Shown piece after piece: positions 1 to 64,000 of a stretch of DNA of 64,000 bases; position 1 is the first letter of the stretch; each line of letters begins with the position of its first letter. The stretch is from Harriotta raleighana (lineage: Eukaryota), in assembly GCA_050575255.1 (NCBI GenBank), contig JBNZDD010013491.1, forward strand, positions 62,001 to 126,000. Reading direction: 5' to 3'. Both the position numbers and the translations under genes were made by a program. The notes below the pieces were generated by a model, which was not told the DNA's origin, ran no database searches, and was given only the letters and a program-made list of their open reading frames with translations.

Positions 1-13039: not shown

Positions 13040-13245
13040 CAATCCAAGGTCCCGTCTGCCTCTTTAGGTGGACGTTAAAGATCCCACAGCATTATTTAAA
13101 AGGAAAAGGAAGTTTGTTTTTGTATCCTGGCCAACAAATTCCACCCACCCCCTCCAGCCCTCCCCAAAAAATAGTCACTCACTCCATGGCTGTTTGTGGG
13201 ACACTGCTGATCACAAAATTGGCTACTTTGTTTGACAGCAACGTT
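13040..13245 (+). mobile_element. Old Deu-domain SINE (AmnSINE1/SacSINE1-like core)
   Basis: ggtcccgtctgcctctttaggtggacgttaaagatcccacagcattattt...tcctggccaa...gctgtttgtgggacactgctg...aaattggct. Confidence 0.75.
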
Positions 13246-13541
13246 GGGAGGATTACTATTGCAAGGATTATTATTATTATTATTTGATTCCTATCCCATT
13301 GCAAGGACATTTCAAAGTAACTCACAGGATTTCCTGTAAAGTATATTGACTGTATTTTGTAGGCAACTGTGGCAGCTAATTTGCCCACAACAATGCTTCC
13401 CCCCAATACATAAAGCTTGAATTGCAAAAATCCTCCAGCCAATGGCACCTGCCCTTTTCAGACAAAATATTATTATCAAATGTGGACTTCAATCTACTTA
13501 CTCTAAATCCTGGCAGAAATATTCTGTAGATACTCCATGAA

Positions 13542-13602
13542 CCTTCACTCAGTGCTGCTCTGAGTGAAGGGTGCTGTATAAATGCAAGTTGTTCTTGTTG
13601 TT
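13542..13602 (+). mobile_element. L2-type 3' tail with stem-loop
   Basis: ccttcactcag...ctgagtgaagg followed by gtgctgtataaatgcaagttgttcttgttg. Confidence 0.55.
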
Positions 13603-14123
13603 TTTATCGACTTTTCATAGACATTCGGTAATCCCAACTCTTGCTGCACAAAAATCGTAGTGGCAGGAATCTTTTAATGTCAAGGAATTAAATCTGACAC
13701 CTCCCCCATCCTCCCACAAGTAGACAGTATAATCTTTGTACTGTATATAGTCTGCAGATGTTGTGAAAGATATCAGTCTCTAACTGTTCAATGTTTAATC
13801 TTTCACCTCACTGTTTGTAATGGTAATCCACAATTTGTTTTAATACCTTAGTCAATTATGTATGGATTAGTGACTCACAAGCACTAAATAGTTTCTTTCT
13901 AGACACTCTGACATGCAACAAGATTTAAAGGCTCTGAAAAAACGAAGCCATTGATCAGTACAAGCTACTTTTACATTTGATACTGACTTTCTTTTAACAA
14001 TTTCTGATTATTTATAAACCTTGGACATGTAATGTCTTTACTTTGTTGTCACGATTACTACTAATCAATGGGTATTTTATGGTCTGTGTAAAACCAAAAC
14101 AAACTTCACTGAGAAACACAGAG

Positions 14124-14226
14124 AAATATACAGTCAATTCACTTTACAGTATATTATGTGAAGCACTTTGAGACGTCTCGAAGACGTGATAAGGCGCTAG
14201 ATTAAATATAAGGAATATTATTATTA
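14124..14226 (+). mobile_element. SINE 3' fragment
   Basis: cagtcaattcactttacagt...gagacgtctcgaagacgtg. Confidence 0.85.
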
Positions 14227-14387
14227 CTAAGATTGTTTGAAAGTGAAAATACTTAAATGTTACTGCCCAAAGGCAAAGGTATGTTCATCTGATGCAACAA
14301 AAATAACTAGTTAGCTATGAATTGACTTTGCAACTGAGCAAACAGTGAAGAAATACAATCTTTCTAATAGTTTCAAATTTTTTTAAT

Positions 14388-14695
14388 AAATAATAATCCT
14401 TGCATTTGATATAGCACTTTTCATGTCTTCTAAATGGCTCAAAGTGTTTCGCAGAATATACTATAAAGTGAATTTACTGTACAGTATATTTGTGGGCGAA
14501 ATGTGGCAGCCAATTGCGCATAGCAGTGTCCCACAAACATTCATGGATTGAGTGACTAAATTATTATAATTTTTTCTTGAGGCATTATTACCAGGCATGT
14601 AGAGTAAAGAAACTTGCCGAAGATTTCGCCCTGCTGGGAATCGAACCCAAGTCTCTTGCTTGCAAGGGGAGTCCTCTGATTGGTGACCTACAGGA
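14388..14695 (-). mobile_element. SINE, full length
   Basis: Tail, core and degenerate head. Confidence 0.9.
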
Positions 14696-15672
14696 AAAGT
14701 ACTCTCTTGCTTTCTGCTACATTTTGTAGTCCAACTAATATCAGTTCACATTTATCATGCAGATCCTTGCTACTTGGTCCTTCGACATTCTACAATCATC
14801 ACTCCAGATAACAAGGGAACCAGAAGGTACGTCATGACACTGTTGATCATTCTGGCAAACTGGAAGGGTATTCAGATGAACCTGATCAAAAAGGAATTGT
14901 TTCCTCGCAAAGAAAACTGTTTGTTAAACATCTCAACAACAAATCTATCACTTTGAAAATATTACTGTGCAATCTGTGTGGAATATCATTATAATGAAAG
15001 TGACACATCCTCCAAAAGTTTGAAATTGCTTTTATTATATTACTCAAAAATGTTTAAGCAAAGTTCCAAAAAATTATTATTATATTATTATAAAATGATA
15101 ATTATTCCTGTAGATCACCTGACAGTGTAAAAAGAAACCCGGTTCTGATGTCGATTTGACTTCAACCACTGGCTCAACTCTCAACCCCCACCCACTTTCC
15201 CCCACCCTCGCCNCCCACCCACTTTCCCCTACCCTCGCCTAATAGGGGAATGTTGAAGTTTATTGTAGAGCCCTTACCATCACCACAGCTAAATCTGTAT
15301 NACTGGCTCAACTCTCAACCCCCACCCACTTTCCCCCACCCTCGCCTAATAGGGGAATGTTGAAGTTTATTGTAGAGCCCTTACCATCACCACAGCTAAA
15401 TCTGTATTGATTTGCAATGAATCTTGGACTGTAGAGATATCCATTGATTAACACCACACCGACATTTCTAAACTTTGTTACCACATCCTGTTGATCACAA
15501 AGTACATCAATCTAGAATAAAGAGCAAGGATCAATAGTATCAATATTGTATGCCCGACTAATTCAAATTCTGGTAACACGAATAGAGTTAAAATGATTAC
15601 GTTTGAAATATATTTGTTATCTTTAGTTTCATTGCTTCAAATATCAGGGATTTCAGTTAATTTAGATATTTT

Positions 15673-15976
15673 GCGGTGTTGTGTGGTTCAGTGGTTAGAG
15701 CACTCACCTTACAAGCGTGAGACCTGTGTTTCGAATCCAGGCAGGTTGAAACTTTGGGCAAGTTTCCTTACTCCACACACCTAATAATAATGTGTCCAAA
15801 AAACAACAAGAATAAATTGGTCATTACAATCCACGACTATTTGTGGGACTCTGATGTGCGCAATTAGCTACTTCATTTCCCCCACAAATATACAGTCAAT
15901 TCACTTTGAAGTGCTTTGAGGCGTCTAGAAGACGTGAGAAGGCCCTCTAGCAAATGCAAGGGTTATTCTTATTATT
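15673..15976 (+). mobile_element. SINE, full length (TAC-loop subfamily)
   Basis: tggttcagtggttagagcactcaccttacaagcgtgagacctgtgtttcgaatcc plus core and tail. Confidence 0.9.
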
Positions 15977-16084
15977 AATATTATTTTGATACCTAGATAT
16001 TTCAGGTGTTTTAGAACACAAACTGAGGGAATAAGGTGCCCATACAATAACTTGGCATCTACACACATGTGGAACTCTCTTTAC

Positions 16085-16205
16085 GCTCGCCTCCAAAAAT
16101 ATACAGTCGATTTATCGTATATTGTCGTACAGTATATTCTGTGAAGCGCTTTGAGACATCTTGATGACGTGATAAGACACTGTTTCAAATGCAAGGATTA
16201 TTATT
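16085..16205 (+). mobile_element. SINE 3' fragment
   Basis: cagtatattctgtgaagcgctttgagac...aaatgcaaggattattatt. Confidence 0.8.
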
Positions 16206-17085
16206 TATATGTTTAGGAGACTTGTAAACATGGTGATAGATGTGTGTATTTCAGCTGACCAAAGAACCACAAGACCTTTGCAGACCACTTAATGCAACCT
16301 AATGCAAATTTAATCAAACTGTGAGTCATTTGACCTGAACCACTAAACATGGCCTGTGATACGGTTGTACTCTTAATGTTTTTCAGGAGTATACAAGATA
16401 ATGAATGGTGGCTCCTGTATTGATTGAATAACAAAGCCTCGTCCCTAAAGCATGTCAGCAGAACAATAAGATAGTCTGTATGAGTAACACGCCTGATAAG
16501 AGGAGTTTAAGATCAGTTTACTTCGGTTGAGCAATTTGTAGAATTGTATTCCCAAACTATGTAAATTTCAGGCACCTTATTTGCTCAGTTTGAGTCAATA
16601 TTTTTTGCGTTGATGAATTGATTCTCTGACACAAGGCTTTCACCTCCCTTGGTGCTGCATGGGCTGGAGTTACCTGCACAGTGGTGAGCCTGTTCCATGT
16701 CCCAATGTACCACATCCTGCTTGCGACATGGGGTGAGGAGAAGGAATACAACAGTGCGGTCTGCTCAGCTCACTGTTTTAATTGGTTTGAAACACAGCTG
16801 TGTCCCTTCCATCTCTAATTATCTGTCTCTGTTGGGTATAAAAGGAACATGGCTTTGCATGAAGCTGAATAAAGCATCTTGCCTTAGAAATAAGAGTCTA
16901 GATTGTATATGCAGACTGCAATTAAAAAAAAGATGGACAAATTGCACCGGTAATCCAGCAAAGGGTATAGTTTACATTAATGCTCCTTCAGTGTCAGAAA
17001 TGCTGATCAAATTTTAACCATGGACTGCACTGACCATGAAGTTATGAAAGCAACAAATACAATTGAAATCTTGCAATATACATTT

Positions 17086-17225
17086 AATAATAATAATCCT
17101 TGTATTTGATAACTTTGACATCTTTGAGATGTCACAAAGCACTTCACAGAATATATTGTGAAGCGTATTCACTGTATATTCTGTGGGCAAAACGCACTAG
17201 CCAAATGCGCACTGAAGTGTCTCCC
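17086..17225 (-). mobile_element. SINE 3' fragment
   Basis: Tail plus partial core. Confidence 0.75.
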
Positions 17226-19199
17226 CCCAATTTTTTTTATTGCAGCAATATCTCTGATTCAGAAAGTCTGTTCACGGGTGGACAGAGTACTGACTGAAAC
17301 AGTGCAAAGTACAGTAACTTAAAAGACATTTCCATGAGTGACTAGTGGTGAATTGCTATCAATGTTGCATTAATAGTGTGAAACATGCAATATGAAAAGA
17401 CATCAGTGTGTTATGTGCGTAGATATATGCAATATCCTCTATGGAAAATGTTTATGTTACTATAACAAAAATGGCAAAGCACTCTGCATAATCAGATTGT
17501 AATTATAATAGCTAGGCCTGAGGGGTGTGCAATTTTGCTTCTCAAATAAAAATATGAATGTAGTTTTTATATCCATCCTAATAATTTATTGTTCTGTAGA
17601 AACTGTATGAGTGTTTTTTCTCTACCTTCTTGTAGGTACAACTTAATAATTTTCAGACTTTTTTTCAAAAAGTGAAATCTTTTTATTAAAAGGTGTTTTA
17701 CTATAGTAATACATTTGCTATTTGTAGAAGTATAATGGTAGATTCAATGATCACATCTTTGTACGGTAGAGAACCACAGAACATTTGGCAAGTATTAAAC
17801 CGAAAACCCAGAGACACTTGAAGAGATGTTGAATTCATTAAATCAATGAGCATTCTGATGCAATAAAATCTTTTATTTTACACTGAAGCAATCTATGAAT
17901 TGTTAGAAACTCGACCAAGAAACTTGGCACGCGTGTCAAGTAAAGGAAACCTAGGGTCCATTTAGAAACAGATCTAAACAAAGTAGAGACCTTAATTAAG
18001 CTGAAATGGGCAATTTTAAGTTAACTCGATTCAGACAATGGTGTCACTTTCACAAAATGTCACTACACAAATCGAGCTGTGAGTACTACCTGTGGGGCCA
18101 TAAATGACTTCTCTTCCCTCGTTCAGCAGAAGTGCCCCTCCCCCACAGCGTTGCTGAGATGGATCACTTGTTAATGATAACTAATTTCTTCGCACCATTT
18201 GGGCTGTGGCACACCAGGACATCAATATTCCAGATTCATTCAAATCTATATCGGTGATATTCCGCATATGTATGAACAATTTCCCTAAAATGTTACTCAA
18301 GAAACATTTACACTTTCTGATCTTTTTAATGAATTCTATTGTTGCATATCAGCTTTAATAACATAAGTGGCAATTGATTAAGGATGACAAAGTGACAAAT
18401 ATAAAAGGATTCTGGGAAGAGTGACTTTGCGGAGGGGATTTTCAAAGAGATTGTGAAATGGGTTGATTTGAAAGAAGTTGAATTTGTAAAGTTTGCATTG
18501 AAGATTTAAGCATATCTACATTGGGTTTTGTGGATTAAATAACAGTAATCTATGACTCAGAGGCACGAGTCATTGTGGAATTTCCTTAAGAGCTGGACAA
18601 TGACTAGGGTTTTACAGAAGTACTGGCTAGACTATACGTATGGATTACTCACTTGTTTATGATATTGTTAGTCAGCTGGTTGACGAGATCATTGTTTAAG
18701 TAGAAGCAACTGACTGATAATCAATTCTGTTTTGACTGTGTTTTATTCAGGCTCCATTTTCATACGTTTTCATCGTTCTTATGAACATGATCCATTAGAT
18801 TTCATTTAGTCTCTTTATGTGACACAGAATACCTTGGCTATTGCTCAATGTATCTCGGCAACCTCATGACAGAGTAATGGAAAGTCATCTAGTTTTTTTA
18901 AAAAATGAATTAATGTTGGATCACTGAATTAAACGTTTTTTCAAAAATCATTGAACCTGATTGTTGGTATAAATTCATCTCTTCAAAGGAGGTTAGCCAC
19001 ACTCCTTCCCCAACAAACATTCCCAGTCTCCCTCTGGTGGTTGTGTCTTGTACAAGCCATCCATCAATCACATTTATATCAAGGAGTTGAAACATGTAGT
19101 AACTAAATTAGTCACGGATAGGCAGAACTATAGCTTGTGTATTTGCTGAACTAAGATGGCACCAAAGAAATCCTGCTGGATTCAAAACTGAGTGTGCAA

Positions 19200-19425
19200 A
19201 TGGGAGATGAGTTCCGAGTTGTGAAGGGCAAGTTTAGGAGAAAGTATTGAGTTTTATTTACGCACACACATAAAGGGCAATTAATACAGGTACAGGTTAA
19301 AAGGAAAGGTGGTTGAGGTCAGTACCTGGACTCATTTAATAAGCAGTTGGAAATACAGCAGGGGTGGGTGCCTTGGAAGTATGAGATCAAACTTGTGATC
19401 TTGCAAACATTCTGATCACGTTTAC
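19200..19425 (+). mobile_element. Degraded CR1-like LINE 3' end
   Basis: Fragments read as VVKGKFR...F.TH...INT...KVVEVST..SF.KQL, resembling the CR1 ORF2 C-terminus; heavily decayed. Confidence 0.45.
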
Positions 19426-19477
19426 AACTGGTAAAACAGTATTGCACCATTCTTCCGCACATGGAGTTTGATGACAG

Positions 19478-19720
19478 ACAACAACAACAAAATTACATTT
19501 ATATAGAGCCTTTCACTTTGGGAGGATGTCCCAAGTTCGGGACCTAAGCATGGGAAAGGGCCAGGGTAGGGGGAAGGGGCAGGAGAGAGTTAGGAAAGGA
19601 GGGAGAGAGTGCAAAAGGCACGATCGAAGAGGAGGGTCTTGAGACCGGTCTTGAAGAATGCAAGGGAGGGAGCGAGGCGAAGAGACCATGGGATGGAGTT
19701 CCAGAGTGTGGGGGGGCAGA
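19478..19720 (-). mobile_element. L2 LINE 3' end
   Basis: Encodes PTLWNSIPWSLRLAPSLAFFKTGLKTLLFDRAF (L2 ORF2 C-terminus), then a stem-loop tail and (TTG)n. Confidence 0.9.
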
Positions 19721-21621
19721 GAGGCCTAATAATAGGTCTCCCTTTAATTCCTCTTGTCCCCACTTTGCAATTGTCTCCCGTCATCACTTTGCAAAGGAAA
19801 GCATGTCTTTGACCATCACTTCTGTGCACAGTGATCGTTTCACAGAATCAAAACAGGAACCGAGCTGCTGGAATTTATCACGCAGCAGCATCTCAGCAAC
19901 CCATTTGCTCTTCTTACATTACCAGACTTTCACTTCCCATCAAGTTAAACTTTGTTTCTCTTTGCACTGACATACAAAAATGTGCACAGTGACGGTAACC
20001 CATTTCTTGCACTGAATCAAAGTAAACTTGTGATTCATTTGCACAATTCACAAGATTAGCTGTGACACATGCCAGTTGTGGTTTTGTAAGTTTTGTTCCA
20101 TTTACTTCCTGATAAATGTTAACCGTCTTCCAAAAGAAAAGTGATACCTTTTGTTTCCATTTCATAGAGAATCAGTACAATCAAGCCCACACAGAATGTA
20201 TACAAATCTAACTTGCAAAAAGCACTGATACATTACAAGCAGCCAGTCCTGAGGGCAGTAATTCATTTTATTCTATTCTAGTCTGGTTCCAAGGAAGATT
20301 ACACTGGTTATTTTCTAGAACTAGAAAACTATATACAGTACAGAAGAAGAACATTTTGGTGTGGAGGTGATGTTTATTCACGTTTGGTATGGGAAGCGGC
20401 TGGGCTATTGTCAGCCATGGGTCTTATTATCGGGCGTTCACTGTATTTCCACCTAAACCATCCCTGAAAGGTCTATGTGGTTTTCACACTGCCTACTTCA
20501 CACAATGATGTTTCAGTTTCATCGAATGAGTTCTAGCATCTATTTTGGCTGTTGTCCATTGACCAATGCTTGATCCCAGTCCTCAAGTGTTTTTCATTTT
20601 AAAATAATTCTTAAGTTTCATATTATTCTTGGCAGCTTTAATCATTCACTTTGATCTCGCTCTTGTTATTTTTCACATTGGCACATGCTGTATTACATTT
20701 TGCATGTCTAAAGTAAACTTCTAAATATTCTTCCATTGTTTTGTATTCAAGTGCCATTGTCCTTTGATTTTCCTGAAGGACCCATCTCATAAACCCACTC
20801 TTCCACATCACTGAATATTATTTTATCGTCTCCGTTCTAACCACCTACAAATACACAGTCACGACACCGTACAGCAAAATCTTGTGAAGTGATGAGGTGC
20901 TATATTTCTGCAAAGATTATTATTGATAACAATAGTAATTGCAAATTTATCAAATTAAACAAAAAAAAGGTTTTCCAATTGTCTTGTTCATAATCATCTC
21001 TAGTATGAAATATAATTTTATCCAGCTGTATACTGTATATTATTTCCATCAATTTGAATATTCGATAATACCCCTCCTAATATGTTTCAAGCAAGGGCAC
21101 TGTTAATCCTCTTCATCCATTTTTTTGATAGCTCAATCATTTAAAAAACAGGTTGCAGTTTGAAGGATAGCTGGAGTTTGAAGGATGCTGCAATCTGAAC
21201 TATGTTTATGTGGCTCCCACTAGTGTCCAGAAGCTGAATATGACCATCAGCAACAAATCAGTCCAGAGATTTTTCTGCTGGGAAAATAAATGAAGCTTAA
21301 GATAATGATTTATTTTCCTTAGAAGAAGTAAAGCATTTTCCAAACTAAATCTGCCAAAATTAATGCATTCCGCAAATGTTACAATGAAAGCAAACAAGAA
21401 ATTCTCATGATCTGGCTCCAGATTAAATTAACAGAAAAACACTGCTTTTAAAATCTGCGAAAAAAAAACTGCTTAAAAATAAAACTGAATACTGTAACAG
21501 CTTTCTAAGCACTCTATATATATAAATATAATTTTGTGTCAGCAATATTCAACAGAAAGTTCAACAGCTTTGGCAAAATAATAGGAAAACATTAACACAT
21601 CATAAATGGGTATTGTTTTTA

Positions 21622-21858
21622 TTATAATAATAATCCGTGCATTTGATGCAGCGCTTTTCATGTTTTCTGGATATCTCAAAGAGCTTCACAGAATATACTG
21701 TAAAGTGAATTGACTGTATATTTGTGGGTGAAACGCAGCAGCCAATTGGGAACAGCAATGTCCCACAAACAGTCGTGGATTGAAATGACCAATTTTATTA
21801 TTATGTTTCTTTTGGAGGGATTATTATTATGTGGCATGTGACGTAAGGAAACTTTCCC
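21622..21858 (-). mobile_element. SINE, 5'-truncated
   Basis: Tail, core and linker. Confidence 0.88.
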
Positions 21859-22391
21859 ATGAATGAATGCTGAGCACCACAGCACACTTATTTCATTTAT
21901 GTAACAGGTTTGCTGAAAGCAACTGTGGAATTCCCAATGCAAACTGATGAATTAATTCAAAATGAATGTACGATGATCCTGTGTATATATACAGTATATA
22001 TTTGAAAAGTCATACAAAATGGGCTTTAATCTTATGTTTTAGGAGGAGGTTGTTCACTTCAATTCATAACAATTGTCCTCTTGATATCAAAGCATCTTTA
22101 GTGAGTCAGTGTCCCATATAATATACATAGGTGAACACCTAATATTGCATACATTTGATATAGTGTCGTATCATGTCTTTGAGACATTTCAAAGCGCTTC
22201 ACAGAATATAATATAAAAGGAATTGATAGTATGTTTTCTTCCTGCACATAATTCTAACCAAAATTTAACTATCCATCTACTAACTAAACTGTTCTTCACT
22301 TCGTTTTTTTTTTAATTGGAGGGGAGGGGGGGGTCATATTTTACATTGAAGCATTATATATCATTTCCAGGGCGGTACTTGAAGACGAAGT

Positions 22392-22936
22392 ACGATTTTG
22401 AGCTCAAATAAGCCACAGAAGCTAAGAGCCTAGAGAAAAGATGTGCGGTTCCCCTCTGTGACTATAAGGGAGAGGAGCAATAAATTAAAATAATCTATTT
22501 AGTGGAGTCCTCTAGCTCAGTGGTTAGAGCACACGTCTTGAAATTGAGAGACTTAGGTTTGATTCCAAACCAGCAAGGCGAAACCTTGGCCAACTTTTCT
22601 TACTCTACACGCCTGACAATAATCCCACAACAAAGATTGGTCATTTCAATCCATGACTATTTCCGGGACACTGCTGTGTGCAATTGGCTGCCGCGTTTCG
22701 CCCACACACACACACACACAGAGTCAATTCACGTTACAGTAAATTCTGTGAAGCATTTTGAGACGTCTAGAAGACCGTGAAAAGCGCTATATCAAATGCA
22801 AGGATTACCACAGAGCCAACGCTTTGAGCCGAAACAAACCACAGTAGCCAAAAGTCTGGAGAAAGCTGTACATTTTCCCTCTGTGTCTATTAAAGGGAGA
22901 GGAGCAACACAATAAATGACAATAATCTACTCAGTG
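22392..22936 (+). repeat. Diverged direct repeats of about 115 bp (22392-22504 and 22819-22936) flanking a SINE
   Basis: tttgagc...ccacag...gagaaa...ccctctgtg.cta...gggagaggagcaa...aataatcta...agtg occurs in both copies. Confidence 0.85.
22503..22807 (+). mobile_element. SINE, full length
   Basis: tggagtcctctagctcagtggttagagc head, core with CA expansion, tail. Confidence 0.92.
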
Positions 22937-25539
22937 CAAGGAACGGGTTCTGCAACCTTTGAGATCTCAAACGTTTAGACAAAACACTGTATTTCAAACA
23001 ACGTAAAACAATTAACGCATTGTTCGAATGAAATCACTGCGTTGGTTTATTTATTTACTTATACATTTATGTCGTGTCCCCCCCCCCCCCCCCCCCCCCA
23101 CCACCACCAGCCCGACAAAAATAAAAGGAAAATAAGATGAGAAATTAAACAGAATGTCTTGACTTTATTTTAAGAACAAAATATCGATTTTGCATCCACA
23201 CAATCGCCGGACATCTGTGAATAAAACTGCCGCATATTTTCCTGTTGCAATAGATTGAAAAATAAACATTGCTTGACCCGCACATACCTTGCTCTGGGGT
23301 GGGGGGAGGAGGAGAGAGGAGTGAGAGGGTGGAGAGTCTGGATGCGAGGCGAATCGTGAGTTATTTTCATTGACAAACTGTTTAAGACATTTAGCGGATT
23401 CTCAGTACAGTGATAAGATGCCTTCACACACACCAAACCAACAGAAAGAAAGAGACGGAGGGAGGGAGAGAGAGGGTGACACATAAATATACATGACCAA
23501 TTCATAATAATCTCACTCATAATTATAATAATACACAATAACATCATTCGATTCATGGTTTGAACCGATTGTGGGAATAAAATGCGTTGATCTTTCCCAT
23601 CCAGCGATGGATGCAACTTACAACGAATGGGTGTCCAACCGTTTCCACATTGAGTTATCCCGTTTACTTATTTATTTGTATGTTCAATGTTCCCTGAGGC
23701 GTGTTCAGTAGTTTCTGCAAACATTTTTTTTGAGGGGGGGGCTAAATTGAAGTTAGCTGAGGCTCACTTTATTTAGAAAGTTCATCCAAGCCACCAACTG
23801 AGACTGAGAAATCCTTATATATCCCTTTGCTCTGTTACTTTGACTTACCTTATTACTCCCGGGTTTCAATATTGAGCAGACTTCTTGCCGCTAAAATATA
23901 AGGACAGGTCGTTAATACGATCACCATTCAATCAATAATAATCAGAAAGAAACCTTGCATTTTAAATGCTGAAGCGTCCCATCAGGTTTCTCAGCCCGTC
24001 TCAAAGCGCTTAACAGAATATAATGGGAATGTGGATTGACTGGATATCTTGGGGGAGAGGTACCCCAACAGCTGAATATTCAACCCTTTCGGGGTATATT
24101 ATTTCTACGTGAATAATCCATCTGGGAAACCGCATCTTTGACTCCAATATGGAAATGAATCTCAACTGGAGATGTCTCAGAAATTTCAGGGCAGATTGTT
24201 GTTCTGCTTAACCTGAACTGTCGTTGTCTTGTTTAACACTTAGGGGTGGGTGGGTGGGAGTGGGGGTGAGGGGGTGGTGGCTGTAATATTACACTCGGTG
24301 AATTGGAGACACAGTAGTTGTCAGTCCACGTGTTATCTCTTTTCAGCATCTTTTTACTACAAAAGCTCAGTGCTACCTTTCCAGAAACAACAGCTACTGA
24401 CTGTTAACTCGGTCCAAATGCAAACATTTATTTTCTCTCTCAAAGAATCGCTAGGAAACCAACCCACATTTCTTGAAAAACGAAGTCGAAGGTCACTGAG
24501 ATTGAACTGTGAACCGACAGTGTGGATTAGAGCAACGTGTTTGTCGTTCAGCACAGACAAATATTGGCCAATGTAATGTCGCCACATCGCCGACAGGGGA
24601 CACTATTTGAGCAGCTATCATTCCTCGTTGTGTTTTCCCCCCTTGTTAATAGAGATTTGCTTTTCCCCCCTTCTGTGTTAACGTGACTGTTAAACAAATA
24701 AAGATATAAATAAGATGGGAGTTGGACATACAGGTAACATGTAATATCCCCCCCCCCCCCCCCCCCCCCCCCCCANCCCCAAAAAAGGAAGAAAATTAAA
24801 ATAAACCAGCAGGAACGATTCCTCACAAAGAAAAAAAACATTTAATTCAAGAGGAAGAGATTTTTGTTTAATTTTTTTTGGATAATTGATTAAAATTAGA
24901 AGGACAAACTCTCTGAACAGGCTCATTCATATTTCTGAAAATATTTCCCCATCAAACATTACCAATCAAATAATTTATTATTATTATTACTAGCCACAAT
25001 ATACTTACCACAATAGTCCTTGTGTTTACTATTCCACTCGTACCTGCTTATTTTCTCTCTCTAATCTACATGTGGAGTGAGGATCTTAAAGATAGTACTA
25101 AGAGGGGAGATGGGGAAAGCAATAATAATCCTTGCATTGGATCCAGTAACTCCTCGCCTCGTCGAAAAGATCTTCACTGGATTTTACTGTGAAATGCAAT
25201 GAGAAGTGTTTGCAGGACAACGGTTGACGTGACTTTCATCCTCTGTTACTTGTTGTTGGTGCAAATTTATCCTTACAAACTGATCGGGCATTTATTTAAG
25301 ACTACGTTTACCATTTCGAAGGCATTATTTCAATTTAAAAACACATACACTAACTGCTGTTTGGTTAGCTTAACTGTGTGTTATATGGATATTATGGGCA
25401 TTGGATATTGAGACGTCTAGAAAACGTGAAAAGAGCTATATCAAATGCAAGGATTATTATAATATTATTATTGGATATTTTGAGATGGAGGAGAGTGTTC
25501 GAATGATTTGCAAATAAACAGTTTGACATATACGAGATT

Positions 25540-25625
25540 TCAGCTGTACAGCTATGTTCAGCTGTATAGCTGTTTAGCTATGTTCAGCTGTATAGCTGTT
25601 TAGCTATGTTTAGCTGTATAGCTGA
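25540..25625. repeat. Minisatellite built of tagctgt/ttcagctgta units
   Basis: Directly visible tandem repeats. Confidence 0.85.
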
Positions 25626-38443: not shown

Positions 38444-39355
38444 TTAAATGTCTATCCTTGTGTGCAAGGCGCTGTGTTTGCTGTCGTGGTCCCAATATGA
38501 ACAGTGCATCATGGAAAGATCTGCGGGCTGCCGGGCACAAGAGAACTGGAGCCCGGCTCCGTTGCCGGATGATTGCGGTGGAGCCGGGCTGAGCTGCTGA
38601 CCGTGGGGGTGATGGTGATGGGCCATGCCGTTGTAGGAGTTCACCATGCTGGGCAGGGCCATGCTCTGAACTCGGGCGTAAGGGCTGTACGAAGCGTGTC
38701 CAGTGAGTCCCTTCACGCTGACGGGGCTGACGTTGCCGCTGCTCATTTGGCAGGAGGGGTAGGGCATGGGGGCCGGCGGCTGGGCCAGCGACCACGAACT
38801 GTTCATGAACGTCGACTGCAAGTACTTGGGTGGTCCCAGGTAGCCGTAGCTGTCACTGGCGAATATGGTGGTCTTGCCGTGTTGGAAGTGGCTGGGAGGG
38901 GGCCTGAAAGGTCGCTTCATCCGCCTCCTCCTCCGGTAGTTGCCCTTCTCGAACATGTCTTCGCAAGCCGGGTCTAGGGTCCAGTAGTTGCCCTTCCTCT
39001 CCCCCCCGCCTTCCCTGGGCACTTTGATGAAACACTCGTTCAGGCTCAGGTTGTGCCGGATGCTGTTCTGCCAGCCTTTCTTGTTCTTCTCGTAGAAGGG
39101 GAACTTGGTGATGATGTACTGGTAGATCCCCGAGAGGGTCAGCCTTTTCTCGGGGCTCTCTCTGATAGCCATCGCGATCAGGGCCACATAGGAATAGGGC
39201 GGTTTCTGTGAAGGGTCGGGTTTCTCCCCAGCCTTGTCCGGGGGGGAGTCGCTCTTGTCTCGGTCGATTTCTCTGGAGCCGGCTGTGGGGCTGCTGGGGT
39301 TGTTGTCAGTTATCAAAACCATGGTCTCATCTTCGGGTTGTTGGTAAGAGGCCAT
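38444..39355 (-). CDS. FOXL2: Forkhead box protein L2, single exon, 303 aa
   Basis: Translation [10 protein letters not shown]...[103 protein letters not shown]...[22 protein letters not shown] has the FOXL2-specific forkhead domain (about 38910-39205) and C-terminus. First ATG at 39355 is in strong Kozak context (GGGATGG). The ORF track's start at 39373 is a TTG. Confidence 0.98.
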
Positions 39356-39960
39356 CCCGGCGCTGAAACCCAAGTCCTTTTTCCTCGCTCCCTCTCGTTA
39401 CTCCCCCCACACCCCCCGCCCCCTCCCCAAGTGCAGTTACCGGTGTCTTTAATAAAGAAAATAACTTGCAGCTATTCGCAGCTCTGTCTTGCTCTTCAGT
39501 GCAAAGGGGCCCCACTTTCTGTCTTTCGCTTTTGTTGTTCTTGTTGTTGTTGCGTTACATTACCCAACAACGGGGCTGTCTGTCTGTCTGTCTGTGTGTC
39601 TGTCTGGCTGTGTGTCTGGACTCGTTGCAAAGTCTGGTTCAAGTTCGTGTTCAGTGCAAAGGCAATAAATAGTAGGGTTAGGGCGTCTGACTGATTGACT
39701 GACTGTCTGTGTGTGTGTGTGTATGTGTGCTCCCGAGGTTGAGCAGACCAGTTTCTGTGTCTCTATCACTGCACGCAGTGCCCTTTTCGTCCTCTTGCAA
39801 ATGGGAGAGAAAAATGTGTCGTCCCTATTCGCGAATCTCTCGGCCTATGTGGTGGCCAGGCTGGGTTAGTCCTCTCATTGGAGCTCAGCCACTCACATCC
39901 GCTCTTGCTTCGTTCCCTCCCCCCCCCGTCTTCGCCACTCCCATCAGCTGCCAAACCCAA
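39356..39960 (-). promoter_or_regulatory. FOXL2 5' leader and proximal promoter
   Basis: CpG-rich; CCAAT on the minus strand at 39877-39881; G-rich boxes around 39915-39930; the minus strand has only one ATG in about 520 nt upstream of the CDS. The TSS is not determinable from sequence. Confidence 0.6.
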
Positions 39961-40137
39961 ACCCCACCTCGAGTCCACTCGGGTCGAGTTGGAACAGAAT
40001 TCAGTGGAGGGGAGAAAAAACACCGTCAAAATCTTTTGAATACCCGTTCAAAATAATTTTTTTTTTTTAAAAAGACGCATCATTTTCTTTTGGAGCTTCA
40101 GTATTCATTTGATCATCATCATGATCATCATCATGAT

Positions 40138-40345
40138 CATAATACTTGCATTTGATGGAGCGCTTTTCGCATCTTCGCGACGTCTCAAAGCGCTTCCAGG
40201 AATGTGCTCTTGAAGTGAATTGATCATATCTGGGCGAAACGCAGCAGCCGGTTGCGCACAGCATTGTCCCCACAAACAGCGGTGGATTGAAGTGTCCAAA
40301 TTATTCTTGTTGATTTTTTTATTCCATTGAGGGATTATTATCAGG
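40138..40345 (-). mobile_element. SINE 3' two-thirds just upstream of the FOXL2 promoter
   Basis: Core and tail; tail repeat has drifted to ATG/ATC-type repeats at 40110-40140. Confidence 0.88.
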
Positions 40346-42686
40346 AATAAGATTACAACTTTTCCCCATGAATTGTTCTACATTTACCTTTTTTGGGGGG
40401 GTTGGGGGGCTCTATAAACACACAATGCTTTGTGAACTGGAAGGAAAGGAGAGAAAACGTGGCACCCAGGAGAGACTAGAGTTTGGAGGACTAAATGAAA
40501 TAGAGCAAATTGAATTGTCACCATTTTATTGTAAGACTCCTCACACCCACACCCCCACCCACCCACCCACATGATATTGGAAAGGTGCACACATTTACAA
40601 TGCAATACTGTTCAACGCTGAGCAACGTGTTATTTTCTGATGTAGAGTTGGGCAGCGTCAGATTAAATTAAAATAAAAAGATTTTTTTTAGAGACAGAGA
40701 GAGGAATGCAGATTCAGAGGAACTTTGTTCTCAATATCTGAAGAAGATAACGAGAGTTTTCAGACCCGTGAAAAAGAACCAGCTAATCCGGTTTCTTTTC
40801 ATTGATCTAGATCAGATCACATACCAGTTTGAACCTGACCCCGGTGTATAAATCATAGCTCAGTCACTAACAGGTGGGTCTGACTGACTCGGTTCGAGTA
40901 GTAGATTGTAAAGAGATATCTATCAGTGTCTGAAACAGATTGATCAGCAACACACACACACACACGTCTTTAGTGTTTTGCAGTTTTCTACCAAACGAAC
41001 CCTGGAGGCGCTGTGATTTATTTTTATTTATTTATTTATTGTTATTATTATTTTTTGGGGGGCGAGGGGTTGGTCGACCACCCATATCGACATGTTGCCT
41101 GATTCTATGAGGTATTTTCAGCGACTGATAGTGTTAACTGGAATCTTTTTCCCTGCCGCTTTGAAACATAAACTTGTCTTCCAACTCCGGTGAGTAGCAG
41201 TGAGTGGTTCAATTCTTTGCCAATTCTACTGTAGAAACACAACCCCCCCCTCACACCCCCCCCCACATAACACCCCCCCCCCCCGCCCCCATGGCTCACA
41301 GCAGTTTCATATGAACATCTTCTGTTGGTTCGCCTAACTTTTATCGCAATTATCCTTCCTGTTCCTGCCTATACCTGTCTGGCGATCAATCGTTTAACAG
41401 CAATAAGCACTGACTGTTGCGAATATCGTTATAACCAGTTTATTGAGTTCCCTGAGCAATGGGAAGAGAATAGAGAAAGAGAGAGACATATATACACACA
41501 CACACACACACAGACAGACACATATACACACACAGAGACACGCAGAGAGACACCCTTAAAAGACTGAAAGGCACGAAGCAGTAAATAAATACATTTCACA
41601 GTTAATCATATTTCACCAGTCGACTGAAATGTCCCTGTGTGAGCCGGGCAGGACAGTAAGACGGAAATAATCAAGAGTCGAAGTGTCCCATCTGCAGCCT
41701 AGACAGGCTGAAGGGTATCAATTCCAGTTGCCTTCTGCACTTCAATAGGTTAGTGTTTACGGTGCTGTTTGTTAACACATTTGGTGGCTGAAGAAGACAA
41801 CCCCCCCACCCCCCAAACCCCCCACCCCGCCCACCTCAGTTATGCGGCGACCTGTTCAATCCTGCAATCGATCAGCCTCTCTCTGCGGTGAGAGGTCGAT
41901 AACTTTTCTTTTCAAATAAAACAGAAGTAAAGAAACGGCTGTATGTCAGCAAAGCTACTTCGAATGAACCTGCAGTACGTGGAAGCTGAGGTTGAGACTT
42001 CATTCATCGTCAATGGAGGAGGAAACTCAACGACTGTGTTAAACTGTCTATAGCGCTTTCTATACATTGCTCGCTGCGCTATTGCTTAGTCCTGTCATCC
42101 ACTGTCCAAATCCTGCTGATAATGTACCCATCAGTACATCCCTCCTTTCCCCGTTGAAAGACATGAACAGTTCAGTTCACCAACGGCAGTTCAGACACAC
42201 GGTTAGTTTGCTATCTATGGGCAGATGCACAGTGAAGACAAGTCCAATAAAACTCACACATTTACCGCAGAACAGCCGGAATTTGGGATTCTTATCATTG
42301 GAAAAGAATCGTGTCACGGAAGATTAAACGCTTTCTCATATTAGTTGAATACCGAAATCCAAATATTCCCCAATACCAATCAGTCTATGTGCATATGTAT
42401 ATATATCTATATATTTTCCAAATTGTATTTAGCAGTGTGCTCAANATATATCTATATATTTTACAAATTGTATTTAGCAGTGTGCTCAAATGTCCTCGCC
42501 GTGAATATGTACACGTTACAGTCAGTCGGTGATAATTTGCAACAGATTGGGCGTTTGAGAGGCTTTTAGTTGTTTTTCAGTGGGTTACTGTGTCTTTGCG
42601 AGACAAGAGGAAAGATCTGCACAGCAAGAATGTGTGAACCGTGTGTCACAACACAGAGAGGTCTGGGGGGGGGGGGGGGGGGGGAG

Positions 42687-42783
42687 NNNNNNNNNNNNNN
42701 NNNNNNNNNNNNNNNNNNNNNNNNNNNNNNNNNNNNNNNNNNNNNNNNNNNNNNNNNNNNNNNNNNNNNNNNNNNNNNNNNNN
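42687..42783. other. Assembly gap within a poly-G tract
   Basis: Run of N. Confidence 1.
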
Positions 42784-43007
42784 GGGGGTGCAGAATACAG
42801 CATCACAGCAGAGCACACATCAGCACGGGTTAACTGCAAAAATAAATAACACACACACACACACACACATATCACAATCGCTTTGACAAGCCAACTGCAA
42901 GGCCACGGATTTTCAACTTGATTAACAGTGTCACAGATTCAATTCAGCGGACAGCGGTGATGTTGGTGTGGAGTAGGTCAGCCACTTACTGCACCCACCT
43001 GTTATTA

Positions 43008-43070
43008 TAAGCGCTTTGAGACGTCCAGGAGACATGAAAAGCCTTATAGCAAATGCAGGGATTATGAATT
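43008..43070 (+). mobile_element. SINE tail fragment
   Basis: aagcgctttgagacgtccaggagacatgaaaagcc...aaatgcagggattat. Confidence 0.75.
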
Positions 43071-45841
43071 ACTATTAGCATTATGATATCACTTTCTTTT
43101 TGAGCAGTCGAGCCCTGAAATGGCAATTTGACGTGTTTTAACGTGTGATTCTTGTTGCTTTTTGTGGTTGTTGCAATACACGCTCTCCTGAACAGGAGAA
43201 TTAACTGCTCGCACTGGATTCCTTCGCTTGAACTACACGCGTGACAGAATATACAGTGAAATGCGAACACCCTGTGCTCTAACTGCATGTAATATTGGAG
43301 TTCCATGAGAGAGAGAGAGAGAAGGGGGGGAAGAGACAAATAGTGGGAGAGAGAGAGAGAGAGAGAGAGGATGGGAGAGAATACAAATGGTTATTATATA
43401 ATTTAACCGATTTTAAACAAACTGCTTGGTTCATCTCATTATTGATTATGGCGTCTGCCTTTTCATCCAACAAGTCAATCAATGTATTGATCAATCAAAG
43501 ATCAATTGTTTTTCTTTGACTGTTTATCAGACGGCTGTGTTCCTGAATGCACAGCTAGAATATGCGAATGTATTCCATAGGTGGGAGGGATATGGATGAT
43601 AAATTAACATGGATACTGATTGATTTATATGCTGAGATTTTGGATGGCCTTGCAAGGAGAGGTAGAGAACAGGATTTCAAATCTGACCGAGTCTATGCTT
43701 AATGAAAAAAACACTGAACAAAAATGATTGCAAACAAAAAATTGTCACCAGTTTCGCCCATCGAGTTTCTAAATCGGACAGAAAAGGTTTTGATGAATCC
43801 GAATGGGAAATAAACACGCACAATCTCTTTTTTTTGGAAGGTGGAGGGTGGGGGGGGGGGTGGGGTTGTTATTTGCAGCAAGATGGGATTATATGGAACA
43901 CAGGAATTATTCTATCTGTTGAGCAAATGTTACATTTGCCACTTGTGAATGGGATCCCAGAAAGACCCATAGAGAAAAGAAATGGGGACAAGTCTTTTTT
44001 TTCCAGATCGCTGCTCCTTGCAAAGCAATCTGCAGGAGCCAACGTAAAGCCTAATCCAATTGAAGACATATACATGCCAGAGGGAAGAACTTTTGAAGAG
44101 CACATTTATTTTAAGTGACTTGAAATTCATTGTTGGTTTCAATAAATGTCATTGAAACACAGACATAAAGAACACACACACATACACACACACACACACA
44201 CACGAGAGTGTGTGACACCCCAAGGCATTGGTGACACGTTTAACATCTTTTACTTTCCATTTTCCAACAGTGATCCCACTCTGCTGTTCACCTCATGGGA
44301 ATCACGTTCCCTTTAATTCTATGCACGGGTTTCTAGGTAAAAAAAATTAAAACACATCAATATAATCATGGAGATTACATTTAAGAAATTAGAGCTTTAA
44401 GATTCGAATACAGGGTGGGCAAAAGAAAAATCATGAACGCATTACAATATTTAATCTAAAAGAAATGATGATTCTTTTTAGAAAACAAAGACAAATTATA
44501 ATGAATCGTCACTCCTCTCAACAGCAGCAACAACACAATCCCAAACCTTTCCAAGCACATTCACTTCGGGTTGCACCAGAAAAAAATACACACCATACAA
44601 TCTGCTGTGTGAAACTCATCTTCTTTATACATCAAACTGCCCCTACTTGTGCGTGAAATGCTATGAATGAAGCAGCGAGGCTAGGCTGCAAATAGATCAT
44701 CTAAGGCGGTTGAAACACCACTCACTCACACACAATCTCTCTCTCACTCACTCACTCTCTCTCTCTCACACGATTTTTGCAATGAGCTCACTGCCCTTTT
44801 CCCAGAAGTTGATCGCTCGTTTAGTTTTGCTTTCTAATCTGTACTTTAAGCAGTAATCCTGTGTGTGCTTTTTTCTCTCTCTCTCCCCCCACCCCCACAC
44901 ACACTCACCCTCCCTCCTGCCTTTAAAGGCATTTATTGCACCTATGAGGCTCGACTTTGATTTGCAGATTAAACCCATCTATCCTTATTCTGAACTAGAT
45001 CACATTGATAAGAAGCCGTGCTTTCGTTTTTTTGCAGGTAACTAACTAGTGGCGTGGGTGTCAATTGTGTTTTTTTTTAACATTAAATGCTTTTGTAGTG
45101 TTATTGTGTTAGTAAAACACAGTCTGTTGAAAGCGAAGGAGAAAGCATCAGGCGTTGGGTTGGTGAGTACACGCGGTGAAAGGTCTGAAACAATTTGAGA
45201 GGGAATGGAGAGAGGGAGCGAGGGGGAGGGAGGGGGAGGGAGGGAGTGAGGGCGGGGAGGGGGGGGTGGGAGAAGAAGCAAAAAAAACACGCTTAATAAC
45301 CATCCTGTATTTTGATTTTAAAAAAACACAATCCGCTGCTGGAATCCGTACTAAAATACATCAACAAATAAACCCCGATTGGAGGGAGTCACTCACACAC
45401 GTGTAGCAGCAACAAGTCATTAAATTTGTACATCTCTAAACAACTAGAATTCGGATTCATTGAAAGCCAAGTGTTTAAAGTGGGGATATTGCTGTTAATT
45501 GTTTTTTTGAGTTGGGGGAGGTGGTGGTGGGAGGATGTGGAGGTTTTTTTTAATGTCTGGGTCTGGGTTGTTTATCATTGCTCTGGTTTCATGCTGGAGT
45601 TACAGTAGTTATGAGTAAGGTACCTTATAACTGTCCGCCGATAACACAACAGCTGCTCTTTTGAATTTTGGTCTTGGAAACTGGACTTGCGAGTGACACG
45701 GAGAGAGTTGGGAAAGTTACAATATACGACTGAGAGAGAGAGAGAAAGAGACGAAGTTATTATACGTGGAGGTTTTTACTGCGAACACAATTCTAACTTT
45801 CCCCTTGATTCGATTCGAGTCGCAATGTCTGTGTCTGTCTG

Positions 45842-45873
<32 letters not shown>

Positions 45874-45932
45874 GCAAAATAACCAAGACTCAGCCATCAG
45901 ACATTCTCATNATCGATTCGAGTCGCAATGTC

Positions 45933-45976
<44 letters not shown>

Positions 45977-46767
45977 GCAAAATAACCAAGACTCAGCCAT
46001 CAGACATTCTCATTGGAACTATCTGCAAGACTGATTCACCGAAACTTGCTCCTCAACCCAATGCACAGAGTGTACTTCGGTGTGGGAGTTTGAATGTGGA
46101 TGAGAGGATGTGAAATGTTTGAGGAGTTGGTTTCGTGCTCTCGCAGTTTAACTCTCGCCTTCCTCCCCAAATGCCAAAACGTGGATTAAATGTCACAATA
46201 TTGTGCCCCAGTTTGACTGGGGATTAAAATGTTAACAGAAACTGCTCAGTTGCATTCCATTCCCTGTCTGGTCAACAATCTCCTTGGTCAAAAACCCTCC
46301 AAAGCCGTGGTCATTCAGCCCAAGTGCAAGTAGTTTATTGAAATAAAAAAATATATGAACATATCTGAATGAAAGCGCAGTTTCCTTTGGTTCCAAATGA
46401 AACGAAGGTGATCCCAGAATTGTGTGCTCGGATATACGTTCCCCAGAACACTTGCAGAAATGATCACTGATCAGCTCATCTAACTGTATTGCTTCACAAT
46501 ACAATATAAAGATTGTTTTCGCCCTCCTCCCCACCCCCCCCCCCACCGCCTTGCTTTCCCCAAAGTGCAAACAAATTGACTTCAAATCGCAGTTGAATGG
46601 ATTGCGGAACATAACTGTACGCAAGGTCACTGAAGTTTCAAGCTTCAGAGTGTTTCTTTTCCAAATCATATTTTTTTTAAATGGGTTGGAACCATTTTTA
46701 AAACATAAAAACAGAAGCGACTGATAGACGATGCTTTTATTAAAGGCAGGTCGTGCTCTCGTAGTTA

Positions 46768-46830
46768 TCACCTATCACTCTCACCGATTACCTATCACTC
46801 TCATCGATTACCCATCTCCCTCACCGATTC
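46768..46830. repeat. 20-bp tandem repeat, three copies
   Basis: acctatcactctcaccgatt repeated with variants. Confidence 0.85.
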
Positions 46831-49800
46831 AACAATCGATCATTAAACGATGGGAACATACACACACACACACACAAACACACACATAATAAATACGTAT
46901 TTAAAAATCTGTTCTCCCAACTTTCACTTGTCCTTGACGACCCATTGTGTCACAGATGGTGAGAAATACCAATAGCGAACTGAGTAAATTAGCATTCAGC
47001 GATGTTTGCTTTGAACAGACAAACTATTTGGGCAAACTAACAAGGGACAATTAAGAACTGTTAGTGAGCTCTGTTTGTTGACTGTGGTTGTTTTGTAGCC
47101 GTGTCTGGGTAACCCTAAACCAAATGAAGAAGGGAAAAATAAATAAACGCAATGACATTTATTCAGCCTCTGCAGTGGAATCCAATAGAGCAAACGCCTA
47201 AACCACTGTACTGTCTCTCCGAACAATATATTTAAATACGTCTACAAGCATTCCGGGAAAATATACTGTCTTTCCGGTTTTGCAAACACAAACACTTTCT
47301 GTGATGCTTATGTGTTGACACGTAAAATAGACCTTAGATTAAACTGGTTCTTTCAGGGATGTGTCCACCATATCCTTTCAGAGTTTGCAAGATACTCTTT
47401 TGGCTTATGGGGACATTGTAGGGAAACGACTGAATAAAAAGAAGACCAAACGCCCAATGCCGTTGTTAAATGGTGCAGTGAGTGTGTGTGAGTGTGTTTA
47501 ACTAAAGCTACATAAAGTAAAACTCGCTTAAACAATTGGCAATTGGATAGTTTAAGGTTTCCACTCTTGTTAATTTGAATCCCCACTATATATACTGCAT
47601 CTGTTTGTGATAATTCCACATAAACGCTGTCTGTCATTCTCCTTATCTTAATGTCATACTCAAAAACCATGGGGAAATAGCATCGCAGCAATGCGTTATA
47701 TTAGTTTGAAATAATGCTATCTAATAATGCCTTTGCAACCACTTATTCTTGAAGCAAAATCCTCCTCGTCTATATACCATGCCTTTATAAGAATTCAAAC
47801 AAAACCGAGACTTTTGCTTTGCTCAAATGCAACAAGGAACATTCCAGTGATCGAAAATTAGCTGCAAATTCCAACTGGGGGAAAGAAAATCGTGTATATT
47901 TGACTGACCACATGTGAAACCTGAAAGACACCAGCAACCAGCTAAGCTACATTTGCATTCACTGAAGTGCAATTCGATCGCACAAACAAGCAGACGTGAG
48001 CACGGTTGTGAACTGTGTTGGGTGACTTAAATTTAGACTATTAGCGATGAATTACTTGCAACGAAGTACGATCTGATAACAAATACACACATTTATAGTT
48101 GCCTAAATCCAGTCATTGTATAGCTGTGTGGATGTTCTTGATATATATATATATAAAAAATGGCTGGTATGTCAGTACACAAGGAAATGATGTAGTTACA
48201 TTAGAATCCAGGGTATAGCCAGGCGGTAGTAATGTGTTAAATACAACTTCTTATTCCTTACATGTGGCTCTTATTTCCCGAGATTCTTGAACTGTTTAAT
48301 AGGTTTACAGGGGGGAGGGTGGGGGGGTGGGGAGAGGAACAAAAAGGATGTTACTCCAAGGCGCACTTCTACAGAAACAAGGATAGAAAAGACACTGGGA
48401 CGAGTTAGAGAGGGCGATTCACTTTAACTCAATTTAATTGTTGTTTGCAAATCCAGGCAGATTATTTTCTTAACTCACCTAAAGTATTTTTACGTTGCTA
48501 AATGGGAATTCCCTGCACATTCCCCCCGAACGACTGAGGATGTTCATTGACAGCCTTAACGTCACCTTTTCCATTCTCTCCCTCCCTCCCCCACACACCT
48601 CACCCCAGGTTCCTCCAACCAGGGGAATCTGTCGTTTATAGAGATTTGAGCTAATCTTGAACGCGATGAACAGAGGCAAATAAAGTCGGTGTATTATGAA
48701 CTGACCGTGTTTTGAGGGTTAATTCCAAGGAAAATAAGTGCAAGTGATATGGATGTGTGTTAGGAAAAAAAGGGCTAACTAGGGCCCAGCGGGGTATCTA
48801 CTGGACAGGGTAGGAGCAGAACTAACTTTAAGCTCCTGAGCTCCATTTAGCAAACACCAATCAATACAATGGGACTTTCTGCATTAAACAGTGGGTGAAA
48901 CATTGAAACTCTCTCCCACACAGTCCTGTGTGCAATGAAACAGTCGCTGCTTTTCAATGTGTGTTGGTGTTTGGCCTCATACCCTAAGTCTATTTCACTT
49001 TCAGACAGCGGTGGGAGTGCTGGGCAGGTCGTTTGAAAAGAGACATCGTTTCTCTCCAACCACAACGTTATGTTCCAATCCAGTTACACCACATCTATAT
49101 GAAAGAAAAAAAGAGAGCAATGCTTCAGAACAGGTATCTCAGTCATTCCCAGTGTAACAAGTCTTCGCCATTTCAAGGAGAACCTTAGGCAGGTTATGAG
49201 ATTATGAGTCGCACAATATTCTCATTTTAACTACAATGATAAGCCAATGATTTATCTCCAAACATTTGCATATTCTGGTATAAATTCTGGTATGATTTTG
49301 ATATCAAGTCTTATTCAGATTAATGCTTTTTTTTAATTAAAAAAATCAACTCAGACGAAACATCCTGGCAGGATTGCAGTGTGGATGCCCACATCCCCTC
49401 CTATATTGCAGGCTGATATATTATTCCAACCACATTCGATCACAAGACATCAAGTTTAAATAGTTCATGTGCTGGGAAACGTGCCACCGAAATCAGGATA
49501 AAATAAAAGAGAATATGTGATTATTCCTGAAAGTGAAAATCACACAAGTTGGGCAGTGAATGCTAAAATAGTTGGACGAGTTTCTTTCGAAATTTGGCAT
49601 CCAACTGTGAGTATTTCACAGAATCTCTACATTGAATATTTAAGATCGTTTGGAAATTAATATTGTAACCAATCTGATTTGAGGGATGACGTTGTGTAAT
49701 TATAAATAATCATATTTCTGTAATATTTGGGGTCCTGGTCATTGAGGAGATGGAAAGCAGCAACGTTTCGAGGTCAACTGTCAATAGTTTCTAATAGAAT

Positions 49801-52129
49801 CCCATTTACAAGCTACTCCTGTTATAATAATAAATAATAATATTAATATTAACATTATAAAGAAGTCCCAAAGCAGTAGACTTATTAATGTTGAAATAAA
49901 ACAGGATCACCTTGTTACAAATGGAAATCTCTCTTTCTCTCTCTCTCTATATATATGTTTACTATATATGTGTATATATATATATATATGAATATTCAGT
50001 AAATGTGATTTAGAGGCTGTTCTGAATGTTAACAAAATGTTATGTGGAGTAAAACGAATCAATTGTAGAAGCTATTGTTATTTTTAAATGAATTTTAAGC
50101 AAAGGTATTCATAAAATGATGGTTATTTAGTGGTCCCATCCAAGGGACTGCAATTATCATAGTGAGAGGAATTGGTTCAGCAAAATTAACTCTGGAGGAA
50201 AAGACATGAATAAGATAAATGTATGTCAGGTACCGGTTCATGAGAACATTTGGGGATAATCCATACAAATCGACTGTATTCCTAGCTTGCAATTGCTTGT
50301 TCCTTCACAAAAAAAAGCAGGTTCTGCGATAATCAACGTGCGAGCAATAATCATTAATAATAAAAATAGGGTCATTATTGGTTTATTTAATATTAATAAT
50401 GATTAGTTTCTACAACTGGAGTGCAGCTGTACAATTTTTACAGATAAGCACTGTATCAATTCCTGCCTTAATCAGAGAGTATTACAGATTCCTAGTTGGC
50501 AATGTAGAAGGAGGATAAACAACATGGTTTGCGGTTGGGGCTGGTAACTCTGGTCTTTTTGATAGAAGAGAAGCAGGTTCTTTAAACACAGCTCACTGGG
50601 GAGAGGCAGAGACTTAAAGAAAACAGTCTCCTTCTTTACAGTCTACTCACACGCACAAAATCTTTCCCCAGTAATGGGAGAGAAATTCTCCAGTGATATT
50701 TACAACACTTACCTTGTCATATAGCTGCCCCCACCCCACCTCACCCCCACACACATACACGCACACATATCATCACATAGTAACTCACAGTAATTCAGTA
50801 ACTTTCAAGAAAACAATTCATATAAGATTTTATGTCCAATTGCGGTTACTAATAAAACGATTGCATAAGAGATGCCCACACTGCTAAATAATAATAATTA
50901 TTTATGAATTTATTATAATCCTATTGACAACATCTATCTACAAGAAATATAGCATTTAAAGCCACATGCATCCATGATCAGTTGATCTCACAATTGTCTC
51001 ACGTTTCTTTTCCTACTAAAATGAAACGTTGTTCAGATTAGCGACTCCTAGCATTTTAGTTTGGAATGTCACATTCTACTCACATGTTCTGAAAAAATGT
51101 TTCTGGCTGAATGGGCAAGTGCGAAAAATGCTTATTTTTGTTCCCAGAAAGATTTCAAATAAATAAAGTCGGGCTTGGAAACCCCTGTATCCCTTTCTGC
51201 TCGTTAGAAACAGTTCAGAGGAGGCAATGCAAGAGGCGTGAATAGATGACATCAGTTTGGAATTTGTGAAGAGAAAATACTATCTAAGACTGAAAAACAT
51301 ATTTCACTCTTTCAGCTAACGTCGAAATGTGAAAACGGCGTGTGCAAGCTATCGAATTTTAAAAAACAATTTCACATCAGTTTTAAATTACTAGAAAACG
51401 TTCTTCAAATAAAAAAAAGGAAGCAACACTGGAAGACATCTGGTTGCTGATAGAGGGGAAGGAGCCTGAAAAGTGTAAAAGTTCATCTATAGGACACAAT
51501 CTTCCACTTTGAGTTACAAACCACAAACAATATGCCATTGATGCACCAGCTCGTTACATAATTATAAACTATAGCATCTGTCTCATAAAAGGGATGATCG
51601 CTAACAATAATAAAATACTAATATAAACCTTTAGGTGACATCTATTTTTCCAGACGCCTGCATTCTCTGTTAAACCTCTTCGGATACACCGTAATCACCC
51701 CCTTCAATATTTTCCAATGTGTTTAAATGTTTGCACAGAAATAACTTTGCTGCTTCCCATCCACATTGAGGAAGACTGAACACACTGCAGAAATGCAGTT
51801 ATTTTTAGTTACACAACTTCCCCTAACAGGTTAGTCACAAGAGGTACCTATTATATATAGGCCAATTGAAAGTTTAATATAGAGAAAGAGAAAACAAACA
51901 AAACAAAAGGAACTCACATCTTTTTTCAGCCTTTGTATTGAGTTTTCTCTTCACATATCTCAATTGATGTAATCTGCTCATGCCTCTGATTTGTTTTCTT
52001 GGAATATCTCTACCGAGTAGAAGGAATACAAGATTTCTGAGTCTGACTTTATTTAATTGAAATCTTCCTGGGAATAAAAGTCAACATTTCCACACTTGCA
52101 TTCACATTGTATTTGGTTACCAACTGCTC

Positions 52130-52300
52130 ATTTTGCATCTTTGCAATTAGATGTGGTATAGTGTCTCATCATGTCAGAATGATGTCTCAATGCCCTTCAT
52201 AGGATTCACTGTGAAATCCTGTGACTGTATTAGTAGGCAAACTTGACAGCACAATTGTTCTCAGCAATGTCCCTCCAACAGCCATGAAAGAAGTAACCAA
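52130..52300 (-). mobile_element. Old SINE 3' half
   Basis: Highly diverged tail and core (gtgactgtatt...agcaatgtccctccaacagccatg). Confidence 0.55.
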
Positions 52301-52777
52301 TTTGATGCTTGTATATTGTATTTGCAAACTATCTCTTTCTGCATGCTCCACTCATGATAGTGGTGAATGATGCTGCTGTTACACTATTGGTACTGTTATC
52401 ATTTTTGAAACAGTGAGCAAATATACAAATACATGCAGTAATTCTTGCTTTCTGGTCTCCGATCATAAGGGATATTTGTAAAAGTTGAAAAGGAGGTGAC
52501 TATTTCTTTTATCCTTTTCTATTCATGGAAACATTTTAAAGAATTTAGGTTGTCCACCATCTGCTTTTAACATTGAACATAGAGTTTTCATATTCTACTT
52601 GCATCAGTGTGGTTTTGCTGCAGTTGATAGGAAGTATATGACAACCTGTTCCAGGTGAAAAACACAGAATCAATGCTCGTTTAGCAGTGTTTTATTCTGC
52701 CCATATGCTTGCGTGTAACAACTCTAAAACATTTCCTTAATTCACGTAAGATTTGCAGTGTAACTGGAGCATTAGAT

Positions 52778-53068
52778 AATAATAATCCTTGCATTTTGAT
52801 ATAGCACTTTTCACGTCCTCTCTCGTGTAAAGTGAATTGATTGTATATTTGTGGGTGAGATGCAGCAGCCAATTGTGCACAGCAGTGTTCCACAAACAGT
52901 CATGGATTGAAATGACCAAATTTATTACAGTTTTTTGGGGGACGGATTAATATCAGGCGTGTGTAGTAAGGAAATTTTCCCAAGATTTCGCCCTGACCCT
53001 CCTGGATTCAAAACACAGGTCTCACATTTGTAAGGCGAGTGCTCTAACCACTGAGCTACAGGACTCCA
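52778..53068 (-). mobile_element. SINE, full length (TAC-loop subfamily)
   Basis: Head ends ...gagctacaggactcca on the plus strand; core and tail present. Confidence 0.92.
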
Positions 53069-56004
53069 CAAATTTACCTTTAGATCATTCCAGTCATCAG
53101 TCACAGAACTTGAACAGTAGTGGAATTGCAGATCATTCTGTCCTTCACTATGTGCCTCCTTCCAGGTGGTTCCTGCATCATCTGGAGTAGCCTCTGTCAT
53201 CTGTTTCCATACTGTCTAAGAACTGTCTGCCTTTTCCAATTTGGACCATATTTTGAAGCCTCAACACTTTTTCTTTCTGCCGAATCTTATTATCAGGACA
53301 CTGCCCTGTTCCTCTAACTTCCAGGTTGACAACCTTCTGTTTCCATCTTCTATATCCTTCATTTATTATGATGAATGGAATTCACTATCAAAATTACTCT
53401 ATTTCTCTTTGGCTGCTGGGACACAGCCCATCTCTCAACTTTATGAGCAGTGGAATTATAAATATGTAATTGCTGTTGGATACCTTCAGCTCTGTTCAAG
53501 GTGCTAAACTCAGAATTCGATCAGAATTTATCCAAATTGCTTCCGTAGTTATGTTCTCATCTTTATTTCTTTTGGCAGTTTTATGGTTTATGATAATGTT
53601 TTGATTGGCTTTCTGAGCAGATTAATTACTTTGTCAAGTGGGCTGAAGGGCCTTCCACATCTGAACTGATCTTGTGATCTCATAATATATGCTCCAGCTT
53701 TGTTCTCAAAAGGCAAAATGTTGCAACAGCGTTTGCAGTTTTATATTTGCATGTCTTTTACTTAACAAATACAGAGTTCTGGTATTTAATTAAATACCTG
53801 CGTCCACTGCTTTCATTTTATTTTGTCTAATGAAATTGTGCTCTTCCAGGAATATATTATGATGAGAAAATCCAGACCTTGTGTTCACCCCTTCCTAACC
53901 TACTTTATGCAGTATTAGCTGGGTAGTTCTTCACACCCAACACAGAATGAATAAAAAAAATGTACTCTTGTTTGACCCTTGTCTTGGTGCTAAACCTGAA
54001 GTGTAATTTCATTTAGATATACAGTATCATAATAAATTAATGTGTAGAGCTAACATGACATTGGTCTGAAGGTAGCCAAAGTCTACATTGTTCATATTGA
54101 TAAAGGCCACATCAAGTCAAGAACATTATGATCATGTAACACTATTGATTGAAGGTCTCCCAAATTGTTTTGAGAAATAATCTTAGCTAACACATTCTAT
54201 CTATAAAGCAACTTGATTTTATTGTGTCCTTGCGGTTGCAGTTTCTTTCAGCTACAGAATTTAAACATTGTAAAACTGAACTCTTTTCTGGGACAACATT
54301 ATCGCTCACAAAGGGACATTACTTGGGTACAATGTTTACATGAACAAGTTTACTTGCAATAAAGCTCCAAATCTGTTGATGGAACAATTCTTATGTAACG
54401 CCTCAGCTGCCTTAGGTCTAGTGAATGCTAAACCACTCCAATTACAGTTAAACGTGAATAAATATCTTATGTGATCCAGGCACAGAATTCCATTGTAGAA
54501 AGCTACTTCCCACTCATTTCCATTGTTTAGAATTCCAGACTCAAAGCATAACATTAAATGCAAAATGTAGCTTCCCTGATGGCCTACTCGGTAAAACCAC
54601 AACCCAGTGAGCACAAGGTCACACAGACAGAAAGATTGCAGGTTTATTCTTGATCTGTGGCATTACATTCTCCCGTTCACTCACTTTGCTTTGTACAACA
54701 TGTAAAATATACTCTACCAGCTATAAAATGCAACAGATTTTGATGCAGTGGCAGGTTTGGAAAATTTCAAAGTGTTTGGTGGAGGGAAATAACCTGTTTT
54801 CAATCATGTTTTACATTTTCTTTGAATTACATTTTTCAAATGATTAAATGTATTAATAAACATTTTCAAATGAACTGTTGTATTTTGCTGTTCATTTCTG
54901 ATTCAAGCAGAAGATTTATAGAAAACCTGCTTAAGATTTTATGATGAATGACCTCCACTGTGGTCTGTCAGGTTGTCCTTTTTGGCAGATTGGCCGGTAC
55001 CTCTCTGTGCGGCCTCTCAACATTTTCTGATTTTCACAGATGTTGCCTATTCTCTGTATCCCTTCTCCGATTGTCTGCTTCCCTGACTTAATCATTTTGG
55101 GCTGTTATTTTGTCTGTTCCTGGTGATTTTTTTTTATTTCCAATTCGACTTCATTCGAATGGTTTGCAATCTAATGCGACTAGCTCCAATGTGTTGGATT
55201 CTTTGGTGTCAGACCTAAAGTAGAAGGTTACACATTCCATTTAATGTTCTCAGGTGGACATAAATTTCATCAAAATAAAGGTCTAATAAGGGTCCATGTT
55301 GTTTTGATTACCTATGTAGCCTGTTTGGATTTTTTTTGTGCGCCACAGATTGTCTCAATATATTTGACGTTGATTATTGGCAAAACGTGTTTGACATTCT
55401 TGCTGAGCTAATGATAATTTTACAACTTCATACTCTGTCTTTGAGTTGCAATTCATAACCTCCTCAACTTTACAATGCACCCTTGCATTCTGGCCTCTCA
55501 TTAGGAGAACTTACATTTTCATAATGACTTAACCCAATGAAATTTCTCGAAGCACTCGACAAGTTACCTGTCAAAAGGATGGAATAGGAATTGGGACATT
55601 TGGTTAATCAAGTGGGCTCCTCGTATAGAAAATTAATTTATCGTGGACTTCACCTCATCCACTTGGAGATAGTACCAAACAGATATTTCAGAAACTGCAA
55701 AGATTATCAGAGTATTTACCATCACTAAACAATCAAGACAATTATTCCCCGCAAGAACTTGCCAGTGTTTGCTGGAGAATTGTTCATTTCAACCTGCACA
55801 TATCCTCATATGCTCCAGTTATGTTCTTAAAGAGATATTTAATCAGTTGTGCTCTTCAGGAAACATTCTTTTCTTTATTTGAAGCTGTTCATCATGAGAG
55901 CATTTGCTGTCTTCATTCCAAGCGCTATACATTTTTGCTCAATCTTAGGAGCTGGCACAGTTTTAAAATTTTAAGTTTGTTACAAAAGGTAACACACATT
56001 GCAT

Positions 56005-56112
56005 GCACAAAATACACAGTCAATTCACTACACAGTATATTCTGTAAAGCTCTTTGAGACGTCTCGAAGAGGTGATAATCGCTAAATCAAATGCAAGAAT
56101 TATTATTATTAT
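56005..56112 (+). mobile_element. SINE 3' fragment
   Basis: cagtcaattcactacacagtatattctg...aaatgcaagaattattatt. Confidence 0.8.
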
Positions 56113-57944
56113 CATCAGAATAAACACTCAGCATTACAATGTGTAACCTTATTCAGCCATTTACAGGTTTAGGCATTGCAAAACAATCAATTGCGTACCC
56201 TTAATTCAAAAGCAACAAAGTTGGATTCTAGCCCCTTAGAAAGCTGAGATCCCATGCGCTTTTCTCAAACCCCTCTCAAACAATTTTCTTTTCCTCCAAG
56301 ACTGCAAAATCAAAACAAAAAAACGTTATTCTATGCCAGTATTTGATCCAGGACATTCTGTTTGAATGCACTGGGCTGACTTTTAGATAAACCACAGTTT
56401 CAGGAAACAGAGGGGATACACACCTCAGCACAGGGGGCTTCCTCACTTTGTACACACAGCTTCCCACATCAGACAGATCATTGTCTAAAAAACTGAAGAC
56501 TCAAGCAAAAAAAATCTTCCATTAAAATGGCTGTCAGGAAATTGCAGAGCATTTGTGTGGAGCAGGCAATGTGTTTATCTTTCTTATCACTGACGGAAAC
56601 CTATGGGAAGCTGAATACCCTTCTCTCAACTTGTCCTCTGTCACATAATTGTTATACATTACCTACACATTGCTGTCAGACCCCCAAAATGAATCTAATT
56701 AAGTGACAATACTCAGTTTTGAAAATCTACAAGTATTCCTTTCTAAAACGTTGAGGGACAATCATAGTAGATATTCCTAAGAGTACTTTTTTTTTACAAA
56801 AATGAAAGGGGTTAATTGTTCTTGAAAAAACGAAAATACAATATGCCGCAAATGTCCAATGGGAGAGTGAATAATTGCTGCAGTGTGCCAAATCTCAATT
56901 CTCTGAGGTTTTTGAACAGAAGCCAACTTCTCAAAGACATTGTAGAAAGACCTCCAGCCTGCATTAAAATAATATTTATCCAACGCTGCATTGCTGGCTT
57001 TTTTGTTCTCAAGCTATTTCAGAGCAGCTTGTTTGTAAATCTTTAACATTCTCATGTAATCCAGCAGTATCCAAAATAAAAACCAACATTGTATTGAAAA
57101 GCATGTTGTGGTTTTGAAAAGACACATTTCATAGGCCGCATAATGAAACAGCTAGACTGGATATAGATTAGGGATTAAATGAAAAAAATTCCTATTCCTA
57201 TTCCTATTCCTGTGTGTTCCTTTAAAGTCAAATAAAACTGACATAAAATCAAACAAAATGTCTTGGTTACCAAACCTGAATTTATTAAAGAAACCCTGCA
57301 GTGAATCAAAACACGACACTGGAAACCATACATGCTATTAGTTTTTTTTAAAGAATTCTCAAATAAGGAATGTCGATATTAGTTGAAGTGCTCACTCTCT
57401 TCTTTATCGCCACTCACCCCTCCCTCCCCCCACCCCCACACCATTGCTGAATACCATACTATGTGCACTTTTCCAATGAGGTATTTGATGAGTTTCTGCT
57501 GCATACAGATATTTTTAAGGAAAGCAGATCCACTTTGGCTTCACTTAACATTGGGTTTGACTAAAACAACATCACTGTGTACCATTCTGCATCCTCCTAA
57601 AAAGAATCCACAGAGGTGAAAGCTAAGTTACAATTATTGGGACTAAAAAGAATAAAAAGACTTCACATATTAAATGCAGCCAGAAATAGAATAAATGTTA
57701 GGAACCAGTGGGCTTCACAAAATAAGGCATTATTGTCATTGCAACTGGAATAATTTAAATATGTCACATCTGTTCTTCAGTTAAGCAGTTGTCATCACTT
57801 AGTGGTTTATTTTGCATCAACTATTAGTGCCCAACATTTATGCTGCAGCGAAACATACAAGCAAGTTTGTAGGATTTGCAGTGTGATAGGTTTTAGAGCT
57901 AGACTTCATGGTTAGAACGTTACTGAAAAATAAATGTTGGAGTG

Positions 57945-58520
57945 CAACATGTAACTAAGACTAGCATGATTTCTTAAGAATAAAAGCACAAATACATTAC
58001 CTTGATTTGGGATTTGTTATATTGGGTTCCAAGTTGGAGCAGACTTCCAGCGTGGTTGATGTAATGTATATGAGCTACTTCCACATATAAGCAATCTCCA
58101 CTAAGATTCATTATTAAGGATTCCTATTGGAAATCGCTGCATATCAGAGCTTGTTGTGGAAAATCATGCATATGGTACACTTATTCATTCTGTGCTATTT
58201 GTAAAATATATCTTTCCTACAAAGTGGCTTGGAATGTTTCCACCCACATTGTAATGAGGAAAGAAGATAGGGACCTAATTAACCATATCTTTAAATCTGT
58301 AATTTAATACTAAACGGATGGTAAATCTGGCACAATAACAGGTAAATATGGAATACAATTCTTACTCCACTAATTAGGAATTGCTTAATTTACTTGTGTG
58401 TGAGCTGTGCAAAGCTCTTCACTCATGGGATAGATGAGGTTTTTTCTAACTTCCTGCAGAGGAGCCTCTCTATAACATTCACTTACACAGTGTCAAGTTC
58501 AGCAGTTAGAGTGCTGGCCT
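57945..58520 (+). repeat. Local duplication, copy 1 (paralog of 63015-64000)
   Basis: Collinear match, roughly 85% identical by eye, including the flanking SINE head. Confidence 0.95.
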
Positions 58521-58755
58521 TGCAAGCAAGAGTTCCCTTACTCGGCACGCCTGCTAATAATCCCTCAAGAAAAAAACAATAAGAAATTGGTGACATGAAC
58601 TCACAACTGTGTGTGGGACACTGCTATGTGCAATTGGCTGCAGAGTTTTGCCCACAAACATACAGACAATTCACTTTACAGTATATTCTGTGAATAGCTT
58701 TGAGACACCTCGAGGATGTGAAAAGCACTATAACAAATGCAAGGATTATTATTGT
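58494..58755 (+). mobile_element. SINE with deletions in the head, CpGs decayed
   Basis: Partial head, core and tail. Confidence 0.88.
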
Positions 58756-60524
58756 TAAATCCGGACCACATGCAGTCACTAAAATTCTGACAACAAAAAA
58801 GTCTGTCTAGTCCTGAACATAATAAAATGGAAATCTTGTCTTACTCGATAACAGATTGTGTCAATTGTACGTTTCTAAAGTAAGAGAATACTTCCAACAG
58901 ATTCATGATGATGCAAAGTAGTTTACTTAGAGATTATCAAAATAGACTCGACAATTGAATCTCTTAGCCCTAATACAATATTTGTTTTGTTACGTGGCTG
59001 CATAAGATGTACAATTAACAGAGTAGGTGAATGTGGTTGGCAATTCTGTACAATATTTTTATTTTTAATAACATTTTATAGCAGGAGCATTTTTTCAGGA
59101 TTTATTATGTATTTGTAAGGTCACCCTGGTAGGATATCAATCCAAATATCAGCATTTTGGATCTGATCACAATAAATATCTTGATTATTTCAGTGAGTGC
59201 TGAGCAAGGTAACATAAAAAAAGCAATAAATTGCAAATTTTGAAAACATATTTGGAGATGCTGTCAATAACATCTGTTGAATTACGATCCAAAGAAGTAT
59301 TACAAATTAAGCCTGCCACTCTCGAATGCGAGAACAATATTTGACATGTCATATGTTAAATTCTATGACTGACCCATAAATGATTGGTATCTTTGCCATT
59401 GTTTCACTGTTAGGCCATTGTAATGGTCTTCGATAAACAATCTTTATAAAATCTCTGGAGTAACTTCTAATCCAGAAACTAATTTGTACCAATTCATATA
59501 GTAACCAAATCATATCATGAAGAGATTTTCTTGGTCTTGATACTTCGTCACATGTTGACATCTTGAAGGATTTGAATATAATTTTAAAAGTGTTACTGTA
59601 TCATCGTGCAAATCACTGGATGACTGAAAGTTGAGTATAAGTTTGCCTTTCAAGAATACACTTTGAATCATCTTCCAAGAAGGGTTAATATTCATCTTAA
59701 TGGAACTAATACATACAATATAATATGAGATACTCAAGTACAAAGTTCTTTCATATTGCTTGCTCAAAGCGTCTTTTGAAACCAGGCTCGATTTAATCTC
59801 CTCAACTCTGAAGTCATGTTGCTTCTATTTCAAATTCTACATTTAAACACGATAAACTTACAATTTTACACATCAGATTTTCCTTTCATTGTTTAAAAAA
59901 ACAAGACTTAGCATTGGCAGAATTCCACTGAAGCTGGAGTAGGTGCAGTTGTGAAAATAGACAGGTGGCAGGGATTGAACACATGAACTGCAATCAAACC
60001 CTTTCAGCACCACTATGAAGCAATCCAAAAGTAGGTTTAGAGACACAAACCAGTAGTTGGAACCTGGATCTGAAAATCCTGAGAGCCACTGTTAACAGGA
60101 TGTACAATACATTGATCTATGGGAAATGAGTTCTAATGCAATTGGAAGAAAATCTCCTGATAGTGTTGTTTCCCTGAATTGGAGGATCACTCAGCTGGTT
60201 ATCTTCAGGAATTTATCAATCCTGTGTGAAACCAGGATGCGAATGTTTAGTTAAATGCTTCTGCAGCAGTGTAGCAACACATTTGGCACATTTATCAGAT
60301 GCACTTATTTATGTTAGCTATCAATCAAAGGCACTGGCCACAATATTTTACTTCCATAATATATTTAAAAATTGGTAAATATACACATTTAATACCAATT
60401 GGATCATTTTTAAAAAAAAGTATATACTGTATTTCTAAGCATCCTACCTCATCAAGGATTTCATACCAGTTTTGTTGTGTTTCAATCACAACGATTAATA
60501 AGTTTTGCTCATAAAGTATATTCA

Positions 60525-60612
60525 ATCTGCATTTCAGTATGTTCTATGAAGCGCTTTGAGATGCTTCGAAGATGTGGTAAAGCGTTACATCAAATGCAAG
60601 GAAAATTATTAT
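60525..60612 (+). mobile_element. SINE tail fragment
   Basis: gttctatgaagcgctttgagatg...caaatgcaagg. Confidence 0.75.
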
Positions 60613-62261
60613 TGAAGTGATAAGTGGTTTTCTTTACTTCAGTATAAACCATCCTCATATTGTTCTGAGAATAATGGCTTTGAAAGTTATAATCTGTCAA
60701 ATATTATATTATCCATACTTATGTATAATAGCAATCACACAACTCTACATTTATATAATATTCATCAGTTTGGGTTCTCTGATGCTACGGTCAGCAGAAT
60801 ATCTGAAACCTTTCAGAGTAAATAAAATAAGTTTCCTGTAACCTCATGGTGTGGTTATTGTAGTAGCATTGTTTTTGGATTAGTTGTGGCCAGAATTGAT
60901 AAACAATACAAAAGAGAAGTAAACATATGCTTCTAAAATATTCATGTGGGGGTGCAAGATATTAATGTGCTACTGGCAGACAGTGCCAGTAGACACATAG
61001 AAACCTGAAACGAGTCTCTAGGTCTGCAGTAGTATTGTATAATTTTTTTCTGTGATATATTGGCAATAAGTAGTCTTATGGAATTCATCAATAAAGAAAT
61101 GGGCTATTGTACTAATTGTATTTGCAAACAGCAAACACAATGCTATATGACTCACACAGCATGAAATTGTAAAATGACTAACTACTGCACTCATTTTGGA
61201 TGGATGAATGATTGCGTTAAACTATCACCAGGAAGTGTGGCTATTCATTTACTACTGGTGCCAAAATGCCAGCAGCCTTTTGAAAGCATGCCAAAATGGT
61301 AAGGATTAGGTTCACATTAGGTTAAATTCATCCATTTAACTCCACATTACACTTGATTGCCAAATACTCTGCTGTCAATATAATTTTGTTGTTTGTGAAA
61401 TTTCTCTCTTTTTATATATAATATTCTAAATATATATATATACATACTATATATATATATATGCATAAATAAAAATCTACAGGGAAATTTCCAAAGGTTC
61501 TTTGACCTATAAATCTTGGGTGTGACATTAAACCTTTAAGTAATTACTTNGCATAAATAAAAATCTCCAGGGAAATTTCCAAAGGTGCTTTGACCTATAA
61601 ATCTTGGGTGTGACATTAAACCTTTAAGTAATTACTTCTTGTGAAAGTATGCAACTAACAATGGGATGAATGGTATCCAAAGTTGATTTGCCATCACTGG
61701 ATTCAAAACAAGTAACACATATAATATTTTATTTATAGATTTCTTCCACAGTTGGTCTATTCTCACTTATGAAAGGCAACTAGTATAATACCACCAAGTT
61801 CTCCAAATAACTAAGTTACTTACAAAACCCAAATAGAGGACAATAATACGCTTGGTGGAAAATATCTTGTCATTTCATTTTCCTCTTATTGTAATTTTAT
61901 ATTGCAGTATCATACGTTTTGGGAGAGCGGTGGAGGGAAAGAAGGGGATAAACCTATCATTCATTAGCCGTATACAAGATCACTTCCTTGCTATCAAAGG
62001 TAATCATTTTGATATTGTTGTCTTCAAAATCCTTATTTCCCAGTCGGTATTTTTTTCTGCTCTTGACCTCTTTATTGTTGAAAGGCATCCAGCACTTAAA
62101 GGTATATTCAAAGTTTGTTTAAATACTACAATGACATATGTTGACATTCAACGTGAAATTGGACTTGAGTGTTCGTATAAAGAAAGTGCAATGCGAGTAA
62201 TCTTCCTTATGTTTATTTCAATAATCCAGTCAAGCACAAGCCACCATATGATTTTTAAAAT

Positions 62262-62360
62262 TTATTTATTTATATATTATATTTATATAGCGCCTTTCAC
62301 GTCAGGAGGACGTCCCAAGGCGCTGTACAGTCAAGTGGGGGGAGGGGTCACAAGGTGGGG
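62262..62360 (-). mobile_element. Short L2 3' tail (repeated at about 62600-62700 by an assembly join)
   Basis: tttatatagcgcctttcacgtcaggaggacgtcccaaggcgctgtacag. Confidence 0.75.
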
Positions 62361-63182
62361 AAAGATAATCATCAAACAACTAAATTCTAAGTTATATTGC
62401 AGAGAATTGGGTCTATTCTCTAAGAGTTTCCAAATTCCTCCATCCATTTTATTCCAAGCAGAAAATTTGAATTTGAATGGAAACATGCTTTTTTGACTGA
62501 TTTACCATCAATTCAAATCTCCCAAACTTCTTTAATTTGGGTGGAAATATGTANCATTTCAATAATCCAGTCAAGCACAAGCCACCATATGATTTTTAAT
62601 TTTTATTTATTTATATATTATATTTATATAGCGCCTTTCACGTCAGGAGGACGTCCCAAGGCGCTGTACAGTCAAGTGGGGGGAGAGGTCACAAGGTGGG
62701 GAAAGATAATCATCAAACAACTAAATTCAAAGTTATATTGCAGAGAATTGGGTCTATTCTCTAAGAGTTTCCAAATTCCTCCATCCATTTTATGCCAAGC
62801 AGAAAATTTGAATTTGAATGGAAACATGCTTTTTTGACTGATTTACCATCAATTCAAATCTCCCAAACTTCTTTAATTTGGGTGGAAATACGTATGCCCT
62901 ATGTCAAAAGCACATTTAGACCTGAACTATTTTGGGTGTAAATCCTACCAAATTTAGACTCAACATGATCTTCTACAATAACAGTGCAATTCAGATCTCC
63001 TCGAGTAACTCGGGCAAAATGGAACTATTTCCAGCAGGATTTCTTAAGGATGAAAACACAAATACATTACTGTACATTGATTTGGGATTTGTTGTACGGG
63101 GATCCAAGTTGGAGCAGACTTCCAGCGTAATTGATGTAATGTGCATAAAATACTTCCTCATGTAAGCAATCTCCACTCAGAT

Positions 63183-63579
63183 CCTGGTCCTCACATTTAA
63201 AGCCCTCCACAACCTCGCCCCACCCTACATCCGTGATCTCCCATCCCCTTACCAACCTACGCACCCCCTCCATTCAGCAGACTCTAGCCTGCTCCTCGTC
63301 CCCCGACCCACCCGCCCAACCATTGGCGGGCGAGCCTTCAACCACTTTGCCCACGCCTCTGGAATTCCATCCCGAAGTCTCTCTGCCTCGCCCCCTCCCT
63401 AGCCTCCTTCAAGTCTCGCCTCAAGACTCTCTTCTTCAATGGAACCATCAACAACTCTTTGCACCCCCACCTCCCCACCCTTTCTTTAGCTCGGTCTGAA
63501 TCAATAACTGTCCAGCACTTTGGGATGTCCTGCTGATGTGAAAGACGCTCTACAAATGTAACTTTGTTGTTGTTGTTGT
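63183..63579 (+). mobile_element. L2 LINE 3' end
   Basis: Reads ILVLTFKALHNLAPPYIRDL...IGGRAFNHFA...WNSIPKSLCLAPSLASFKSRLKTLFF, followed by the tail and (TTG)n. Confidence 0.93.
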
Positions 63580-63964
63580 TTATTAAGGATTCCTGTTAGA
63601 AATCGCTGCATATTAGAGCCTGCTGTGGAAACTCATGCATATGGTACTGTTATTCATTCTGTGCTATTTGGAAAAAAAATAGTTTCTACAAAGTGGCTTG
63701 GAAAGTTTCCACATTGTATTGAGGAAAGAAGATAGGGATCTAATTAACCATATCTTTAAATCTATAATTTAATACTAAACGAATGGTAAATCTGGCACAA
63801 TAATGGGTAAATATGGAATACAATTCTTACTCCACTAATGAGAAAGACTTTTTATTTTACTTGTGATTGTGTGAGCTGTGCAAAGTTCCTCACTCATGGG
63901 ATAGATGAGATTTTCTTATAACTTCCTGCTGAGGAGCCTCTCTATAACATTCACTTAAACAGTG

Positions 63965-64000
63965 TCAAGTTCTGTGGTTCAGCGGTTAGAGCACTGGTCT
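63965..64000 (+). mobile_element. SINE head (paralog of the copy at 58494)
   Basis: tgtggttcagcggttagagcactggtct. Confidence 0.75.

Follow-up and report, generated by a model that had tools for sequence, protein, structure and literature searches.

Methylcytosine deaminates to thymine, and the question raised by this locus is why about 30 kb of AT-rich DNA around FOXL2, a gene of ovary development, has kept so many of its CpG dinucleotides in the genome of Harriotta raleighana. At this locus, the sequence analysed comprises the 64 kb stretch presented above (hereafter the window) and 200 kb more of the same contig (C13491), 264 kb in all. FOXL2 is flanked by a PI3K p85-binding exon on one side and by MRPS22 on the other; in window coordinates the former lies at -20.6 kb, a PIK3CB-like ATG exon (minus strand) follows at about -18.4 kb, and the MRPS22 exons are found 193-199 kb from the window start. 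We take the p85-binding exon to belong to PIK3CB, and the arrangement to be the known gene order around FOXL2. The FOXL2 gene itself is a single unbroken open reading frame of 303 aa (38,444-39,355, minus strand), identical in 99 of 102 residues to the solved FOXL2 DNA-binding domain (PDB 7VOU), and its closest homologues are the FOXL2 proteins of sawshark (85%) and skate (82%).

The raw observed/expected ratio of CpG (o/e) rises from about 0.3 outside to mostly 0.5-0.85 across 22-50 kb. With interspersed and tandem repeats masked, the ratio is 0.63 in 22.5-51.4 kb, compared to 0.29 and 0.26 in the left and right flanks and 0.34 and 0.30 in the 200 kb of further contig; the excess persists after masking, which rules out the repeats themselves as its source. 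Structured RNA was likewise rejected as a cause, the Rfam matches being three tRNA-like SINE heads only, all outside the domain. A two-changepoint fit placed the domain at 21,971-51,733 (edge support 21,869-23,002 and 50,344-52,126), improving the log-likelihood by 55-57 units where 200 shuffled versions reached no more than 11, and a two-state HMM found one segment only in the 264 kb, at 21,971-51,691. A sequence-only reading of the window had proposed a CpG-protected domain of about 25-29 kb around FOXL2, and the fit bears this out; a flat CpG profile, the outcome that would have spoken against it, is incompatible with these values. The domain extends 16 kb downstream and 12 kb upstream of FOXL2, and interspersed repeats make up 9% of it, compared to 21% outside.

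As the same reading had held, it is unique AT-rich sequence that is richer in CpG than the flanks: unique-sequence GC is 0.397 inside the domain and 0.36-0.38 elsewhere on the contig. The domain as a whole is no classical CpG island (GC of at least 50-55%, o/e of at least 0.6-0.65); such values are reached only at the FOXL2 coding region and a few spots of 200-400 bp. The sole Takai-Jones island of the window (38,239-39,288) corresponds to this coding region; Takai-Jones criteria cover 3.6% and Gardiner-Garden criteria 10.4% of 22.5-51.4 kb, so that GC-based island callers miss most of the domain, as had been anticipated.

A further record is provided by a SINE with a tRNA head, which is about 316 nt long and ancestrally carried 14 CpGs. 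Inside the domain lie a copy with the tRNA head (22,500-22,807, plus strand; 9 CpGs kept and 5 decayed, non-CpG divergence 0.109), a young copy (27,243-27,553, minus; 12 and 2, 0.038), a 3' half (28,925-29,114, plus; 7 and 1, 0.104), a further copy (29,704-30,050, plus; 10 and 3, 0.104), a tail (35,377-35,452, plus; 3 and 1, 0.163), and a 3' part that begins the FOXL2 upstream region's SINE record some 0.8 kb from the ATG (40,134-40,348, minus; 6 and 2, 0.159). Summed over 10 inside copies, 54 ancestral CpGs were kept, 17 lost to TpG, CpA or TpA and 10 otherwise changed, whereas the 120 outside copies in 264 kb gave 313, 532 and 131, respectively. The odds ratio of kept to decayed CpGs is 5.4 and the copy-level permutation p is 0.0002 (116 scorable copies, 8 of them inside), with the inside sample being small, at 10-11 copies. 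Non-CpG divergence is 0.117 inside and 0.116 outside, and when each inside copy was set against its five nearest outside counterparts, matched in sequence and age, nine of nine retained more CpG (53/72 against 99/313 in the neighbours). The equal divergence and the age-matched neighbours rule out that the central copies are simply younger, the objection foreseen by the sequence-only reading, and the matching by sequence rules out a SINE subfamily effect. Per SINE site, the CpG transition rate is 0.155 inside and 0.507 outside, about 3.3-fold lower at matched age. Protection nevertheless looks partial, because CpG transitions inside are still 3.1-3.6 times above the non-CpG C>T rate.

The manual counts behind that reading, made on the 9 CpGs of the 3' half, were reproduced for the inside copies (8/9 at 27.2 kb, 7/8 at 28.9 kb, 7/9 at 29.7 kb and 6/9 at 40.1 kb) and for most of the flanking ones (3/9 at 8.4 kb, 3/9 at 9.5 kb, 2/9 at 14.4 kb, 3/9 at 21.6 kb, 1/7 at 52.8 kb and 0/9 at 58.5 kb), with the copy at 11.8 kb corrected from 1/9 to 1/8. 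The claim that most flanking copies retain far fewer CpGs stands as a contrast, which becomes slightly softer because intermediate copies had been omitted from the list (5/9 at 1.4 kb, 5/9 at 3.8 kb, 4/8 at 11.5 kb and 4/9 at 15.7 kb). The copy at 7,007-7,308 (minus strand) had rightly been singled out as an exception, with 7/9 on the 3' sites and 10/14 CpGs overall, and is one of four among 120 long outside copies that keep at least 70%. The step at the edges is not clean, because 13 copies lying 10-20 kb beyond them keep 57% of their CpGs (mean divergence 0.093). In a comparison with one related organism, whose contigs are of unproven orthology, 35 + 35 rows and 886 bp among the differences listed (40 of 622 and 40 of 48) gave 9 shared CpGs and no CpG transition in 352 bp inside, and 4 shared CpGs and 4 transitions in 534 bp outside, a weak difference (p=0.03).

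Very probably, the 30 kb around FOXL2 constitute a germline DNA methylation valley, a region so poorly methylated that its CpGs would be lost more slowly. Fewer methylcytosines in the domain would mean less deamination to TpG and CpA, and SINEs inserted there would adopt the methylation state of their surroundings. SINEs of the elephant shark are as a rule hypermethylated (PMC5437953), and the slower loss of CpG from SINEs of matched age accordingly points to low germline methylation. Such a state would probably be maintained by Polycomb and TET activity, as in mouse; both the H3K27me3 cover and the TET-dependent protection that we envisage are borrowed from mouse and frog work. The sequence-level predictions of a valley, which the earlier reading had already proposed, all held, and in bony vertebrates Foxl2 has been published as a valley gene. 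Li et al. (2018; PMC5806489) record it as such for 21 of 21 mouse methylomes, those of sperm and oocyte among them, and name it again in their set of human-mouse-zebrafish orthologous valley genes. The same source describes valleys, or canyons, as large regions at developmental transcription factors in which deamination is low outside islands too, and which in mouse cells are probably kept by Polycomb via TET proteins. The present domain likewise covers a developmental transcription-factor gene and reaches well past its promoter, shows low CpG deamination (0.155 vs 0.507) with islands occupying 4-10% of its length, and carries the ortholog, backed by synteny, of a valley gene in other vertebrates. 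It differs in that those valleys were defined from methylomes, whereas this one is recognized from mutational traces, in a cartilaginous fish and in AT-rich DNA of 40% GC.

Broad non-methylated islands, which in zebrafish combine a high CpG o/e with near-background GC and escape island callers (Long et al., 2013; PMC3583005), also cover transcription-factor genes broadly; as consulted, that study concerns bony vertebrates and names no cartilaginous fish, whereas the present domain belongs to one and is recognized from its sequence. A third relative are the hyperconserved CpG domains of human, cited in PMC5806489, which share the criterion of a low CpG substitution rate and of which 146 of 190 overlap valleys; here the reporter is instead a set of SINE copies within one genome. 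A literature search that included few subscription journals returned no report of this domain in cartilaginous fish, no paper in which "methylation valley" and FOXL2 occurred together, and no mention of valleys among the shark and skate papers listed. The known FOXL2 valley would be extended to a cartilaginous fish as a kind of feature already familiar in vertebrates, revealing no new mechanism, and an abundant SINE would serve as a workable archive of past methylation in the germline when a methylome is lacking.

FOXL2 is not special among developmental loci in this respect. When the HMM was run on 12 further Fox and homeobox loci, it placed a high-CpG segment at or beside every gene; nine of these segments form bounded plateaus of 7.6-37.8 kb with a masked o/e of 0.60-0.75 against 0.24-0.33, and the FOXL2 domain is the second largest among these 10 bounded domains. 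A feature peculiar to FOXL2 can accordingly be ruled out, most of the developmental transcription-factor loci tested sharing it. The parts of a Hox cluster that were covered show a raw o/e of 0.57-0.81 at 36-45% GC, with low flanks. Among 20 randomly chosen 10 kb windows, 3 also held long segments, one with a gene that we take to be EGR2-like, one in a gene-dense, broadly CpG-rich region and one unexplained. CpG o/e alone is not specific, because three control loci (C13468, C13675 and C13544, which were excluded from the inside/outside substitution, GC and matched-neighbour tests) and one random window are high over at least 50 kb in GC-richer DNA. The SINE record carries over to the other loci: once the FOXL2 contig and two loci rich in GC are left out, 247 CpGs were kept and 152 lost by the 69 copies with high-CpG flanks (divergence 0.130), against 724 kept and 1619 lost by the 342 copies whose flanks are low in CpG (0.126). 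The o/e of the flank correlates with the decay of a copy (rho -0.39) but not with the copy's age (rho -0.01; n=516 of 737 copies, those offering 4 or more scorable sites and sufficient flank). The matched-neighbour test over all loci gave 56 wins, 8 losses and 1 tie, and at two control loci the SINEs in high-CpG flanks have lost about half of their CpGs (14 kept and 14 lost at C13638, 25 and 30 at C13691).

It could be argued that the domain is not one continuous valley but a composite of short unmethylated elements, namely the PIK3CB promoter, the FOXL2 promoter and enhancers, averaged over time. The left edge lends this some substance. From the PIK3CB-like ATG exon on the minus strand up to 22 kb, no kilobase exceeds 20 CpG/kb, and a CpG-rich stretch of 31 CpG/kb at 22,300-23,700 is a candidate for the PIK3CB promoter or first exon (minus strand); minus-strand donor-like sites at 23,288 and 23,849 are weak evidence, since the pattern occurs 10 times in 59 kb. 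The leftmost few kilobases of the domain probably represent the PIK3CB promoter, running on into the valley. In addition, the o/e dips to 0.35-0.38 at 28, 36 and 50 kb. Against a composite throughout, 23 of 28 masked 1-kb bins in 23-51 kb reach at least 0.5 or lie at most 0.05 from it, while bins outside are mostly at 0.15-0.4, and the HMM returns a single segment; the MRPS22 promoter, with 26 CpG/kb upstream of the gene, is a mere 2 kb bump; and SINEs at least 5 kb inside the edges keep 80% of their CpGs. We consider a composite improbable, and more remote still is purifying selection on regulatory sequence containing CpG, or a younger or different set of SINE subfamilies inside. Depletion of repeats does suggest constraint on insertions, and the 27.2 kb copy is young, but SINE non-CpG divergence is not lower inside, and matched neighbours lose far more CpG, both at FOXL2 and across all loci.

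The least improbable rival is locally high recombination, in which GC-biased gene conversion would keep CpG, and C and G at large, with no need for lower methylation. When 73 inside copies are compared with 491 outside copies at strictly non-CpG sites, W>S changes are raised inside (transitions OR 1.62, transversions OR 1.65), S>W transitions are lowered (OR 0.63) and W<>W changes are unchanged; GC* is 0.51 inside against 0.33 outside and higher inside across all four age classes, with B at about 0.71-0.75 and a permutation p of 0.006 at FOXL2 alone, and 9 of the 10 bounded loci have a higher unique GC inside. This shift hints at GC-biased gene conversion, and part of the CpG retention may be independent of methylation, because non-CpG substitutions shift as well. 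However, S>W transversions are not lowered (OR 1.13), non-CpG C>T drops in the CpA and CpC contexts, with no clear drop at CpT, and unique GC inside is only 0.40. On its own, B=0.71 would lead to 50% CpG decay inside, whereas 27% was observed (20/75, binomial p=3e-5 with sites treated as independent), so gene conversion accounts for only part of the retention. A PRDM9-like locus on contig C13043, where PR/SET exons have a KRAB match 5-8 kb upstream, also counts against it. As a full substitute for low methylation, gene conversion is thus unlikely, and rather than being the sole cause it more likely contributes, as a consequence of hypomethylation.

Within the valley reading, such a contribution would have precedent, since mammals are known to undergo GC-biased gene conversion at hypomethylated regions (PMC11161765, PMC4350167). 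As these studies describe it, PRDM9-independent recombination there shares the raised non-CpG equilibrium GC at hypomethylated DNA, but it concerns mammalian hotspots at the kilobase scale, whereas the signal here is weak, fits in part and spreads over domains of 10-40 kb. A search of the genome returned no SSXRD match, which does not prove absence, and the arrangement with KRAB and PR/SET at C13043 resembles elephant shark PRDM9, called partial in PMC5519329 and complete in the later PMC8892340. The non-CpG shift offers a testable lead on the sites of recombination in this lineage. It is a tentative and rather doubtful proposal that valleys over developmental genes predate the split of cartilaginous and bony fish, that the decay of CpGs in SINEs suffices to map them in a single assembly, and that in this fish they are recombination-warm, with GC-biased gene conversion over tens of kilobases despite a KRAB-bearing PRDM9-like gene. 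If true, the link between hypomethylation and default hotspots would extend to the oldest branch of jawed vertebrates.

A FOXL2 paralogue with 58% identity, which we take to be foxl3-like, is carried on another contig of the source genome (C13468, 458-531 kb; pieces L021-L026), and a second PI3K p85-binding exon lies 43 kb from it, an arrangement that mirrors the FOXL2 locus. Its surroundings are broad and GC-richer, with high CpG across at least 60 kb, and most CpGs are retained by the SINEs of this region. CpG-retaining SINEs also occur in one of the random comparison windows (L090, C13729:2.50-2.51 Mb), in which the masked CpG observed/expected ratio reaches 0.56 and no recognisable gene was found; possibly, it represents a piece of another valley. 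To the right of the domain, several SINE copies at window coordinates 62,000-69,000, running into the adjoining piece L007, are rich in retained CpGs (7/9, 8/13, and 8/12; divergence 0.04-0.07), and these may either be younger or mark a second patch with weak protection.

ARAGORN/Rfam calls at window 1419-1488, 7241-7296, and 11711-11784 were rejected as independent tRNA genes, being the heads of SINE copies. Near-perfect two-copy tandem duplications were found at 9386-9508, 10337-10439, 15214-15407, 27670-27745, 30304-30415, 31418-32018, 32171-32694, 42401-42491, 45810-46013, 61462-61637, and 62215-62894; most have a single N at their centre, and they look like assembly joints rather than biology. 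Within the domain, a long, degenerate, CA/CT-rich tandem array occupies 32150-32874, and the His/Thr-rich ORFs derived from it are spurious. Elsewhere in the genome, at C13043:19,520-27,744, a KRAB match precedes PR/SET exons in the same orientation, marking a candidate PRDM9-like gene.
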